Shown: in pieces, positions 1-64,000 of the stretch
How positions within the stretch are numbered: the stretch's first letter is position 1
How the letters are laid out: every line of letters starts with the position of its first letter
NCBI GenBank assembly: GCA_963720885.1
Contig: CAVRGW010000004.1
Span: 18,674-82,673, forward strand
From: an uncultured Actinomycetes bacterium
GTDB lineage: Bacteria; Actinomycetota; Thermoleophilia; Gaiellales; JAICJC01
Direction: 5' to 3'
Length of the DNA: 64,000 nucleotides
Notes under the pieces: model-generated
The model's input: the letters and a program-made list of their open reading frames with translations, nothing else
What the model was told of the DNA's origin: nothing
Database searches by the model: none
Position numbers and translations under genes: made by a program

Positions 1-1234
1 GAGCATGGCCCGCAAGGGCTTCCAGCTGGTGTACGGCTCGACGGCCAACCTGTTCGTCGACCGGCACGGCGAGTACATCGGCTACGGGCCGGAGGCCTGG
101 GAGCTGGTCGGCATGCCCGAGCCGGACACCTTCCAGCCGCTGCCCTGGGATCCGAAGATCGCCCGCGTCTGGTGCACCTGCTTCCGCGGCCGCGAGGACG
201 AGAAGGACGGCGGCTCGTTCCTCACCTCCGACTGCCGCGGCAACCTGAAGCGGATCCAGGCGGAGTTCGAGGACCGCACGGGCATGCACCTCCGCGCAGG
301 CACCGAGCCCGAGATGATGTGGCTCAAGCTGAAGCCGGACGGCACGCCCGATGTCGAGGGCGTGACCAAGCCCTACTGCTATCACATCGATCAGTTCTCC
401 GAGCTGCAGCCGATCATCCACAAGGTCATCGAGTACGGCCAGAAGATGGGCCTCGACATGATCCAGGGCGACCACGAGGACGCGCCCGGCCAGATCGAGC
501 TGAACTTCAACTTCGACCGCGCCGAGCAGACCGCCGACAACCTGTCGACGTTCCGCCAGATCTGCAAGCAGGTCGGCCGCGAGATGGGCGCGTTCCCGTG
601 CTTCATGCCGAAGCCGTTCATGGGCGTCTCGGCCAACGGCTGCCACCACAACATCTCGCTGTGGAAGGGCGACGAGAACACGTTCATGCCCGAGGGCGAG
701 GATCAGCGCAAGCCGAGCCAGATCGGCCTCTACTCGATCGGCGGCGTGCTCGAGCACCTGGGCGCGCTGACGGCGGTGACGGCATCGACCGTCAACTCGT
801 ACCGCCGGCTGTGGGACACCGGCTTCTGGGCGCCGGTCTTCGCCGACTGGGGCTTCCAGAACCGGACGACGGCGCTGCGCGTGTCGGCGCCGGGCCGGTT
901 CGAGTACCGGTCGGTCGATTCCGCGGTCAACCCGTACCTGTCGCTCGCCGCGCTGATCAAGGCGATGGACGACGGCATCAACCGCAAGGTCGATCCGGGC
1001 GAGCCCGAGGAGCGCAATATCTACGAGGCGATGGAGGCCGGCAAGGACGTCAAGAAGATCCCGATGACGTTCGGCGACGCCCTCGACGCGCTCGACGCGG
1101 ACGAGGTGATCCAGTCGGCCCTGCCGGACGAGATGTTCAAGGTCTTCCGTCACTACAAGCGCGACGAGTGGGAGCGGTACTGCGCGCAGGTCAGTGACTG
1201 GGACGTCAACGAGTACCTGGACGTGCTGCCCTAG
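1..1234 (+). CDS. Glutamine synthetase-family (gamma-glutamyl-amine ligase-like) protein, probably 5'-truncated by the window edge
   Basis: ORF 5..1234 is open to the window edge. GS catalytic motifs GTEPE, DHEDAPGQIE, NGCHHNISL, WGFQNRTTALR, FEYRSVD. Lies directly upstream of mgsABC-like genes. Confidence 0.85.
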   Translation, partial: SMARKGFQLVYGSTANLFVDRHGEYIGYGPEAWELVGMPEPDTFQPLPWDPKIARVWCTCFRGREDEKDGGSFLTSDCRGNLKRIQAEFEDRTGMHLRAGTEPEMMWLKLKPDGTPDVEGVTKPYCYHIDQFSELQPIIHKVIEYGQKMGLDMIQGDHEDAPGQIELNFNFDRAEQTADNLSTFRQICKQVGREMGAFPCFMPKPFMGVSANGCHHNISLWKGDENTFMPEGEDQRKPSQIGLYSIGGVLEHLGALTAVTASTVNSYRRLWDTGFWAPVFADWGFQNRTTALRVSAPGRFEYRSVDSAVNPYLSLAALIKAMDDGINRKVDPGEPEERNIYEAMEAGKDVKKIPMTFGDALDALDADEVIQSALPDEMFKVFRHYKRDEWERYCAQVSDWDVNEYLDVLP

Positions 1235-1262
1235 CGGCGGCGAAGGAGGAGAGGGCACCAAG

Positions 1263-2192
1263 GTGTGCGGAATCGCAGGAATCATCTACCGCGACGGCGC
1301 GCGTGACGTCGGGCGCGACATGACCCGGATGCTTCAGTCCATGAAGCACCGGGGGCCGGACTCGACCGGCTACGCGCTGTACGGCCCCACGCAGAAGGTG
1401 GTGCTGATGCGCTACAAGCTCGCCGACGCGAACGACCCCCGGGACTTCGACTTCTCGGAGCGCCTCGAGCGCAACAAGGCCGAGGTCGAGGCACGGCTCG
1501 CCGTGATCGGCGCGAATGTCCACGATGTGGAGCACGAGACGGACTACGCCTTCCGGGCGACCATGCGCTACGACGGCGACCTCAAGGAGCTCGCCGACTA
1601 CGTCGAGGACATCCCGGGCGCCGAGGTGCTGTCGCTCGGCCACTCGCTCGAGATCATCAAGGACCTGGGCGACGCCGAGACGGTGTCCAACCAGTACCAC
1701 CTGGACGACTTCTCGGGCACCCACGCCATCGGCCACGTGCGGATGGCGACCGAGTCCGACGTCGACATCTCGGGCGCCCATCCCTACTGGGCGTACCCGT
1801 TCTCCGACGTTGCCGTGGTCCACAACGGCCAGCTGACCAACTACTTCCAGTGGCGGCGGCGGCTCGAGCGCAGCGGCCACCGGTTCCAGTCGGAGTGCGA
1901 CTCCGAGGTGATCGCCGTGTACCTCGCCGAGAAGATGAGCGAGGGCATGTCGCTCGAGGAGTCCATGAACGCCAGCCTCGACGAGCTGGACGGCGTGTTC
2001 ACCTACATCTGCGTGACCGACGACGCGCTGGGCGTGGCGAAGGACGAGATGGCCGCGAAGCCGCTCGTCCTGTACGAGTCTGACGATCTGGTGGCGCTGG
2101 CCTCCGAGGAGATCGCGATCCGTGCCATCGTCGACCACGAGATCGACACGTACGACCCCTACGAGCGTGAGGTGCTGGTATGGAAGCGGTAG
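1263..2192 (+). CDS. mgsA: Class II (Ntn) glutamine amidotransferase, N-methylglutamate synthase subunit A (GlxB-like)
   Basis: GTG start at 1263 gives MCGIAG (N-terminal Cys nucleophile) after an AGGAGG RBS. Motifs HRGPDS, GHVRMAT, AHP, HNGQL, DSEV. Confidence 0.85.
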   Translation: MCGIAGIIYRDGARDVGRDMTRMLQSMKHRGPDSTGYALYGPTQKVVLMRYKLADANDPRDFDFSERLERNKAEVEARLAVIGANVHDVEHETDYAFRATMRYDGDLKELADYVEDIPGAEVLSLGHSLEIIKDLGDAETVSNQYHLDDFSGTHAIGHVRMATESDVDISGAHPYWAYPFSDVAVVHNGQLTNYFQWRRRLERSGHRFQSECDSEVIAVYLAEKMSEGMSLEESMNASLDELDGVFTYICVTDDALGVAKDEMAAKPLVLYESDDLVALASEEIAIRAIVDHEIDTYDPYEREVLVWKR

Positions 2193-2968
2193 GCGAGCGC
2201 CAGATCACGTATGACGCGCGCGGGCTCGTCGAGCCCGACGACACCACCCTCAAGGTCGCCGAGATCGACGGGGAGACGGCCGTCTTCGATGCGGCCGACA
2301 TGACCACCCGCAAGATCAACCTCGAGCTGAAGTGGCTGATCAACGAGCAGGGCGTCAAGGACGTCACCGTCAAGAACCCGGGCTCGAAGCACTCGCTCGG
2401 CGTCGGCATCCTGACCCGCTGCAAGATCACGTTCGAGGGCAGCCTCGGCTATTTCGGCTGCGGCCTGATCGACGGGCCCGAGGTGCACATCACAGGCCGG
2501 GTCGGCTGGTCGGCCTGCGAGAACATGATGTCTGGCGTCGTCGTCGTCGAGGGCAACGCCGGCTCGCTGACCGGTGCCGCGATGCGCGGCGGCGATCTGG
2601 TGATCAAGGGCAGGGCGGGCGCCCGGTCGGGCATCGACCAGAAGGGCGGGACGATCATCACGCTCGGCTCGGTCGGCTCGATGACCGGGTTCATGATGCA
2701 GCGCGGACGCCAGATCATCTGCGAGGACGCGGGCCCCGGCCTGGGCGACTCGATGTACGACGGCATCATCTATGTGGGCGGCAAGGTCAAGGCGCTCGGC
2801 ATCGACTGCGTGCCGGGTGAGTGGACGGATGCCGACACGGAGTTCATCGAGCGGAAGTTCCGCATCTATGGCCTGGGCTCCCCGCCGAAGTTCGACAAGT
2901 TCGTGTGCGGCAAGAAGCTCTACAACTACGACAGCCTCGAGCCTTCCGAGCGGAAGCTCGTGCTCTAG
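2180..2968 (+). CDS. mgsB: GXGXG beta-helix protein, N-methylglutamate synthase subunit B (GlxC-like)
   Basis: Repeated Gly-rich beta-helix motifs (GSLGYFGCG, ENMMSG, GNAG, MRGG, GDSMYDG). Overlaps mgsA. Confidence 0.85.
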   Translation: MEAVGERQITYDARGLVEPDDTTLKVAEIDGETAVFDAADMTTRKINLELKWLINEQGVKDVTVKNPGSKHSLGVGILTRCKITFEGSLGYFGCGLIDGPEVHITGRVGWSACENMMSGVVVVEGNAGSLTGAAMRGGDLVIKGRAGARSGIDQKGGTIITLGSVGSMTGFMMQRGRQIICEDAGPGLGDSMYDGIIYVGGKVKALGIDCVPGEWTDADTEFIERKFRIYGLGSPPKFDKFVCGKKLYNYDSLEPSERKLVL

Positions 2969-2982
2969 GACCAGGAGGCACG

Positions 2983-4428
2983 ATGGCGCAGAACGACGAA
3001 CTCGTCACACGCCGCCGGGCGGTGCTCGGGCACAGCCGGATCTTCACACCGGAGGTCATGAACGACATCCACATGAAGGCCGAGCTGGGTCGGTACCGCA
3101 TGCGCGGCTTCTCCATGTTCAAGCCGATCCCGCACTGGGACGAGCTGATGTTCATGCCCGGCACCCTCACTCGCTTCGTGATCGAGGGCTACCGCGAGAA
3201 GTGCGAGACCAAGACCGTGCTCGGGGCGCGCTTCGCCAAGAAGCCGATCGAGCTGGACATCCCCGTCTACATCACAGGCATGAGCTTCGGGGCGCTGTCC
3301 CTGGAGGCGAAGATGGCGCTCGCCAAGGGCGCGTCGATGGCCGGCACGGCGACCTGCTCGGGCGAGGGAGGCATGATCCCGCCCGAGCGCGATCTGTCGA
3401 CCAAGTGGTACTACCAGTGCATCCAGAGCCGGTACGGGTTCAACCCGCACCACCTGATGCTGGCCGACGCAGTCGAGTTCTTCATCGGCCAGGGCTGCAA
3501 GGTCGGGTTGGGCGGCCACCTGATGGGCCAGAAGGTGACGGAGCAGGTGGCCGAGATGCGGTCGCTGCCGGCCGGCATCGACCAGCGGTCGCCGGCACGG
3601 CACCCGGACTGGCTGGGGCCGGACGACCTCTCGCTGAAGATCCAGGAGATCCGCGAGGCCACCAACTACCAGATTCCGGTGCAGCTCAAGCTTGGCGCGG
3701 CGCGCGTGTACGACGACGTCCGCATGGCGGCCAAGTGCGGCCCGGACATCATCTACCTGGACGGCGCCGAGGGCGGCACGGGCGCAGGGCCGCACATCGC
3801 CACCGAGGAGACCGGCATCCCGCTGATGGCGGCCATCCCCGAGGCCCGGCGGGCGCTCGAGGACGTCGGCCTGGCCGACGAGATCGACCTGGTCGTGGCG
3901 GGCGGCATCCGCAACGGCGGCGATGTTGCCAAGGCGATCGCCCTGGGGGCGAAGGCCGTCGCGCTCGGGCACTCCTCTCTGATGGCGCTGAACTGCAACA
4001 AGGAGATCCCCGGCGTCACCGACTACGAGGGCACCGTCGGCGTCCCGGCGGGGTCCTGCTACCACTGCCACACAGGCCGCTGCCCGGTCGGCATCACGAC
4101 GCAGGATCCCGAGCTGCGCAAGCGGCTGGTCGTCGAGGAGGCAGCCGAGCGGGTCTACAACTTCCTCCACACCCTGACGCTCGAGGTGCAGATGCTGGCC
4201 CGGGCGTGCGGCAAGACCAACATCCACAGCCTGGAGCCCGAGGACCTGGCGGCGCTGACCGTCGAGGCGGCGGCGATGGCCAAGGTGCCGCTGGCGGGCA
4301 CGAACTACGTGCCGGGTGTGACCGAGGAGCGCACGCTGGCCGAGATGAAGGCCATGCTCGAGAAGCTGGTCTACGACCAGACCGAGCCCACCCAGGTGCC
4401 GAGCCACGCCCAGACGGCGGGAGACTGA
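2983..4428 (+). CDS. mgsC: FMN-binding glutamate synthase-family protein, N-methylglutamate synthase subunit C (GlxD-like)
   Basis: ATG 2983 after AGGAGG. Motifs GMSFGALS, SGEGG, GQGCKVGLGGHL, GGTGA, GGIRNGGD and the Fe-S motif CYHCHTGRCPVGITTQ. Confidence 0.88.
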   Translation: MAQNDELVTRRRAVLGHSRIFTPEVMNDIHMKAELGRYRMRGFSMFKPIPHWDELMFMPGTLTRFVIEGYREKCETKTVLGARFAKKPIELDIPVYITGMSFGALSLEAKMALAKGASMAGTATCSGEGGMIPPERDLSTKWYYQCIQSRYGFNPHHLMLADAVEFFIGQGCKVGLGGHLMGQKVTEQVAEMRSLPAGIDQRSPARHPDWLGPDDLSLKIQEIREATNYQIPVQLKLGAARVYDDVRMAAKCGPDIIYLDGAEGGTGAGPHIATEETGIPLMAAIPEARRALEDVGLADEIDLVVAGGIRNGGDVAKAIALGAKAVALGHSSLMALNCNKEIPGVTDYEGTVGVPAGSCYHCHTGRCPVGITTQDPELRKRLVVEEAAERVYNFLHTLTLEVQMLARACGKTNIHSLEPEDLAALTVEAAAMAKVPLAGTNYVPGVTEERTLAEMKAMLEKLVYDQTEPTQVPSHAQTAGD

Positions 4429-4429
4429 C

Positions 4430-4864
4430 ATGGCGAACCCGCAGGAACCACAGAAGATCGCATCGATCGACGCGGAGTACCTGTCCGGCCAACGCTTCCC
4501 CTACCAGGAGGACATGGGCCTGGTCGATGACGTCGACCTGGAGGCGTCGACGCCGGGTGACGACATCAACTGGCTCGAGGACATCCAGTTGCTCGAGGAG
4601 GAGGGGACGCCCGCCGTCTTCGACCGGTACTCGAACTCGTTCCTCAAGATCTACTTCGCGATTCCAGAGGGGCGGGAGGACGAAATTGCCCGCAAGGTGC
4701 TGATCAAACACCTCCAGGAAGGCAACTCCTACGGCATTCGCCTGAAGGAGTACCATTGCAAGTTCCCCCAGCCCGAGCTCGGCCCATGGGTCGAGGGGTC
4801 GAGGACGGTCGGCACCGATTGGAAGCCGCCCGTGCTCGAAGGCTGGGAGCCGCCGATGCACTAG
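4430..4864 (+). CDS. Acidic hypothetical protein, last gene of the mgs operon
   Basis: 144-aa ORF starting 1 nt after the mgsC stop, with a GGAGA RBS, high-GC third positions and a terminator downstream. Confidence 0.75.
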   Translation: MANPQEPQKIASIDAEYLSGQRFPYQEDMGLVDDVDLEASTPGDDINWLEDIQLLEEEGTPAVFDRYSNSFLKIYFAIPEGREDEIARKVLIKHLQEGNSYGIRLKEYHCKFPQPELGPWVEGSRTVGTDWKPPVLEGWEPPMH

Positions 4865-4895
4865 CTCCGGCGGCCGAAAGGCTCCGACCCCCGAT

Positions 4896-4933
4896 GGAGC
4901 GTCCGGTACTCCCCACCGGGCGCTCCTTCCTTT
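4896..4933 (+). terminator. Intrinsic terminator
   Basis: Hairpin GGAGCGTCCGGT-ACTCCCC-ACCGGGCGCTCC followed by TTCCTTT. Confidence 0.65.
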
Positions 4934-4993
4934 AACGAGGCTGAGCGGCACACTCAGACGGACGCGCGGCCCGCGCCCGGGCGTAGTTCCGGC

Positions 4994-5677
4994 ATGTTCG
5001 CGCCGCTGGCCATCGCCGCAGTGCTGATCGCCGGCCACTCGGCGCAGGGCCGGCCGATCGTCGCCCACCAGCTCGGCGACCCGGCCGGCGCGGAGCGCGT
5101 CATGGTGGTCGGCTGCATCCACGGCACGGAGTGCGCGGGCATGCGCGTCGTGCGAGTGCTGCGCACGATGCCGCTGCCGCCCGGCATCGATCTGTGGCTC
5201 GTCCCCGACCTCGACCCCGACGGCCTCGCGCATGGCACCCGGCTGAACGGGCGGGGCGTCGACCTCAATCGCAACTTCCCGGCGGGCTGGCGCCCCGGCG
5301 GCCGGCCGGGCGACCTCCGGTACCCCGGGCCGCGGCCGTTCTCCGAGCCTGAGTCGCGGGTCGCCCGGCGGCTGACCGGCCAGGTCCGGCCGGACGTCAC
5401 CATCTGGTACCACCAGCACATGAACCTGGTCTGGGCGTGGGGGCCGAGCCGCGCGGCGGGCGCCGCCTACGCGCGCGCCGCCGGCATGCGGTTCGCCCCG
5501 ATGCGGTGGCTGGCCGGCACGGCCCCGCACTGGCAGAACACCGCCCTCAAGGAGCGCTCATTCGTGGTCGAGCTTCCGGCCGGGACGCTCACCGCCGCCG
5601 CGGCACGGCGCCAGGCACGCGGCGTCCTGGCGGCGGCTACGCAGGGCACCGGCCTGGTTGCCCGCCCGATCGCGTAG
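4994..5677 (+). CDS. M14-family zinc peptidase (MpaA-like murein peptide amidase), probably exported
   Basis: Motifs GCIHGTE, NGRGVDLNRNF, SEPE, WYHQ, VELP. Hydrophobic N-terminus. Confidence 0.75.
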   Translation: MFAPLAIAAVLIAGHSAQGRPIVAHQLGDPAGAERVMVVGCIHGTECAGMRVVRVLRTMPLPPGIDLWLVPDLDPDGLAHGTRLNGRGVDLNRNFPAGWRPGGRPGDLRYPGPRPFSEPESRVARRLTGQVRPDVTIWYHQHMNLVWAWGPSRAAGAAYARAAGMRFAPMRWLAGTAPHWQNTALKERSFVVELPAGTLTAAAARRQARGVLAAATQGTGLVARPIA

Positions 5678-5687
5678 CCTGCGCGCC

Positions 5688-6230
5688 GTGCCCGTCCTGC
5701 TCGTCGCGGTCGCCTACGCGATCGGCTGCATCTCGCCCGGCTACCTGCTCGTGCGCCGCGCCACCGGGCTCGACCTGCGCGTCGCGCAGACCGGCAGCAC
5801 CGGCGCGCGCAACGCGGGGCGGATGGCCGGCCGGCGCGTGGGTGCCGCCGTGTTCGCGCTCGACGTCGGGAAGGGCGCGGTCGCCGTCGGGCTGGCCGCC
5901 CTGGCGGGCGCCGGCGACACGGCGGAGGCCGCCTGCCTGCTGGCCGTGGTGACCGGCCACGTGCTCCCGGTGCAGCTTCGCCTGCGTGGCGGCCGGGGGC
6001 TCTCGCCGGCGCTGGGTGGGCTGCTGGTGGCCCTACCGCCGGCCGCGCTCGCGGCCCTCGTCGCCTGCGCGGCCGTCGCGATGGGGACGAGACAGATGGT
6101 TGCCGCCGGCATCGCCGGAGCAGCAACCGGCGCCGCCGCCACCTGGCTGCTCGAGCCGGGCTGGGCGGCGGCGCTGGTCAGCGCGACGGCGGTCGTGATC
6201 TGCGCGGCACACTTCCGACGAGTCGGGTGA
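5688..6230 (+). CDS. PlsY-like glycerol-3-phosphate acyltransferase-family membrane protein (divergent)
   Basis: AYAIGCISPG, DLR..TGSTGARN, LDVGKG, GH..PV.L.LRGGRG. C-terminal motif is shortened. Confidence 0.7.
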   Translation: MPVLLVAVAYAIGCISPGYLLVRRATGLDLRVAQTGSTGARNAGRMAGRRVGAAVFALDVGKGAVAVGLAALAGAGDTAEAACLLAVVTGHVLPVQLRLRGGRGLSPALGGLLVALPPAALAALVACAAVAMGTRQMVAAGIAGAATGAAATWLLEPGWAAALVSATAVVICAAHFRRVG

Positions 6231-6257
6231 TCAGGGGGACTCAACGGCGTGCGGAAT

Positions 6258-6313
6258 TGTGCCAGGGGTCAGGATCCTTGGCACTGTGCCAAGGATCCTG
6301 ACCCCCTGGCACA
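6258..6313. repeat. Long near-perfect palindrome (REP-like) between convergent genes
   Basis: TGTGCCAGGGGTCAGGATCCTTGGCAC-T-GTGCCAAGGATCCTGACCCCCTGGCACA: 27-bp arms with one extra C. Confidence 0.85.
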
Positions 6314-6332
6314 CCCACAGCGCGCCGCCTAA

Positions 6333-7637
6333 TCAGCTCCAGGGATAGGGGCTGTTCGAGACCGGGTGCAGGTCGCCGGTCGCGAAGCGTTCGAACCGGA
6401 ACGGCCGCAGCACGCTGGAGTGGCCGCCGGTCATCACCTTCGCGACCTCGCGCCCCACGCCGATCATCTTGTACCCGTGGTTCGAGTCGGCGATCACGTA
6501 CGCGTTCGGCCGCATGTAGTCGAAGATCGGGAAGCTGTCGACGGTGAAGCAGCCGACGCCGCCGGAGCGGATGTTCTTGTACGTCGCACGCTTGCCCTCG
6601 AACCGCTTCATGCAGTGCGACAGCGAGGCGCACCACATGTCGGCGAAGCCCGGCTCGACCGAGGCGGTCGGGTACGGGTCGACGTCGAACTGCTCGCCGA
6701 CGATCACGGGCGCCGCGCCGCCCTGCACGCCGTGCAGGTCCTGCTTGAAGTAGTTGCCCCAGAACTCGTCGGTGATCAGCTTGCCTTCGTCGTCGTACAG
6801 CGGGGCGTCCGAGTCGACGTGCAACACCGGCGGCATGCTGCCGTCCTCCAGCGAGAGCAGCGACGGGTCGACCTCGATCTCGCCCTCCTGCAGGTACCAG
6901 TACGTCCACATGTGCTGGTCCTTGTGCACGTCGCCGGACGGCGTCCGCACATCCGTGTGGTCGGGCAGGCCGAGCATCTCCCACAGCTCCGCGACCCACG
7001 GCCCGACGGCGATCACGACCTGCTCCACGGCGATGTCGCCCTGGTCGGTCCTGACGGTCGTCACCGCGCCGGAGCCGTCCATGTCGAAGCCGGTGACCCG
7101 CACGCCGTCGACGATCCGGGCGCCGGCCTCCCTGGCCTTCGCGGCCAGGCCATGCATCGACGCCATGTTGTTGGCGAAGCCGCCCTTGTGCTCGTGCAGC
7201 GCGACGTGCACGCCCTGCGCCCGCCAGTCCGGGAACATGGTGGTCATGTGGGTGCGCACCTCGTCCTCGCCGACGATCAGGTCGGACGGGTAGCCGATCC
7301 GCTGCTGCCGCTCGTGCACCTCGGTGAGGTCGCCGACCTGGCGCTCGGCGCCAAGCGCCATGTAGCCGACCGGGTGGTACGAGAAGGCCTGCGGATCCTG
7401 CTCCCAGACCTCGACGTTGACGGCCATCAGCTCGCTCATCGCGGGCTGGTAGTAGTTGTTGCGCACGACCCCGCAGGCGATGCCGGATGCCCCGGCGCCC
7501 ACGCCGGTCTTGTCGACCAGCAACACGTCCGGCTCCTCACCGGCCGCCCGCTGCTCCCTGGCGAGGTGCCAGGCGGTGGAAAGACCATGCACCCCGGCGC
7601 CGATGACCAGGTACCTCGCGCTCTGCGGCAGACTCAT
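6333..7637 (-). CDS. FAD-dependent amine oxidoreductase (DAO / sarcosine oxidase beta family)
   Basis: N-terminal VIGAGVHGLSTAWHL, GASGIACGVVR, C-terminal HGYKM and PFRFERF. Confidence 0.85.
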   Translation of the reverse strand: MSLPQSARYLVIGAGVHGLSTAWHLAREQRAAGEEPDVLLVDKTGVGAGASGIACGVVRNNYYQPAMSELMAVNVEVWEQDPQAFSYHPVGYMALGAERQVGDLTEVHERQQRIGYPSDLIVGEDEVRTHMTTMFPDWRAQGVHVALHEHKGGFANNMASMHGLAAKAREAGARIVDGVRVTGFDMDGSGAVTTVRTDQGDIAVEQVVIAVGPWVAELWEMLGLPDHTDVRTPSGDVHKDQHMWTYWYLQEGEIEVDPSLLSLEDGSMPPVLHVDSDAPLYDDEGKLITDEFWGNYFKQDLHGVQGGAAPVIVGEQFDVDPYPTASVEPGFADMWCASLSHCMKRFEGKRATYKNIRSGGVGCFTVDSFPIFDYMRPNAYVIADSNHGYKMIGVGREVAKVMTGGHSSVLRPFRFERFATGDLHPVSNSPYPWS

Positions 7638-7654
7638 TGCTCCTCCTATTGCCT

Positions 7655-8449
7655 TTACGGCAATGTCATTTCACTGGGCTCCGGCCCAGTGTACCCGAGG
7701 GACGCCGACAGCGCATCACACGCCTGGAGCAGAGCGGGAAGCGCCGCCTCGCGTCGTCGACGGCGGAACCGGTCGGCGGGGCCCTGGATGCCCAGCACCG
7801 CGGCGAGATCGCCGTTGGCCCCGAACACCGGTGCGGCGAGGGCGTTCAGATCGGCCTCGCGCTCGCGCACGGCCTGTGCCCATCCCTGTTTGCGCACGGC
7901 ATCGATCTCGCGGCGCAGCACCTTGGGCTCGGTGATCGTGCGGTCGGTGTACGCGTCGAGCGCGCCCGGAGCCCGGACGCCGCGGGCGAACGCCAGCATT
8001 ACCTTGCCGGTGGCGGTGGCGTGGGCGATGCTCGGGCGGCCGACGCGGGCGATGCTGGCGACGGCGGCGCTGCTCGCCACGAAGTCGACGGTCACCGCCT
8101 CGCCCTCGCCGGGGATCGACAGCGTCGTGGTCTCGCCGGTGGCGGCCTCCAGCGCGGCCAGGTGCGGCCGCGCCGACGCCCGCAGATCGACGCTCGACAG
8201 CGCGTGGTTCGCCAGCCGCATCAGCTGAGGGCCGAGCCGGTAGCGGCCGGTCTCGCTGACGTACTCGACGTACCCGCCGGCGACCAGCGTCGCCAGCAGG
8301 CGCGACACCGTGCTGGCGTTGATCTGCGTCCGCCGCGAGAGCTCGTTGGTGCCGACCTCGCCAGGCAGCTCGAGGAATGCGTCCAGCACGCGCATGGCGC
8401 GCTCGACGGCTTCCAGCTTGCGCTCCGCGGGACGTCCTGTGGGCGGCAC
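7655..8449 (-). CDS. IclR-family transcriptional regulator
   Basis: AVERAMRVLD..ELSRR..STVSRLLATL..YRLG HTH, ATATGKVML, AAPVF. GTG start at 8449 within ORF 7655..9541. Confidence 0.88.
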   Translation of the reverse strand: MPPTGRPAERKLEAVERAMRVLDAFLELPGEVGTNELSRRTQINASTVSRLLATLVAGGYVEYVSETGRYRLGPQLMRLANHALSSVDLRASARPHLAALEAATGETTTLSIPGEGEAVTVDFVASSAAVASIARVGRPSIAHATATGKVMLAFARGVRAPGALDAYTDRTITEPKVLRREIDAVRKQGWAQAVREREADLNALAAPVFGANGDLAAVLGIQGPADRFRRRRREAALPALLQACDALSASLGYTGPEPSEMTLP

Positions 8450-8479
8450 GCGCCCTATTGTGCCGTACACTCGGGCCCG

Positions 8480-9580
8480 ATGGGTCGAGCCACCGCTCAA
8501 CGCACCCCGTTCGACGGTGCGTTCCGCGCGATCGCGGGCGCGGCCTTCGAGGTAGCTGACGGCTGGGAGACGGTCGCGGACTTCGGCGATCCGGTGGCCG
8601 AGCACCGCGCCGTCCGCGAGGGCTGCGGGGTGTGGGACGCCTCCCCGCTCCGCAAATGGGACGTCCGCGGCCCCGGCGCCGCCCTCGCCGTGGAGCGGTT
8701 CTTCACCAACGAGATGGGGACGCTGCATCGCGGCCAGCTCCGCTACGGCGCGTTCTGCGACGACGACGGGATGATGCTCGGCGATGGCATCGCCTTCCGC
8801 TTCGCCGAGCAGGAGTTCGGCCTGGTGACCCGCCTGGAGACTGACGGCGAGGCGTTCGCCGAGGCCGCCGGCGACGCTGAGTACGAGCTGAAGGACGTCA
8901 CGGCTGACGCTCCGCACCTGCAGCTGCAGGGCCCCGGCTCGCGCGCGGTGCTGGAGGCGCTCGCGCGCCGCGACCTGCGCGGCCTGCGCTACTACCGGTT
9001 CCTGCCCGAACCGATGCTGGTCGGCGGCGCGCCGGTGTCGATCGCGCGCTGCGGCTACACCGGCGAGCTGGGCTACGAGCTGTACACCGAGCCGGCTCAC
9101 GCCGGGCGGCTGCTGGACGCCATCATCGGCACCCGGCGCGTGCGGCCCTACGGCACGCGGGCGATGGAGACCCTGCGGCGCGAGGCCGGGCTGATCCTGC
9201 TCGGCCTCGACTTCGAGCCCGGTGCCAGCGACCCCTTCGAGCTCGGACTCGACCGCGTCGTGCGGCTGGCCAAGCCGGCCTTCCGCGGCCGCGACGCGCT
9301 GCTCCGGCGCTCCGCGCGGGGCGTGGCGCGGCGGCTGGCTTCCCTGGTGATGGACGGCGAGGAGCCGCCGGCGCCCGGTGCCGAGGTACGCGCCTGCGGG
9401 CGCGCCGTCGGCGAGGTGCGAAGCGCTGGGCTGGCGCCGACCGTCGGCCGGCCGGTGGCGCTGGCCGTGCTCGAGACCGCCGAGATCGAGGAGGGCCGGC
9501 GGGTCGAGATCGACGGGCAGGGCGCTCGGGTCACCACGCATCCGGCGTACGATCCGGAGAAACTGCGAACGAGGTCATAG
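8480..9580 (+). CDS. GcvT-like aminomethyltransferase (folate-binding) protein
   Basis: RTPF, EHRAVR, LQGPGSR, RCGYTGELGYE, LRREAG, YDPEKLR. ATG at 8480. Confidence 0.85.
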   Translation: MGRATAQRTPFDGAFRAIAGAAFEVADGWETVADFGDPVAEHRAVREGCGVWDASPLRKWDVRGPGAALAVERFFTNEMGTLHRGQLRYGAFCDDDGMMLGDGIAFRFAEQEFGLVTRLETDGEAFAEAAGDAEYELKDVTADAPHLQLQGPGSRAVLEALARRDLRGLRYYRFLPEPMLVGGAPVSIARCGYTGELGYELYTEPAHAGRLLDAIIGTRRVRPYGTRAMETLRREAGLILLGLDFEPGASDPFELGLDRVVRLAKPAFRGRDALLRRSARGVARRLASLVMDGEEPPAPGAEVRACGRAVGEVRSAGLAPTVGRPVALAVLETAEIEEGRRVEIDGQGARVTTHPAYDPEKLRTRS

Positions 9581-9597
9581 AGCGAGAGGAGCACGAC

Positions 9598-11034
9598 GTG
9601 GCGATAGTGGCGACACCCACCGGCGCATTCATCGGCGGCCAATGGGTCGACGGGGACGGCGAGCGGATCGACGTCCACAGCCCGTCGACCGGCGAGCTCG
9701 TGGGATCCGTGCAGGCGTCGACGCCCGCGCAGGTCGACGCCGCCGTCGCCGCGGCCAAGGCCGCATTCCCCGCCTGGCGCGCCACCTCGGTGCTGGAGCG
9801 GGTCGAGATCTGCCGCCGCGCGTTCGACATGTGCATGGAGCGCAACGAGGAGATCGCCCGGATGATCTCGATGGAGGTCGGCAAGACCATCCGCGAGTCG
9901 CGGGAGGAGATGGAGGAGTTCACGGTCGACCACTTCCGGCGGGCGTCCGAGGACGTGCTGCGGCACACCGGCGCCGTCCACCCGTCGACCCAGGAGCGGA
10001 CGACGAACAAGCGGATCCTGGTCGTCCAGGAGCCGATCGGCGTAATCGCCGCGGTCAGCCCGTGGAACTTCCCGGTGGATATCGCAGGCATCCCGATCGT
10101 GTACGGCCTGGCCCTCGGCTGCACCGTCGTCTGGAAGCCCTCCGAGTACGCGCCGCTGTGCGCCCAGATGTTCACGCAGCTGCTCTCCGACGCCGGCTTC
10201 CCGCCGGGAACGATCAACGTCGTGCACGGCCGCGGCGAGACCGGCGCCCAGGTCGTACGCCATCCGGACGTCGCCTCGATCGTGTTCACCGGCTCCGTCG
10301 AGACCGGCGAGAAGGTCGCCCGCGACGCCGGCCTCAAGAACCGGGTGCTCGAGCTGGGCGGCAACGGCCCACAGATCGTGCTGGCCGACGGCGATCTCGA
10401 GAAGGCCGCGGATGCCGCCATCGTCGGCTGCTTCTACCTCGCCGGCCAGTGCTGCACGGCGGCCGAGCGGATCCTCGTCCACTCGTCGGTCAAGGACCGG
10501 TTCGTCGAGCTGCTGGTCGAGCGGGCGCGGGGCCTGAAGGTGGGCGATCCGCTGGACGACGGCACGGACATGGGCCCGCTGTGCACGCCGGCCGTGCTGG
10601 AGCGGACGAAGCAGCACGTCGCCGACGCGGTCGACAAGGGCGCCACCGTCGTTCTCGGCGGGGGCAGCGACGGCCAGTTCCACGAGCCGACGGTGATCGA
10701 CGGCGTCACCAGCGCGATGCGGATCGCGCAGGAGGAGACGTTCGGCCCGGTCGCGCCGATCATGGCGTTCGAGACGCTGGACGAGGCGCTGGCCATCGCC
10801 AATGAGACGGAGTACGGGCTGACCGCATCCGTCTTCACCCGCTCGCTGCACGACGCGTGGAGGGCGGCGGAGGCGCTGCAGCACGGGACGGTCCACATCA
10901 ACGAGACCACGAACTACTGGGATCAGCTGGCGCCGTTCGGCGGCGCCAAGAAGTCGGGGTCGGGCCGCGAGCTGGCCGCGTGGATCATCGACGCCCTGAC
11001 CGAGACCAAGCAGATCACGTTCGATCTTGGCTAG
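9598..11034 (+). CDS. NAD(P)-dependent aldehyde dehydrogenase
   Basis: SPWNFP, KPSE, FTGS, LELGG, GQCCTA, EETFGP, PFGG.K.SG.GRE. Confidence 0.92.
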   Translation: MAIVATPTGAFIGGQWVDGDGERIDVHSPSTGELVGSVQASTPAQVDAAVAAAKAAFPAWRATSVLERVEICRRAFDMCMERNEEIARMISMEVGKTIRESREEMEEFTVDHFRRASEDVLRHTGAVHPSTQERTTNKRILVVQEPIGVIAAVSPWNFPVDIAGIPIVYGLALGCTVVWKPSEYAPLCAQMFTQLLSDAGFPPGTINVVHGRGETGAQVVRHPDVASIVFTGSVETGEKVARDAGLKNRVLELGGNGPQIVLADGDLEKAADAAIVGCFYLAGQCCTAAERILVHSSVKDRFVELLVERARGLKVGDPLDDGTDMGPLCTPAVLERTKQHVADAVDKGATVVLGGGSDGQFHEPTVIDGVTSAMRIAQEETFGPVAPIMAFETLDEALAIANETEYGLTASVFTRSLHDAWRAAEALQHGTVHINETTNYWDQLAPFGGAKKSGSGRELAAWIIDALTETKQITFDLG

Positions 11035-11326
11035 CTGTCCTGCCCACAGAGGTTGTGAATGCGGCTTTGGGGTGGTCGGTCGCCGAGGCTGCTGTGGGGC
11101 CGCTTGCGGTTGTAGTAGCGGATGAAGGATTGCAGGCTGCGGTTTCGGGTGGTTGAGTCGGGCCAGGTGTGGGCGTAGGCCGATTCGTCTTGGAGGGTGC
11201 GGATGAAGCGTTCGGCTTTGCCGTTCCAGCGGGGTGTGAAGGGTGGCGGGGTGATGTGGGTGGCGCCGATCCTGGTGAGCAGTGCGTGGAAGCGGCGGCT
11301 CTTGGTGTAGACCATGGCGTTGTCGG
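11031..11326 (-). pseudogene. IS481 transposase, C-terminal fragment
   Basis: (D)NAMVY..PFTPRWNGKAERFIRTL..YYNRKRPHSSLG, the integrase-core C-terminus. Confidence 0.9.
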
Positions 11327-11344
11327 GGCATGAAACTGCGTTGC

Positions 11345-11520
11345 GAGAGCCGTGGCCGCGGCGGGTCGTAGGATGGCCTGCCGGGGATTAGGGGCTCTTG
11401 GAGGAGCAGGATGGGTAGGCCGTGCTAACCGATGGGCTGCGAGCCCGGCGTTGTTCGTGGCCGCCCCTGCGACCCGCCCGGGTGTGCCGAGAGCACGGAT
11501 CCGTCCTTGTCGCTTTGCCC
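11345..11520 (+). ncRNA. Predicted bridge RNA of the IS110 element (boundaries approximate)
   Basis: Two stem/internal-loop/hairpin units at 11418-11462 and 11469-11513. Their loop strands match the target site and the donor junction. Confidence 0.7.
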
Positions 11521-11557
11521 ACCGTCTCCTCCGTGATCTCGACGAAGGGAGTGGTAC

Positions 11558-12892
11558 GTGGCGTTCTATGGCTTAGACGTGCATCGCGATCAGTGCGAGA
11601 TCGCGATTGCTGATCCGGATGGCGTGCGGTCTGTGGGTCGGATCGACACCAGGGTGGGTGCCGTGCGGCGCTTCGCTGAGGGACTCGGTCGTCAGGACTG
11701 GGTCGCGCTCGAGGCGACGGCTGGGGCAGATGCAATCGTGCGTCTGCTTGAGCCTCATGTCGATCGGGTGGTGGTCGTCAACACGCGTCGCCTGGATGCA
11801 ATCAGCGGCGCGAAGGTCAAGACCGACCGCCGAGATGCGCAGACGCTGGCGCGACTCTTAGCGGCTGGCCTGCTCGAGCCGGTTTGGACACCCGATGAGT
11901 CGGCTCGCGCATTGCGGCGGGTAGTGGCTCGTCGCGGAGCACTCGTTCGAGCGCGGACACGTGCCAAGAACGAAGCGCACGCGGTGCTGGCTCGTAATCT
12001 CTGCCCCCGCCCCGAGGTGACCGATGTCTTTGGTCGGGCTGGTCGGCGCTGGCTGGCAAACCTCGAGCTGCCATTCGATGAGCGGCTCACGCTGGACGGC
12101 TGCCTTCACCAGGTCGACTTCCTCCACCAGCAGATTGTCGAGTTGGATCGGATCGTGGCCGAGCGGTCGCTGGCCTCCGCGGAGATCCGCCGGCTGATCA
12201 CTGTGCCTGGCGTTAATGCCACCACCGCTGCGACCTTCATGGCCTGGATCGGCGACATTCGCCGTTTCCCATCTGCGCGGCACCTGGTGGGGTATCTCGG
12301 CCTCGATCCCCGCATCCGTCAATCAGGTGCGACACCAGCGCGGTATGGACACATCTCCAAGCAAGGCGCCTCGGAGGTCCGCCACGTGCTCGGCGAGGCG
12401 GTCTGGTCGGTAGTCGCGACGCCCGGCCCGCTGCGCGCCTTCTACCAGCGCATCCGGGCGCGGCGCGGCCCCCAGATCGCTGCCACAGCGACCGCACGCA
12501 AGCTCGCGGCGCTCTTCTGGCACCTGCTCATCCGCGGTGAGGACTACGCCTTCCAGCGGCCAGCCATGACCCGCCACAAGCTGCGACGGCTCGAGCTCAC
12601 AACCGGCGCCGCCCCACGCAAGGGACAAAAAGGCATCGCCGGCGGGAAATCCGAAGCCGTCTGGGCAGCGGAGCGTCAGCTCAGCCAGCAAGCAGAAGCC
12701 GCCTACAGCCGACTCGTCACCGATTGGCAGCCCAGTCAGCCAGCCAACACGGGTGCGGGCGCGACACAGGGGCGCGCATCCATCAGGCCCTCGAAGGGCA
12801 AAGCCGCGCGGCAGGCTGACAGCCCCAAACACCTGCACTTCGCTCCGTCAGTCACCCGCACCCAGGAGGCAGTCTCCCACGAACCGACTTGA
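11558..12892 (+). CDS. IS110-family DEDD recombinase/transposase, apparently intact
   Basis: GLDVHRD, VALEAT, KTDRRDA (DEDD), TVPGV, GYLGLDP..RQSG (catalytic Ser), ISKQG, ATARKL. RBS GAAGGGAG. Confidence 0.95.
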   Translation: MAFYGLDVHRDQCEIAIADPDGVRSVGRIDTRVGAVRRFAEGLGRQDWVALEATAGADAIVRLLEPHVDRVVVVNTRRLDAISGAKVKTDRRDAQTLARLLAAGLLEPVWTPDESARALRRVVARRGALVRARTRAKNEAHAVLARNLCPRPEVTDVFGRAGRRWLANLELPFDERLTLDGCLHQVDFLHQQIVELDRIVAERSLASAEIRRLITVPGVNATTAATFMAWIGDIRRFPSARHLVGYLGLDPRIRQSGATPARYGHISKQGASEVRHVLGEAVWSVVATPGPLRAFYQRIRARRGPQIAATATARKLAALFWHLLIRGEDYAFQRPAMTRHKLRRLELTTGAAPRKGQKGIAGGKSEAVWAAERQLSQQAEAAYSRLVTDWQPSQPANTGAGATQGRASIRPSKGKAARQADSPKHLHFAPSVTRTQEAVSHEPT

Positions 12893-12901
12893 CTTTCATC
12901 C

Positions 12902-13570
12902 GTCGGTCATCACGGCGTCGGGTGGGTCGAGGCCGAGCTGCGCATAGAAGCTGAGTGCGCGGACGAGGCAGTCGTGGTTGGTGTGTTGGTCCTCGCGGGG
13001 GTGGACTTCGGCGTAGGCAACGCGTGAGTGGTCGTCGATCACGATGTGGACGTAGTCCCAGCCGACGCGGCGGCTGCGCTTGTGTCGATCACCGGTCACG
13101 CGATGGCCAGGCTGGGTGTAGCGCGCCAACCGTTTGACGTCCATGTGCAAGAGCGCTCCCGGGCGTGACCACTCATAGCGGCGATAGGTCTGCCGCTCGC
13201 CGCGGCGACGCCGAGACACGCCATGGCGGTTGAGCACCTTCCAGATCGTTGAGCGCGGCTGGCGGACGATCCCCGCTAAGCGTCCCGGCCCCAGATTCGT
13301 CTCCCGCCGGGCCCGTAAGATCCGCTCTTCCAGCTCACCAGACAGCTGCCGCGGCGAGTGGCGCGGCCTGCTCGACCGGTCAGCCAAGCAGGCGAGCGAG
13401 CTTCGCTCTGGCTCGCTCGCCTGCCGCCAACGCTGCCACCACCGATACGCCGTCGCCGGCGACACACCACACCGCGCCGCCGCCACCCGAAACGACGCGC
13501 CCTGCTCAACCTCCCGCACCAACGCGAGCCGCCCAGCCAATCCGAGCTTGGCGTTAGCGTGCACAATCAT
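12902..13570 (-). pseudogene. IS481 transposase, N-terminal fragment
   Basis: HANAKL, DRSSRP..SP, RRYEWSRPGALLHMDVKRL, IDDHSR, ends at AVMTD. Confidence 0.92.
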
Positions 13571-13675
13571 CCGGGCCTCCCAATAGCCGTGGTCTTCGAC
13601 ACCCACAGCCTCCTGGGAGGCCCGGACGAACCCCGCCTACCCGTTCACAACGTCCGTAGGCAGCTCAGCTAGCTG

Positions 13676-14137
13676 CTACTGCGTCCAGACCAGGCACGGC
13701 GCGTTCCGGCTGACCCGCCGGGCGGCGCGGCGGTGGCGCCAGCGCCCGTACCTCGACGGATCGGGGCCGAACACCAGCAGCCCGACCTGGTGGTCGCGAG
13801 CGACCTCCATCGCAGCCCGCTCCGGCCGCGGGCTGTGGAACAGGAACTGCTCCGCCCGGACGCCGGACTCGACCGCCTGACGGACGGCGGCGGTCGCGGA
13901 ATCGAGCGTGTCCGGGTCGCCGAACGACCGCGGACCACGCGCAGCCGGGTTCACGTTCAGCGGGATCCCGTCGCAGACCATCAGCTCGCTGCCGGCGTCG
14001 CTGGCGGCGTCGATCGCGAACCGCACTGCCTCCGGCGCGAACGGCACGTTGAACGTCAGCAGCATCACTGGCTTGCCCGTCGTTCCTTCGCCCGTGCCGG
14101 CGGCCGTGGGGTCGCGGACGATGGTCGGCGTGCTCAC
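13676..14137 (-). CDS. Universal-stress-protein-like protein (module copy 1)
   Basis: GTGA overlap with the upstream gene. USP-like C-terminus LLVFGPD...VSRNAPCLVW. Paralog of 16213-16698. Confidence 0.7.
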   Translation of the reverse strand: MSTPTIVRDPTAAGTGEGTTGKPVMLLTFNVPFAPEAVRFAIDAASDAGSELMVCDGIPLNVNPAARGPRSFGDPDTLDSATAAVRQAVESGVRAEQFLFHSPRPERAAMEVARDHQVGLLVFGPDPSRYGRWRHRRAARRVSRNAPCLVWTQ

Positions 14138-14493
14138 GAGGGCTCGCCCGGCTCGATCTGGACGACCGGCACCGAGCGCAGCAGCTCGGCCTGCCCGCGC
14201 TGGAACCGCGGCAGCACCACCCGCCACCAGAACAGCGCCAGCAGCGGCACGGACAGCGCCGGGCCCTTGATGCCAAAGAAGAGGTACGTGATCAGGCCGA
14301 TGCCGATTGCGAGCACGATGCCCATCCGGATGTAGAGCCGCTGGCGGTTCGCCATCCGCCGCAGGTCGATGTAGCTGTCGTTGGAGATCTGAGACGTGTC
14401 GTACCGGCGCCCGCAGACACAGGTGATCTGCTCGCCGAGCCGCGCCTCGGACGTGTGTCCGCACTCGCAGCGAACGGTCAGGGGAACGCTCAT
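14134..14493 (-). CDS. Small Zn-ribbon-like two-TM membrane protein (module copy 1)
   Basis: CEC-x13-CVC-GRRYDTSQI followed by two hydrophobic segments. Paralog of 16695-17060. Confidence 0.72.
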   Translation of the reverse strand: MSVPLTVRCECGHTSEARLGEQITCVCGRRYDTSQISNDSYIDLRRMANRQRLYIRMGIVLAIGIGLITYLFFGIKGPALSVPLLALFWWRVVLPRFQRGQAELLRSVPVVQIEPGEPS

Positions 14494-14533
14494 TCTGGGC
14501 CAAGCATAGATGTGGGTGGAATCCCCCAGAGCA

Positions 14534-14562
14534 TTGACTCCGACCGGGACGCTCCTTAGAGT
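14534..14562 (+). promoter_or_regulatory. Sigma70-type promoter of the APC permease
   Basis: TTGACT-N17-TAGAGT. The -10 is overlapped by the inverted repeat GGGACG..CGTCCC. Confidence 0.6.
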
Positions 14563-14618
14563 CGTCCCTCTTTCCATCTTCTTCCGCCGGGCTCCAACGC
14601 CCCGAGAGGAGGTCTTCC

Positions 14619-16193
14619 ATGGCTGAAGTCGCAGTTGACGAACGACGCCTTCTGAAGACGATCAGGTGGTACGACGGGTTCGTCATCGGCCTCGCCAACC
14701 CGGGGTTCCTCCTGGTCGGTCTCGCCTACTCGGTGACCGCACTGGGTGCGAAGGTCGCCGCCATCGTCTGGTTCATCTCGGCGTGCATCGGCGCGCTTCA
14801 GGCGTACATCTACGCCGAGCCGGCGGCCATGTTCCCGGACAAGCCGGGTGGCCTGTCCGTGTACGCCCGCGAGGGCTGGCGACGGTACTTCTCGCTGGCC
14901 GGCCCGATCGCGGTGTTCGGGTACTGGTTCGCCTGGTCGAGCGTGCTCGCCGTGTACGGCGGGTTCATCGGCCTGCTGATCACTGCGGAGTTCTTCGATG
15001 CGGACTCGAGCTTCGCGACGATGAGCGACACCATCCCGATCCTCGGCTGGGACATCACCGGGCCGCGGATCATCGGTCTGATCTGCATAATGGCCTGCTA
15101 CATCTTCAACGTCCGCGGCATGCGGCCGGCCGTCTGGTTCAGCTACGTGGTCGGCGCGCTGATGCTGCTCCCGGTGGCGACGATCGCCTTCGGCGCCTTC
15201 ATCACCGGCTCGTTCAATAACTTCGCCGTCGGCAGCAACAACATCGACGCCACGAACGTCGCCTACGGCTACGGCACCAGCACGTTCGACTCGTTCGCGC
15301 TGATCATGGTCTGGCTGTACATCATCGGCTGGTCGACCTACGGCCCGGAGGCGCCTGCGACCTTCGCGCCGGAGTTCGTTGACACCAAGAACGACACCCG
15401 GATCGCCATCGCGACGACCGGTGGTCTGAACGTCGTCCTGTCGCTGCTGCTGCCGATCGCCGTGGTCGGCACCGTCGGCATCAGCGTCGTCTCCGGCGAC
15501 CTGTCCGGCGTCGTGTACTTGGTGGACGTGCTGAAGACGATCACCAACGACACGATCGGCGGGTTCCTGGTCGTCTGCCTGTGCGGCGGCCTGCTGCTGT
15601 CGATGAACACGGCGACGATGGATGGCTCGCGCGCCCTCTACGCGCTGGCCAAGGAGAAGATGACGATCAAGCAGCTGGGCACCCTGAACACGCACCACGT
15701 GCCCGCCAGGGCGATGACGCTCGACCTGCTGATGAACATCTTCCTGCTGATGGCCTTCCCGAGCATCTTCTTCGTGCTCGCGGCGGGCAACCTCGGCTAC
15801 ATGCTCTCGCACGTGCTCGCCCTGTCGGGTTTCCTGCTCCTGCGCAAGGACCGGCCGACCTGGCCGCGCCCGCTCAAGCTGGGGCCGATCTGGGTGGCGC
15901 TGGCAGGCATCTTCTGCGTGGCGAACCTGCTGTTCATCATCTTCGGCGTCGCGCGCCTGAAGGAGACCGGGTACGCGTTCAACGACGCGTTCACCGACCC
16001 GACGGCGTACCTGAACCGGATCATCATCGTCGGCGTCGCCGCACTGGCGGCCGGCGTGCTCGGCTACATCATCGCCCAGCGCCAGCACGGCAAGCCGTTC
16101 AGCTGGCGTGACCCGAGCGACGAGGGACCGTCGCCCGAGGTCTACGAGCTGATGGGCACGCCGCAGCCCAGCGCCGCGGCGGTCGGCGACTGA
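14619..16193 (+). CDS. APC-superfamily amino acid/amine permease (module copy 1)
   Basis: About 12 hydrophobic segments. YAEPAAMFP..PGG, YGPE..ATFAPE, DGSRALY, RPLKL. GAGGAGG RBS. Confidence 0.9.
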   Translation: MAEVAVDERRLLKTIRWYDGFVIGLANPGFLLVGLAYSVTALGAKVAAIVWFISACIGALQAYIYAEPAAMFPDKPGGLSVYAREGWRRYFSLAGPIAVFGYWFAWSSVLAVYGGFIGLLITAEFFDADSSFATMSDTIPILGWDITGPRIIGLICIMACYIFNVRGMRPAVWFSYVVGALMLLPVATIAFGAFITGSFNNFAVGSNNIDATNVAYGYGTSTFDSFALIMVWLYIIGWSTYGPEAPATFAPEFVDTKNDTRIAIATTGGLNVVLSLLLPIAVVGTVGISVVSGDLSGVVYLVDVLKTITNDTIGGFLVVCLCGGLLLSMNTATMDGSRALYALAKEKMTIKQLGTLNTHHVPARAMTLDLLMNIFLLMAFPSIFFVLAAGNLGYMLSHVLALSGFLLLRKDRPTWPRPLKLGPIWVALAGIFCVANLLFIIFGVARLKETGYAFNDAFTDPTAYLNRIIIVGVAALAAGVLGYIIAQRQHGKPFSWRDPSDEGPSPEVYELMGTPQPSAAAVGD

Positions 16194-16212
16194 TCCCGCA
16201 GCGGGCGGGGGC

Positions 16213-16698
16213 CTACGGGCCCTCGCCCGCCACCCACAACAGGCACGAGCAGCGCTTGCGGATGCGCTTGACCGCCTTGCGGAAGGTGCGCGGGCGCAGC
16301 CGGGCCGGATCGGGCCCGATCACCAGCAGCCCGGCGTCGCGCTCGCCCGCCACCTCGAGCAGCGCCTCGACCGGGCGCGGGCTGCGCACCCGGAGGTGCT
16401 CGACGTCGATGCCGAGCGCGGCGGTCTGCGCGACCAGCCGGCGGATCGCCTCGCGGTCCGAGTCCTCCTCCAGCTCCGCGTAGCGCATCGCCATCGACTG
16501 GGGCCAGAGCGGCATCTCGACGGCATCCACGACGATCAGCTTGACGCTGCCTTCCATCGCCGCCTGGATTGCGATCCGCGCGGCCTCGGCCTCGAAAGGC
16601 ACCGCCAGCGTGGCGAGCACGACCGGGCGGTGGCGGCTGCCGTCCGCGACGAAAGGGGCGTCGGGGACGCGGCTTCGCGACCGTAGGCTGGGGCTCAC
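16213..16698 (-). CDS. Universal-stress-protein-like protein (module copy 2)
   Basis: PVVLATLAVPF, SPRP, LLVIGPDP, CSCLLW. GTGA overlap with the upstream gene. Confidence 0.7.
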   Translation of the reverse strand: MSPSLRSRSRVPDAPFVADGSRHRPVVLATLAVPFEAEAARIAIQAAMEGSVKLIVVDAVEMPLWPQSMAMRYAELEEDSDREAIRRLVAQTAALGIDVEHLRVRSPRPVEALLEVAGERDAGLLVIGPDPARLRPRTFRKAVKRIRKRCSCLLWVAGEGP

Positions 16699-17060
16699 TC
16701 CGCCTCCGCCTCGAGATGCCAGGTGCGTGTCAGCCGGGCAACGGCTCGCTTGTGCCGCCGGTGGACGATCGGCTTGATGTACAGGAACCACGAGAGCATC
16801 GCGACGGCGAGGCCGGCGAAGATCGGGAGCAGCTGGCGCGTCAAGGCGACCGCGAGCACGGCGAGCGCGAGCACGACCATCACACCCCAGCCACCCAGCC
16901 GGTAGCGCCGGTCGAGCGACGCGATCTCGTCGTAGTCCTCGGCCGGGATCTGCGACAGGTCGTACACCCGCCCGCAGCTCGCGCACGTCCACCGCTCGCC
17001 ATAGCGGGCCCGCCCGTCCGCGCCGCAGTCGCAGCGGAGCGTAATCGTCGGCTGTTTCAT
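16695..17060 (-). CDS. Small Zn-ribbon-like two-TM membrane protein (module copy 2)
   Basis: CDC-x13-CASC-GRVYDLSQI, two TM segments, basic tail. Start may be 17078. Confidence 0.72.
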   Translation of the reverse strand: MKQPTITLRCDCGADGRARYGERWTCASCGRVYDLSQIPAEDYDEIASLDRRYRLGGWGVMVVLALAVLAVALTRQLLPIFAGLAVAMLSWFLYIKPIVHRRHKRAVARLTRTWHLEAEAE

Positions 17061-17246
17061 CGCCCTATCTTCACTCATTCCGGCCTCCGCCCGCAAGGAG
17101 GCGACCCACGGGGTGGTGACGGCATGTGCGAATCGTCGCCCGGTGGGTGAGCGGGGTGGAGGAATCGGGGGTTGACGCTCCAATCTGTATGGGGTTTCAT
17201 CCCCATTTTCCCACTCCGGAATCTTCCGGTCTCAACGGAGGGTGCA

Positions 17247-18764
17247 ATGGCTGTTGCTTCGGTCGAGGAACGAGAACTCCTCAAGACGATCAGCTGGTTC
17301 GACGGGTTCGTGGTCGCGCTTGCGAACCCGAGCTTCCTGATCACCGCCATCGGCGGCTCCGCTCTCTCGCTGGGCGGCTGGGGGGCTGCGATCCTGTGGA
17401 CGGTCTCCGTCCTGCTCGGTGCGTTGCACAACTACATCTACTCCGAGACGGCGGCGATGTTCCCCAAGCTGTCGGGAGGCATCGCGATCTACGCCCACGA
17501 GGCGTGGAAGCGGTACTTCTCGTTCATCGGGCCGATCGCGGCGTTCGGCTACTGGATCGGCTGGTCGGTCGTGCTCTCGGCGACCGGCGTCGTGGTCGGG
17601 TTCTTCGTCCAGTACGAGTGGTATCCGTCTTCGGCGACCTCGACCAGCTGGAACCACACCTGGTCGGTGTTCGGCCAGACCATCTACTTCAGCTTCCCGA
17701 TCGCGCTGACGGCGCTGATCATCGTCATCATCTGGGCGTTCAATGTGTCGGGGATGCGGCCGGCGGTCTGGGTCGGCTACGTGACCGGCGCGCTGCTGAT
17801 GCTGCCGCTCGCGGTGATGATGTTCCTGCCCTACCTGACCGGCGACTGGCACAGCGCCAACATGCACAACAACATCAGTGCGACGGCGGACTCGCTGGGG
17901 GCAAGCAGCTTCACGCTGATCATCGTCTGGCTGTACGCGATGTGCTGGTCGGCCTACGGGATGGAGTGCTGTGCGACGTTCGCGCCGGAGTACCACGACA
18001 CCGCGCGCGACACGCCGAAGGCGCTGCGCGTGGCGGCCGTCTTCGGCGTGATCACCTACGGACTGCTGCCGATGGGCGCCATGGGCACCTTCGGCGACCA
18101 GAACCTCGACATCACCAACATCTACACGTTCATGCCCGACACGCTGCGCATCCTGCTTCCGGGGGCACTGGCCGGGCTGGCGGTCTTCTCGCTGTGCGCG
18201 GGCATCGTGCTCGCGATGAACACGGCGACCGCCGACGGATCGCGAGCGCTGTACGGCATCTCTCAGGACGGTATGACGATCCGCTGGCTGGGGAAGCTGA
18301 ACAGCAAGCACGTCCCGGCCAACGCGATGACGCTGGACGCCCTGATCAACCTGGCGCTGCTGTGCACGTACGCCTACGACCCCGAGGGAGCGATCAAGAT
18401 CCTGATCTTCTCGAACCTGGGGTACGTGACGTGCCACGTGTTCGCGATGTCGGGCTTCCTGCTGCTGCGCAAGGACCGGCCGAACTGGCCGCGACCGCTC
18501 AAGCTCAGTTCGATCTGGCTGCCGATCGCCGGCGCGCTTGCCGCGTTCGACGCGCTGCTGCTCGTCTGGGGCGGCTGGAACTCCGGCCTGGCGTGGGGCG
18601 ATACCAGCAAGACGATCGTGTTCCAGGGTATCGGCGTGCTGCTGATCGCCGCGGTGCTGTATGTCTACCGCGTCGTCGTTCAGGACAAGCGGCCGCTGGC
18701 GCTGCGCATCTGGGCGCCCAGCATGCCCGACGAGCAGCCGCCTGAGGGCGCGGTCACCGAGTAG
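17247..18764 (+). CDS. APC-superfamily amino acid/amine permease (module copy 2)
   Basis: Clear paralog of 14619-16193 (LLKTI.W.DGFV..LANP, ATFAPE, MNTAT.DGSRALY, SGFLLLRKDRP.WPRPLKL). ATG after GGAGG. Confidence 0.9.
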   Translation: MAVASVEERELLKTISWFDGFVVALANPSFLITAIGGSALSLGGWGAAILWTVSVLLGALHNYIYSETAAMFPKLSGGIAIYAHEAWKRYFSFIGPIAAFGYWIGWSVVLSATGVVVGFFVQYEWYPSSATSTSWNHTWSVFGQTIYFSFPIALTALIIVIIWAFNVSGMRPAVWVGYVTGALLMLPLAVMMFLPYLTGDWHSANMHNNISATADSLGASSFTLIIVWLYAMCWSAYGMECCATFAPEYHDTARDTPKALRVAAVFGVITYGLLPMGAMGTFGDQNLDITNIYTFMPDTLRILLPGALAGLAVFSLCAGIVLAMNTATADGSRALYGISQDGMTIRWLGKLNSKHVPANAMTLDALINLALLCTYAYDPEGAIKILIFSNLGYVTCHVFAMSGFLLLRKDRPNWPRPLKLSSIWLPIAGALAAFDALLLVWGGWNSGLAWGDTSKTIVFQGIGVLLIAAVLYVYRVVVQDKRPLALRIWAPSMPDEQPPEGAVTE

Positions 18765-18772
18765 ATCGGGAA

Positions 18773-18802
18773 GGGGTCAGGCACCGCCTGGTGCCTGACC
18801 CC
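18773..18802. repeat. REP-like hairpin or bidirectional terminator between convergent genes
   Basis: Perfect 13-bp stem GGGGTCAGGCACC-GCCT-GGTGCCTGACCCC. Confidence 0.8.
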
Positions 18803-18810
18803 CCGCCCCG

Positions 18811-20196
18811 TCAGCTGCCGCCGTTCTCGCCGGCCTCGGCCAGAAGGCGCTCTGCAAGCTCGCGCTTCTGGTCGGCCGAGAACTTCTTCAGCTCGTTGTT
18901 CAGCGCCCGCTGGTTGATGCTGACGTTCCAGTAGTCGAGCGAGTCGATGCCGAGCAGTGCCGTCTTGCCGACGAACTGCCGGAGCACCTCGTTGGTCGGG
19001 CCCATCACCCAGCCCGCCTTGCCGTCGCGCAGGTAGCGCTCCAGCTGCAGCGGCTCCTTCTTGAACGCGGTGCCGCCGCAGCAGTGGAGCATCTTGTCCA
19101 CCACGTGGGCGACGTTCTTCGCCGCGTTGAACTTGATCTGCCACAGCCAGGGCAGGTAGTTGCCGCGGGCCAGCTCGTTCGTGATCTTCTTCTGCGAGCC
19201 GTCCGTGACCCGGTCGAGCGCATTGGCCACGCTGAACACGAGGTTGCGGGAGGCGTTTGTGTCCATGATCGCCTCGCCGACCGCGTCCTGGATGGTCGGG
19301 TAGTCGCAGACGCGCAGCCCGACGTCCTTGTGGGTCTTGCGGGTGGTGTGCCGGCAGGCGATGTCGATCGCGCCCAGCGAGATGCCGTTCCACGTGCCCG
19401 ACGACCCGATCAGGAAGTTCGGGTCGACCGACTCGTCGTTGGAGAACGCGCCGTCGCCGACCTCGCCGACCAGCTGCTGCTCGGGGACGAACTTCCAGTC
19501 CAGCAGCAGCGTGCCCGACTGGTTGCCGCGCAGGCCCATCGCGTCCCACTCCTGCGGCTTGGCCTCGATCTCGTCCTTGTCCACCACGAACACGGACAGG
19601 TTCGAGTAGTCGCCGTTGTAGTCGGGCGACGTGGTCTGCAGGACGTAGAAGTCGGCGAACCCGGCCGACGTCGTCCACGAGGCCTTCTTCAGCACCTCGA
19701 AGCCACCGTCGACCCGGCGTGCGCCGGAGGCGATGGGGTACCAGAAGTGCGACCCGGTCTCCGGGTCGGAGTAGGAGAGGGTGCCGATCAGGCCCTCCCG
19801 GACTTTCTTCAGGTACTTCTCGATCGTGTACTCCGTGGCGCGGAGCTTGAGCGCCTCGACGGCGCCGATGTGCATCACGTAGCACATCGCGCACGATGCG
19901 TCGCCGTAGCGGGCGATCGCCTCGGTCACGTGTGCGTACATCACGTGGTTCTGGCCGAGGCCGCCCCACTCCTTGGGCAGCATCAGTCCGAGGAAGCCGT
20001 CTGGCCCCAGAGCCTCCAGGCTCTTCCGCGGGAACGTCAGCGTGCGATCGTTCTCGGCCGCAAGCGGCCGGATCGTCTCCTCGCAGATCTCCTTGAGCCG
20101 CTCGAGCAGCGCCTTCTGCTCGTCGTCGAGGAACCAGTCGGGATCGAACATCGGGTCGAGCCCGGACATAGCCGACTCGGGAGCGACCGTTGCCAT
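18811..20196 (-). CDS. Acyl-CoA dehydrogenase-family flavoprotein
   Basis: LPKEWGGLG, SYSDPETGS, K.SWTT, WDAMGLRGN.SG, LERYLRD, GPTNEVLR. Confidence 0.85.
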   Translation of the reverse strand: MATVAPESAMSGLDPMFDPDWFLDDEQKALLERLKEICEETIRPLAAENDRTLTFPRKSLEALGPDGFLGLMLPKEWGGLGQNHVMYAHVTEAIARYGDASCAMCYVMHIGAVEALKLRATEYTIEKYLKKVREGLIGTLSYSDPETGSHFWYPIASGARRVDGGFEVLKKASWTTSAGFADFYVLQTTSPDYNGDYSNLSVFVVDKDEIEAKPQEWDAMGLRGNQSGTLLLDWKFVPEQQLVGEVGDGAFSNDESVDPNFLIGSSGTWNGISLGAIDIACRHTTRKTHKDVGLRVCDYPTIQDAVGEAIMDTNASRNLVFSVANALDRVTDGSQKKITNELARGNYLPWLWQIKFNAAKNVAHVVDKMLHCCGGTAFKKEPLQLERYLRDGKAGWVMGPTNEVLRQFVGKTALLGIDSLDYWNVSINQRALNNELKKFSADQKRELAERLLAEAGENGGS

Positions 20197-20260
20197 GCAG
20201 CACCCCTCTCGTTTTTGAACTTCTCGGCCGCTAATCCTAGTCCCGCGGCCGAGTCGGGGT

Positions 20261-21520
20261 CTATGTAGGCGTCGCCACGTGGGCGGGCTCGCCGGTGTTC
20301 GGCGTCCACTCGCCCTCGGACAGGCGGAGCCGCCGCGCCAGTGCACCGGCCGTCGTGGCCTGCAGCAGCAGGGTGACGACGATGGCCGTTGCGACGATGC
20401 TGACGATCAGCTGGGCGTGCGGCGTGTGATTCGCGACGAGTAGTCCGGCGACCGCCGCGGGGACGACGCCGGTCTCGCGCGTCCAGCAGAGGAAGAGCTG
20501 TTCGGGCCGTGTCCAGCCGCCCCGCCGGTCGGGCAGCGTGCACGCGAACACGGCGACCGGGCGCGCGAACAGCAGGAACACCGCCAGCACGGCCAGCGTG
20601 GTCGCCAGGTTGTCCCACATCTCCGAGAGCGGCAGGTTTGCTCCCAGCGTGAGGAAGACCAGCATGGTCACGATGTCGGCCACGTTGGCGGTGAACACGT
20701 ACATCTCGCGCTGGTGGCGCGGGTTCATCTCGAGCCCGAAGCTCCGCATGTTGCCGACGATCAGCCCGGCGATGAACGCGCCCAGGTAGCCGCTGCCGTC
20801 GACCGACTCCAGCGAGAAGTAGCCGGCGGACACGGCCAGCAGCACCGCGATGGCCGGCGACTCGCGCCAGATCCCCGAGCGCTTGCTGCAGATCGCCAGC
20901 GCGAGCGCGAAGCCGATGGCTACGCCGAGCACGGTGCTGAAGACGAGGTTGCGGGCGAAGTCGGCCACCTCCCCGGTGATCGAGACGTCGCCTGTACGGA
21001 CGACGCCCGCCACTGCCAGGGCGAGGATCGCGCCGGTCGGGTCGTTGAAGGCGGACTCGGCGATCACCGTCTGTGCCAGCTTGGTCGAGACCCGGGTGCG
21101 CGCGAACAGGGGGATCAAGATCGCCGGGTCGGTGGGTGCGAGCACCGCGCCAATCAGCAGCGCGGCGTCCGCCGGCAGCCCGAAGGCGATCCCAGCGGCT
21201 GTTCCTGTGATGGCCGCCGTGATCATCACTCCCGGCACGACCAGCATGCCCAGCCCGACCGACACCGTCCGCAGCAGCGGCAACGAGAGCCCGAGGCCGC
21301 CGTAGAAGAGGATGAACGCGACCCCGACGGTCAGGATCATGCTGGCGCCGACCGAGTCCAGCGGGATGTCGATCGCATCCAGTCCCGAGGGCCCCACAGC
21401 TACCCCCAGCCCCACCATCAGGACGATCTCGGGCACGTGCACCAGGTCGCCGACCAGCCGGGCGACCAGGCCGCAGGCGAGGATCAACGACAGGGTCTGG
21501 ATGACGTCATGCGCCGACAC
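20261..21520 (-). CDS. Cation:proton antiporter (CPA1/NhaP family)
   Basis: ILFYGGL, LAPTDPA, ESAFNDP, SGYLGAFIAG, ARP. Confidence 0.88.
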   Translation of the reverse strand: MSAHDVIQTLSLILACGLVARLVGDLVHVPEIVLMVGLGVAVGPSGLDAIDIPLDSVGASMILTVGVAFILFYGGLGLSLPLLRTVSVGLGMLVVPGVMITAAITGTAAGIAFGLPADAALLIGAVLAPTDPAILIPLFARTRVSTKLAQTVIAESAFNDPTGAILALAVAGVVRTGDVSITGEVADFARNLVFSTVLGVAIGFALALAICSKRSGIWRESPAIAVLLAVSAGYFSLESVDGSGYLGAFIAGLIVGNMRSFGLEMNPRHQREMYVFTANVADIVTMLVFLTLGANLPLSEMWDNLATTLAVLAVFLLFARPVAVFACTLPDRRGGWTRPEQLFLCWTRETGVVPAAVAGLLVANHTPHAQLIVSIVATAIVVTLLLQATTAGALARRLRLSEGEWTPNTGEPAHVATPT

Positions 21521-21575
21521 GTGCCGCGATGATAGAGGTCGGGCCCCTTGATCTTCGCGCCGGGAATTGCGGACG

Positions 21576-21821
21576 ATGCGGCTCCTGGCGATGGCGGTTC
21601 TCTATTACTTCTCGGTGACGCAGGGCGGCGTGCCGGCTCTGATCGGCCTGTCGCTCCTCCTCGCGGTCTATCTCGCGATCGTCGAGGTGAGGCCCCTCGA
21701 CTCGTCCTTCCGCGTCAAGGCTTGGTGGGTGAGCCTGGTGTTCCTCACCCACTTCATCGGCTACCTGACCCTGCGCGCGTACGTGTTCCTGCGGCGCCGT
21801 ATGGACAGCGCACCGGGATGA
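21576..21821 (+). CDS. Small hydrophobic membrane protein
   Basis: About 81-aa ORF with 2-3 hydrophobic segments and an ATGA overlap with the next gene. Start uncertain. Confidence 0.5.
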   Translation: MRLLAMAVLYYFSVTQGGVPALIGLSLLLAVYLAIVEVRPLDSSFRVKAWWVSLVFLTHFIGYLTLRAYVFLRRRMDSAPG

Positions 21822-22147
21822 TCGCCAGTGCGCGGCGCTTCGTGCGGCCGCCGCTCGTGGCCGGCATCCTGCTGCTCGCGCTGATCGCGTTCGCATCCCG
21901 GGCATGCGACCAGAGCCGGGTGTCCGTCAGCCAGACCGAGGCGGTGGCAACCGCCCGCACCCAGATCGACTACCGGCCGGACGGGCACAGCGTCCGCTTC
22001 CTGCGCCGCGGGCTGACCCAGCATCCCTACTGGGCGGTGTCGCTGTGGACACGCAGCCCGAATGGCGACGGCTACGAGCGCGTCACCGTGGTCGTGGTCG
22101 ACGCCCGCAGCGGGGAGATCTCCGAGATCACTCGCAGTCGCGCCTGA
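21818..22147 (+). CDS. Exported or membrane-anchored small protein, PepSY-like
   Basis: Signal-like N-terminus, VSQTEAVATA..YWAVSL..VVVDARSGEI. Confidence 0.6.
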   Translation: MIASARRFVRPPLVAGILLLALIAFASRACDQSRVSVSQTEAVATARTQIDYRPDGHSVRFLRRGLTQHPYWAVSLWTRSPNGDGYERVTVVVVDARSGEISEITRSRA

Positions 22148-22345
22148 CGGTAGATGGGTGTTTTCACCCATAACCCGCGGGTCCATTTCGCCCGGCCCGT
22201 CATGTAGTGTCGGCGCGCAAGTTTCGTCCCGCCGGTTGCTCCCGGCGGTGATCACGGCCCTGGCGAAAGGTGGTGGTTGGTCGATGACGACCGATCTCGT
22301 GGTGCGCGCCGCGTGCGATGGCATGCGTTGCTTGGAGGGTGAGCG

Positions 22346-23773
22346 ATGACCGGCATGCTGGCTGTGACGCTGGACGCGCTCGCCGACCTCGACGCGAAGG
22401 TGTCGCTCGACAGCCAGATCCTCCAGGAGCAGTTCTACTTCTGGACGGTCGTGGTGATGTGGCTGATCCACGCCGGCTTCATGTCGTACGAGGCGGGCGC
22501 CGCCCGGCGCAAGAACGTGATGTCGACGGCGATCAAGAACATCCTGACGATCGCCGTCGTTACCCCGGCGTTCTACTACTTCGGCTGGTGGATCTACGGC
22601 TGCATGGAGACGGGCCTGATCCCGCAGGGTCCTGACAGCACCCAGGCCGGCCTGAACTTCTGCTCGTCGACCTATCCGTGGTCGGCGGCGATGGGACCGG
22701 ATCTGGACGACCACCTCAGCGCAGTGTTCTGGGGCGCCTTCCTGCTGTTCTCATGGACGACCGGCTCGATCATGTCGGGTGCCATCATCGAGCGGGCCAG
22801 GCTGACCGCATACCTGGTCCTGACGGTCATCCTCGGCTCGGTGATCTGGATCCTCGACGCCGCCTGGGGCTGGAGCGCCGGCGGGTGGCTGACGACCGGA
22901 TTCGGGTTCCACGACAGCATCGCCTCGTCGGTGGTGCACGGCGTGGCCGGCGCGTTCACCCTGGGGGTGCTGTTCCAGGTCGGTCCAAGGATCGGGAAGT
23001 ACGACGTGATGGGGCGCGCCAGGACGTTCCGACCGCACAACCTGCATCTGACGCTGCTCGGTCTGATGCTGATCTTCACCGGCTTCTACGCCTTCTATGC
23101 GGCGTGCCTGGTGATCACATCGACGTCCTTCCCCGGATGGCTCAACATCTACCTGTCGCCGACCACGCTCGGGTCGATCATGTTCGCGATCACGATCGGG
23201 TTCGCAGGCGGATTCACCGGCGGCTACTTCGCCAGCCGCGGCGACCCATTCTGGACGCTCTCCGGCGGCCTCGCCGGGGTGATCTCGGTCTCGGCGGGCG
23301 CCGATGTCTACGCCCCGACGCTCGACTATCTGATCGCGATGCTCGGCGGCGGCCTGGCGGTCTACGCAGGTGGGCTGATCGAGAAGCGGTGGAGGGTCGA
23401 CGATGCCGTCGGGGCGGTGGCTGTCCATGGCGTGTGCGGGTTCTTCGGGATCATCGCCGTCGGGTTGTTCGCCACCGGCTACCCGACGGGCATCAACAAC
23501 GTCTCCTCCAGCTTCGGCGGTCAGATGATGGGCCTGATGACGTTCCTCCCACTCGGGTTCTTCGGCGGGTACATCCCGGCTCTCATCCTCAAGAAGGCCG
23601 GGCTGCTGCGCGTTCCGCCCGAAGTCGAGATGGAGGGCCTGGACATCGCCGAGTTCGGCGCGGACTTCTTCCCGGAGTTCGCTCATCCGCCCGAGGTGAT
23701 CGTCATGCCGGACGGCGAGATCGTCGAGGCCGCACCGGTGCTCGCCGAGGCCTACGGGCAGGTGCGGCGATGA
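22346..23773 (+). CDS. amt: Ammonium/methylammonium transporter (Amt family, divergent)
   Basis: AGF..YEAG..RRKN, IMSGAIIER, VVH, GPRIGKY, DDAVGAVAVHG, LRV..E.EGLD. Confidence 0.9.
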   Translation: MTGMLAVTLDALADLDAKVSLDSQILQEQFYFWTVVVMWLIHAGFMSYEAGAARRKNVMSTAIKNILTIAVVTPAFYYFGWWIYGCMETGLIPQGPDSTQAGLNFCSSTYPWSAAMGPDLDDHLSAVFWGAFLLFSWTTGSIMSGAIIERARLTAYLVLTVILGSVIWILDAAWGWSAGGWLTTGFGFHDSIASSVVHGVAGAFTLGVLFQVGPRIGKYDVMGRARTFRPHNLHLTLLGLMLIFTGFYAFYAACLVITSTSFPGWLNIYLSPTTLGSIMFAITIGFAGGFTGGYFASRGDPFWTLSGGLAGVISVSAGADVYAPTLDYLIAMLGGGLAVYAGGLIEKRWRVDDAVGAVAVHGVCGFFGIIAVGLFATGYPTGINNVSSSFGGQMMGLMTFLPLGFFGGYIPALILKKAGLLRVPPEVEMEGLDIAEFGADFFPEFAHPPEVIVMPDGEIVEAAPVLAEAYGQVRR

Positions 23774-23916
23774 GCGGCACGACGCAGCTGATCCTGGCAA
23801 TTCTCACGCAGATCGCCGTCGTCGGCTTTCTCTTCCGGTGGATGTTCCGCAAGGATCGCCGGCTGAGGGAGGAACGGCGTGCGGCCGACCGAAGGAGGGA
23901 GCCGCATGGCGCTTGA
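23770..23916 (+). CDS. 48-aa single-TM protein
   Basis: ATGA overlap with the amt stop. MSGTTQLILAILTQIAVVGFLFRWMF followed by a basic tail. Confidence 0.55.
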   Translation: MSGTTQLILAILTQIAVVGFLFRWMFRKDRRLREERRAADRRREPHGA

Positions 23917-24217
23917 GACAGCACCTGACTGCATCGTGCAGAACGTCCCGCCCGACGCCGGGACCGTGAAGCCGTTCGAGGAGTGCCTGAACGGGTTCTT
24001 CACCTTCGGGCCGGGCGGCGCCCTGAACGCCGACCACCCGCAGACCAACCCGTTCTGGCTGGGAGCCAGCACGGGGACCATCGTCCTGGTGATCATCGGA
24101 TTCGTCGCGTTCATCGTCGTGATGATCGCGTGGGTCAGGTTCGAGAACGGCAAGCTCCAGGATCAGGCCGCACGCCTTCGCGCGACCGGCAAGGTGCCGA
24201 CTCCGGAGCAGCTGTGA
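23906..24217 (+). CDS. 103-aa single-TM protein
   Basis: AAGGAGG RBS. Two Cys in the N-terminal part, TM segment TIVLVIIGFVAFIVVMIAWV. Confidence 0.7.
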   Translation: MALETAPDCIVQNVPPDAGTVKPFEECLNGFFTFGPGGALNADHPQTNPFWLGASTGTIVLVIIGFVAFIVVMIAWVRFENGKLQDQAARLRATGKVPTPEQL

Positions 24218-24229
24218 TGAGGGGGAGCA

Positions 24230-24370
24230 ATGGCTGAGAAACAGATCGAGTTCGAACCCATGCAGACCCACGTCAAGCGGTTCGAGCAGGTGATGATTGC
24301 CATCTGCCTGGTCTGCATCGTGATCGTCGTGGTGATCACGCAGTTCACGACGTGGGGGACGCAGAACTGA
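24230..24370 (+). CDS. 46-aa single-TM protein (absent from the ORF track)
   Basis: GGGGAG RBS. Translated by hand: MAEKQIEFEPMQTHVKRFEQVMIAICLVCIVIVVVITQFTTWGTQN. Confidence 0.65.
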   Translation: MAEKQIEFEPMQTHVKRFEQVMIAICLVCIVIVVVITQFTTWGTQN

Positions 24371-24374
24371 GCAC

Positions 24375-24418
24375 GCGCCGCCGGGTGTGAGGGCAGCGGC
24401 CGTCACACCCGGCGGTGC
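24375..24418 (+). terminator. Strong hairpin closing the amt operon
   Basis: GCGCCGCCGGGTGTGA-N12-TCACACCCGGCGGTGC. No U-tract. Confidence 0.55.
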
Positions 24419-24579
24419 ACCGTCGGTAGGAACTTGCGCGACGCGCTCCGACGACGTACAACCTCCGTGTCTGCCGGCGCGCCCCCGCCGCGAGGAAACC
24501 GCCTCGCCAGGGCCGTGGACGCGTGCGTGTGGGGTGCCCGGCGGACACCTCTCCGCTGGTGGAGATGTACGATCTGTAC

Positions 24580-26379
24580 ATGTCCGAAACGGACACACTC
24601 GAGGTCGGGGAGCGGGCCGGCCGGAGCGTCGACGCCCGCTACCTGTACCAGATCATCAACACGGTCAGCTCCTCGCTCGACCTCGACCGGGTGCTGCGCG
24701 CGATCGTCGACCTGGTCAGCGAGGCAATCGACTGCCATGCGTGTTTCGTGTACTTCGTCGAGCCCGACGACGGATCGCTGGTGCTGCGCGCCGTGTCCGA
24801 TCCGTATGGCGATCTGGCGGGGCGGCTGCGGTTCGAGCGCGGCGAGGGCCTGGCCGGCTGGGTGGCCGAGCACGACCAGCCGCTGTTCATCACGGACAAC
24901 GCGCTCGCCGACCCGCGGATCAAGATCGTTCCGGAGGCCGAGGAGGAGAAGTACCAGTCCTTCTGCGCCGCGCCGCTGCGCCTCAAGTCCGGCCATGTGA
25001 TCGGCGTGATTGCGCTGCACGCGGAGGCGCCACGGGAGTTTCGGCGCGCCGACTCCGACTTCCTGGTGCACGCCGCCAGCCTGGTCGCGGGCGCGATCGA
25101 GAACGCGCGCCTCTACGAGGACACCCGCCGCCGGCTGGCGCTGGTCGAGGGGCTTGCCGACCTGGCTCGCGCCGTCTCGGCCGCCCCCGGCGAGGACGCG
25201 CTCCTGCCCGCGGTCGCGAAGCGGGCGCACCGGCTGCTGGGCGCCGAGCAGTGCGACGTGCTGGTGCTGGAGGACGGCGGCCGCCTGCGGGTGGGCGCCG
25301 CGTGGCCGCTTCGCGAGGACACGAGCCGGCCGCTGGACGCCAACGAGCTGGGCCTCGAGCTGGCCAAGTCCGCACGGCGGGGCGGTGACGCCGGCCGCCG
25401 GCTGGCGTCGATCCTGTGGGGCGAGGAGGCGGCCGGCACGCCGATGGTCGTGCCGATGGTGGTGACCGACGACCTGGTCGGCTTCCTGGCGCTGCGGATG
25501 CCCGAGCACCGGGCCGCGTCCGAGGCGCGCGAGATCGCGTCGTCCGTCGCCGGCCAGACCGCCGTCGCGATCCGCCGGGTGCACCTGATCGACCGGCTGA
25601 CGGAGCGCAACGCGATCAAGGATCTGTTCGAGGACCTGTCGCATCGCGGCGGGTCGGCGCCCGACCTGGCCGAGCGCGCCCGCGCTCTCGGCTGCGATCT
25701 CGACCAGCCCCATGTCGTGCTCCAAGCCGCCACCCGCGCCGGCACCGCCCAGGAGCCCTGGGAGGTCGCCGCCGAATCCTTCGAGACGGCCGTCGTGCGA
25801 GCGTTCCCCGGCTCGCTGTTCGACCAGCGCGACGCGGCCCTCCGCGGGCTGGTGCGGCTGCGCGGCGGTGACGAGCGGGCGGCGCTCGAGAAGCTGCGTG
25901 AGATCCATGCGTCCGTGGCCGACCGCCACCCGCTGGCCGTCGGCGTGTCCGACCCGTGCCAGGGGCCGGCGACGTTCGCCACCGGCTTCGAGGAGGCCGA
26001 CCACGCCGTCGCCGCGGCGGCGCTGGTCAGCGCCGACCCCGGTGTCGTCGGCTTCGACGACCTGGGCGCCTACAAGTACCTGCTGCGCGTCGCGCAGGAC
26101 GGACGCGTCCGCGACCGCCGGGGCGAGGCGCTGCAGCGGCTGGCCGAATACGACCGTCGCCACCAGGCCCAGCTGCTGCTCACGCTGGAGGAGTACCTGC
26201 GCCGGCGGGGGAACATCGCGGCCGCCGCGCAGACCCTGTACGTGCACCCGAACACGCTGCGCCAGCGGCTCCGCCGGATCCAGGACCTGACCGGCCTCGA
26301 TGTCGCCGACGAGGACTGGCTGATGATCGAGATCGAGCTCAAGCTGCTCCGCCTGGAGCAGGCGCTGGGCGCGGGCTGA
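24580..26379 (+). CDS. GAF-domain PucR/CdaR-family transcriptional regulator
   Basis: N-terminal GAF (GEGLAGWVA..ADPR, IENARLYE), second GAF-like region, C-terminal LL.TL..YL...GN...AA..LYVHPNTLRQRL.RI. Confidence 0.88.
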   Translation: MSETDTLEVGERAGRSVDARYLYQIINTVSSSLDLDRVLRAIVDLVSEAIDCHACFVYFVEPDDGSLVLRAVSDPYGDLAGRLRFERGEGLAGWVAEHDQPLFITDNALADPRIKIVPEAEEEKYQSFCAAPLRLKSGHVIGVIALHAEAPREFRRADSDFLVHAASLVAGAIENARLYEDTRRRLALVEGLADLARAVSAAPGEDALLPAVAKRAHRLLGAEQCDVLVLEDGGRLRVGAAWPLREDTSRPLDANELGLELAKSARRGGDAGRRLASILWGEEAAGTPMVVPMVVTDDLVGFLALRMPEHRAASEAREIASSVAGQTAVAIRRVHLIDRLTERNAIKDLFEDLSHRGGSAPDLAERARALGCDLDQPHVVLQAATRAGTAQEPWEVAAESFETAVVRAFPGSLFDQRDAALRGLVRLRGGDERAALEKLREIHASVADRHPLAVGVSDPCQGPATFATGFEEADHAVAAAALVSADPGVVGFDDLGAYKYLLRVAQDGRVRDRRGEALQRLAEYDRRHQAQLLLTLEEYLRRRGNIAAAAQTLYVHPNTLRQRLRRIQDLTGLDVADEDWLMIEIELKLLRLEQALGAG

Positions 26380-26451
26380 GCTCCCCTTTCCCCGGCCGCC
26401 GATTCGTGACATCCTGACCCGTCTGCCGCGTCGGGAGGAGGAGATCGAACG

Positions 26452-27828
26452 ATGGCCACTACGAGCACACGACCGCTCGCGGACGTGATCCGCCGCAAGG
26501 CGGAGGAGGATGGGATCGAGTTCGTCTTCGCGCAGTTTGTGGATATGAATGCGAAGCCGTCGGCGAAGCTGGTGCCGATCACGAACTGGGATAATATGGT
26601 GTCTGAGGGTGCGGGTTTCGCGGGGTTTGCGGCGGGGCCGATCGGTCAGACGCCGGCGTCGCCGGACATGATGGCGGTGCCTGACCTTGCGTCGTACACG
26701 GCGGTGCCGTTCAAGCCGGGGCTGGCTCGGTTTGCCTGCGACATCACGGTCGAGGGTGAGGAGTGGCCGTATTGTCCGCGGACGATCCTTCGCAGGCAGC
26801 TTGCGCGTGCCGCCGAGCTCGGGTTCACGTTCAAGGTGGGGATGGAGCTGGAGTTCTTCCTGCTGCGCGAGTCGGCGGACGGCGGGATTGAGCTGGCGGA
26901 TCCGCTCGACAACTTGGCCCAGCCGTGTTACGACATGAAAGGGCTGACCCGGCAGTACGATTTCCTGTCGACGCTGTCGGGCTATGTGAACCGGCTGGGC
27001 TGGGGGTCGTACGCGAACGACCATGAGGATGCGAATGGCCAGTTTGAGTCGAACTTCGAGTTCGCGGATGCGCTGACCACGGCCGATCGGGCGATCTTCT
27101 TTCGCTACATGGTGCACGCCATGGCCCAGGAGCGGGGCATGCTGGCCACGTTCATGGCCAAGCCGTTCGGCCATCTGACGGGCAATGGCGGGCACTTCCA
27201 CATGAGCCTCTGGGATCGGGACGGCGCGGTCGACCTGTTCGCCGACGACAGCGATCCGCAGGGTCTGGGCCTTTCCAAGCTGGGCTACCGCTTCACCGCG
27301 GGGCTGCTCAAGCACGCCAGCGCGTACATCGCGGTCACGGCGCCGACGGTGAACAGCTACAAGCGGCTGACGACGACGGCGGGGACGCCGACGTCGGGCG
27401 CGACGTGGTCGCCGATCTTCATCACCTACGGCGCGAACAATCGTACGCAGATGCTGCGGGTGCCGGGCGGGCACGTCGAGGACCGCACGGTGGACGGCTC
27501 GTGCAACCCGTACCTGGCGATGGCCGTGATCCTGGCAGCCGGGCTGGACGGCGTCGAGAACGAGCTCGACGCGGGCCCGTTCAACGACGCCAACCTGTAC
27601 ACGATGACCCGCGCGGAGCTGAAGGCGGCGGGGATCGAGCTGCTGCCCGCCAACCTGCTGGACGCGACCCGCAACCTGGCGGAGGACGACGTCATCCGCA
27701 AGGCGCTGGGCAACACCGGCACCGAGGACTACGTGGACTACTACGTCAAGACCAAGCAGGAGGAGTGGAGCGCCTACCACGAGCAGGTCACGCCGTGGGA
27801 GGTGCAACGCTACCTCACGCTCTTCTAG
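26452..27828 (+). CDS. glnT: GlnT-type glutamate-amine ligase, probable gamma-glutamylmethylamide synthetase (GmaS)
   Basis: FVD....SAKLVP, GAGFAGFA, QPCYD, NDHEDANGQFE, ATFMAKPF..LTGNG.H.H, NNRTQMLR. GGAGGAGG RBS. Confidence 0.85.
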   Translation: MATTSTRPLADVIRRKAEEDGIEFVFAQFVDMNAKPSAKLVPITNWDNMVSEGAGFAGFAAGPIGQTPASPDMMAVPDLASYTAVPFKPGLARFACDITVEGEEWPYCPRTILRRQLARAAELGFTFKVGMELEFFLLRESADGGIELADPLDNLAQPCYDMKGLTRQYDFLSTLSGYVNRLGWGSYANDHEDANGQFESNFEFADALTTADRAIFFRYMVHAMAQERGMLATFMAKPFGHLTGNGGHFHMSLWDRDGAVDLFADDSDPQGLGLSKLGYRFTAGLLKHASAYIAVTAPTVNSYKRLTTTAGTPTSGATWSPIFITYGANNRTQMLRVPGGHVEDRTVDGSCNPYLAMAVILAAGLDGVENELDAGPFNDANLYTMTRAELKAAGIELLPANLLDATRNLAEDDVIRKALGNTGTEDYVDYYVKTKQEEWSAYHEQVTPWEVQRYLTLF

Positions 27829-28026
27829 CGTGGACCGATTCACATCCGCACATACGGCGGCGGTGAATTGTTCTTCGCCTCGGCACTGCCTTCCAGTGCC
27901 GGAGATCCGTACCATCTGCCCAGGTCCCGGCCCGGTCGGACGGGCGCGGACCGGCACGTGGGCTGTGTTCAATCCTCTATAAGAGGTCGCCCACCGGCGC
28001 GACCGGCAAACGACCAAGGTGCGACA

Positions 28027-28287
28027 TTGAGCTTCATCCTGACCTGTCCAAACTGCGGGCCCCGCCCGGTTGACGAGTTCGGCTACGGAGGCGAGGTGAC
28101 GAACCGGGTCACCTCCTCCGAGGACGAGCGCGAGCTCTTCTCCTACCTCTACTTCCGGCGCAACGTCGCCGGCGATCAGCGCGAGTGGTGGTTCCACTCC
28201 AGCGGCTGTCGCGAATGGTTCCAGGCCGAGCGCAACACCGATCGCAACCAGGTGCTGCAGGTCGCGCGTCCGGGGGCGCTGCAGTGA
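28027..28287 (+). CDS. soxD: Heterotetrameric sarcosine oxidase / NMG dehydrogenase delta subunit
   Basis: TTG start. CPNCGPR..EF.YGGE, YLYFRRN..G...EWW.H..GC..WF...R.T. Confidence 0.88.
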   Translation: MSFILTCPNCGPRPVDEFGYGGEVTNRVTSSEDERELFSYLYFRRNVAGDQREWWFHSSGCREWFQAERNTDRNQVLQVARPGALQ

Positions 28288-31013
28288 GCCGGCTGAGCGA
28301 GCGCCGCGGCGAGCTGATCGACCGCGGCCGCACCATCACCTTCAGCTGGGAGGGTAAGACCTACAAGGGCCACAAGGGCGACACGATCGCCTCGGCCCTG
28401 TACGAGGCCGGCGTCCGCGTCTTCTCCCGATCGTTCAAGTACCATCGCCCGCGCGGGCTGATGTGCTGCTCCGGCCAGTGCCCGAACTGCCTGGTCGAGG
28501 TGGACGGCGAGCCCACCGTGCGCGCCTGCATGACGCCCATCGAGCAGGGCATGGAGGTCAACCACCTGAACGCGTGGCCGTCGCTCGAGCGCGACTTCCT
28601 GCACATGGTCGGCAAGGCGACGCCGTCGTTCGGCATGCAGGTCGGCTTCTACTACAAGACCTTCATTCGGCCCCGCCGGCTGTGGCCGTTCTACGAGAAG
28701 ATCCTGCGCAACGCGGCTGGGCTCGGCCGGCTGGACGAGGAGCACCGTCGCACCGACCGGTACGAGAAGGTGCACCGCCACGTCGACGTGCTGGTGATCG
28801 GCGGCGGGCAGTCCGGGCTGGAGGCCGCCACCCAGGCGGCGTCCGAGGGCAAGCACACGGTCGTGATCGAGGAGGGCTTTGCGCTGGGCGGCCGTCTCGC
28901 CTATGGCACGGCCGACGAGATGCGCGAGCGCGACGCGCTGGTCGACGCGGCGCGCGCGGCCGGCGTCGAGTTCCTGCAGCCCGCGTACGCCGGCGGCGTC
29001 TACGAGGGGCTACTGGTGCCGGTGTTCCAGGGCAAGACGATGTACCGCTTCCGCGCCGCGGAGCTGGTGCTGGCCACGGGCTCGATCGAGCAGCCCCTGG
29101 TGTTCGGCAACAACGACCTGCCCGGCATCATGCTGGGCGGCGCGGCGCGCCGGCTCGCCAATCAGTTCCGCATCGCCCCGGGCGGCCAGGCCGTCGTCGT
29201 CACGTCGGGCGATGAGGGCATCGTCGCCGCCAGTGACCTTGCCGCGGCCGGAGTCGAGGTGGTCGCGGTCGCCGACTCGCGCGACGTCGAGACCGACGTC
29301 CGGCTTTCGGACGCGGGAATCGAGCACCTGACGGGCTTCACGCCCGTGCGGGCCAAGGGTTCGAAGCACGTTACCGGCGTCGTCGTCGCCAGGGACGGCG
29401 AGGAGCGCACATTCGGCTGCGACCTGCTGGTGGTGTCCGGGCGCAGCGCCGGCGCCTACGGCTTCCTCTCGCAGGCCGGCGGCAGCATCCGCTACGACCG
29501 CGAGCAGGGTCGCTACGTCCCGGACGTGGTGCCGGAGGGCGTGCGGGTGGTCGGCGAGCTGGCCGGCGCCGCGGCGGCCGGCGGCGCCGTGCCGGCCAAG
29601 GCGAAGGACTCGGGCTGCAAGCAGTTCGTCTGCTTCTGCGAGGACGTCACCACCAAGGACGTCAACCTGTCGGTCAGCGAGGGGTTCGCGTCGCTGGAGC
29701 TGTCCAAGCGCTACACCACGGTCACCATGGGGCCGTGCCAGGGCCGGATGTGCCACCGGAACTCCGGCCTGGTGATCGCCGACGAACTGGGCGTCGACCC
29801 CGAGGAGCAGCGGGTCGGCGTGACCACGGCGCGGCCGCCGCACAACCCGACCAGCTTCTCGCTGCTGGCCGCCCGCGGGTACGAGCCGGTGAAGCGCACG
29901 AGCACGCACCACTGGCATGCGGAGCACGGCGGCAAGATGCTGTGGGCCGGCGACTGGAAGCGGCCGTACGACTACGGCGACGCCGGCTCCGAGGTGGCCG
30001 CGGTGCATGACTCGCTCGGGCTGATCGACGTCTCCACGCTGGGCAAGATGATCGTCCGCGGGCCCGACGCCGCCGCCTTCCTGGAGCGGATCTACCCGAA
30101 TCGCTTCGGCGACATGAAGCTGGCGCGCGTCCGCTACGGCATCGTCTGCGGGGACGACGGGTCGGTGCTGGACGACGGCACCGTGGCCCGCGTGTCCGAG
30201 GACGAGTACTACGTGACGACCACCTCGTCGGGTGCGGGCGGCATGGAGCAGTGGTTCACCTGGTGGAACGCGGTCTGGGGGATGGACGTCGAGATCGTCA
30301 ACGTCACCTCCGCGGTGGCGGCGTTCAATCTGGCGGGGCCGAAGGCGCGCGAGGCGCTGGCGCCGCTGACGGCGTTCGACCTCTCGAACGAGGCGTTCCC
30401 GTACCTGGGCGCCGGCCACGCCGAGATCGCGGGTGTGCCCTGCCTGCTGCTGCGGATCGGCTTCGTGGGCGAACTCGGCTACGAGATCCATCTGCCGACG
30501 GCCGCCGGCGAGTACCTGTGGGACGCGCTGATGGATGCCGGGGCGGAGCACGACGTCCGGCCGTTCGGCCTCGAGCCGCAGCGGGTGCTGCGCCTCGAGA
30601 AGATGCACGTGATCGTCGGCCAGGACACGAACGCCGAGTCCAACCCGTTCGAGGCCGCCATGCCGTGGATCGTCAAGCTGGACAAGGAGAGCGACTGGAT
30701 CGGCCGCTACCAGCTCGAGTATCTGAACCGGCGCGGAAACCGCAACGAGCTGGTCGGCTTCGTGTGCGACAACGGCAAGACGCCGGTCGAGGGCTCGCAG
30801 GTGATCGGCGCCGACGGCGATCCCGCGGGCCGGATCACCAGCTCCCGCTTCTCGAAGCGGCTGGGCCGGGCGATCGGCATCGCCTGGGTGCCGGTGGCGT
30901 CCTCCGAGGAGGGGACGCGGATCGACATCTCCGACCCGACCGGCGCCAGGATCCCGGCGGTCGTCACGCACAAGGCCTTCTACGACCCGGATGGAGAGAG
31001 GTTGCGCTCATGA
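28284..31013 (+). CDS. soxA: Heterotetrameric sarcosine oxidase / NMG dehydrogenase alpha subunit
   Basis: GDTIASAL, SRSFKYHRPRG, GFYYKTF, VIGGGQSG, KRYTT..MGPCQG, DVSTLGK and a GcvT-like C-terminus. Confidence 0.9.
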   Translation: MSRLSERRGELIDRGRTITFSWEGKTYKGHKGDTIASALYEAGVRVFSRSFKYHRPRGLMCCSGQCPNCLVEVDGEPTVRACMTPIEQGMEVNHLNAWPSLERDFLHMVGKATPSFGMQVGFYYKTFIRPRRLWPFYEKILRNAAGLGRLDEEHRRTDRYEKVHRHVDVLVIGGGQSGLEAATQAASEGKHTVVIEEGFALGGRLAYGTADEMRERDALVDAARAAGVEFLQPAYAGGVYEGLLVPVFQGKTMYRFRAAELVLATGSIEQPLVFGNNDLPGIMLGGAARRLANQFRIAPGGQAVVVTSGDEGIVAASDLAAAGVEVVAVADSRDVETDVRLSDAGIEHLTGFTPVRAKGSKHVTGVVVARDGEERTFGCDLLVVSGRSAGAYGFLSQAGGSIRYDREQGRYVPDVVPEGVRVVGELAGAAAAGGAVPAKAKDSGCKQFVCFCEDVTTKDVNLSVSEGFASLELSKRYTTVTMGPCQGRMCHRNSGLVIADELGVDPEEQRVGVTTARPPHNPTSFSLLAARGYEPVKRTSTHHWHAEHGGKMLWAGDWKRPYDYGDAGSEVAAVHDSLGLIDVSTLGKMIVRGPDAAAFLERIYPNRFGDMKLARVRYGIVCGDDGSVLDDGTVARVSEDEYYVTTTSSGAGGMEQWFTWWNAVWGMDVEIVNVTSAVAAFNLAGPKAREALAPLTAFDLSNEAFPYLGAGHAEIAGVPCLLLRIGFVGELGYEIHLPTAAGEYLWDALMDAGAEHDVRPFGLEPQRVLRLEKMHVIVGQDTNAESNPFEAAMPWIVKLDKESDWIGRYQLEYLNRRGNRNELVGFVCDNGKTPVEGSQVIGADGDPAGRITSSRFSKRLGRAIGIAWVPVASSEEGTRIDISDPTGARIPAVVTHKAFYDPDGERLRS

Positions 31014-31678
31014 GCGACTCGTTCGCGTTCCTGTCGCCCGCCGCGGTGCGGTCCACGGACGGCCACCGGCCGCTGCTGCGCACCCCGATCGAGCGAAGCC
31101 ACATCGCGGCCGGCGCCACGATCGAGGAGGCCGGCGGCTGGCGGATCGCCCGCTACGACGTCGAGCCGGGCGAAGCGTGGCTGGCCGACGTGTCCCACAC
31201 CGGCAAGCTGGACGTCCGCGGCGACGCGGCGCGCGTCGACGAGCTGACGGGGGGCGCCGACCTGGGCGCCGCCAGCCACCACGACGGCGTCTGGACGCTG
31301 CGCATCTCGCCGACCCACGCCGCCGTGATCTGCCCGTTCGAGCGCGTCACCGACCTCAGCGAGCGGATCGGCGCGGGCGTGACCGACATGACGTGCGGCT
31401 GGGCGGCGTTCACGCTCGGCGGCCCCGCCATGCGCGAGGTGTTCATGCGCTCGTCGAGCCTCGACGTCCGCGAGAGCCGGTTCCCGGGCGGCCGCTGCAT
31501 GGCCGGGTCGGTGATGCGGGCGGGGACGATCCTGCTCAACGAGGGCGACCGCTTCCGCATGCTGGTCAACTGGGAGCTCGGCGAGTATTTCTGGGATGCG
31601 ATCCTGGACGCCGGAGTGAACTTCGGGATCGCGCCGGTCTCCGCGAGCGTTGCGCTGCGCGAGGGGGTGGCCGTCTGA
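31010..31678 (+). CDS. soxG: Sarcosine oxidase gamma-like subunit
   Basis: ATGA overlap with alpha. LGGP.MREV, LDVR...F..G, YFWDAILDAG. Confidence 0.75.
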   Translation: MSDSFAFLSPAAVRSTDGHRPLLRTPIERSHIAAGATIEEAGGWRIARYDVEPGEAWLADVSHTGKLDVRGDAARVDELTGGADLGAASHHDGVWTLRISPTHAAVICPFERVTDLSERIGAGVTDMTCGWAAFTLGGPAMREVFMRSSSLDVRESRFPGGRCMAGSVMRAGTILLNEGDRFRMLVNWELGEYFWDAILDAGVNFGIAPVSASVALREGVAV

Positions 31679-32889
31679 TGCTGGGTCTGTTGCGAAAGCA
31701 CAAGTACTTCCGCTCGCACGACCTCAAGTCGAGCTACGACGTCGTCATCATCGGCGCCGGAGCACATGGCCTGGCCACGGCCTATTACCTGGCCAAGCGC
31801 CACGGGCTGAAGCGGATCGCGGTGCTCGACAAGAGCTACATGGGCGCCGGCGCCTCCGGACGCAACACCACCATCATCCGCTCCAACTATCTGACCGCGG
31901 AGGGGGCGAGGTTCTACGAGGAGAGCGTCAAGATCTACGAGTCGCTGTCCCAGGACCTCGACTTCAACATGCTGTTCAGCCAGCATGGGCACCTGACGCT
32001 GGCCCACTCCGACCGGTCGCTGAACACGATGATGGAGCGCGCCGAGGTGAACCGGCTGGTGGGCGTCGACTCGCGCGTCGTCTACCCGGACGAGGTCAAG
32101 GAGCTGTGCCCGCAGCTCGATACGTCCGATCACCCGACGTTCCCGATCCTGGGCGCGCTGTACCACCCGCCCGGCGGCGTGATCCGCCATGACGCCGTGG
32201 TCTGGGGCTACGGCAAGGAGGCCGACAAGCTCGGCGTCGAGATCCACCAGTACACCGAGGTGACGGGGATCAACGTCGAGAACGGCCGGGTCACCGGCGT
32301 CGAGACCAACCGTGGCACGATCGCCTGCGGCACGGTCATCTCGTGCGTCGCCGGCTGGAGCACCCTGACCTGCGACATGGTCGGAGTGCCGCTGCCGCTG
32401 ACCACCCACATCCTGCAGGCCTGCGTCACCGAGCCGGTGAAGCCGCTGCTGGACAAGATCATCGTGTCCGGCACGCTGCACATCTACATCAGCCAGTCCG
32501 ACCGCGGCGAGTTCGTGATGGGCTCGGAGATCGAGCCGTACTCGGGCTACTCGCCGATCTCGACGTTCCGGTTCATCGAGGACCTGGCGATGCACATGAT
32601 CGAGCTGTTGCCGATGCTCGGCCACGCCAAGATCCTGCGGCAGTGGACGGGCCTGTGCGACGTCTCGCCCGACTACTCGCCGATCATGGGGCTGACCGAG
32701 GTGGACGGCTTCATCATCGACGCCGGCTGGGGCACCTACGGCTTCAAGGCCTCTCCGATCGTCGGTCGCACGATCGCCGACCTGGTCGGCACCGGCACCA
32801 CCCCCGATCTGATCCATCCCTTCCGGCTGGCCCGCTTCTACGAGGACGAGCTCGTCTCCGAGCGCGGCGCCGCCGCAGTCAGTCACTGA
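31678..32889 (+). CDS. soxB: Heterotetrameric sarcosine oxidase / NMG dehydrogenase beta subunit
   Basis: YDVVIIGAGAHGLATAYYL, GRNTTIIRSNY, RHDAVVWGY, GWGTYGFKA, E.GAAAVSH. Confidence 0.9.
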   Translation: MLGLLRKHKYFRSHDLKSSYDVVIIGAGAHGLATAYYLAKRHGLKRIAVLDKSYMGAGASGRNTTIIRSNYLTAEGARFYEESVKIYESLSQDLDFNMLFSQHGHLTLAHSDRSLNTMMERAEVNRLVGVDSRVVYPDEVKELCPQLDTSDHPTFPILGALYHPPGGVIRHDAVVWGYGKEADKLGVEIHQYTEVTGINVENGRVTGVETNRGTIACGTVISCVAGWSTLTCDMVGVPLPLTTHILQACVTEPVKPLLDKIIVSGTLHIYISQSDRGEFVMGSEIEPYSGYSPISTFRFIEDLAMHMIELLPMLGHAKILRQWTGLCDVSPDYSPIMGLTEVDGFIIDAGWGTYGFKASPIVGRTIADLVGTGTTPDLIHPFRLARFYEDELVSERGAAAVSH

Positions 32890-32899
32890 GGAAAGGCAC

Positions 32900-34582
32900 A
32901 TGACCACGATGACGATGAAGAGCAGCCTGGAGATCGCGCAGGAAGCAACGCTCCGGCCGGTGATGGACATCGCCAGGGAGATCGGCCTGGAAGAGGACGA
33001 GGTCGACCTGTACGGGCGGTACAAGGCCAAGATCAGCCTGGGCGCGATCGACCGCCTGGCCGGCGCGCCGGACGCGAAGATCGTCTGCGTGTCGGCGATC
33101 ACGCCGACCAAGGCGGGCGAGGGCAAGACCACCACGTCCGTGTCGCTGACCCAGGGACTGGGCCACATCGGCAAGCGCCCCGTGCTGTGCCTGCGCGAGC
33201 CGTCGCTCGGCCCGATCTTCGGGATCAAGGGCGGCGCGGCGGGCGGCGGCTACACACAGGTCGTTCCGATGGAGGATCTGAACCTCCACTTCACGGGCGA
33301 CTTCCACGCCGTTGCCGCAGCGAACAACATGCTCGCCGCGTTCATCGATCGTCACATCTTCTACGGCAACGAGTGCCGGATCGCCCCGCATGGCGTCGCC
33401 TGGCGGCGGGCCGTGGACATGAACGACCGCAACCTGCGCAACATCGTCAGCGGCCTCGGCGGCCCGACCCACGGGATCCCCCGCGAGACCGGCTTCGACA
33501 TCGTCGCCGCTTCCGAGGTGATGGCGATCATGGGTATGGCCACCTCGCTGCAGGACCTGCGCAAGCGGGTCGGGTCGATCACTGTCGCCTACGACCTCGA
33601 CGGCAATCCGGTCACCGCCGAGCAGATGGGCTGCGCCGGCGCGATGACGGTGCTGCTCAAGGACGCGCTCAAGCCGAACCTGATCCAGACGCTCGAGGGC
33701 CAGCCCTGCTTCATGCACATCGGCCCGTTCGGCAACATCGCGCACGGCAATAGCTCGATCGTGGCGGACCTGCTGGGCAAGAAGGTGGGCGACTATCTGA
33801 TCACCGAGGCCGGCTTCGGCTCCGACCTGGGCATGGAGAAGTTCATGGACATCGTCTGCCGCGCGGGCGGGTTCGGCCCGAATGCGGTGGTGATGGTGGC
33901 AACGGCCAAGGCGCTCAAGCACCACGGCGGCAACCTCGAGGCGACCGGCGCCGAGGGCCTGAAGGCGATCGAGGAGGGTTCGAAGAACCTCGAGCGCCAC
34001 ATCCTGAACGCCAAGGAGTTCGGCGTCCCCTGCGTCGTCGCCGCGAACCGCTTCCCGACCGACACGGACGAGGAGGTGGCGCTGGTGCAGAAGCTGGCGA
34101 TGGAGTACGGCGCCCACGCGGCCGTGCTCAACGAGGGCTTCGGCCGCGGCGGCGAGGGCGCGGCCGAGATGGCCGAGGCGGTCGCCGACGCCTGCGAGCA
34201 GCCGAACAGCTTCCACTTCGTCTACGAGGACTCGGATCCGATCGACGTCAAGATCGAGAAGATCGCGACCAAGATCTACCGGGCGGAGGGCGTCGACTTC
34301 CTGCCGGCGGCCCGGCAGAAGATCGACCAGTTCACCAAGGACGGCCTCACCGGCCTGTCGATCTGCATGGCGAAGACGCACCTCTCTCTGTCCGCGGACG
34401 CGGCGCTGACCAACGCGCCGACCGGATACCGGATCCCGGTGCGGGACATCCGCCCGTACACCGGTGCCGGGTTCCTGACGGCGCTCTGCGGCGACATCAT
34501 GCAGATGCCGGGGCTGGGTAAGACACCTGCCGGATTCAACGTCGACATCGACAAGGACGGCAAGACTGTCGGACTCTTCTAG
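32900..34582 (+). CDS. fhs: Formate-tetrahydrofolate ligase
   Basis: TPTKAGEGKTT, LREPSLGP.FGIKGGAAGGGY, NLHFTGD, GPFGNIAHG, TEAGFGSDLG.EKF, MPGL. Confidence 0.96.
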   Translation: MTTMTMKSSLEIAQEATLRPVMDIAREIGLEEDEVDLYGRYKAKISLGAIDRLAGAPDAKIVCVSAITPTKAGEGKTTTSVSLTQGLGHIGKRPVLCLREPSLGPIFGIKGGAAGGGYTQVVPMEDLNLHFTGDFHAVAAANNMLAAFIDRHIFYGNECRIAPHGVAWRRAVDMNDRNLRNIVSGLGGPTHGIPRETGFDIVAASEVMAIMGMATSLQDLRKRVGSITVAYDLDGNPVTAEQMGCAGAMTVLLKDALKPNLIQTLEGQPCFMHIGPFGNIAHGNSSIVADLLGKKVGDYLITEAGFGSDLGMEKFMDIVCRAGGFGPNAVVMVATAKALKHHGGNLEATGAEGLKAIEEGSKNLERHILNAKEFGVPCVVAANRFPTDTDEEVALVQKLAMEYGAHAAVLNEGFGRGGEGAAEMAEAVADACEQPNSFHFVYEDSDPIDVKIEKIATKIYRAEGVDFLPAARQKIDQFTKDGLTGLSICMAKTHLSLSADAALTNAPTGYRIPVRDIRPYTGAGFLTALCGDIMQMPGLGKTPAGFNVDIDKDGKTVGLF

Positions 34583-35165
34583 CGACCCCTACCTGTCGCG
34601 CTCGGTCGCCGATCTGCTGGACGACATGGCCGACCGGACGCCGGCGCCCGGCGGCGGCGCGGCGGCGGCGCTGACGTGCGCGATGGGTGCGGCGCTGGTC
34701 GAGATGGCGACGTCGTTCGGCTCGGCCCATGGGTTGGACCGCGTGCGCGCACGGGCGCACGAGATCCGCGAGGAGGTGTCGCTGCTCGCGCACGCGGACG
34801 GCGTCGCGTACGGCCACGTGCTGGATGCGCTGCGCGCGTCGGGCGACGAGCGCCACCGGCAGCTGGACGGCGCGGTGTCGGAGGCGATCGCCGTGCCGAT
34901 GCGCGTGCTCGAGCTGGCGTCGGAGGTGGCCACTCTGGCGGCCGACGTTGCCGAGACCGGCAACAGGAACCTCGAGGGCGACGCCCTGGCCGGCTCGCTG
35001 CTGGCCGAGGCGGCGGCCCGCTCGGCCGCGACGCTGGCGCAGATGAACGTCAGCATGCTCTCGCGCGGGTCGATCGCCGACGCGCAGCTCGAGAAGCTGC
35101 GCCCGGCCCTGGCGCGGGCCACCCGCGCGCGGGAGCGCGCGGTCGAGGCCTACGCCGCCATCTAG
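34566..35165 (+). CDS. Methenyl-THF cyclohydrolase / formiminotransferase-cyclodeaminase family (FchA-like), probable CTG start
   Basis: TPAPGGGAAAA, VP.....LA, GNRNL.GD. The first ATG (34626) appears to cut off the usual first helix. Confidence 0.8.
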   Translation: MSDSSSDPYLSRSVADLLDDMADRTPAPGGGAAAALTCAMGAALVEMATSFGSAHGLDRVRARAHEIREEVSLLAHADGVAYGHVLDALRASGDERHRQLDGAVSEAIAVPMRVLELASEVATLAADVAETGNRNLEGDALAGSLLAEAAARSAATLAQMNVSMLSRGSIADAQLEKLRPALARATRARERAVEAYAAI

Positions 35166-35166
35166 G

Positions 35167-37074
35167 TCACAGGTACTTCTTGAACCAGCCGAGGATGCGC
35201 TCGGCGCGGTCGATGCGCCGGTCAGGGCGCGCCAGGTAGCGCATCCCATGCGAGCTCTCCGGGAAGAGCACGTACTCCACCTCGCGCTCGAGCGCCCGCA
35301 GGGCGACGAACAGCTGCTCGTTGTCGGACGGCGGGCAGCGCAGGTCGGCCTCGCCCTGGAGGATCAAGAGCGGCGTGGTGATGTTCACGACGTTGCGCAG
35401 CGGGGACTGCCGCCACAGGCTGTCGATGCCCTCCGGCGTCAGCGTCGTCCCCAGGCCCTCTGACTCGTTGTACATCACGCCGAAGTCGCAGTTCGCGAAC
35501 GCCGCGACCTGGTTGGCGACGCCGTTCGAGGAGACAGCGGCGGCGAACCGGTCGCTGGTGCCGACCAGCCAGTTGACCATGAAGCCGCCGTACGAGTTGC
35601 CGTAGCAGCCGAGCCGCTTGGGATCGGACAGGCCGGCCTTGACCAGGTGGTTCAGCACCGCATGGCAGTCGGCGGCGTCGACGCCACCCCAGTCGCCGAG
35701 CAACGGGGCGATCCAGTCGCGGCCGCGGTTGTACGAGCCGCGGATGTTCGGCCGGACGACGCGGTAGCCGGCGGACGCCCACATCTTCGTGTCGTGGTTC
35801 GGCGAGCGGTTCCAGGCCCACGTCGGGCCGCCGTGGATCTCGAGGATCGTCGGCAGCGGCCGCTTGCGCGCGTTCGGCGGCGACAGCACGAACGCCTGGA
35901 TCTTGCCGCCCGGACCGCGGATCTCGAGCTCCTCCTGCGCGGGCTGCGCCCGGCCGCGCGACCACGCCTGGCCGCTGCGCGTCAGCTGCCGCGGCGCCAC
36001 CCCTGGCTCGACCGCGTACACGTCCGGATCGCTGACAGCGCCCAGCGTCATCAGCGCGACCGTGTTGCCGCCGCCCTCCGAGACCGCCTGCACGCCGGGG
36101 CCGAGCGCGGGATCGACCAGCGGCGGGCCGATGCCCTCGTCGGTCACGCGGAACGGGATCTCGTTGCCATCGTCGTGGACGATCGTCAGCCGCTCGTCGG
36201 TGGTGACGCCCTCGCCGGCGAAGCGGTCGAGCTCGGCGGTCAGCGGGACGGCCGTGCCGTTGCGCTCGACGCGGTAGAGCACCTGCGGGTCGTCCGACAT
36301 GGCCGGGTGGCGCATCACGGCGACGCACACCGGCGTGCCGTCGGCGTCGAACGAGGCGCGCACCGCGTGGCCGGGGAGCTTCGAGCGGACGCGGACGCGC
36401 CGGCTGCGGACGTCGACGACGTGCAGCTGGGCCAGGGGATCGATGTCGCGGCGCTCCCCGCGGTCGGCGAGAAAGCCGATCTGCGTACCGTCGGGATGCG
36501 GGGTGACGCACGACGCAAACCAGGGACCCTCGGTCAGCCGCCGCGCGCGTCCGCTCAGCTGCACCAGGTGGACGTGCGTCGGGTGGTCGAGCAGCCCGTC
36601 GTCGTCCGACCGCCAGTCGACCCGGCGCAGCACGCGGGCCGTGGCGGTGCCCTTCTCGCGCTCGCCCACCAGGACGTGCGACTCGCCGTCGGTGGCGATC
36701 ACCGCGACGGCGCGCCCGTTCGGCATCCATTCGAACTCGGTGACTCCGCGCTTGAACTCGGTCAGCCGCGTCGCGTCGCCGCCCTCCATCGGCAGCAGCC
36801 ACACCTGCGTGATCTCGTTCTCGCGGTCGGACGTGAACGCCAGCGTCGCGCCGTCGGGCGAGAAGCGGGGCCGGCCGTCGGTCCACGCGCCGCCGGTCAG
36901 CCGGCGGGCGCGCCCGCCGCGGTAGGGGACGATCCACAGGCCGGTGCGGTCGGCGCCCTCGACGACGGTGCGCTCGGCATACACGACCTGCCGGCCGTCG
37001 GGGGACACCGCGATCTCGCCGATCAGGCGTTGTCGCAGCAGATCCTTCGGAGTGAGGCGGTTGGTGGTGGGCAT
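35167..37074 (-). CDS. S9-family serine peptidase (acylaminoacyl/dipeptidyl peptidase)
   Basis: Propeller repeats (SPDG), IHGGP, N.RGS, GNSYGG, G..DLRC, ESSHG. Confidence 0.9.
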   Translation of the reverse strand: MPTTNRLTPKDLLRQRLIGEIAVSPDGRQVVYAERTVVEGADRTGLWIVPYRGGRARRLTGGAWTDGRPRFSPDGATLAFTSDRENEITQVWLLPMEGGDATRLTEFKRGVTEFEWMPNGRAVAVIATDGESHVLVGEREKGTATARVLRRVDWRSDDDGLLDHPTHVHLVQLSGRARRLTEGPWFASCVTPHPDGTQIGFLADRGERRDIDPLAQLHVVDVRSRRVRVRSKLPGHAVRASFDADGTPVCVAVMRHPAMSDDPQVLYRVERNGTAVPLTAELDRFAGEGVTTDERLTIVHDDGNEIPFRVTDEGIGPPLVDPALGPGVQAVSEGGGNTVALMTLGAVSDPDVYAVEPGVAPRQLTRSGQAWSRGRAQPAQEELEIRGPGGKIQAFVLSPPNARKRPLPTILEIHGGPTWAWNRSPNHDTKMWASAGYRVVRPNIRGSYNRGRDWIAPLLGDWGGVDAADCHAVLNHLVKAGLSDPKRLGCYGNSYGGFMVNWLVGTSDRFAAAVSSNGVANQVAAFANCDFGVMYNESEGLGTTLTPEGIDSLWRQSPLRNVVNITTPLLILQGEADLRCPPSDNEQLFVALRALEREVEYVLFPESSHGMRYLARPDRRIDRAERILGWFKKYL

Positions 37075-37125
37075 TCGCGGAGTATCCCGGATCGCGGCCC
37101 GACTCGATACACTCGGGACGTCTCG

Positions 37126-38406
37126 ATGCGTGTCCTACTCGTTGGATCCGGCGGGCGCGAGCACGCACTCGCGTGGGGGCTGGCGCGTTCGCCGCTGCTG
37201 GGCGAGCTGCACGCCGCGCCCGGGAACCCCGGGATCGGGGATGTCGCCACGCTGCACGACGTGGCCGTCGGCGACCACGAAGGCCTGACCGAGCTCGCCG
37301 GCTCGCTGGCCGTCGACCTGGTCGTGGTGGGACCGGAGGCGCCGCTGGTCGGCGGCCTCGTCGACCGCCTGGAGGACGCCGGCATCGCCGCGTTCGGGCC
37401 GCGCGGGGCGGCGGCGCAGCTGGAGGGGTCGAAGACCTTCGCCAAGTCGGTGATGGACGCCGCCATGGTGCCGACGGCAGGGTTCGCGGTGTGCGACACG
37501 CCGGCGGCGGCGCAGATGGCGATCGCCGACGCCAACGGCAACGTCGTGATCAAGGCCGACGGCCTGGCCGCCGGCAAGGGCGTGTTCGTCTGCTCGTCGG
37601 TGGCCGAGGCCGAGGCGGCGGTGCAGTCCTGCCTGATCGACCGGCGGTTCGGCTCGGCCGGCGCGCGTGTGCTGGTCGAGGAGCGCCTGGAGGGGCCCGA
37701 GGTCTCGCTGCTCGCCCTGTGCGACGGCGAGACGGTGGTGCCGCTGGCGCCCGCCCGCGACCACAAACGGCTGGGCGACGGCGACGTCGGGCCGAACACA
37801 GGCGGCATGGGCTGCTACTCACCGACGCCGGACGTCCCGCCGGAGCTGGTCGAGCAGATCGTCGCCACCGTGCACCGGCCGGTGGTCAACGAGCTGGCCC
37901 GCCGCGACATGCCGTTCCGCGGCTGCCTGTACGCGGGGCTGATGCTGACCGCCGACGGGCCGAAGGTGCTGGAATTCAACGTCCGGTTCGGCGATCCCGA
38001 GGCGCAGGTGCTGATCCCCCGGCTGGAGGGAGACCTGCTGGACGCCCTGCAGCGGTGCGCGACCGGCGCGCTGCTCGGCTCGGCGCTGGGTGTCTCGCGG
38101 CGTTCGTGTGTGACCGTGGTGATGGCCGCGCCCGGCTATCCGGATGCGCCCGAGGACGGCATACCGATCGGCGGTGTGGGCGCCGCCGGCGAGCTCGAGG
38201 ACGTGATGGTCTTCCACGCCGGCACCGCGCTACGGGACGGCCGCCTCGTCTCCGCCGGCGGCAGGGTGCTGAACGTCACCGCGCTGGGCGACGACCTGGC
38301 GGACGCCCGGCGCCGCGCGTACGCGGCCGTCGATGCGATCGAGTTCCCCGGCGAACAGCACCGTATGGACATCGGCGCCGCGGCGGCGGTCGAGCAGCAT
38401 GCCTGA
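37126..38406 (+). CDS. purD: Phosphoribosylamine-glycine ligase
   Basis: MRVLLVGSGGREHAL, GPEAPL, KADGLAAGKGV, GPNTGGMG, EFNVRFGDPE. Confidence 0.96.
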   Translation: MRVLLVGSGGREHALAWGLARSPLLGELHAAPGNPGIGDVATLHDVAVGDHEGLTELAGSLAVDLVVVGPEAPLVGGLVDRLEDAGIAAFGPRGAAAQLEGSKTFAKSVMDAAMVPTAGFAVCDTPAAAQMAIADANGNVVIKADGLAAGKGVFVCSSVAEAEAAVQSCLIDRRFGSAGARVLVEERLEGPEVSLLALCDGETVVPLAPARDHKRLGDGDVGPNTGGMGCYSPTPDVPPELVEQIVATVHRPVVNELARRDMPFRGCLYAGLMLTADGPKVLEFNVRFGDPEAQVLIPRLEGDLLDALQRCATGALLGSALGVSRRSCVTVVMAAPGYPDAPEDGIPIGGVGAAGELEDVMVFHAGTALRDGRLVSAGGRVLNVTALGDDLADARRRAYAAVDAIEFPGEQHRMDIGAAAAVEQHA

Positions 38407-38884
38407 GCCGCAGCCGCTGCCGCAGGTGCATCCGGTCTGGGAGGAGCTGGAGGCGGCCGGCCCGCAGGTCGGCATCGTGATCGCGACCGAGGCCGACCGC
38501 GAGATCATCTCCGCCGCCTGCGACGAGCTGTTGGAGCGGGCGATCACGTTCGAGCTGAAGGTGCTGTCCGCGCATGGCGACCCGCGCGAGGTGGCGGAGT
38601 ACGGCTCGACCGCGGCGCTCCGCGGCCTGCGTGTGATCGTCGCTGCGGCCGGCGGCGCGGCCGCACTGCCCGGGGTGCTGGCGAGCTACACCGAGCTGCC
38701 GGTGATCGGCATCCCGATCCGCCGCCAGGAGATGGGGCTGGGCGGCTTCGACGCACTGTTGTCCGTCGTGCAGATGCCCGAGGGCGTGCCGGTCGCCTGC
38801 ATGGCCGTGAACGGCGCGAAGAACGCGGCGATCTACGCCGCCAAGATCCTGGCCCAGGGCCAGGGACCGCCGGCGCAGCTCTGA
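38399..38884 (+). CDS. purE: PurE-family AIR carboxylase / N5-CAIR mutase (atypical active-site loops)
   Basis: VLSAH, AAAGGAAALPG, PVIGIP, DALLSVVQMPEGVPVA. Confidence 0.85.
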   Translation: MPEPQPLPQVHPVWEELEAAGPQVGIVIATEADREIISAACDELLERAITFELKVLSAHGDPREVAEYGSTAALRGLRVIVAAAGGAAALPGVLASYTELPVIGIPIRRQEMGLGGFDALLSVVQMPEGVPVACMAVNGAKNAAIYAAKILAQGQGPPAQL

Positions 38885-38945
38885 CCCCGGCACGGCGGTT
38901 CACCGGCGGGGGCGGTCAGGGCCGGTTGGTAGACTCGTTCCAGCC

Positions 38946-40259
38946 GTGATCTCCCGTTACACCCGCCCTGAGATGGGCGCCGTCTGGTCGGACGAGCGCC
39001 GGTTCCAGCGGTGGCTCGACGTCGAGATTGCGGCGATGGCGGGGTGGGCCGACCTGGGTGTCGTCCCCGCTGACGCCGTCGCCGCGGTGCGCAGCCGGGC
39101 CTCCATCGACGTCGCGCGCATCCTCGAGATCGAGTCGCGCACGCACCACGACGTGCTCGCGTTCACCGAGTCGGTGTCCGAGCAGGTCGGGCCCGAGGCG
39201 CGGTGGTTCCACTACGGGCTGACCTCGTCGGACGTCGTCGACACCGCGCTCGCGCTGCAGCTGCGCGACGCCGGTGAGCTGCTGCTGGCTGCCGTCGACC
39301 GCGCCGAGCGTGCGGTGCTGGTGCGCGCCGAGGAGCATCGCCACACCCCGACCATCGGCCGGACGCACGGCGTTCACGCCGAGCCGACGACCTTTGGCCT
39401 CAAGCTGCTGGGCTGGGTGACCGAGCTCCGCCGCGACCGCGACCGGCTGGCCGCCGCCCTCGAGGGCGTGCGCGTCGGAAAGCTGTCCGGCGCCGTCGGC
39501 ACCTACGCCAACTGCGATCCCCGCGTCGAGGACTTCGCCCTGTCGGCGCTCGGGCTGGAGCGTGAGGACGTCGCGACGCAGGTGATCCCCCGCGACCGGC
39601 ACGCGACCCTGCTCGCGGCGATCGCGATCACCGGCTCGTCGCTCGACCGGTTCGCCACCGAGATCCGCCACCTGCAGCGCACCGAGGTGCGCGAGGCGCT
39701 GGAGCCGTTCGCGGCGGGCCAGAAGGGCTCGTCGGCGATGCCGCACAAGCAGAACCCGATCATCAGCGAGCGGATCAGCGGACTGGCCCGGGTGCTGCGC
39801 GCCAACGCCCAGGTCGGGTTCGAGAACGTGCCGCTGTGGCATGAGCGCGACATCTCGCACTCCTCCGCCGAACGCGTCGTCCTGCCGGACTCGATGATCG
39901 GGCTGGATTACATGCTCGACCGGTTCAACTGGCTGATCGAGGGCCTGGTCGTGGACGGCGAGCGGATGATGCGCAACTTGGAAGCGTCACACGGGCTCGT
40001 GTTCTCCGGCCGGGCGCTGCTGGCGCTGGTGGAGTCCGGGATGTCCCGCGAGGACGCGTACGAGGTAGTCCAGCGAAACGCGCTGCGGGCCTGGGACGAG
40101 GGACTGCCGCTGCGCGGCCTGCTGGAGGTCGACCCCGAGGCTGCCCGCGTCCTGGACGAGGCCGAGCTCGACCGTGTCTTCGACCTCGACGGCTTCCTGC
40201 GCCACGTCGACGACGTGTTCGACCGCACCACCGAGCGGCTGGGGCTGACCCGTGCCTGA
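38946..40259 (+). CDS. purB: Adenylosuccinate lyase
   Basis: [50 protein letters not shown]. Confidence 0.96.
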
Positions 40260-41151
40260 CGATCTGGCACGCGCCCACGAGGCATCCGGCAAGGTGCGTG
40301 AGCTGTACCGCTACGGCGACACGATCCTGATGGTCGCCTCCGACCGCATATCGGCCTTCGACGTGATCATGCCGACGCCGATCCCGCACAAGGGCCGGGT
40401 GCTGACGGCGCTGTCGCGGTTCTGGTTCGACCAGACGGCCCACATCGTCCCCAACCACATGATCTCGATCCTGCCCGAGGCGTTCGCCGCGCAGGCCGCG
40501 GAGGATCCCGACCTGATCGGCCGCTCGATGCTCGTCCAGCGGCTGACGATGCTGCCGATCGAGTGCGTCGTCCGCGGCTACCTGGCCGGCTCGGGCTGGA
40601 AGGACTACCAGGCCACCGGCGCCGTGTGCGGGCACTCCCTGCCGTCCGGCCTCCGCGAGTCCGACCAGCTGCCGAACCCGATCTTCACGCCGGCCACGAA
40701 GAACACCGAGGGCCACGACATCAACATCGACCGTGCGACCGCGCAGCTGTTGATCGGCGAGGAGCGGGTGGCCAAGATCGAGGAGCTGTCGCTGGCGGTG
40801 TACGAGGCCGGCGCGGCCTTCGCCCAGCAGCGCGGCCTGATCCTGGCGGACACCAAGATGGAGTTCGGCATCGACCAGATCGGCGAGCTGGTGCTCGGCG
40901 ACGAGCTGCTGACGCCGGACTCGTCGCGGTTCTGGCCGGCCGACGGCTACGCGCCCGGCGGCCCCCAGCCGTCGTTCGACAAGCAGTACGTGCGCGACCA
41001 CCTGGAGACGCTCGACTGGGACAAGACGCCGCCCGGACCCGAGCTGCCGCCCGAGGTCGTCGAGGGCACGCAGCGCCGGTACTTCGAGGCCTACGAGCGG
41101 CTCGTCGGTGAGCCGTTCGGTGACTACCTGCAACGGATGGGAGTGACATGA
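40252..41151 (+). CDS. purC: SAICAR synthetase
   Basis: GKVRELY, SDRISAFD, ECVVRGYL.GS, ADTKMEFG, TPDSSRFW. Confidence 0.96.
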   Translation: MPDDLARAHEASGKVRELYRYGDTILMVASDRISAFDVIMPTPIPHKGRVLTALSRFWFDQTAHIVPNHMISILPEAFAAQAAEDPDLIGRSMLVQRLTMLPIECVVRGYLAGSGWKDYQATGAVCGHSLPSGLRESDQLPNPIFTPATKNTEGHDINIDRATAQLLIGEERVAKIEELSLAVYEAGAAFAQQRGLILADTKMEFGIDQIGELVLGDELLTPDSSRFWPADGYAPGGPQPSFDKQYVRDHLETLDWDKTPPGPELPPEVVEGTQRRYFEAYERLVGEPFGDYLQRMGVT

Positions 41152-41390
41152 AGGTGACCGTGCTGGTCAGACCGCGCGACGGCATCCTCGATCCGCAGGG
41201 GGAGGCTGTCCGCCGGTCGCTGGCCGGGCTCGGCTACCCGGCGGCGGATGTCCGCGCGGGCAAGGTGTTCGACCTCGAAGTCGACGGCGGCGACGAGGAG
41301 CAGGTGCGGCGGATCGCCGGAGAGATCGCCGAGAAGGTGCTCTCGAACCCGCTGATCGAGCAGTACGAGGTCGAGCTGGTGGGCGCGTGA
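41148..41390 (+). CDS. purS: FGAM synthase subunit PurS
   Basis: ILDPQGEAV, GK.F, LSNPLIE.Y. Confidence 0.95.
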   Translation: MKVTVLVRPRDGILDPQGEAVRRSLAGLGYPAADVRAGKVFDLEVDGGDEEQVRRIAGEIAEKVLSNPLIEQYEVELVGA

Positions 41391-42061
41391 CGCGGGTCGG
41401 CGTCGTGGTGTTCCCCGGGTCGTGCGACGACCGCGACGCGATGCGCGCCGTCGAGACGATGGGCGCGGAGCCGGTCGCACTGTGGCATGGCGACGCCGAC
41501 CTGCGCGGGGCCGACGCCGTGCTCGTGCCCGGCGGCTTCTCCTACGGCGACTATCTGCGCCCGGGTGCCCTGGCATCGTTGTCTCCAGTGATGACGGCGG
41601 TGCGGACGCACGCCGGCGCGGGGCGCCCGGTGCTGGGCGTCTGCAACGGCTTCCAGGTGCTGACCGAGACTCGGCTGGTGCCCGGCGTGCTCCGCACAAA
41701 CGCCTCGATGCAGTTCAGGTTCGAGGATGCCAACCTCGTGGTCGAGCGCGAGTCGCCGTGGCTGCCGGCGCGGATCGCCGGAGACGTGCTGTCGATTCCG
41801 ATCAAGCACCACGACGGCTGCTGGTTCGCCGAGCCCGAGGCCGTCGCCGAGCTGGACGCGCGCGGTCAGGTGCTGCTGCGCTATCGCGAGAACCCCAACG
41901 GCTCGGTCGGCTCGATCGCCTGCGTGACCAACGAGCGAGGCAACGTCGCCGCCCTGATGCCGCACCCGGAGCATGCCGTCGACCCCCTGCTCGGCTCGAC
42001 CGACGGCCGCGTGCTGCTGCAGGGGATGCTCGACCTGGCCCGCCAACCGGTGGCCGTGTAA
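41387..42061 (+). CDS. purQ: FGAM synthase glutaminase subunit
   Basis: VFPGS, PGGFSYGDYLR, GVCNGFQ, NPNGS, MPHPE. Confidence 0.96.
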   Translation: MTRVGVVVFPGSCDDRDAMRAVETMGAEPVALWHGDADLRGADAVLVPGGFSYGDYLRPGALASLSPVMTAVRTHAGAGRPVLGVCNGFQVLTETRLVPGVLRTNASMQFRFEDANLVVERESPWLPARIAGDVLSIPIKHHDGCWFAEPEAVAELDARGQVLLRYRENPNGSVGSIACVTNERGNVAALMPHPEHAVDPLLGSTDGRVLLQGMLDLARQPVAV

Positions 42062-42099
42062 CCGGTCGATCTGCCCCGTGGGGTAGCATTCCTCAGGCC

Positions 42100-44262
42100 T
42101 TGAATGCCGTCTCGCCAGAGCCGCTGCATCGCACCCTCGGGCTGACCGACGGGGAGCTCGGGCGTATCCAGGAGCTGCTGGGCCGCGATCCGAACGACTT
42201 CGAGCTGGCCGTCTACTCGCTGCTCTGGAGCGAGCACTGCGGCTACAAGCACTCGCGGCTGCTGCTCCGCCGGTTTCCGACGTCCGGTGAGCGGGTGCTC
42301 CAGGGTCCGGGGGAGAACGCCGGCGTGATCGACGTGGGCGACGGGCTCGCCGTTGCGCTCAAGGTCGAGAGCCACAACCACCCGTCTGCGGTCGAGCCGT
42401 TCCAGGGCGCGGCAACCGGTGTCGGCGGCATCCTCCGCGACATCTTCGCGATGGGCGCACGGCCGATCGCCATCCTCGACTCGCTGCGCTTCGGCGAGCT
42501 GGACGACGACCGCCAGCGGCACCTGTTCACCGGCGTCGTGGCCGGTGTTGGCTCCTACGGCAATTGTGTCGGCGTCGCCAACGTGGGGGGCGAGGTCGAG
42601 TTCGACGACTCCTACGAGCACAACACACTGGTCAACGCGATGTGCGTCGGCCTCCTGCCGGCCGAGAAGCTGACGCGGGCCAAGGCCACCGGCCCGGGCA
42701 ACCTGGTCGTGCTGTACGGGTCGAAGACCGGTCGCGACGGCATCGGCGGCGCGTCGGTGCTGGCCTCGCAGGGCTTCGACGAGAGCTCGGCGGACAAGCG
42801 GCCGAGCGTGCAGATCGGCGACCCCTTCACCGGCAAGAAGCTGATCGAGTGCACGCTCGACCTGCTCGACCGCGGGCTGCTGGCCTCGCTGCAGGACCTG
42901 GGCGCGGCCGGGCTCGCGTCGTCGCTCAGCGAGATGGCGGCGAGTGGCGGGGTCGGCATCGATGTCGACCTCTCGGCGGTGCCGCTGCGCGAGGCGGACA
43001 TGGAGCCGTTCGAGATCATGATCTCCGAGTCGCAGGAGCGGATGGCCGCCGTGGTCGAGCCGGGACGGCTGGACGAGGTGCTGGGCGTGTGCGCTCGCTG
43101 GGACCTGGATGCGACGGTGATCGGGTCGGTCACCGCCTCGGGCCTGCTGCGGGCGTTCGCCGGTGGCGCCGAGGTGGGGTCGATGCCGGTCGACACGCTG
43201 GTCGACGGCGCGCCCCGCTACAAGGTCGCGCAGGAGCGGCCTGCCCGGCTCGAGGACCAGCCCCGCCTGTTCGCCGAGCCGGCCGACCCGTCGGCCGCGC
43301 TGCGCGCGCTGCTCGGCTCGACGGACTGCGGCAGCCGGCGGTGGGTGACCCGTCAGTACGACCAGCTGGTCGGCTCGGGCACGGTGGTGCGGCCGGGCGG
43401 CGACGCCTCGGTGGTGCGGCTGACGCCCTCGGCTCGTGCGATCGCTGTCTCCCTCGACGGCAACGGCAGGCGGACGTCGCTCGACCCGCGGCGCGGCGGG
43501 ATGAGCATCGTCTGCGAGGCGGCCCGCAACGTCGCCTGCACGGGAGCGCGGCCGGCCGCGATGACGAACTGCCTGAACTTCGGTAACCCCGAGACCGGCG
43601 AGGTCGGCTACGAGCTGGCCGAGTCGATCGAGGGCATGTCGCTGGCCTGCGAGGCGCTCGACCTGCCGGTGGTGTCGGGCAACGTCTCGCTCTACAACGA
43701 GCACTTCGGCCGGGCGATCCACCCGACGCCGGTGGTCGGCGTCGTGGGGGTGCTGGACGACGCGTCCCTGGCCGTGCGCGCCGGGTTCCGCGAGACCGGC
43801 GACGTGGTGCTGCTGGCCGGCGACGGCGAGGCGGCGCTCGACGGATCGGCGTATCAGAAGGTGGTGCTCGGCGAGCACGGCGGCCGGATCCCCGAGCCCG
43901 ACCTGGACTCCGAGCGGCGGCTGCACGAGTTCCTGGCGCAGGCGGCGGAGCGCGGGCTGCTGCTCAGCGCCCATGATGTCGCTTCAGGCGGCATCGCGAT
44001 GTGCGTCGCCGAGGCGGCGATCGCCGGGTCGGTCGGTGCGTCGGTCGAGGCCGAAGACCTGTTCGGCGAGGGCGACGGCCGTGTCGTGATCACCGCCGCG
44101 CAGACCGACGTCGCCGCGCTGCGCGAGCTCGCCGGCGACATGCCGCTGCGCGAGATCGGCACGGTCGGCGGGTCGGCCATCCGGGTCGGCGCCGCGGAGG
44201 TGTCGCTGGCCGAGGCGGCCGCGCTGCACGACGCGGGCATCACCAATGCGGTGGGCGCCTGA
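42100..44262 (+). CDS. purL: FGAM synthase synthetase subunit (small PurL)
   Basis: WSEHCGYK, KVESHNHPS, GAATGVGG, TGRDG, QDLGAAG, SESQERM, SGNVSLYNE. TTG start at 42100 is tentative. Confidence 0.95.
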   Translation: MNAVSPEPLHRTLGLTDGELGRIQELLGRDPNDFELAVYSLLWSEHCGYKHSRLLLRRFPTSGERVLQGPGENAGVIDVGDGLAVALKVESHNHPSAVEPFQGAATGVGGILRDIFAMGARPIAILDSLRFGELDDDRQRHLFTGVVAGVGSYGNCVGVANVGGEVEFDDSYEHNTLVNAMCVGLLPAEKLTRAKATGPGNLVVLYGSKTGRDGIGGASVLASQGFDESSADKRPSVQIGDPFTGKKLIECTLDLLDRGLLASLQDLGAAGLASSLSEMAASGGVGIDVDLSAVPLREADMEPFEIMISESQERMAAVVEPGRLDEVLGVCARWDLDATVIGSVTASGLLRAFAGGAEVGSMPVDTLVDGAPRYKVAQERPARLEDQPRLFAEPADPSAALRALLGSTDCGSRRWVTRQYDQLVGSGTVVRPGGDASVVRLTPSARAIAVSLDGNGRRTSLDPRRGGMSIVCEAARNVACTGARPAAMTNCLNFGNPETGEVGYELAESIEGMSLACEALDLPVVSGNVSLYNEHFGRAIHPTPVVGVVGVLDDASLAVRAGFRETGDVVLLAGDGEAALDGSAYQKVVLGEHGGRIPEPDLDSERRLHEFLAQAAERGLLLSAHDVASGGIAMCVAEAAIAGSVGASVEAEDLFGEGDGRVVITAAQTDVAALRELAGDMPLREIGTVGGSAIRVGAAEVSLAEAAALHDAGITNAVGA

Positions 44263-45677
44263 TGTGCGGCATCTTCGGCATCTACGACCCGGTCGGCGCC
44301 CCCGACCGCGACGTCGCGCGGCTCACGTACTTCGGCCTCTACGCGCTGCAGCACCGCGGCCAGGAGAGCGCGGGCATCGCCGTCTCCGACGGGAGCCGGG
44401 TGATGGCGATGAAGGACATGGGCCTCGTCAACCAGGTGTTCGACGAGCCGAAGCTGTCGGCACTGCCCGGCCGCATGGCGATCGGCCACGCGCGCTACTC
44501 GACCACCGGCTCGACCGTGTGGCGTAACGCCCAGCCGATCGTGCAGCACGCCGGCGGCCGGACGATCGCGCTGGCGCACAACGGCAACCTGACCAACACG
44601 ACCACCCTTCGTGATGAGCTGCGCGAGCAGCGGGTGCGGCTGCACTCGACCTCGGACACCGAGGTGATCGCGGCGCTGATCGCGAACCACCCGTCGGGCG
44701 ACCTGGGCGCCGCCGTCACCGACACGATGCAGCAGATCGAGGGCGCGTTCGCCGCCGTCGTCCTCTCCGAGAACGCCGTCGCCGGATTCCGCGATCCCGA
44801 CGGCATCCGCCCGCTGGTGGTCGGCCGCGTCGACGACTCCTGGGTGCTCGCATCCGAGACCTGCGCGCTGGACATCATCGGCGCGACCGTCGAGCGCGAG
44901 CTCGCCCCGGGCGAGCTGGTCGTGCTCGACGAGCACGGCGCTCACTTCAGCCAGGCGGTGCCGCCGCGCAGCGAGTCGCTGTGCATCTTCGAGTACATCT
45001 ATTTCGCCCGGCCGGACACCACCCTCAACGGCCGCGGGCTGTACGAGGCCCGGGTCGAGATGGGCCGGCGGCTGGCCGCCGAGTCCACCGTCGACGCCGA
45101 CGTCGTCATCCCGGTACCCGATTCCGGGACGCCCGCCGCGGTCGGCTTCGCCCAGGCCAGCGGCATCCCGTTCGGCGAGGGGCTGGTCAAGAACCGCTAC
45201 GTCGGCCGCACGTTCATCCAGCCCGACCAGGCGCTGCGCGAGCGCGGCGTCAAGCTCAAGTTCAACGTGCTGCGCTCCGTGCTCCAGGGTAAGCGGGTGG
45301 TGGTCGTCGACGACTCGATCGTCCGCGGCTCGACCACCCGCAAGCTGGTCGCCATGCTGTTCGAGGCGGGCGCCCAGGAGGTGCACCTGCGCATTTCGTC
45401 GCCGCCGATCATCTCGCCCTGCTTCTACGGCATCGACATGGCCGACCAGGATCAGCTGATCGCCGCCGGCCGCAACGTCGGCCAGGTGCGCGACGCGCTG
45501 GGCGCGACCTCGCTCGCCTACCTGTCGCTGGAGGGGCTGCAGGAGGCGACCGGCCAGACCTCCGACCACTTCTGCCGCGCCTGCCTGACCGGCGACTACC
45601 CGACCCACATCCCGGACGAGATGCGGCTGTCGAAGCTCCGGTTCGAGCCGCTGCCTGCGCCGGCGGCCGCCGGGTGA
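44262..45677 (+). CDS. purF: Amidophosphoribosyltransferase
   Basis: MCGIFG, LQHRGQE, GHARYST, HNGNL, VDDSIVRG, plus Fe-S Cys residues. Confidence 0.96.
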   Translation: MCGIFGIYDPVGAPDRDVARLTYFGLYALQHRGQESAGIAVSDGSRVMAMKDMGLVNQVFDEPKLSALPGRMAIGHARYSTTGSTVWRNAQPIVQHAGGRTIALAHNGNLTNTTTLRDELREQRVRLHSTSDTEVIAALIANHPSGDLGAAVTDTMQQIEGAFAAVVLSENAVAGFRDPDGIRPLVVGRVDDSWVLASETCALDIIGATVERELAPGELVVLDEHGAHFSQAVPPRSESLCIFEYIYFARPDTTLNGRGLYEARVEMGRRLAAESTVDADVVIPVPDSGTPAAVGFAQASGIPFGEGLVKNRYVGRTFIQPDQALRERGVKLKFNVLRSVLQGKRVVVVDDSIVRGSTTRKLVAMLFEAGAQEVHLRISSPPIISPCFYGIDMADQDQLIAAGRNVGQVRDALGATSLAYLSLEGLQEATGQTSDHFCRACLTGDYPTHIPDEMRLSKLRFEPLPAPAAAG

Positions 45678-46696
45678 GCGACGAGCCGTTGACCTACGCC
45701 TCCGCCGGCGTCAGCCTGGAGGCGGGGGACGAGGTGGTCGAGCGGATCAAGGGAGCGGTGGCCTCGACGCACATCAAGGGCGTCGTCGGCGGGGTCGGCG
45801 GATTCGCGGGCCTGTTCACTCCGAGCCTCGGCGACCCGTTGCTGGCAGCCGGCTGCGACGGCGTCGGCACCAAGATCCTGCTGGGCAAGCGGGCCGGCCG
45901 GTTCCACGGCCTGGGCGTCGACCTGGTCGCGATGTGCGCCAACGACGTGCTGACCAGCGGCGCGCGGCCCGCGTTCTTCATGGATGTGATCACCTGCGGC
46001 AAGGTCCTTCCGGAGCGGGTGGCCGAGCTGGTCGAGGGCGTCGCGGACGGCTGCAGGCAGGCGGGCTGCGCGCTGCTCGGCGGCGAGACCGCGGAGCACC
46101 CGGACATGATGCCGGCCGACGACTTCGACATGGCCGGCTTCTGTGTCGGCGGCTGCGAGCGGCGGGAGATGATCTCCGGCGCCCGCTGTCAGACCGGCGA
46201 CGTGGTGATCGCGCTGGCCTCCAGCGGCCCGCACTCGAACGGGTTCTCGCTGATCCGCAAGCTGCTGGAGCGGTCCGGCGATTCGCTGGACGACACGCCG
46301 TCCGGGCTCGGCGGTCGATCGGTCGCCGACGCGCTGCTCGAGCCGACCCGGATCTACGCCGAGCCGGTGCGGATGCTGGTGGCAACGCTCGACGTCCACG
46401 CGATGGCGCACATCACCGGCGGCGGCATCCCCGGCAACGCCGGTCGCTCGCTGCCGGCCGGCGTCGGCATGCGGATCGACCTCTCGAGCTGGGAGCGGCC
46501 CGCGGTGTTCAGCTGGCTCGCCTCGCTCGGCGTCGAGGAGGAGGAGATGCGGCGGGTGTTCAATCTCGGCGTCGGCTACATCGCGGTGGTGCCCGCAGAT
46601 GTGGCCGAGCTGGCCGTCCGGGTGTTGACCGAGGCCGGCGAGACCGCGTGGGTCGCCGGCGAGCTGGTCGAGGGCGACGGGGTGGTGCTGCGCTGA
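45674..46696 (+). CDS. purM: AIR synthetase
   Basis: TYASAGV, DGVGTK, DLVAM, GGETAEHP, SSGPHSNGFSL, HITGGG. Confidence 0.96.
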   Translation: MSDEPLTYASAGVSLEAGDEVVERIKGAVASTHIKGVVGGVGGFAGLFTPSLGDPLLAAGCDGVGTKILLGKRAGRFHGLGVDLVAMCANDVLTSGARPAFFMDVITCGKVLPERVAELVEGVADGCRQAGCALLGGETAEHPDMMPADDFDMAGFCVGGCERREMISGARCQTGDVVIALASSGPHSNGFSLIRKLLERSGDSLDDTPSGLGGRSVADALLEPTRIYAEPVRMLVATLDVHAMAHITGGGIPGNAGRSLPAGVGMRIDLSSWERPAVFSWLASLGVEEEEMRRVFNLGVGYIAVVPADVAELAVRVLTEAGETAWVAGELVEGDGVVLR

Positions 46697-47268
46697 AGGC
46701 CGGCGTGCTGATCTCGGGATCCGGCACGAACCTGCAGGCGCTGATCGACGCGCCCGACATCGAGGTCGCGTGCGTGGTGTCGAGTCGTGCGGACGCAGGC
46801 GGCCTGGTTCGGGCCGAGGCGGCCGGTCTGCCGGCGCTGGCCTCGGCCGACGAGACGGAGACGCTCGAGTTCCTCGAACGCAACGCCGTCGGCGTCGTCG
46901 TGCTCGCGGGCTACATGCGCATCCTGTCGCCGGTCTTCGTGCGCCGGTACTCCGGGCGAATCCTCAACGTTCACCCGTCGCTGCTGCCGGCCTTCCCCGG
47001 CGCGACGGCTGTGGCGGACGCTCTGGCGCATGGCGTCCGCGTCACCGGCGTCACCGTTCACCTGGTCGACAACGATCACGTGACGGCCGACTCGGGGCCG
47101 ATCGTGCTGCAGGAGGCCCTGGCCGTTTCGTATGATGAGCCGCCCGAGGAGGTTCTGGACCGGATGCACGAGATCGAACACCGGTTGCTTCCCGAGGCGG
47201 TGCGGCTGTTTGCGGCGGGCCGTCTCCAGGTGGAGGGGCGGCGAGTGCGTGTGAAGGAGCCAGTGTGA
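46693..47268 (+). CDS. purN: Phosphoribosylglycinamide formyltransferase, probable CTG start
   Basis: KAGVLISGSGTNLQAL, LAGYMRIL, NVHPSLLPAFPG, TGVTVH, DSGPI. Confidence 0.93.
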   Translation: MKAGVLISGSGTNLQALIDAPDIEVACVVSSRADAGGLVRAEAAGLPALASADETETLEFLERNAVGVVVLAGYMRILSPVFVRRYSGRILNVHPSLLPAFPGATAVADALAHGVRVTGVTVHLVDNDHVTADSGPIVLQEALAVSYDEPPEEVLDRMHEIEHRLLPEAVRLFAAGRLQVEGRRVRVKEPV

Positions 47269-48803
47269 GGATCGAGCGAGCGCTTGTGTCGGTCAGCGAC
47301 AAGTCCGGGCTGGAGACGTTCGCCCGCGGGCTGCATGAGCTGGGGGTCGAGCTGGTCTCGACCTCGGGTACGGCCGCGGCGCTGGCCGAGGCCGGCATCC
47401 CGTTCACCAGCGTCGAGGATCTGACCGGCGCTGCCGAGATGCTGGGCGGCCGCGTGAAGACGCTGCACCCGTCGATCCACGCCGGCATCCTGGCCCGCCG
47501 CGACCGGGCCGAGGACATGCGGACGCTCGAGGAGCAGGGCATCAAGCCGATCGACATGGTGGTCTGCAATCTCTATCCGTTCCGCGCCGTCGCGAACCGT
47601 CGCGAGGTATCCGAGCTCGAGGTGATCGAGAACATCGACGTCGGGGGCCCGACCATGGTTCGCGCGGCGGCCAAGAACCACCAGGCGGTCGCGGTGGTCA
47701 CCGAACCCGAGCGCTACGGCTTCCTGCTGGACGAATTGCGTGGCGGCGCCGGGTCGTTGTCCACCGAGACGAGGCGCGACCTCGCGGGCGAGGCGTTCGC
47801 GCACACCGCGGGTTACGACGCCGCCATCTCGGCGTGGTTCACGGACACCGATCCCTTCCCCGAGCACGTCGTGCTCGACCTGGTGAAGGCCGGCGATCTG
47901 ACGTACGGCGAGAACCCGCACCAGCGCGCCGCCTTCTACGTCGAGGCCGGGGCTCGGCGTCATCTGCTCTCGCGGATCGAGCAGCTGGGCGGCAGGGCGC
48001 TGTCGTTCAACAACCTCGGCGACCTGAACGCCGCGCGCTCCGCTGTCGCCGCATTCCAGGTGCCGGCGTGCGTGATCGTCAAGCACGCCAACCCGTGCGG
48101 CGCCGCGGTCGGTGCGACGGTCGAGGAGGCGTACGCGAAGGCGCTGGCGGCCGACCCGCTGTCCGCCTACGGAGGCGTGATCGCGGTCAACCGCCCGGTC
48201 TCGGAGGAGCTGGCCCGAGCGTTGCACGAGCAGTTCGTCGAGGTGCTGTTCGCGCCGGGGTACGACGACGCCGGGCTCGAGGTGCTGCGCGGGAAGGGCG
48301 AGCTGCGGATCCTCGAGGACCGGGAGCGGCGCAAGGCGAGCCCGGGCGAGCGCGACTTCCGCCGCGTGCTGGGCGGCGTGCTCGTCCAGGACCGCGACTC
48401 GGACCTCGACGACCGCGACGCGATGACGGTGGTCAGCGAGGCCGCGCCCGACGAGCGCGGCTGGGGCGATCTGCTGTTCGCGTGGCGGCTGTGCAGGTAC
48501 GCGCGGTCGAATGCCATCGTGATCGCCCGCGACCTGGCGTCGGTCGGCATCGGTTCCGGCCAGACCAGCCGTGTCGACGCGGTGCGGCTGGCGGTCGAGA
48601 AGGCGGGCGACCGGGCGTCTGGCGCCGCGCTGGCGTCCGACGCGTTCTTCCCGTTCGACGACGGGCCGCGGGCCGCCGTGGCCGCGGGCGTCAAGGCGAT
48701 CATCCAGCCCGGCGGCTCGAAGCGCGACGACGAGGTGATCGCCGCCGCCAACGAGCTGGGCGTGGCCATGGTGTTCACCGGTCGCCGCCACTTCCTGCAC
48801 TGA
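47265..48803 (+). CDS. purH: Bifunctional AICAR transformylase / IMP cyclohydrolase
   Basis: ALVSVSDK, GRVKTLHP, IDVGGP, YGENPHQ, KHANPCG, ASDAFFPF, RHFLH. Confidence 0.96.
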   Translation: MRIERALVSVSDKSGLETFARGLHELGVELVSTSGTAAALAEAGIPFTSVEDLTGAAEMLGGRVKTLHPSIHAGILARRDRAEDMRTLEEQGIKPIDMVVCNLYPFRAVANRREVSELEVIENIDVGGPTMVRAAAKNHQAVAVVTEPERYGFLLDELRGGAGSLSTETRRDLAGEAFAHTAGYDAAISAWFTDTDPFPEHVVLDLVKAGDLTYGENPHQRAAFYVEAGARRHLLSRIEQLGGRALSFNNLGDLNAARSAVAAFQVPACVIVKHANPCGAAVGATVEEAYAKALAADPLSAYGGVIAVNRPVSEELARALHEQFVEVLFAPGYDDAGLEVLRGKGELRILEDRERRKASPGERDFRRVLGGVLVQDRDSDLDDRDAMTVVSEAAPDERGWGDLLFAWRLCRYARSNAIVIARDLASVGIGSGQTSRVDAVRLAVEKAGDRASGAALASDAFFPFDDGPRAAVAAGVKAIIQPGGSKRDDEVIAAANELGVAMVFTGRRHFLH

Positions 48804-48807
48804 TCCG

Positions 48808-49401
48808 TCAGGACCGGTCGGCGACCGGGATCACGAACTTCAGCCCGGTGTGGGTCGCGGACACCCGCGCCGTCTTCACGTCGTACATGCCGGCGTTGCG
48901 GCCGGCGCCCAGCACCATCGCCTCGGTCAGGTCGGCGCGGCCCTTCGGGCGGATCACCCAGATCGCGCCGTCGGGGACGATCTGCGAGCGCAGCTCCGCG
49001 ATCCGCGCCAGGTCGGACTCGTCGTCGACCTGCAGGAAGACGACGTCAGCCTCGCCGCCGTCAGCGGCGACCCCCACCCCGACCAGCTCGGGGTCGGCGT
49101 CGCCGGCCAGCCGCACCCGCTGGCCGGGCTTGACGCCGAGCTTGTCGGCCAGCGTCTTCGGGTTCGCGATGTCGTGCGTCCACCTGGCCGCCTCCTTCGC
49201 GCCCAGCTCGAGCACCAGCGGCGGGCCGCCGGCGTGGTCGATCGTCAGCCGGTCGCCGTCGACCGCCGTGCCCGTGATGTCCGAGCGCGCCACCTTCAGC
49301 CGGAACGGGCTGCGCACGATCACCTCGTCGGTCTCGAGCAGCGCCTTCGCCTCGGCCTCGTCGCCGCCCGATCGCACCAGGCACCGCACCTCGCGTCCCA
49401 T
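48808..49401 (-). CDS. Hypothetical protein with DUF3052-like C-terminal domain
   Basis: LADKLGVKPG, GAIWV..PKG, G.YDVK..RVS. Confidence 0.6.
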   Translation of the reverse strand: MGREVRCLVRSGGDEAEAKALLETDEVIVRSPFRLKVARSDITGTAVDGDRLTIDHAGGPPLVLELGAKEAARWTHDIANPKTLADKLGVKPGQRVRLAGDADPELVGVGVAADGGEADVVFLQVDDESDLARIAELRSQIVPDGAIWVIRPKGRADLTEAMVLGAGRNAGMYDVKTARVSATHTGLKFVIPVADRS

Positions 49402-49410
49402 GCGCCCACT

Positions 49411-50244
49411 CTATCCCGAGCGCTTCAGCCGCCCGTGGCGCTTGGCGTACTGCTCGCCGCGGCGGAACACCAGCAGCCCAACCGGGATGGCGATCGCGCC
49501 GATCAGGAGCAGCGGCCAGATGTCGCCCCACACCTCGCTGACGCTGGCGCCGTCGATGATCGCATGGCGTGCTCCCTCCAGCGTGTACGTGGCCGGCGAG
49601 ATCACCGACAGCCACTGCATCCACTGCGGCAGGATGGTGACCGGGTAGTAGACGCCGGAGACCACCAGCAGCAGCCCCTGCGCGATGAAGCCGAGCTGCG
49701 TGCCCTTCTCCGGCGAGATCAGCGGCAGCACCGCGGTCATCATGCCGATGCCGATGAACGAGAACGACGAGACGGCCAGCACCACGGCGGCCGCGGTGAA
49801 GTCCGGCTGCTCGAAGTGGACGTCCAGGAACACCGCGACCGCTCCGAACAGCAGGACCGTGCGCAGCACGCCGTAGAGCACGGCGAACGCGCCCATGCCG
49901 AGCAGATGCGCAGGCCGCGAGAGCGGCGCCATGAACGTGTACTCGATCGTGCCCTCCCAGCGCTCCCAGGCGACGGTCTCGGTGACGATCTCGAAGATCA
50001 GCCCCAGGTACGACCAGATGACCGCGCCGATCAGCAGCACGATGGTCGCCTCGTTGACGTCCAGCTGGCCGCCCGCCGCCTCCACGCCCTTGGCGATGAA
50101 GACGATCGTCAGCGTGTTGGCCACCGTGTACAGGAACCAGGCGACCTCCCACCAGGCGAATCGGCGGATCAGGTAGATGTTGCGCTCGACGATGCCGGCG
50201 AAGCCGGTCAGCTCGCGGCGGAATGCTCCCTGCTCGAGCTGCAT
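49411..50244 (-). CDS. ABC-2 type exporter permease
   Basis: Six TM segments, ERWEGTIE, SGVYYP..LP.W. Confidence 0.88.
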   Translation of the reverse strand: MQLEQGAFRRELTGFAGIVERNIYLIRRFAWWEVAWFLYTVANTLTIVFIAKGVEAAGGQLDVNEATIVLLIGAVIWSYLGLIFEIVTETVAWERWEGTIEYTFMAPLSRPAHLLGMGAFAVLYGVLRTVLLFGAVAVFLDVHFEQPDFTAAAVVLAVSSFSFIGIGMMTAVLPLISPEKGTQLGFIAQGLLLVVSGVYYPVTILPQWMQWLSVISPATYTLEGARHAIIDGASVSEVWGDIWPLLLIGAIAIPVGLLVFRRGEQYAKRHGRLKRSG

Positions 50245-51059
50245 CAGCCTCGTCCCTCCTGGTCGTCATCGTCCTCGTCCTCGAACGCCCGGCCCGTGGC
50301 GTTGAGGAATGCCTGCTCGAGCGCCTCGGCGCCGTACAGTCGCTTGATCTCGTCGACGCCGTCCAGGCACAGCAGCTCGCCGTGGTGGAGGATCCCGATG
50401 CGGTCGGCGAGCGCCTCGGCCTCGGCCATGTCGTGGGTGCAGAGCAGGATCGTGGCGTCGTGCTCCGCGCGCATGCGGCGGATGAATGCCTGCACCTCGA
50501 GCTTCGAGCGCGGATCGAGCCCGGTGGTCGGCTCGTCCAGCAGCAGCAGCACCGGCGAGGTCAGCAGCGCGCGGGCCAGCGCGACCTTCTGCTGCATGCC
50601 CCGCGACAGGTCCTCCATCGGCTCGTCGCGCCGCTCCGGCGGGAAGCCGACCTGCTGCAGGATCTGCGGGATCCGCTCGCGGGTCTGGCGCGGCCCGAGT
50701 CCGTAGAACCGGGCGGAGTAACTGAGGTTCTCGACCGGCGACATGCGCTTGAAGAACGACGCCTCGACCGACACCCGGTTGACCAGGCGCTGCACGGCCC
50801 GCGGCTTTGCGAACACGTCGATGCCGAACACCTCGGCGCTGCCGCCGTCGTGCAGGAGCAGCGTCGAGAGCAGGCGGACGAGGGTCGACTTCCCCGAGCC
50901 GTTCTGCCCGAGGATCGCGACGCACTCGCCGCGGGCGATCTGGAAGCTGACGTCGTGCAGGGCCGGGACGCGGCGGCGCTGGCCGAAGCGGCGCGAGCCG
51001 TCGCGGCGGATGAAGTCCTTGCGCAGGTTGTCGACCGAGACGGCCGGTAGGGCGGACAC
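50244..51059 (-). CDS. ABC exporter ATP-binding protein
   Basis: GQNGSGKST, LSRGMQQK, LLLDEPTTGLDP, THDM. GTG start after GAGAGGA. Confidence 0.92.
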   Translation of the reverse strand: MSALPAVSVDNLRKDFIRRDGSRRFGQRRRVPALHDVSFQIARGECVAILGQNGSGKSTLVRLLSTLLLHDGGSAEVFGIDVFAKPRAVQRLVNRVSVEASFFKRMSPVENLSYSARFYGLGPRQTRERIPQILQQVGFPPERRDEPMEDLSRGMQQKVALARALLTSPVLLLLDEPTTGLDPRSKLEVQAFIRRMRAEHDATILLCTHDMAEAEALADRIGILHHGELLCLDGVDEIKRLYGAEALEQAFLNATGRAFEDEDDDDQEGRG

Positions 51060-51213
51060 GGGGCATCCTCTCGGGACGCGGTGGCACCGCCGGCGCGGCG
51101 CAGCGGCCTTCGCGGGCGGTCGGACGCGTATGGGGCTGGCGGCGGGCGCGCACGAGCGCGCGGGAGGCGCGCTCGGCGGAGACGATCGTAGCACCGTGGA
51201 GAACCTGTCGCCT

Positions 51214-51230
51214 GTTGCATATTTTGCAAC
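51214..51230. promoter_or_regulatory. Palindromic operator GTTGC-N7-GCAAC
   Basis: GTTGCATATTTTGCAAC, just upstream of TTGACA (51247-51252). Second copy at 57479-57495. Confidence 0.65.
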
Positions 51231-51317
51231 GCGACCCCGGCGATATTGACATCGTCCGATGCGAAGCGGAAGATGACCCGTCATCTTTCACCCAATTTGG
51301 TTCAGAAAGGGGTGCGC

Positions 51318-52925
51318 ATGAGCTCGGAGCAGCGCTCGGACGCCGAGCAGCTTGCGGAATTCGGCTACAAGCAGGAGCTCCACCGGACGCTCGGGAGCTT
51401 CTCGTCGTTCGCCGCAGGGTTCAGTTACATCTCGATCCTGACGGGCATGTTCCAGACGTCGTACCTCGGCTTCCTCTTTGCCGGGCCGGCGTTCATCTGG
51501 GCGTGGCTGGTCGTCCTCTTCGGACAGATGATGGTCGCACTGCAGTTCGCGGAGCTGTCGGCGCACTACCCGCTGGCGGGCTCGGTGTACCAGTGGTCGA
51601 AGCAGGTCGCCGGCAAGGCCTGGTCATGGAACACGGGATGGATCTATCTGTGTGCACAGATCGTCACCGTCCCCGCGGTGGCGCTGGCCTGGCAGGTCAT
51701 CCTGCCGCAGATCTCGACCAGGTTCCAGGTGTTCAAGTGCTCACCCAGCGACACCTGTCCAGATCCCAGCTTCCCACTGTTCAACAACCCGGACTTCGCC
51801 AAGAACGCGATCCTGCTGGGCATCGTGATGATCACGCTGACGACGATCATCAACGTGCTCGGGGTGAGCGTGCTGTCCAGGGTCAACAACGTCGGTGTTG
51901 CGGCCGAGCTGGTCGGCGCCAGCGGCTTGGTGATCCTGTTCCTGATCCACGCCAACCGCTCGCCCGCCGACGTCCTGACGACGACGGCGAACACGGCGAA
52001 CGTCCCCGTCGACCACGCCTGGGGCTACCTGGGCGCGTTGCTGGTCGGTGCGATCATGCCGCTGTACGTGATGTACGGGTTCGACTCGGCCGGGTCGCTG
52101 GCCGAGGAGACGGACGAACCGCGCAAACGAGCGCCGCGCGCCATCATCCAGGCGCTGGCCACCGCCGGCACGATGGGCTTCCTGCTGATCCTGTTCGGCA
52201 CGATGGCCGTCAGCGACTCCCTGTACCCGGATGGGCTGGGGGCCGGAGGGCTCGCGCTGATCACCAAGGACGTGCTCGGTGACTTCTGGGGCGACGTGTT
52301 CCTGTGGGACTGCGCGCTGGCGATCTTCGTGTGCTGCCTCGCGATCCACGCGATGTCGGTGCGCATCCTGTTCGCGATGGGCCGGGACAACAACCTGCCC
52401 GGCGGCGCCAGGCTGGCCTCGGTCTCCGGCACCCGCCGGGTGCCGGTGTTCCCGGCCATCATGGTCGGCGCGATCGCGATCGCCATCCTGGCGCTCAACA
52501 TCGCCAACCCGTACGCCGTCACGATCGTCCTCGGTCTGGGGATCATCTACATGTACCTGGCGTACCTGGGCGTGACGGTTCCGCTGTTCCAGCGGCGGCT
52601 GGCGGGCTGGCCGAAGGAGCTTCCGACTGCCAATCAGGGCCTGTTCAGGCTCGGCGGCGCGGCGCTTCTGACCAACGGCATCGCCATCGTCTACGGCTCG
52701 TTGATGGTGATCAACCTGGCCTGGCCGCGTGACTACTTCTACGGGACGAAGTGGTACCAGCAGTACGGACCGATCCTGGGCGTCGTGCTTGCGGTCGGCG
52801 CCGGGCTGATCCTGTACTACGGGTATCAGAAGAACAAGATGGAGGTCCTGCCGGAGCACCGCGCGGGCTCCACGGCCGAGGCGCTGGCCGAGGTCACGCA
52901 GCCGCCGATCCACGGCGGCCCATGA
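51318..52925 (+). CDS. APC-superfamily amino acid/amine permease (GABA/choline permease-like)
   Basis: FGYKQELHRTLG.FSSFA.GFS.ISI, AELSAHYPLAG, GFDSAG.LAEET. GAAAGGGG RBS. Confidence 0.9.
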   Translation: MSSEQRSDAEQLAEFGYKQELHRTLGSFSSFAAGFSYISILTGMFQTSYLGFLFAGPAFIWAWLVVLFGQMMVALQFAELSAHYPLAGSVYQWSKQVAGKAWSWNTGWIYLCAQIVTVPAVALAWQVILPQISTRFQVFKCSPSDTCPDPSFPLFNNPDFAKNAILLGIVMITLTTIINVLGVSVLSRVNNVGVAAELVGASGLVILFLIHANRSPADVLTTTANTANVPVDHAWGYLGALLVGAIMPLYVMYGFDSAGSLAEETDEPRKRAPRAIIQALATAGTMGFLLILFGTMAVSDSLYPDGLGAGGLALITKDVLGDFWGDVFLWDCALAIFVCCLAIHAMSVRILFAMGRDNNLPGGARLASVSGTRRVPVFPAIMVGAIAIAILALNIANPYAVTIVLGLGIIYMYLAYLGVTVPLFQRRLAGWPKELPTANQGLFRLGGAALLTNGIAIVYGSLMVINLAWPRDYFYGTKWYQQYGPILGVVLAVGAGLILYYGYQKNKMEVLPEHRAGSTAEALAEVTQPPIHGGP

Positions 52926-52941
52926 CCCGAGCGGAGACACC

Positions 52942-52971
52942 GGGGCGGCCCGCACCACGGCGGGCCGCCCC
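52942..52971 (+). terminator. GC-rich hairpin, probable terminator
   Basis: GGGGCGGCCCGC-ACCACG-GCGGGCCGCCCC. Confidence 0.55.
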
Positions 52972-53013
52972 GCCTTCGCGGCGGATGGCTGTGTGACAAT
53001 GAGTGCTGTGACG

Positions 53014-53400
53014 ATGGAACCGGAACGCTTGCGCAAGCTCGTCCGCCGCGACCTGGTCGTGGTGGCGATGGGCAGCCTGATCGCGATCTGGACCTACAGC
53101 CTGGTCGCCGCCGTGGAACTGGGATCGCTCTCGGAGCTGACGGCGGGGCGCGTCCAGGTGGCCGTGGCAGTCCTCGTCTCGGTGTTCTGCATCTACTGGT
53201 GGGCGGCCGGGCCGCCCGAGTTCATGCGCGATCGCGTGATGGTGCTGATCCCCGTGTTCCTGGTCGCGGGCCCCGGGCTGCTCGGAGTGCACTACCTGGG
53301 CGGCGGCATGGTCGTCGGCATCCTGTCGGGCGCCGTCGGGTTCGCCGCAGCGGCCGTGTTCGGCCTGATGTGGGGCGGCCGACGGCGCGGCCGCGCCTGA
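53014..53400 (+). CDS. Hypothetical four-TM membrane protein
   Basis: Hydrophobic ORF that fills the gap with appropriate codon usage. Start uncertain. Confidence 0.6.
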   Translation: MEPERLRKLVRRDLVVVAMGSLIAIWTYSLVAAVELGSLSELTAGRVQVAVAVLVSVFCIYWWAAGPPEFMRDRVMVLIPVFLVAGPGLLGVHYLGGGMVVGILSGAVGFAAAAVFGLMWGGRRRGRA

Positions 53401-53438
53401 CGCCGCGCACCTGACACCCGCGTATCCTTCCGGGCGCC

Positions 53439-55118
53439 ATGAGCGCGCAGTACATCTACACGATGCACCGGGTCCAGAAGTTCCACGGACCCGAGCGGCA
53501 GGTGCTCCGCGACATCTCGCTGTCGTTCTACCCGGGCGCCAAGATCGGCGTGCTCGGGCCGAACGGCGCGGGCAAGTCGACGCTGCTGCGGATCATGGCG
53601 GGGCTTGACGAGCCGTCCAGCGGCCGCGCCGAGCTGGCGCCCGGCTCGACCGTCGGCCTGCTGTCGCAGGAGCCGCAGCTCGACCCGGCGAAGGACGTGC
53701 GCGGCAACGTCGAGGACGGCGTCGCCGAGAAGCGCGACCTGCTCGAGAAGTTCAACCAGCTGTCGCAGCGGTTCGCCGAACCGATGTCCGACGAGGAGAT
53801 GGCGGCGCTGCTCGAGGAGCAGGGCGAGGTGCAGGATCGCATCGAGCGGCTCGACGCCTGGAATCTCGACCGCGACCTCGATGTCGCGATGGATGCGCTG
53901 CGATGCCCGCCGTCCGATGCCGACGTCGCCACGCTGTCCGGCGGCGAGCGGCGGCGCGTCGCGCTGTGCCGGCTGCTGCTCTCGTCGCCCGACCTGCTGC
54001 TGCTTGACGAGCCGACGAACCATCTCGATGCCGAGTCGGTGGCCTGGCTGGAGCAGTTCCTCGAGCGCTTCTCGGGCACGGTGCTGGCCGTCACCCATGA
54101 TCGCTACTTCCTGGACAACGTCGCCGGGTGGATCCTCGAGCTCGATCGCGGCCATGGGATCCCCTTCCAGGGCAACTACTCGTCGTGGCTCGAGCAGAAG
54201 GAGGCGCGGCTGGGCGTCGAGGAGAAGCAGACGTCGGCCCGCAGGCGCACGCTGCAGCGCGAGCTGGAGTGGGTGCGGATGGCGCCGCGCGCACGCCACG
54301 CCAAGTCCAAGGCGCGGCTCGACGCGTACGAGAAGCTGCTGGCCGAGGAGCAGAACGTCAAGCTCGACTCGGTCGAGATCCACATCCCGGCCGGCGAACG
54401 GCTGGGCGACAAGGTGGTCGAGGCGAAGGGCCTCTCGAAGGGCTTCGGCGACCGGCTGCTGATCGAGGATCTGTCGTTCTCGCTGCCGCCCGGCGGCATC
54501 GTCGGTGTGATCGGCCCGAACGGCGCGGGCAAGACGACGCTGTTCCGAATGATCGTCGGCGACGAGAAGCCCGACCGCGGCACGCTGGAGATCGGCGAGT
54601 CGGTGCAGATCGCCTACGTCGACCAGTCGCGGGCCGAGCTCGACCCGGCGAAGTCGGTGTGGCAGGAGGTCTCGGGCGGCAAGGATCTGATCCACGTGGG
54701 AAAGCGCGAGGTCAACTCGCGGGCCTACGTGGCGTCCTTCAACTTCCGCGGCGGCGACCAGCAGAAGCGGGTCGGCGATCTCTCGGGTGGTGAGCGAAAC
54801 CGGCTGCACCTGGCGAAGCTGCTGCGCAGCGGCGGCAACCTGCTGCTGCTCGACGAGCCGACGAACGACCTGGACGTCGACACGCTGCGCGCGCTCGAGG
54901 TGGCGCTGGACGACTTCGCCGGCTGCGCCGTGGTGATCTCGCATGACCGCTGGTTCCTGAACCGGGTGGCGACGCACATGCTCGCCTTCGAGGGCGATTC
55001 GCAGGTGGCGTGGTTCGAGGGGTCGTACGACGAGTACGAGGAGCACCGCCGCAAGCTGCTGGGCGACGAGGCCGCGCAGCCCCACCGGATCACCTACAAG
55101 CCGCTCGTCCGCACCTAG
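53439..55118 (+). CDS. ettA: ABC-F translational throttle protein EttA
   Basis: [24 protein letters not shown], two ABC domains, [20 protein letters not shown]. Confidence 0.94.
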
Positions 55119-55161
55119 CACGCTCAACCGCCGCGCTGCGGATGCCGATCCCGTGGGTGAG

Positions 55162-55683
55162 ATGTTCGCCCGCCGCTTCGCCACCGTCGTCGCCTGCGTG
55201 AAGATCCTGTTCGGCGCCGTCGAGCTTGCCACCGGGCTGATCTGGCTGTTCGTGACGCCGTCCGGCGTCCAGCACCAGATCCAGCGCCTGGTCGACTGGA
55301 TGGCGTCGCAGCAGCCGGACAACCCGGCGGTCGAGATGCTCCAGCGCCAGCTGCCGACGCTGTTCGCCCATGGCACGCTGGTCGCGCTCGGGCTGATCCT
55401 GCTCGGCTCGGTCAAGCTGGCCGGCGCCGCGGGGTTCCTCTCCGGGCGGCCATGGGGCTACTGGCTGTTCGTCGCCAGCCTCGTCGCGCTGCTCCCGTTC
55501 GACGCGCGCTCGGCTGCGGCCGACGGCTCGCCGTTCGCCTGGCTGTTCGTCGGGCTCGACGTCGCGATCCTCGCCGCGCTGCTCTGGTTCCGCCGGGCGT
55601 TCACGGGGACGGCCGCGGCGGAGCTCGTGCCCCTGGCGCCGGCGACCGGCGAGTCCGGCAGCGGCGTCCATCCGTCGGCGTAG
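55162..55683 (+). CDS. DUF2127-like membrane protein
   Basis: VK..FG.VEL..GL, GF...RPWGYW, four TM segments. Confidence 0.55.
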   Translation: MFARRFATVVACVKILFGAVELATGLIWLFVTPSGVQHQIQRLVDWMASQQPDNPAVEMLQRQLPTLFAHGTLVALGLILLGSVKLAGAAGFLSGRPWGYWLFVASLVALLPFDARSAAADGSPFAWLFVGLDVAILAALLWFRRAFTGTAAAELVPLAPATGESGSGVHPSA

Positions 55684-55758
55684 GCGCCGCGCGCGCCCGG
55701 CGTGGCCGCCGGCGTGCATCGACACACTTTCGCGCGCCTTCGGCACAGGTTGTGCGGC

Positions 55759-55953
55759 GTGCCGGGCACCGTGCCGGGCTCGGTGCCGGGCACAGTGCCA
55801 GGGCCGACGCCCACCGCGACAGCTCCGTGACGCTTCCGGCACCGGTCGTCACGCGATCGTTGCGGGTCGGGCGGCGACTCCGGTGCGGTGCCGGAGCGGG
55901 ACTCCGGTGCGGTGCCAGAGTAGACGCGCCGTTGTGCGCGCGGCGTCACGGAG
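55759..55953. repeat. Intergenic composite repeat region
   Basis: Four 12-bp GTGCCGGG-type units (55759-55806), two 24-bp GACTCCGGTGCGGTGCC units (55876-55920) and an 11-bp inverted repeat (55823-55833 / 55943-55953). Confidence 0.75.
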
Positions 55954-55995
55954 TGGTGACTGGTTGCGCGCGAGTCGTGACGGGCGGCGTGCCGG

Positions 55996-57402
55996 CTACG
56001 CGGCGAGGCGGCGGATGGCGTTCACGCGGTTCATCGCGTCCAGCGCCGCCACCTTGTACGACTCGGCCAGCGTCGGGTAGTTGAACACCGCGTCGACCAG
56101 GTGGTCGATGGTGCCGCCGGTCGCCATCAGCATCTGGCCGATGTGCACCAGCTCCGTCGCACCCGTGCCGAACACGTGGACGCCGAGCAGCGTGCTGTCC
56201 TCGGACGAAACGAGCAGCTTCAGCATCCCGTGCGAATCGCCGACGATCTGCCCCCGCGCCAGCTCCCGGTAGCGCGACACGCCGATCTCGTACGGGATCG
56301 CCGCCGCGGTCAGCTCCTCCTCGGTCTTGCCGACATAGCTGATCTCGGGAATCGTGTAGATGCCGATCGGCATCGGGTCGGCGGAGCTGCGCACCTGTAC
56401 GCCGAACGCGTCGCACGCCGCCAGCCGGCCCTGCTCCATCGAGCTCGCGGCCAGGCTGGGGAAGCCGATCACGTCGCCGGCGGCGTAGATGTGCCGCACC
56501 CTCGTCCGGTACGCCCGGTTGACGGCGATCCGGCCACGCGAGTCCGCCTCTAGCCCGGCGTTCCCGAGCTCGAGCTCGTCGGTCGCACCCTGGCGGCCGG
56601 CCGAGTAGAGCACGGCATCCGCGGGCACCCGCTTGCCGCTGGCCAGGTGGACGATCGCGCCGCCCTTGTGCTTCTCGGCGGCGGTCACCTTCTCGCCGAA
56701 CCGGAAGACGACGCCGGTGTCGCGAAGGTGGTACTGCAGCGCCTCGACCACCTGCGAGTCGCAGAACTCCAGCAGCCGCGCGCGTTGCTCGACCACCGTC
56801 ACCTTGGTGCCCAGCGCGGCGAACATCGACGCGTACTCGATGCCGATCACGCCCGCGCCCACGACCAGCAGCGACGACGGGATGTAGTCCAGGTTGAGGA
56901 TGTCGTCCGAGTCGAGGATCGTCCGCCCGTCGAACTCGACGCTCGACGGCCGCGCGGGCCGCGTACCGACTGCGATCAGGATCCGCGACGCGGTCAGGCG
57001 CCGCTCCTCGCCGTCCTCGCCGCGCACGCCGATCGTGTGCGGGTCGATGAAGCGGCCGCCACCACTGACGACGTGCACGTGGTTTCGTCCCAGCTGGTTC
57101 CGCACCACGTCGACCTCGCGGCCGATCACGTGCGTCATCCGCCAGAACAGGTCGTGCGCGGTGATGTCCGCCTTGACCCGATAGCTCTGGCCGTAGATGC
57201 CCCGCTGGTTCATCCCCGTCAGGTAAAGGACGGCCTCGCGCAGGGTCTTGGACGGGATCGTGCCCGTGTTGATGCAGACGCCGCCCATCATGTGCCCGCG
57301 GTCGACCACGGCGACGCGCCGGCCGAGCTTTGCGGCCTGGATCGCAGCCTTCTGTCCCGCCGGCCCCGAGCCGACGACCACCAGATCGAAGTCGTAACCC
57401 AC
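55996..57402 (-). CDS. sthA: Soluble pyridine nucleotide transhydrogenase
   Basis: [27 protein letters not shown] (CxxxGT), [32 protein letters not shown]. Confidence 0.93.
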
Positions 57403-57478
57403 GGCACGGTTATCGGCACACCGCCATGCGCGTTGAGCCGCGAGGTGGTACCGTCGCCGTTGCGCACACCGCCTCTGG

Positions 57479-57495
57479 GTTGCGCTATTCGCAAC
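57479..57495. promoter_or_regulatory. Palindromic operator GTTGC-N7-GCAAC abutting the iclR start
   Basis: GTTGCGCTATTCGCAAC immediately before ATG 57496. Confidence 0.65.
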
Positions 57496-58197
57496 ATGCA
57501 GTCGGCCGACAAAGCTCTCAGGATCCTCAGTCTGTTCGACGAGCACCACGCCGAGCGCGGGGTGTCCGAGCTCTCCCGACTGCTCGGTGTCCACAAGAGC
57601 ACGACGTCGCGGATGCTGGCCGCGATGGAGGCTCGCGGCTTCGTCGCCCGCAGCGGCGAGCGCTACCGGCTGGGTCCGGAGATCGTGCGGCTGGGCGGCC
57701 TCGCGCTGCACGGCCTCGGCCTGACCGACGCCTGCCGGCCGGCGATGGCCTCGCTCGCGGAGAGCACCGGCGAGACCGTCAACCTCGCCGTCGCCGACGG
57801 CGGGGCCGCTCTCAACATCGACCAGATCGGGGCAGCCCACCTGGTCGGCGTGACGGACTGGACCGGCCGCCGGCTGCCGCTTGCCAAGACCGCCAACGGC
57901 AAGGTGCTGGTCGCGTTCGGCGCGGCCGCGATCGAGTCGCCGTCGCCCGAGCTGGCTGAGCAGATCGCCCAGGCCCGTCGGGTCGGCTACGCAATCGCGG
58001 TCGAGGAGCTGGAGCCCGGCCTGGTCGCCGTCGCGGCACCGGTGCTCGACGCCGGCGGTGGCTGCGTCGCTGCGATCAGCGTGTCCGGGCCGCTGTACCG
58101 GATCGGCCCGGCGCGGGTCGTCGAGCTGGCCGGCCACTGCCAGACCGCAGCCCGCTCGGCGTCGCATCGCCTGGGTTACCGGCGCAGCGCGGCGTGA
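57496..58197 (+). CDS. IclR-family transcriptional regulator
   Basis: [51 protein letters not shown]. Confidence 0.9.
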
Positions 58198-58234
58198 TCG
58201 GAGATGATGGCTCCCCCGACCCAAGGAGAACGCG

Positions 58235-59758
58235 ATGAGCTCGAGCGCTGAGATCGGCACCTTCGACTACGTCGTCGTCGGCGGCGGCACCGCCGGCGCC
58301 ATCGTCGCCGCGCGGCTGTCGGAGGATCCCGACACCCGTGTCTGCCTGATCGAGGCGGGGCCCTCCGATGTCGGCATGGACGACGTGCTGCTCCTGCGCC
58401 GCTGGCTGTCGCTGCTCGAAGGGCCGATCGATCTCGCATACCCGACCACGCTGCAGCCGCGGGGCAACGCCCACATCGTGCACTCGCGCGCTGCCGTGCT
58501 CGGCGGCTGCTCGTCGCACAACACGCAGATCTTCTTCAAGCCGCTCCCCGGCGACTGGCAGGACTGGGTCGACCGCGGGGCCTCCGGATGGGAGCCGGAG
58601 GGCATGGAGCAGTACTACGACCGCCTCCAGACGGTGCATCAGATCGTCGCCGAGAAGGACCGCAACCCGCTGCTGCTGGACTGGATCCCGTCCGCGGCGG
58701 AGGCCACCGGCGTCCAGGCAAACCCCGACTGGAACGCCGCACCGTTCCACGACGGCGTCGGCTTCCTCGACGTCGGCTACGACCCGGAGACCGGCATCCG
58801 CTCGTCGTCCAGCGTCGCCTACCTGCACCCGATCATGGGCCGGCGGCCGAACCTGACGATCCTCACCGACACCTGGGTGCGGCGGGTGAACCTCGAGAAC
58901 GGCCGCGCCGTCTCCGTCAGCACAGACAACGGCGAGGCGCGTGCCGAACGCGAGATCATCGTCAGCGGCGGCTCGATCGATACGCCGCGCCTGCTGCTGC
59001 TGTCCGGCATCGGGCCGGCGGACGACCTCGGCGAGCTGGGCATCGAGGTGCAGCACGGGCTGCCCGGCGTCGGCGAGAACCTGATCGACCACCCGGAGTC
59101 GATCATCATCTGGGAGCTCAAGGATCCGCTCCCGCCGCAGGGCGTGATGGAGGCCGACTGCGCGCTGTTCGTCAACCGCTTCGACCGCGATCCGCGGCCC
59201 GACCTGATGTACCACACCTACCAGCTGCCGTTCACGTTCAACACCGAGCGGCTGGGGTACCCGGTGCCGGAGCACTGCATCTGCATGACGCCGAACATCC
59301 CGCGGTCGCGGTCGGTCGGCCGGATGTGGCTGCTGTCCAAGGATCCGGCGATCAAGCCGGCGCTCGACTTCCGCTACTTCACGGACGAGGAGGGCTACGA
59401 CGAGCAGACGATCGTCGACGGCCTGAAGATCGCCCGCGAGGTGGCGAACACGGAGCCGTTCAAGAGCATGCTCCGCCGAGAGGTGGCGCCGGGGCCTGAT
59501 CTGCGCACGGACGAGGAGCTGTCCCGCTACGGCCGTGCCGCCCATCACACGGTCTACCATCCATCGGGCACGTGCCGGATGGGCGCGGCCGACGACGAGC
59601 TGGCGGTCGTCGATCCGGAGCTTCGCGTGCGCGGCGTCGAGGGCCTCTCGATCGCCGACGGGTCGATCTTCCCGAGCATGCCCACCGTCAACCCGATGGT
59701 CGGCACCTTCATGATCGGGGAGAAGGCGGCCGACATGATCAGAGAGCGCAACCGATGA
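58235..59758 (+). CDS. GMC oxidoreductase, choline oxidase (CodA-like)
   Basis: [34 protein letters not shown]...[17 protein letters not shown]. These resemble actinobacterial choline oxidase motifs. Confidence 0.8.
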
Positions 59759-59764
59759 GGTCGG

Positions 59765-60025
59765 ATGGCCGAGTACCGCATCACCTACTGGCGTGACATC
59801 CCGTCGATGGTCACCGCCCGCGACGAGTCGGGGGCCACGGCCAAGGTGCAGCTGCCGGACCGGTTCCAGGAGCTGATCGACCAGCGGGCGATGGATCTCG
59901 GCCTCGCCGGCACGAACGAGTACCTCGAACAGTGGCGGCTGGGCGAGTGGGAGGCGGCCGACGGCACGCCCGACACGGTGGCCGCGGCCGTTGCGGCGAG
60001 GCTGGAGGGGGAGTTCGCAGAATGA
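59765..60025 (+). CDS. Small conserved protein of the so-called virulence factor family, often seen in cobalamin methyltransferase clusters
   Basis: YWRDIP..V, LPDRFQ..ID..AM, YLEQW. Confidence 0.65.
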   Translation: MAEYRITYWRDIPSMVTARDESGATAKVQLPDRFQELIDQRAMDLGLAGTNEYLEQWRLGEWEAADGTPDTVAAAVAARLEGEFAE

Positions 60026-60912
60026 GCATCGCGGAGCTGCTGGGTGGTTCACGGCCGGTGTTGTCCGACGGGGCAATCGGCACGATGCTGCAGGCGGCCG
60101 GGCTGATGCCGGGCGCGTCGCCCGAGATCTGGAACGTGGAGCACGAGGACCGAATGCGCGTGATCCACACGGCGTACGCCGATGCCGGCGCGCACCTGCT
60201 GACCACCAACACGTTCGGCGGCACGCGGCCGCGGCTGGCGCTCCACGGGCTCGAGGATCGCGTGCACGAGCTGAACGAGGCGGGCGCGCGGCTGGCCCGC
60301 GAGGTCGCCGATGCCTCCGGCGTGCTGGCGATGGGCAGCATGGGCCCGACCGGCGAGTTGATGGAGCCGCTCGGCCTCTACACGCACGACCAGGTGGTCG
60401 ACCTGTTCGCCGAGCAGGCGGCCGGGCTGGCCGCCGGTGGCGCGCAGCTGCTGCTGGCCGAGACCTTCAGCGATCTCGGTGAGGTGCGGGCGGCCGTCGA
60501 GGGCGCGCACCGTGCGGCGCCCGACGTGCCGATGGCGGTGACGATGACGTTCGACGTCAAGGGTCACACGATGATGGGCGTCAGCCCGTCGCAGGCGCTG
60601 CACGAGATCGCCGCGATGGGCGTCCGGCTGATCGGCGGCAACTGCGGATCCGGCCCCGAGGAGATCGAGCAGGTGATGACCGTGATGTCCGCTGAGCGCC
60701 CGGACGGCGTCCTGCTGATGGCGCAGAGCAACGCCGGCCTTCCCCAGCTCGTCGGCGACGAGTTCCGCTACGGCGGCACGCCCGAGGTGATGGCGCGCTA
60801 CGCCGTGCGCATGCAGGAGCTGGGCGTCGACGTGATCGGCTCGTGCTGCGGCAGCACGCCTGCGCACACCGCCGCCATGCGCGAGGCGCTGGGGGCCGGC
60901 CTGAGGGCATGA
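60022..60912 (+). CDS. Stand-alone homocysteine S-methyltransferase domain (MetH N-terminal / Bmt-like)
   Basis: DGAIGT.L, TNTFG, GPTG, ETF, GNC, SNAGLP, GSCCGSTP (Zn ligands). Confidence 0.88.
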   Translation: MSIAELLGGSRPVLSDGAIGTMLQAAGLMPGASPEIWNVEHEDRMRVIHTAYADAGAHLLTTNTFGGTRPRLALHGLEDRVHELNEAGARLAREVADASGVLAMGSMGPTGELMEPLGLYTHDQVVDLFAEQAAGLAAGGAQLLLAETFSDLGEVRAAVEGAHRAAPDVPMAVTMTFDVKGHTMMGVSPSQALHEIAAMGVRLIGGNCGSGPEEIEQVMTVMSAERPDGVLLMAQSNAGLPQLVGDEFRYGGTPEVMARYAVRMQELGVDVIGSCCGSTPAHTAAMREALGAGLRA

Positions 60913-61755
60913 CGGTGCGCGTCTGGCCGGCAATTGTGGCGATCGTGGCCGCCGCAGGATGCGGTGGATCTCAGGCGCAGCCGCAGCCACCGGCCGTTCC
61001 GTTGCCCCCGCAGTCGGCGGCCCCGGCGGTCATCGTCGGCGGCACGCCCCCGATGCGTGAACGTGCGCGTTCGGTCCTCGCCGGTATGGGGCCGTCGGCG
61101 ATCGCACAGGTTCGTTTCGGCCCGCCGCCGGCCGGGTTCGGGCTCCGCGCCGCGCGGGGACCGATTTGGCTGACGGTGACGCTGCATCGTCCGCCGGTGC
61201 TCGCCAACGCGGAAATTGACCCAGCTCGCCGGCGGCACCGTCCTCTGGCAGGCAAGCGTGTTCGAGAACGCATTCACCGGCTCGGCACCGCGCGGCGAGC
61301 CGCGGGTTCGCGGGTCGACCGAGGCGGTGCAGGGCGCGCCGATGACCGGTACGGGCAGCGGTACCTTCGACCGCCCGCTCTTCGACGGCCCGCCGCCCAC
61401 GGAGGCCGAGGTGCGCGCGGCCGTTGGCGAGGGTGCGCGTCGCGCCGGCTTCGACGTCGTCTCGCTGCGGGTGATGCACCCGGCCCGCGCCGCGGCGAGT
61501 GTCGTCGTCCGCGCGAAGGCGCCCGAGGGGTTCGATCGCCGGTACGCTGCCTTCGACGACGCGGTGTCGGGCATCGAGGGGCGGATGGACGGCCTGGAAT
61601 GGGAGGTCGTCGACACCTGCGGCCGGCCCGTCGTCATGCGCTCCGCAGTCTCCTGGGCCGACCCCAGCTGGCTCTGCCCCGACCCGACGGTGCTCGGCTA
61701 CGGGGAGTCCGCCGCGGACTGCCGCAAGGAGCCGAAGCCCGACCTGTCCTGCTAG
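60909..61755 (+). pseudogene. Putative lipoprotein split by a +1 frameshift near 61215
   Basis: Lipobox AAGC at the N-terminus. Protein-like sequence switches frame at GCGGAAATTGACC. Removing one A gives a 281-aa ORF. Confidence 0.55.
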
Positions 61756-63191
61756 TCCCCCAGCTCGGCGCGGCGCCTGACGACGTACTCCTGCAGCTCG
61801 TCGCGGATCGCATCGTCCAGCGGCGGCTGCTGGTATTCGTCAAGCGCCTCACGCCAGAGCAGTCCCGCGCGGGCCGTCGCATCGTTGCCGCCGTTGCGCT
61901 CCCAGCGCTCGTAGTTCTCCGTGGACGACAGCAGCGGCCGGTAGAAGCAGTCGCGAAACCGCTCCAGCGTGTGCACGGCGCCGAGGAAGTGCCCGCCCGG
62001 CCCGACCTCCTCGTGGGCGCCGAACGCCAGGCTGTCCTCGTCGATCTCGAGCGGCGTGAACTCCTCCTTGAGCATCCGCAGGATCTCGATGTCGACGATG
62101 AACTTCTCGTAGCAGGAGACCAGCCCCGACTCGAGCCAGCCCGCCGAGTGCATCACCCAGTTGACGCCCGCCAGGAACGTGGGCAGCATCGTCATCATCG
62201 CCTCGTACGAGGCCTGCGCGTCGACCGTCTGGCTGGCGGTCAGGGCGCCGCCGGAGCGGAACGGCAGCCCGTAGTGTCGCGCCAGCTGCCCGGTGCAGAG
62301 CAGGCCGAGCGCGGACTCCGGCGTGCCGAAGCTCGGCGACCCCGACTGCATGTCGGTGTTCGACAGGAACGATCCGAACAGCACGGGCGTACCTGGCCGC
62401 ACCAGCTGCGCCAGCGCGATGCCGGCGAACGCCTCCGCCAGCTGCTGGGCGAGCGAGGCCGCGATGCTGACCGGCGACATGGCGCCCATCAGCAGGAACG
62501 GCGTGATCACCACCGGCTGGCCGGCCCGGACGTACTCCATCATCGCCGCCAGCATCCGGTCGTCGTAGCGCAGCGGTGAGTTGACGTTGATCAGCGAGAT
62601 CGAGACAGGGGTCGCCTCGATCGCCTCGCGCCCCCCGAACAGGATCTCGCTCATGCGGATCGTGTCCACGGCGTTGGGGCCGGACGTGACCGAGCCCATG
62701 TACGGCTTGTCGGTCAGCGTCTGCAGCGCGTACACCATGTCCAGATGGCGGGAGTCGAGCGGCGTGTCGTTCGGCTCGCAGATGGTGCCGCCGGCGGAGT
62801 CCAGCTGGGGGAAGTGCTGCGACAGCATGGCGAAGCGGCGGAAGTCCTCGATCGTCGCCTCCCTCCGCGTGTCCCCCTCGCGGACGAACGGCGGGCCGTA
62901 GACCGAGGCGAACACCATGTGCTCGCCGCCCAGGTGGATGTCGTGCTCGCGGTTGCGGGCCTGGACGTCGAACTCGCGGGGCGCCCTGGCCACCTGCTCC
63001 ATCACGAAGTCGGGGTCGAGCAGCACGTTCTGCCCGTCGGTCTTCTGGCCGGCCTTCGCGAACACCTCGACGGTCTCCGGCAGCACGAACTCCACGCCGA
63101 TCTCGGAGACGATCCTCCGCCAGCCGCGATCGAGCGTCGCGACGGCGTCCTCAGAGAGGATCTCGTACCTCGGCATCCTGTTGACGAACAT
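61752..63191 (-). CDS. MttB-superfamily non-pyrrolysine methyltransferase (MtgB-like quaternary amine:corrinoid methyltransferase)
   Basis: YGPPFV, NVNSPL..D, GAMSP, GSPSFGTPE, DAQA.YE, HSAGWLE.GL, VGPGGHFL. No in-frame TAG. Confidence 0.9.
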   Translation of the reverse strand: MFVNRMPRYEILSEDAVATLDRGWRRIVSEIGVEFVLPETVEVFAKAGQKTDGQNVLLDPDFVMEQVARAPREFDVQARNREHDIHLGGEHMVFASVYGPPFVREGDTRREATIEDFRRFAMLSQHFPQLDSAGGTICEPNDTPLDSRHLDMVYALQTLTDKPYMGSVTSGPNAVDTIRMSEILFGGREAIEATPVSISLINVNSPLRYDDRMLAAMMEYVRAGQPVVITPFLLMGAMSPVSIAASLAQQLAEAFAGIALAQLVRPGTPVLFGSFLSNTDMQSGSPSFGTPESALGLLCTGQLARHYGLPFRSGGALTASQTVDAQASYEAMMTMLPTFLAGVNWVMHSAGWLESGLVSCYEKFIVDIEILRMLKEEFTPLEIDEDSLAFGAHEEVGPGGHFLGAVHTLERFRDCFYRPLLSSTENYERWERNGGNDATARAGLLWREALDEYQQPPLDDAIRDELQEYVVRRRAELGD

Positions 63192-63215
63192 GCTGGCGCT
63201 CCTCTAAGCTGGTTA

Positions 63216-63233
63216 GTGGAACAATCGTTCCAC
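63216..63233. promoter_or_regulatory. Palindrome between the divergent mttB-like and iclR genes
   Basis: GTGGAAC-AATC-GTTCCAC. Confidence 0.55.
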
Positions 63234-63251
63234 ATCGTGAGTCGAACTGCA

Positions 63252-64000
63252 ATGCAGACCGGGACACAGGCCATCGACCGAGCCGCGCAGCTCCTCGTCC
63301 TCGTCGTCGAGAGCGACGAGTCGAGCAGCGTGGGCGAGCTGGCCGAGGCAGCCGGACTTCCCAAGAGCACGGTCTCCCGTGTGGTCTCCGCGCTGGAGCG
63401 GCAGGGGCTCGTCCAGCGGCAGGGCTCGCGGGGCGGCATCCGCCCCGGCCCGGTGCTGCTCGGTCTGGCCCGCCGCGGCGTCTCCGGTGACGACATCGTC
63501 GCCCTCTGCCGCGACACGCTGGAGCGGCTGGGCGAGGCGAGCGGCGAGACGATCGACCTGGCGGTGCCGGTGCCCGGCGGCTCGGAGCTGTACCTCGACC
63601 AGGTCGACAGCCGGCACTTCCTGGGCACGGTCAACTGGGTCGGCCGCCGGCTGCCGCACCACTGCACATCGGTCGGCAAGGTGTTCATGGCGTTCGGCGC
63701 GGCCAGCCCGCCGGGGCGCCTGGAGCGGTTCACACCGGCGACGATCACCAGCCCCGATCGGCTTGCCGACGAGCTCCGCAGCGTCCGCGCGCGCGGATAT
63801 GCGATCACCATCGGCGAGCTGGAGCCGGGGCTGGTCGCAGTCGCCGCCCCAGTGCTCGGATCGGATGGGGCGGCGATCGCCGCGATCAGCATCTCCGGGC
63901 CGCAGCTGCGGCTCGACGGTGCTCGCCTGGAGCAGCTGGGCGACCTGCTCGTCTCCGAGATCGCCGCACTCTCCGAGCGACTTGGCCACAATCCCCTGAC
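63252..64000 (+). CDS. IclR-family transcriptional regulator, 3'-truncated by the window edge (absent from the ORF track)
   Basis: Translated by hand: MQTGTQAIDRAAQLL..ELAEAAGLPKSTVSR..HCTSVGKVF..VAAPV..ISISGP, open to the end. Confidence 0.88.
   Translation, partial: MQTGTQAIDRAAQLLVLVVESDESSSVGELAEAAGLPKSTVSRVVSALERQGLVQRQGSRGGIRPGPVLLGLARRGVSGDDIVALCRDTLERLGEASGETIDLAVPVPGGSELYLDQVDSRHFLGTVNWVGRRLPHHCTSVGKVFMAFGAASPPGRLERFTPATITSPDRLADELRSVRARGYAITIGELEPGLVAVAAPVLGSDGAAIAAISISGPQLRLDGARLEQLGDLLVSEIAALSERLGHNPL

Follow-up and report, generated by a model that had tools for sequence, protein, structure and literature searches.

Why does an insertion sequence of the IS110 family lie inside a presumed catalytic aspartate codon of another transposon's transposase gene? 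The question is raised by a window of 64,000 nucleotides (the whole stretch of DNA that was analysed) from an uncultured Actinomycetes bacterium, which an earlier note had read as an IS110 element nested in an IS481 element. We found the nested arrangement to be correct at every coordinate, i.e. for the GCTAGC pair, the GTCGG pair, the 1580 bp of the insert, and the 1052 bp of its host. As set out below, we consider it highly probable from the sequence that the insert is an intact IS110 element with a bridge/seekRNA-type leader RNA that is programmed onto second-Asp codons of IS481 transposases. From left to right, the locus contains the following features:

9598..11034, plus strand: aldehyde dehydrogenase gene (open reading frame; Pfam Aldedh, E 3.4e-156)
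11030..11035: left target duplication GCTAGC, 6 bp (sequence)
11036..11324, minus strand: left part of the IS481-family element, with a terminal inverted repeat and the C-terminal 97 transposase codons (D-N-A-M-V-Y...; rve_3, E 5.7e-17; NF033577 profile positions 195-284)
11323..11324: left copy of the core dinucleotide TC (junction comparison of the window with loci L021-L024)
11325..12904, plus strand: IS110-family element, 1580 bp with one core copy counted (Pfam, NCBIfam, and junctions; contigs of three runs lack precisely this length)
11325..11557, plus strand: left end and non-coding leader with the candidate bridge/seekRNA (conserved scaffold, consensus structure)
11332..11337, plus strand: GAAACT, a -10-like hexamer (read from the sequence; position conserved across clades)
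11558..12892, plus strand: intact gene for an IS110-family RNA-guided transposase of 444 aa (DEDD_Tnp_IS110, Transposase_20; NF033542)
12889..12902, plus strand: short right end, TTGACTTTCATCCG (motif shared with relatives)
12903..12904: right copy of the core dinucleotide TC (junction comparison)
12905..13667, minus strand: right part of the IS481-family element, with the N-terminal transposase codons (ATG at 13570, last codons ...V-M-T-D) and a terminal inverted repeat (HTH_28, LZ_Tnp_IS481, rve profile positions 3-73 of 102; NF033577 positions 1-195)
13668..13673: right target duplication GCTAGC, 6 bp (sequence)
13676..14698, minus strand: convergent neighbour gene with a universal-stress-protein domain (open reading frame; Pfam Usp, E 9.4e-06)

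The host element occupies 11036-13667 and measures 1052 bp without the 1580-bp insert, and a comparison of its ends showed them to be alike, as imperfect inverted repeats of the IS481 type. Its transposase reading frame (13570..11031 less 1580 bp) comes to 960 nt, or 319 codons and a stop, so that the uninterrupted 319-aa frame claimed for the element without its insert is indeed present. The minus-strand TAG stop of this frame (11031-11033) comes from the left GCTAGC. The same duplication contains the TAG stop of the aldehyde dehydrogenase (11032-11034), and the insertion of the IS481 element left that stop unchanged, as the note had also said. On the other side, the stop codon of the Usp-domain neighbour lies 2 nt past the right GCTAGC.

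Elements of the IS481 family are described in the IS481/IS1002 literature as being about 1 kb long, with imperfect terminal inverted repeats and a 6-bp NCTAGN target duplication. In the same genome, another IS481-family element is present in four copies, whose duplications are CCTAGG, CCTAGG, CCTAGC, and TCTAGG, all of them NCTAGN. The two halves of the interrupted transposase scored 149.9 and 84.6 bits against NF033577 (a rough sum of 234.5, with the cut-off of 224 bits being set for the whole protein and not applicable to the halves of a split gene), versus 30.6 and 55.4 bits against the IS3 model, which makes the IS481 model the best one for both halves. LZ_Tnp_IS481 matched the N-terminal half with 33.4 bits (cut-off 22.2). 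Taken as sequence evidence, these data point to a host of the IS481 family and not of the IS3 family.

On the minus strand the insert is flanked by ...D-A-V-M-T-D and D-N-A-M-V-Y..., in one shared frame. The break at V-M-T-D|N-A was correctly located by the earlier note, and it corresponds to rve profile position 73 of 102 and to NF033577 position 195. A phmmer search of the N-terminal half against the PDB gave weak helix-turn-helix matches only, and we therefore used a profile of three intact IS481-family transposases from this genome. The t-d-n-g of this profile aligns to the S-D-N-G / T-D-N-A stretch of retroviral integrase cores, and we take the Asp at the break to be the second catalytic residue of the D-D-E triad.

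The insert itself has the anatomy of a complete IS110 element. Its transposase matches DEDD_Tnp_IS110 (E 2.5e-15), Transposase_20 (E 6e-22), and NF033542 (229.8 bits, cut-off 140), and is preceded by 233 nt of non-coding sequence and followed by 10 nt. The element lacks terminal inverted repeats, and nothing but the core is duplicated at the target. GTCGG is found at 11322-11326 and again at 12902-12906, 1580 bp apart; the two junctions have only the core and coincident neighbours in common. The last two bases of the Asp codon are the left core TC (GA in the minus-strand reading). Among relatives the core is TC or TA, and of 53 elements seen with both of their junctions, 51 have one and the same core at the two, the exceptions in register being L061 and L062. 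Allowing at most 3 mismatches, we recognised the right-end motif in 63 of 85 sources, in which the metagenome loci are the best 80 of 517 relatives. A -35-like TTGACT in this right end overlaps the transposase stop codon, and the -10-like hexamer of the left end reads GAAACT, GAGAAT, or GACAAT across clades. TTGACT and GAAACT come to lie 17 nt apart only when the ends are joined as a circle, and by analogy to IS621 and ISEc21 they would form a promoter solely across the circle junction.

The earlier note had suggested PCR or a read search for the IS481 element without its insert. Such an empty site is present in contigs of three public runs (X20, X21, and X23), which join 11321 directly to 12902 and thereby skip 1580 bp; the runs stem from two studies, and one may be the window's own source. 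Two of these contigs, of 610 nt and 595 nt, each show 0+1 differences from the IS481 element of the window. In 40 related genomes (41 with G000), a search for the empty site found no close copy of this IS481 element, only matches of 26-37 nt around the motif.

We then considered where related elements are inserted, as a non-random sample in which the metagenome loci are the best 80 of 517 relatives. A GTTGT-type guide or flank is present in 32 of the 85 sources. At these loci all left flank pieces (29/29) read D-N-(G/A), with two at contig ends stopping at D-N, and all right flank pieces (22/22) have a terminal D, with T before it in 20, S in one, and N in one. The 41 of 51 flank pieces from the clade of the window element that are at least 35 aa long were scanned against Pfam, and 37 of them matched rve, rve_2, or rve_3. 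Five N-terminal pieces end, and eleven C-terminal pieces start, at rve position 73 of 102, and LZ_Tnp_IS481 was found in 10 of 17 N-terminal pieces. Altogether, the junction of the window element recurs at an identical rve profile position in 29 of the 31 related loci whose flanks were scanned against Pfam. An exception to the rve pattern is L067, with an IS630-type (DDE_3) reading frame as its left flank, and no Pfam match was obtained for flank pieces of L077 and L089 (41 aa each) or L092 (96 aa). The recurrence of the junction at one rve position, together with contigs that skip the exact insert, argues that the placement is not due to chance. This comparison of the flanks of other IS110 copies, another check proposed in the note, placed the insertions of the clade in IS481/rve genes and bore out the claim that a conserved motif of another transposon serves as landing site, the specificity of which the guide segments described next would explain.

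Guide segments in the leader RNA were absent from the earlier note. The segments that we identified are:

11426..11432, plus strand: right-target guide UAACCGA, 5' strand of the target loop (pairs with top-strand 12903-12909, i.e. the core and GGTCA, with one A.C mismatch)
11433..11447, plus strand: hairpin capping the target-binding loop (covariation in the consensus fold)
11448..11455, plus strand: left-target guide GCGUUGUU, 3' strand of the target loop (equals top-strand 11317-11324; the last position forms a U.G wobble with the bottom strand)
11483..11497, plus strand: hairpin of the donor-binding part (covariation in the consensus fold)
11499..11505, plus strand: left-donor guide AUCCGUC (equals the right end and core, 12898-12904)

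A conserved leader scaffold was found in 72 of the 85 sources (best 80 of 517 metagenome relatives), and a consensus fold was built from 58 of 63 distinct leaders. In this fold, columns 139/151 of the target-loop hairpin are G-C in 37 and A-U in 21 of the 58 leaders, and columns 194/207 of the donor-part hairpin are U-A in 33 and C-G in 25. Both capping hairpins thus stay paired despite double changes (21/58 and 25/58 leaders). The single-sequence fold of 11395-11525 was no better than that of shuffled sequences (z = -0.85), a value that carries no information at such a G+C content, and a scan of 10900-13800 against Rfam gave no family at E values up to 1.

Importantly, in the window and four relatives from the genome collection, differences in flanks and core are accompanied by differences in both loop strands and in the donor segment, and guides covary with flanks across 84 related loci (metagenome loci being the best 80 of 517 relatives). 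With a maximum of 9 positions, cognate guides and flanks paired on average at 6.67 positions for 61 left flanks and at 6.92 for 52 right flanks, versus 4.33 and 4.76 for non-cognate combinations. Guides of about twenty classes each fit the flanks of their own elements, to the left as well as to the right of the core. The last base of the left-donor guide changes from C to A as the core goes from TC to TA in other clades. For the right-donor guide, the complementarity is only partial: the candidates in several registers, with 4-6 matches each, are unconvincing, and the columns expected to contain it are predicted to pair elsewhere. These patterns support the view of the leader as a candidate bridge/seekRNA with segments complementary to both target strands.

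In the proposed mechanism, the leader RNA would form an internal loop, capped by a hairpin, with two guide strands. Its 3' strand would carry the sequence of the left target and core and hence pair with the bottom strand, and the other strand would pair with the right target. Together they would specify a left half GGCGTTG, the core TC, and a right half GGTCA. Read on the opposite strand, this guided target would correspond to the codons (M)-T-D-N-A of an IS481 transposase with the second Asp of D-D-E, and insertion would occur in the catalytic Asp codon because the guide RNA spells that conserved stretch. The donor guide would be a second segment that repeats the element's own right end and core. 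Recombination at the TC core would proceed in one fixed orientation without duplication beyond the core, separating the second Asp of the integrase-core domain from its Glu and so inactivating the host IS481 element. By analogy to work on IS621 and ISEc21, the leader RNA would be made and bound by the recombinase, and the element would move via a circular intermediate.

Could the nesting have been created by the assembly, with IS110 and IS481 never joined in the cell? The filled junctions rest on the assembly, and the public runs examined add no support: among the listed contigs of X1, X20, X21, and X23, none bridges a filled junction by at least 31 letters, which is uninformative either way. 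However, the two junction sequences of the window were also found in L021 and in about 30 metagenome contigs, which are independent assemblies; each junction is in frame and has the same core; and contigs of other runs skip exactly 1580 bp, all of which leaves an artefact with a negligible probability. Scarcely more probable is an old composite, in which IS110 entered one ancestral IS481 a single time and the pair was inherited and diverged as a unit, the shared junction reflecting descent. In the transposase tree, elements with TDNG-type guides do fall together as one group (25 rows, SH-aLRT 100), and clusters of at least 80% identity are seen among some of the host flanks. Against common descent of the pair, L075, L077, and L080 contain IS110 copies that are 97-99% identical in host flanks that are only 65-73% identical, so these insertions are independent; likewise, IS identity and flank identity are uncorrelated (r = 0.05, 276 pairs). 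The recurrence at one profile position thus extends over many independent hosts. In addition, the halves of the host reading frame are still open, which is unexpected in a long-dead gene, the same IS481 exists without insert (0-1 differences over ~600 nt), and the guides match the target.

A different possibility is that the protein or the structure of the DNA recognises the target and that RNA complementarity is incidental. No RNA run contained the stretch, and ISPpu10 is reported in a 2026 preprint to need a structural match besides sequence (10.64898/2026.03.19.712850). Furthermore, the corresponding sites in six intact IS481-family copies of the same genome, which pair at 8-9 of 9 and 7 of 9 positions, are all empty. 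As IS110 is present as a single copy in this genome, the empty near-cognate sites mean either that pairing counts alone do not predict occupancy or that the element is hardly active here. We nevertheless regard incidental complementarity as very improbable, since about twenty guide classes fit their flanks on either side of the core and since the reprogramming of IS621 and ISEc21 is reported to show that the RNA decides the site (PMC11208160, PMC11187229). Somewhat less improbable, but still unlikely, is a reversible switch, in which IS110 insertion silences the IS481 transposase and excision restores its activity. The same IS481 is found in an empty and in a filled form, and scarless loss is possible in principle because insertion adds no bases beyond the core. 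On the other hand, excision of IS621 is described as less efficient than insertion (PMC13626964), or, in a preprint, as mainly single-stranded with the donor site left intact (10.64898/2026.08.31.748434). These reports also qualify the earlier note's expectation that the host element would be restored by precise excision. Moreover, the empty form may never have been occupied, and nothing indicates that such a switch has been selected for.

RNA-guided targeting of second-Asp codons, the reading that we prefer, can be compared with several known systems. IS4321/IS5075 and the IS1111-attC group are IS1111-type elements that insert site-specifically into a conserved feature of other mobile elements, namely terminal repeats or attC sites, and their non-coding region lies downstream. 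Unlike in these elements, the sequence hit here encodes a catalytic motif and the non-coding region lies upstream. The closest precedent is ISEc21, an element directed at the codons of the second Asp in transposases of the IS3 family (Siddiquee et al. 2024, Nat Commun; PMC11187229), so the present element joins a known kind. According to the same report, ISEc21 inserts in one orientation without duplication, a promoter arises across its circle junction, and the part of its seekRNA that matches the top strand is located 3' of the part that matches the bottom strand. Our element is likewise IS110-type, with an upstream non-coding region and the same order of matches. As judged by the published description of ISEc21, the two differ in their hosts, which are IS3-family elements in enterobacteria for ISEc21 and IS481-family elements in soil and sediment metagenomes here. 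A search of E. coli genomes with the window IS110, made for this comparison, gave no DNA match. A literature search found no IS110 element inside IS481-family genes, and the second-D idea in Siddiquee et al. only. The targeting principle was therefore already published for ISEc21, and our sequence data apparently extend it to IS481 hosts.

IS621 (Durrant et al. 2024, PMC11208160; Hiraizumi et al. 2024 and 2026) is similar in its DEDD recombinase and its 5' non-coding RNA with target and donor loops. In the IS621 model the LTG pairs with the bottom strand on the left and the RTG with the top strand on the right, core included (PMC11208160), and here too the left guides would pair with the bottom strand and the right guides with the top strand, with a core dinucleotide common to donor and target. 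Unlike IS621, which is described as targeting REP elements with a CT core, our element has a TC core (TA in sister clades) and a target in coding sequence.

On a wider scale, we tentatively suggest, as a reading only slightly less probable than its opposite, that these elements belong to an old and diverse lineage of bridge-RNA IS110 elements specialised as IS parasites. One clade would have kept T-D-N-G guides on IS481 transposases, and sister clades would have re-written theirs towards H-Y-N-x-x-R-P-H codons near the C-terminus of rve transposases, an apparent terminal repeat of another element, or REP-like palindromes. If true, this lineage would represent a natural series of guide reprogramming events, and its members would be sequence-specific suppressors of IS481 expansion in soil bacteria. 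The window element adds to ISEc21 a second natural case, apparently in a different host family, of RNA-guided IS homing on codons of a transposon catalytic motif. Conserved coding motifs of mobile elements offer safe, repeated, and horizontally travelling landing pads, and part of the IS481 load of soil bacteria is inactivated by such insertions. For genome annotation, this accounts for 'split' IS481 transposase pseudogenes as a class. The dozens of independent insertions, together with several sister clades that carry other guides, make a ready-made comparative set, from which one could learn how guides pair with targets, how the core is chosen (TC or TA), and which mismatches bridge recombinases tolerate.

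For the GGTGTA clade, two candidate targets were rejected. ARAGORN found no tRNA in 10 loci tested for a tRNA 3' end as the conserved left flank, and a coding motif was dropped because the flanks match unrelated families (DDE_3, weak IstB, Eco57I) or nothing. Finally, the best relatives of the window IS110 in the plasmid collection share 48-50% protein identity with it and are annotated simply as IS110 family.

The earlier note described an IS110-family element nested in an IS481-family element, and this description agrees with the sequence of the window.

Landmarks of the nested pair
9598-11034, aldehyde dehydrogenase ORF (Aldedh, E 3.4e-156), whose stop is the TAG inside the left GCTAGC
11030-11035 and 13668-13673, GCTAGC duplications flanking the IS481-family element
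11322-11326 and 12902-12906, GTCGG copies, 1580 bp apart

The ends of the IS481-family element are imperfect inverted repeats, and its minus-strand transposase is divided in two by the insert. On the minus strand, the right flank closes with ...D-A-V-M-T-D and the left flank resumes with D-N-A-M-V-Y-T-K in an unchanged frame; minus the insert, the host element measures 1052 bp with an ORF of 319 codons. The insert encodes a 444-aa product with the Pfam domains DEDD_Tnp_IS110 and Transposase_20, which scores 229.8 bits (cut-off 140) against NF033542, 'IS110 family RNA-guided transposase'. The N half of the host transposase carries HTH domains, LZ_Tnp_IS481 and rve, the C half rve_3, and the two halves cover positions 1-195 and 195-284 of the IS481 family profile NF033577. 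Both elements are single-copy in the window's genome, where about nine IS481-family relatives (37-48% protein identity) were found.

The same note had placed the IS481 on the TAG stop of the aldehyde dehydrogenase gene, and the ORF does terminate there. Another IS481-family element, present in four copies in this genome, has 6-bp duplications CCTAGG, CCTAGG, CCTAGC and TCTAGG, so that a CTAG-centred target is the rule here and explains the placement on a TAG stop. The transposase ORF of the window's IS481 itself reads through the terminal repeat, and its stop is the TAG (11031-11033) within the duplicated CTAG; the same was seen in each of the four copies of a 1025-bp IS481-family element (L006, L009, L010, L011; G000 C4/C5/C6). 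The target site thus provides the stop codon. The genome holds a second, unrelated nested IS (G000:C6:366300-369300, L113), in which an IS481-family copy is interrupted by an IS256/Mutator-family transposase gene with Transposase_mut across two overlapping ORFs.

We compared the Logan contigs of four public sequencing runs with window positions 10700-14000. The empty IS481 site, for which the earlier note proposed a read search, was found: contigs in three runs from two studies, one of which may be the window's own source, link 11321 to 12902 (1580 bp skipped, 5 ambiguous letters). The informative ones are a 610-nt contig (run X21, record 17) with 0 and 1 differences on its two sides, and a second of 595 nt (run X23, record 26). 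These contigs represent the uninterrupted IS481. Published work gives no settled answer on whether IS110 loss would restore the IS481 gene (PMC13626964; 10.64898/2026.08.31.748434). One further X21 contig, showing 17 differences over 158 nt, passes from 11034 to 13676 through four other letters, so that the aldehyde dehydrogenase stop directly adjoins the neighbouring stress-protein gene; it comes from a related organism without the IS481 element.

The genome collection gave four relatives of the IS110 transposase (L021-L024; 56-61% protein identity). The host of L021 is an IS481 relative that shares just 52% and 47% identity with the two halves in the window, and both its junction sequences are the same as the window's, at M-T-D/N-A; L022, L023 and L024 are sited elsewhere. 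When the 200-nt leaders of the window element and these relatives were aligned, a conserved scaffold became apparent in which two variable strands flank a hairpin. The 3' strand of this loop copies the left flank as far as the core (the dinucleotide common to both junctions), and the 5' strand is the complement of the core plus right flank; in L022, L023 and L024 both strands differ in step with the flanks. A further leader segment, AUCCGU plus core, is a copy of the right end, and its last base switches with the core (TC or TA). According to PMC11208160, published bridge RNAs have a left guide pairing with the bottom strand and a right guide pairing with the top strand, core included, and the predicted guides of the window leader have this same geometry.

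We widened the sample with a metagenome scan using an alignment of four transposases as query; of 517 confirmed relatives, the best 80 were used, giving 85 sources (the window and 84 loci). In this sample the loop scaffold was present in 72 of 85 sources and the right-end motif in 63 of 85, the misses lying mostly at contig ends. About twenty guide classes were distinguished, each fitting its own flanks: cognate guide-flank pairing averaged 6.67 for left (n=61) and 6.92 for right flanks (n=52), with a maximum of 9 positions, against 4.33 and 4.76 for non-cognate pairing. RNAalifold was run on 58 of 63 distinct leaders, leaving out L061, L062 and L065 (long extra segments, unclear ends) as well as L080 and L090, both near-copies of L075. 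In the predicted fold the guide loop is closed by a stem, GGCCG/UGGCC. Two hairpins are also predicted: the capping one switches from G-C to A-U in 21 of 58 sequences, the other from U-A to C-G in 25 of 58.

The window element belongs to a clade of 32 of the 85 sources, 31 with a GTTGT-type left guide and one (L094) with the matching flank only, here called the TDNG clade. The core fixed the frame in which flanks were translated. All 29 left pieces began with D-N-G or D-N-A (two, at a contig end, stop at D-N), and all 22 right pieces ended in D; the residue before it was T in 20 pieces, S in one and N in one. That other insertions would also lie in IS481/rve genes was borne out by a Pfam scan of the pieces of at least 35 aa (41 of 51; L102 fell below that length), in which 37 of 41 matched rve, rve_2 or rve_3; L077 and L089 (41 aa each) and L092 (96 aa) gave no Pfam match. 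Position 73 of 102 in the rve profile was the end of five N pieces and the start of eleven C pieces, and LZ_Tnp_IS481 was present in 10 of 17 N pieces. When three intact IS481-family transposases from the same genome were combined into a profile, its t-d-n-g aligned with the S-D-N-G/T-D-N-A of retroviral integrase cores, in which this Asp is the second catalytic residue. An exception within the clade is L067, whose left flank (2-628) holds an IS630-type DDE_3 ORF in frame from D-N-G. On the right side of L068, its near-twin, lies an rve gene; the DDE_3 flank may reflect a fortuitous site or else rearrangement between two insertions.

Common descent of one ancient insertion would be an alternative source of this uniformity. 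However, the IS110 copies of L075, L077 and L080 are 97-99% identical in host flanks that are 65-73% identical, IS identity and flank identity were uncorrelated (r = 0.05, 276 pairs of clade loci with enough flank), and 24 left flanks fell into 12 clusters at 80% identity. The insertions are independent events, not descent. A quick IQ-TREE analysis covered the 50 of 85 rows in which the scaffold had been found and the ORF reached 330 aa or more. The 25 elements with TDNG guides formed one group in this tree (SH-aLRT 100), and the window element branched deeply, sharing at most 70% identity with any other row; the specialisation on these codons therefore appears old. In the window's genome, no site lies within one mismatch of the rebuilt 16-nt target. 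Six intact IS481-family genes there (L005, four copies of L006, and L007) have T-D-N-G or S-D-N-A sites at which pairing with the window's guides is about as good as at the occupied one, yet these sites are empty.

According to Siddiquee et al. (PMC11187229), ISEc21 targets the second-Asp codons of IS3-family transposase genes, and its upstream non-coding RNA is required and reprogrammable; the window element would work the same way, but on IS481-family hosts. Our literature searches found no paper on an IS110 element in IS481-family genes. What is new beyond the ISEc21 case is the large natural series of independent insertions, together with re-targeted sister clades.

One sister clade (L054, L059, L060, L098) has a TA core and sits close to the C-terminal end of rve-type transposases, in H-Y/N-x-x-R-P-H codons, the L098 flank matching rve 3-102 and rve_3 1-53 of 67. 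Here the landing site is a second conserved transposase motif. Members of another clade, whose left guide is ..GGUGUA (left flanks of L022, L023, L025-L036, L039, L042 and L053), are always found 24 nt within a conserved block, AGTCAAGTCCCGGGACGTGGTGTA, at which ARAGORN found no tRNA in 10 loci. DNA left of the block is unrelated among loci and that to its right partly related; the block resembles a terminal repeat belonging to some other mobile element. The targets of a further clade (L024, L031, L037, L038, L040, L043, L045-L048, L051, L052, L055, L083) are short palindromes with a left half ..GCTTT, a TC core and, as right half, either GCGCAAAGC.. or GTCCAAAGC..; they are REP-like, the classical IS110 habit.

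What the first reader, a model, noticed from the sequence alone, without database searches (positions are those of the whole stretch)
11418..11513. Readable bridge RNA: loop 1 matches the IS481 target, loop 2 matches the donor junction
Unit 1: stem GGCCGTG (11418-24) / CGTGGCC (11456-62), inner hairpin TGGGCT-GCG-AGCCCG. Loop strand TAACCGA (11426-32) matches target bottom strand TGACCGA at 6/7, and GCGTTGT (11448-54) is identical to the target top strand. Unit 2: stem GCGAC (11469-73) / GTCGC (11509-13), inner hairpin GTGC-CGAGA-GCAC. Loop strand ATCCGTC (11499-505) is identical to the element's right end (12898-12904), and CCGCCCGG partly matches donor bottom strand TGCCCCGA. The guides converge on a GA/TC core inside GTCGG. 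Known: IS110 recombinases use a bridge RNA with target- and donor-binding loops. This looks like a compact, intact system programmed against IS481. Folding was done by eye.
Basis: partly seen in the sequence, partly recalled or inferred. Interest (0 to 1): 0.85.

Follow-up and report, generated by a model that had tools for sequence, protein, structure and literature searches.

The report
Bridge RNA of an IS110 element
The stretch is the guide ("bridge") RNA of an intact IS110-family jumping gene that has landed in the catalytic aspartate codon of another jumping gene's transposase; this is a known kind of RNA-guided recombination system, here in a little-studied branch with its guide strands in the opposite order to the textbook case.

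Summary
A 1580-bp IS110-family element (11325-12904; 444-aa DEDD recombinase) splits an IS481-like transposase gene at the Asp codon of its T-D-N motif. Soil-metagenome contigs carry the exact empty site, skipping 1580 bp. About 60 homologous loci share the RNA scaffold. Both strands of loop 1 change with the left and right target flanks (0 of 5000 shuffles; MI scan). The 3' strand of loop 2 follows the right end of the element.

Three amendments:
- The guide order is the reverse of IS621, checked on real IS621 copies. It matches the order reported for IS1111-type seekRNAs, although here the RNA lies upstream of the gene.
- The 5' strand of loop 2 tracks the left end only weakly. It has a covariation-supported alternative pairing with 11381-11386.
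- The RNA extends 5' of the given range.

No RNA data exist for it. This is a new member of a known kind (bridge/seek RNA of the IS110 family), of modest interest.

The parts
11031..11324 (-). C-terminal part of the interrupted IS481-like (rve) transposase gene. It begins D-N-A-M-V-Y. The left target flank GGCGTTG is 11316-11322 and the left copy of the core TC is 11323-11324 (complement of GA in the Asp codon GAC).
   Evidence: Pfam rve_3 E 5.3e-17; translation; sequence
11325..12904 (+). The IS110-family element, 1580 bp counting one copy of the core. The boundary is ambiguous within the shared GTCGG.
   Evidence: Contigs of two public runs join 11321 to 12902, skipping 1580 bp with 5 ambiguous letters. 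Ends are conserved in homologues. Single copy in its own genome.
11325..11335 (+). Left end: 5 variable bases (GGGGC, the 'right donor' half) followed by the subterminal repeat ATGAAA (11330-11335), inverted copy of TTTCAT at the right end.
   Evidence: A6 T7 G8 A9 invariant in 63 sequences
11381..11386 (+). Upstream strand of a long-range helix that pairs with 11477-11482 (the 5' strand of loop 2).
   Evidence: RNAalifold. In one search, 3 of its 6 pairs have changes on both sides (AU22/CG16/UG16; CG55/GC3/UA2; GC51/AU4/GU4) and 96.3% of cells are paired.
11413..11466 (+). Target-binding module. Outer stem GGGTAGGCCG (11413-22) with TGGCCGCCC (11458-66); inner hairpin 11433-11447.
   Evidence: outer stem 99.8% paired but nearly invariant; inner hairpin has a GC to AU swap in 13 of 63.
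11426..11432 (+). Loop-1 5' strand TAACCGA. It is complementary to the TOP strand of core plus right target flank (TCGGTCA), with one A.C mismatch at the fourth flank base.
   Evidence: MI scan: RT+1..+3 against 11430, 11429, 11428 complementary in 77-85% of 52 loci; RT+5 against 11426 in 73%; RT+4 only 50%. Shuffle test 0 of 5000.
11448..11457 (+). Loop-1 3' strand GCGTTGTT plus 2 bases (CG). It has the same sense as the left target flank plus core, so it pairs with the BOTTOM strand. The second core base is U opposite G (wobble).
   Evidence: MI scan: LT-5..-1 against 11449-11453 identical in 85-98% of 60 loci; second core base against 11455 in 82%. listing. Shuffle test 0 of 5000.
11469..11513 (+). 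Donor-binding module. Stem GCGAC (11469-73) with GTCGC (11509-13), 5' strand CCGCCCGGG (11474-82), inner hairpin 11483-11497, 3' strand ATCCGTC (11499-11505) plus CTT.
   Evidence: stem 98.1% paired with no change on both sides; inner hairpin pair UA46/CG11/GC3/AU2. The 3' strand equals the right end plus core in 56 of 66 loci, including the variants ATCGGTC (4) and ATGCGTA (1). Second core base against 11505 identical in 100% of 60 loci.
11558..12892 (+). Recombinase gene, 444 aa, GTG start. The stop TGA lies inside the terminal TTGACT.
   Evidence: Pfam PF01548 E 2.5e-15 and PF02371 E 6e-22. NCBIfam NF033542 'IS110 family RNA-guided transposase' 229.8 bits, cut-off 140. PDB ISCro4 and IS621 transposases, E 5.5e-12 and 8.8e-10.
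12751..12863 (+). Conserved structured domain at the 3' end of the element, closed by GGGTGC (12751-56) with GCACCC (12858-63). It overlaps the variable C-terminal tail of the ORF.
   Evidence: closing-helix pair UA36/CG18 in 58 sequences. ORF stops differ between homologues. No guide-like signal.
12889..12904 (+). Right end: -35-like TTGACT (12889-94), subterminal repeat TTTCAT (12894-99), CCG, and the right copy of the core TC (12903-04).
   Evidence: TTGACTTTCATCCGT found with at most 3 changes downstream of the gene in the loci whose contig reaches that far.
12905..13606 (-). N-terminal part of the interrupted IS481-like transposase gene, ending ...D-A-V-M-T. The right target flank is GGTCATCA, 12905-12912.
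   Evidence: Pfam HTH_28, LZ_Tnp_IS481 (E 5.7e-8), rve (31.1 bits, just under the cut-off of 32.6); translation

Best explanation
Positions 11325-11557 are the non-coding left end of an intact IS110-family insertion sequence. Read on the + strand, this end encodes its bridge (seek) RNA.

The RNA has two stem / internal-loop / hairpin modules:
- Module 1 reads the target. [quoted passage not shown] The two overlap on a T-C (elsewhere T-A) core.
- Module 2 reads the element's own joined ends. [quoted passage not shown] Its 5' strand (11474-82) is a looser complement of core plus left end.

By inference from IS621 and ISEc21, the 444-aa DEDD/Ser recombinase binds this RNA, brings a circular copy of the element (right end joined to left end) to the target, and exchanges strands at the core without duplicating the target.

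Here the programmed target is the codons around the second catalytic Asp (V-M-T|D-N-A) of an IS481-like transposase, read on the antisense strand of that gene.

What is shown: anatomy, boundaries, the empty site, guide-to-flank covariation, stem conservation and some compensatory changes. What is inferred: transcription, RNA-protein binding, the circular intermediate and the chemistry.
For: (1) Recombinase family: Pfam DEDD_Tnp_IS110 and Transposase_20; NCBIfam NF033542 above cut-off; nearest solved structures are the ISCro4 and IS621 transposases. D7, E52, D90, D93 and S256-G257 are invariant in 7 homologues at 51-63% identity.

(2) Boundaries: contigs of two runs (one 610 nt with no mismatch) join 11321 to 12902, skipping 1580 bp. 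Contigs across both occupied junctions are found in the same runs.

(3) Scaffold: a left-end profile hits 85 of 88 sequences. The 3 misses have contigs that end before the left end.

(4) Target guides: see the shuffle tests and the unbiased MI scan, which finds exactly two diagonals, one same-sense and one complementary. At least ten distinct guide/target classes are seen.

(5) Donor guide: the 3' strand of loop 2 equals the right end plus core in 56 of 66 loci and changes with it in the rare variants. L078 (ATCCCTA in both the loop strand and the right end) is seen.

(6) Stems: 98.8% paired against 36-46% slid, and 72 cells with changes on both sides against 18.5 in shuffles (0 of 500). Invariant U-G/G-U pairs (63/63, 63/63, 61/63, 57/63) fit only the + strand.

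(7) The same script finds the published guide layout in real IS621 copies of E. coli W, so the method recovers a known case.

(8) Prediction met: 17 of 22 loci of the CGTTGT guide class with a usable flank lie in rve-type transposase genes at the homologous place.
Against: - No RNA evidence: no listed run holding the stretch is on record as RNA.
- The single-sequence fold is not better than shuffles.
- No sigma-70-like promoter or terminator lies within 11200-13000 of the integrated copy. The proposed junction promoter has a conserved -35 but only a weak -10 (GAAACT, read by eye).
- The two outer stems are almost invariant, so they carry no covariation.
- The left end (right-donor half) is followed only weakly by the RNA (RD+4 against 11477, MI 0.26). 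That strand has a rival pairing.
- In this copy the target guides carry an A.C mismatch and a G.U wobble.
- The homologous loci are related metagenome contigs, so shuffle counts overstate independence.
- The element is single-copy in its genome, and no second site with 0-1 mismatch to the 17-nt target exists there.
Confidence: 0.93

Rival explanations
1. A half-guided donor. The RNA guides target choice and reads the right end, but the left end is recognised mainly by protein through the subterminal repeat ATGAAA/TTTCAT. On this view 11474-82 is structural, paired with 11381-86 as a pseudoknot, and is not a donor guide.
For: The long-range helix 11381-86 / 11477-82 has changes on both sides at 3 of 6 pairs. 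The left-end bases RD+1..+5 find no strong partner column in the RNA. The subterminal repeat is invariant in 63 sequences.
Against: The consensus 5' strand (TTGCCCGG) is a perfect complement of the consensus second core base plus left end (C-CGGGC-A). RD+4 = A goes with U at 11477 in 5 loci of two lineages. The shuffle test, though weak, gave 0 of 5000. The two readings need not exclude each other: the helix could mask the guide until the protein or donor binds.
Confidence: 0.25
2. Not an RNA guide. The left end is only a leader or protein-binding DNA, and its likeness to the flanks is a copy of target sequence picked up during earlier recombination.
For: No RNA data. The outer stems are invariant.
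Against: The two matching segments have opposite polarity, overlap on the core and sit on the two sides of a conserved hairpin. They change with at least ten unrelated targets. Compensatory changes occur in hairpins, and G-U pairs are strand-specific. The protein belongs to the family whose RNA guidance has been shown experimentally (Durrant 2024, PMC11208160, passages and section 12 read; Siddiquee 2024, PMC11187229, sections 6, 9, 12, 13 read).
Confidence: 0.03
3. Chance matches of short words in a G+C-rich sequence.
For: Single-sequence fold not significant. The 17-nt target has 81 places with up to 3 mismatches in the genome, against 20 for the reversed control.
Against: 0 of 5000 shuffles for both target strands, the MI diagonals and the exact empty site.
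Confidence: 0.01

Closest known systems
IS621 bridge RNA (IS110 group; Durrant et al. 2024, PMC11208160; Hiraizumi et al. 2026, PMC13626964)
   Same: Encoded in the long left end upstream of a DEDD recombinase. Two internal loops, the first for the target and the second for the donor junction. Each loop pairs with both DNA strands, overlapping on a 2-nt core. No target duplication. A -35-like hexamer sits at the right end, as expected for a junction promoter.
   Different: Strand order is reversed. In IS621 copies of E. coli W the same-sense (bottom-strand) guides lie on the 5' side and the top-strand guide on the 3' side (same statement in the paper). Here the top-strand guide is 5'. The recombinase is 444 aa against 326-346 aa, with only a weak sequence match (E 8.8e-10 over the C-terminal domain). 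The core is T-C/T-A, not C-T. There is a 6-bp subterminal repeat, an extra 5' domain and a long-range helix.
ISEc21 seekRNA (IS110 type; Siddiquee et al. 2024, PMC11187229, section 12 read)
   Same: Upstream non-coding region. [quoted passage not shown]
   Different: The paper states that in ISEc21 the top-strand match lies 3' of the bottom-strand match; here it lies 5'. That transposase group is 345-385 aa. I did not see the ISEc21 sequence.
IS1111-type seekRNAs (ISEc11, ISPa11, ISKpn4; Siddiquee et al. 2024, sections 6 and 9 read)
   Same: The top-strand match lies 5' of the bottom-strand match. Subterminal inverted repeats with short terminal extensions.
   Different: In those elements the RNA lies downstream of the gene and the transposases are 330-350 aa. 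Here it lies upstream and the protein is 444 aa, the size class the paper gives for the subgroup of IS110 itself (395-455 aa). The paper notes a few exceptions with an upstream region (such as ISMtsp17) but, in the sections read, gives no guide order for them.

Membership tests
IS110-family RNA-guided element (bridge/seek RNA), broad sense | DEDD (RuvC-like) plus Tnp-domain recombinase | tested here: met
   Pfam PF01548 and PF02371; NCBIfam NF033542 229.8 bits against cut-off 140
IS110-family RNA-guided element (bridge/seek RNA), broad sense | One long non-coding end next to the gene, holding a conserved structured RNA | tested here: met
   Left end 233 nt (11325-11557), with only 12 nt after the stop codon. 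Profile found in 85 of 88 sequences. Stems 98.8% paired.
IS110-family RNA-guided element (bridge/seek RNA), broad sense | Two RNA segments complementary to opposite strands of the target, overlapping on a core, that change with the target | tested here: met
IS110-family RNA-guided element (bridge/seek RNA), broad sense | A second loop complementary to the joined ends of the element (donor) | tested here: inconclusive
   Right-end half met (56 of 66 exact, variants follow). Left-end half weak (4.28 against 3.92 of 6; MI 0.26) and in competition with an internal helix.
IS110-family RNA-guided element (bridge/seek RNA), broad sense | Precise insertion without target duplication beyond the core | tested here: met
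   Empty-site contigs skip exactly 1580 bp, with 5 letters shared by both junctions.
IS110-family RNA-guided element (bridge/seek RNA), broad sense | RNA is made, binds the recombinase and is needed for recombination | not testable with these tools
   No RNA run holds the stretch.
IS621-type bridge RNA architecture | The 5' strand of each loop pairs with the bottom strand (left guides) and the 3' strand with the top strand (right guides) | tested here: not met
   Reversed here. The IS621 control gives the published order with the same script.
IS1111-type seekRNA architecture | Guide RNA encoded downstream of the transposase gene | tested here: not met
   It lies upstream. The downstream domain shows no guide-like signal.
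IS1111-type seekRNA architecture | Top-strand match 5' of bottom-strand match | tested here: met
IS1111-type seekRNA architecture | Subterminal inverted repeats of 7-17 bp | tested here: inconclusive
   ATGAAA/TTTCAT is a 6-bp perfect repeat, 8 of 10 when extended, set 5 and 3 bases in from the core.
Any Rfam 15 family | Match at the gathering score | tested here: not met
   5 matches at E up to 10 in 10500-14000. None is near its gathering score and none lies in 11325-11557.

The most novel reading that the evidence does not exclude
This widespread clade is an architectural link between the two described layouts. The clade includes soil Actinomycetota and relatives, plus plasmids of Rhodococcus and Burkholderia. 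It keeps the IS1111-type RNA-DNA geometry (top-strand guide first, subterminal repeats) but has the break point of the circle moved, so that the RNA lies upstream of the gene as in IS110/IS621. In addition, its donor guide is masked in the free RNA by a covarying pseudoknot with an upstream segment that mimics the left end. That would be a built-in switch that could hold the RNA inactive until donor or protein binds.
Probability: 0.3. Interest if true: 0.55.

Novelty: new member of a known kind. Interest (0 to 1): 0.35.

Why it matters
It shows that a bridge RNA can be read correctly from raw sequence, and it adds a well-documented natural example:
- exact boundaries and an empty site;
- some ten natural reprogrammings of the target loop on a constant scaffold;
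- a large (444-aa) recombinase from the branch of IS110 itself, which the papers I read do not treat experimentally.

The reversed strand order in an upstream RNA bears on how the IS110 and IS1111 layouts are related. The scaffold could serve as another orthologue for programmable recombination. Biologically it is one more case of an insertion sequence that homes into the most conserved codons of other transposases and so inactivates rival elements. Large surveys of bridge RNAs already exist (Durrant 2024; preprint 10.64898/2026.10.21.760802, section 8 read), so the clade is probably in their catalogues.

Tried and rejected
- **Single-sequence folding** gave no significant energy, and its MFE differs from the conserved structure. 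I relied on the alignment instead.
- **Rfam**: nothing.
- **The search for related loci in genome contigs** with one protein gave only 4 loci. The metagenome scan with an alignment gave the 80 used.
- **L023** (fragmented match) was left out of all counts. L024 was left out of alignment A2 because of a tandem duplication, and one more of the 64 references was dropped with it.
- **First guide extraction:** my first extraction of the 5' guide mis-placed the hairpin in about 15 loci and was replaced. In one search, 5 of 66 donor-strand rows are still mis-extracted (GGATCCG x4, ACGGATC x1) and count as mismatches.
- **One-base register shifts:** seven loci (L064, L065, L090, L092, L095, L096, L108) have the 5' guide shifted by one or two bases. 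They were scored unshifted, against my reading.
- **Handshake-like dinucleotides**. The 2 nt after the core in the loop-1 3' strand resemble the first left-end bases (0.91 against 0.59, 9 of 5000). The same test for loop 2 against the right flank was not significant (838 of 5000), and the two cross-controls were not significant. I make no claim.
- **Downstream structured domain** was scanned for guide signals: none.
- **Pfam on ten open frames in the flanks of other guide classes:** 1 hit, 9 none. The frames were the longest open ones in G+C-rich DNA and may not be genes.
- **Promoter scan:** no promoter or terminator by consensus scan. The junction promoter could not be scanned because that needs a joined sequence.
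- **RNA runs:** no RNA holder listed. Parts of the stretch without contig cover in X3 and X4 say nothing.
- **Circle junction:** no joint of that kind was listed. Contigs cannot show its absence.
- **Literature on a reversed order in an upstream bridge RNA.** I ran searches, and read the passages or sections named in the full report. None states it. Figures and supplements (for instance Durrant Extended Data Fig. 10c with ISAar29, and Siddiquee Supplementary Fig. 2) could not be seen and may show it.

Full report
**What is in the window.**

Positions 11558-12892 (+) encode a 444-aa protein with the two Pfam domains of IS110-family recombinases: DEDD_Tnp_IS110 (E 2.5e-15) and Transposase_20 (E 6e-22). 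It passes NCBI's model 'IS110 family RNA-guided transposase' at 229.8 bits against a cut-off of 140. The only solved relatives are the ISCro4 and IS621 transposases (E 5.5e-12 and 8.8e-10).

The gene lies between two halves of a minus-strand gene for an IS481-like transposase:
- 12896-13606 carries HTH, LZ_Tnp_IS481 and the start of rve.
- 11031-11315 carries rve_3.

Translated, the halves end ...D-A-V-M-T and begin D-N-A-M-V-Y...N-G-K-A-E-R-F. The break therefore falls at the Asp codon of the T-D-N motif, 37 residues before the Glu. From general knowledge of rve (DDE) transposases I take this Asp to be the second catalytic D.

**Boundaries.**

The left junction reads GGCGTTG-TC-GGGGC-ATGAAA and the right junction TTGACT-TTCAT-CCG-TC-GGTCATCA. 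Across eight first homologues the bases shared by the two junctions shrink to T plus C or A, so the core is T-C here.

Independent proof came from public runs. A 610-nt contig without a mismatch (run X2) and a second contig (X1) join 11321 to 12902. They skip 1580 bp, with five letters (GTCGG) that fit either side. Other contigs of the same runs cross the occupied junctions. These may be the samples the genome was assembled from, so this is not independent evidence that the organism exists. It does show the uninterrupted target and an element of exactly 1580 bp.

The element is single-copy in its genome. No twin of this IS481 copy is there (best 67% identity). No other site matches the 17-nt target with fewer than 2 mismatches.

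All coordinates and strings are correct. Alone, the sequence does not fold better than shuffles (z -1.83 and -0.59), and Rfam has nothing. The test therefore had to come from relatives.

**Relatives.**

Relatives came from three searches:
- 3 loci used (L021, L022, L024), from 2 of the 3 genomes besides the window's own that matched among 61 searched; the fragmented L023 from the third genome was dropped;
- 4 loci from one species-per-genome collection;
- 80 from metagenomes, the best 80 of 481 confirmed.

They are 48-71% identical in protein. A profile of the left end hits 85 of 88 sequences; the three misses are contigs that stop before the left end. Two named plasmids (Rhodococcus rhodochrous BX2; Burkholderia sp. 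JP2-270 p2), with proteins 44-48% identical, carry the same scaffold upstream of their IS110-family gene (nhmmer E 1.1e-33 and 6.3e-32).

**Structure.**

- Overall, 98.8% of 1889 cells pair, against 36-46% when partners are slid by 1-3 columns.
- 72 cells have changes on both sides, against 18.5 in shuffles (0 of 500).
- The inner hairpins carry compensatory changes: G-C to A-U in 13 sequences, and U-A to C-G, G-C or A-U in 16.
- The two outer stems (GGGYAGGCCG/TGGCCGCCC and GCGAC/GTCGY) are 99.8% and 98.1% paired but almost invariant, so they are compatible with the structure rather than proven.
- Invariant U-G and G-U pairs exist only on the + strand. This argues for a + strand RNA rather than duplex DNA or an antisense RNA.

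**Guides.**

A blind mutual-information scan compared every alignment column with every flank position. It gives two clean diagonals in loop 1:
- Left-flank positions -5 to -1 go with 11449-11453, identical in 85-98% of 60 loci.
- Right-flank positions +1 to +3 and +5 go with 11430, 11429, 11428 and 11426, complementary in 73-85% of 52 loci.
- Position +4 is only 50% complementary.

The second core base goes with three columns: 11455 (same sense, 82%, the rest U opposite G), 11431 (complement, 87%) and 11505 in loop 2 (same sense, 100%).

With loci collapsed to unique guide/flank pairs and the core left out, identity is as follows:
- 4.03 of 5 against 2.10 in shuffles for the loop-1 3' strand;
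- 3.35 of 5 against 1.59 for the loop-1 5' strand;
- 0 of 5000 shuffles reaching either value.

The loci are related, so these counts overstate independence. However, at least ten unrelated target words are involved: CGTTGTC, GGTGTA, AGTTTTC, CCTACTC, TGACATA, GATTTTC, GCTTCTC, GAGTCTA, GGAAGTA, GCTGTA.

The loop-2 3' strand equals the right end plus core in 56 of 66 loci and follows it in the rare variants: ATCGGTC in 4, ATGCGTA in 1, and ATCCCTA in L078. Because it is nearly invariant, the shuffle test is not significant (968 of 5000).

The loop-2 5' strand is different. Its consensus is a perfect complement of the consensus second core base plus left end, but it follows left-end variants only weakly (4.28 of 6 against 3.92; MI 0.26 for one position).

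RNAalifold pairs that same strand (11477-82) with 11381-86, upstream of loop 1. Three of the six pairs change on both sides: A-U 22 / C-G 16 / U-G 16; C-G 55 / G-C 3 / U-A 2; G-C 51 / A-U 4.

Together with the GCGAC/GTCGC stem this is a pseudoknot. Either it masks the donor guide in the free RNA, or the left end is read mainly by protein through the invariant subterminal repeat ATGAAA/TTTCAT. I cannot decide between these. In this copy the helix has one G.G mismatch.

**Comparison with what is known.**

Durrant et al. [quoted passage not shown] Siddiquee et al. (PMC11187229; sections 6, 9, 12, 13 read) state three things:
- In IS1111-type seekRNAs the top-strand match is 5' of the bottom-strand match.
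- In ISEc21 (IS110 type, upstream region) the order is the reverse.
- ISEc21 targets the codons around the second D of DDE in IS3-family transposases.

I checked the IS621 layout myself. Four copies in E. coli W (annotated 'IS110-like element IS621 family transposase') give LT plus core ATCAGGCCT, and a same-sense guide at left-end position 64. The reverse complement of core plus RT lies at position 89, and the same-sense donor guide at 137.

In the window the order is the opposite in both loops. The element therefore combines three features:
- the upstream position of the IS110 type;
- the strand order and subterminal repeats described for the IS1111 type;
- a recombinase in the size class that Siddiquee et al. 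give for the subgroup of IS110 itself (395-455 aa).

In the text I could read, nobody states this combination. A 2026 preprint (10.64898/2026.10.21.760802, section 8 read) reports 86 covariance models for 32,190 bridge RNAs, many unlike IS621, so the clade is probably catalogued.

**Target biology.**

Of 26 other loci with the CGTTGT guide, 22 have a flank of at least 60 nt. Of those 22, 17 match the two halves of this transposase at the homologous place (35-63% identity); 5 do not.

A second guide class (GTTTGTA) lies in the same gene family near the Y-N...R-P-H motif (5 of 8 loci with a hit). One locus of a third class lies 44 nt beyond the end of a Mutator/IS256-family transposase gene. This clade therefore often homes into other mobile elements, as described for ISEc21.

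**Mechanism, and what is inferred.**

Shown here: anatomy, boundaries, the empty site, covariation. Inferred from the characterised relatives:
- transcription, probably from a promoter formed when the ends are joined. TTGACT lies at 12889-94; 17 nt further across the joint is GAAACT, a weak -10, read by eye;
- binding of the RNA by the recombinase;
- a circular intermediate;
- strand exchange at the T-C core.

No RNA run holds the stretch.

**Verdict.**

It is a new member of a known kind of system, with a layout worth a note. Interest is modest.

Noticed in passing
window 12751-12863: The last ~115 nt before the right end are conserved at the nucleotide level in 58 distinct homologues and fold into a domain closed by GGGTGC/GCACCC, with a U-A (36) to C-G (18) swap. 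The ORFs of the homologues stop at different places inside it. It shows no covariation with flanks or ends, and its function is unknown (a 3' UTR structure of the recombinase mRNA?).
   Followed up: partly
L024 (reverse strand) about 1746-1981: This homologue has a tandem duplication of the loop-1 guide/hairpin unit (CTACAGGGA-hairpin-CAGTTTC twice), so it carries two copies of the target-binding strands.
   Followed up: no
L022, L077, L083, L084, L103; L026:2893-3546: Other guide classes of the same clade also sit in or next to mobile elements. The GTTTGTA class lies in rve-type transposase genes near the Y-N..R-P-H codons. L026 lies 44 nt beyond the end of a Mutator (IS256-type) transposase gene (Pfam E 2.7e-56).
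   Followed up: partly
L090, L097 junctions: Both junctions carry C-C where the guides of the same element specify T-C. This may be an insertion into a core-mismatched site or a later change. L106 and L048 have flanks that do not fit their guides (possible off-target or rearranged sites).
   Followed up: no
window 11031-11034: The stop codon of the aldehyde dehydrogenase gene (9598-11034, +; Pfam Aldedh E 3.4e-156) overlaps the stop codon of the convergent IS481-like transposase gene (11031-11033, -). That leaves no room for an IS481 terminal repeat on this side. This IS481 copy may be truncated, or it may supply the end of the neighbouring gene.
   Followed up: no
window 11426-11519, run X3 contigs: Contigs of a soil run match the constant scaffold but diverge exactly where the guide strands begin (loose ends at 11426 and 11457, one reading ...CTTTTCG). 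These are relatives with other guides in the same habitat.
   Followed up: no
own genome G000:C2:122054-122070 and C5:524425-524441: Two other places carry the left half of the target plus core and two more bases (GGCGTTGTCGG) but a different right half. They lie close to weak matches of the IS481-like gene and are possible half-matched sites.
   Followed up: no
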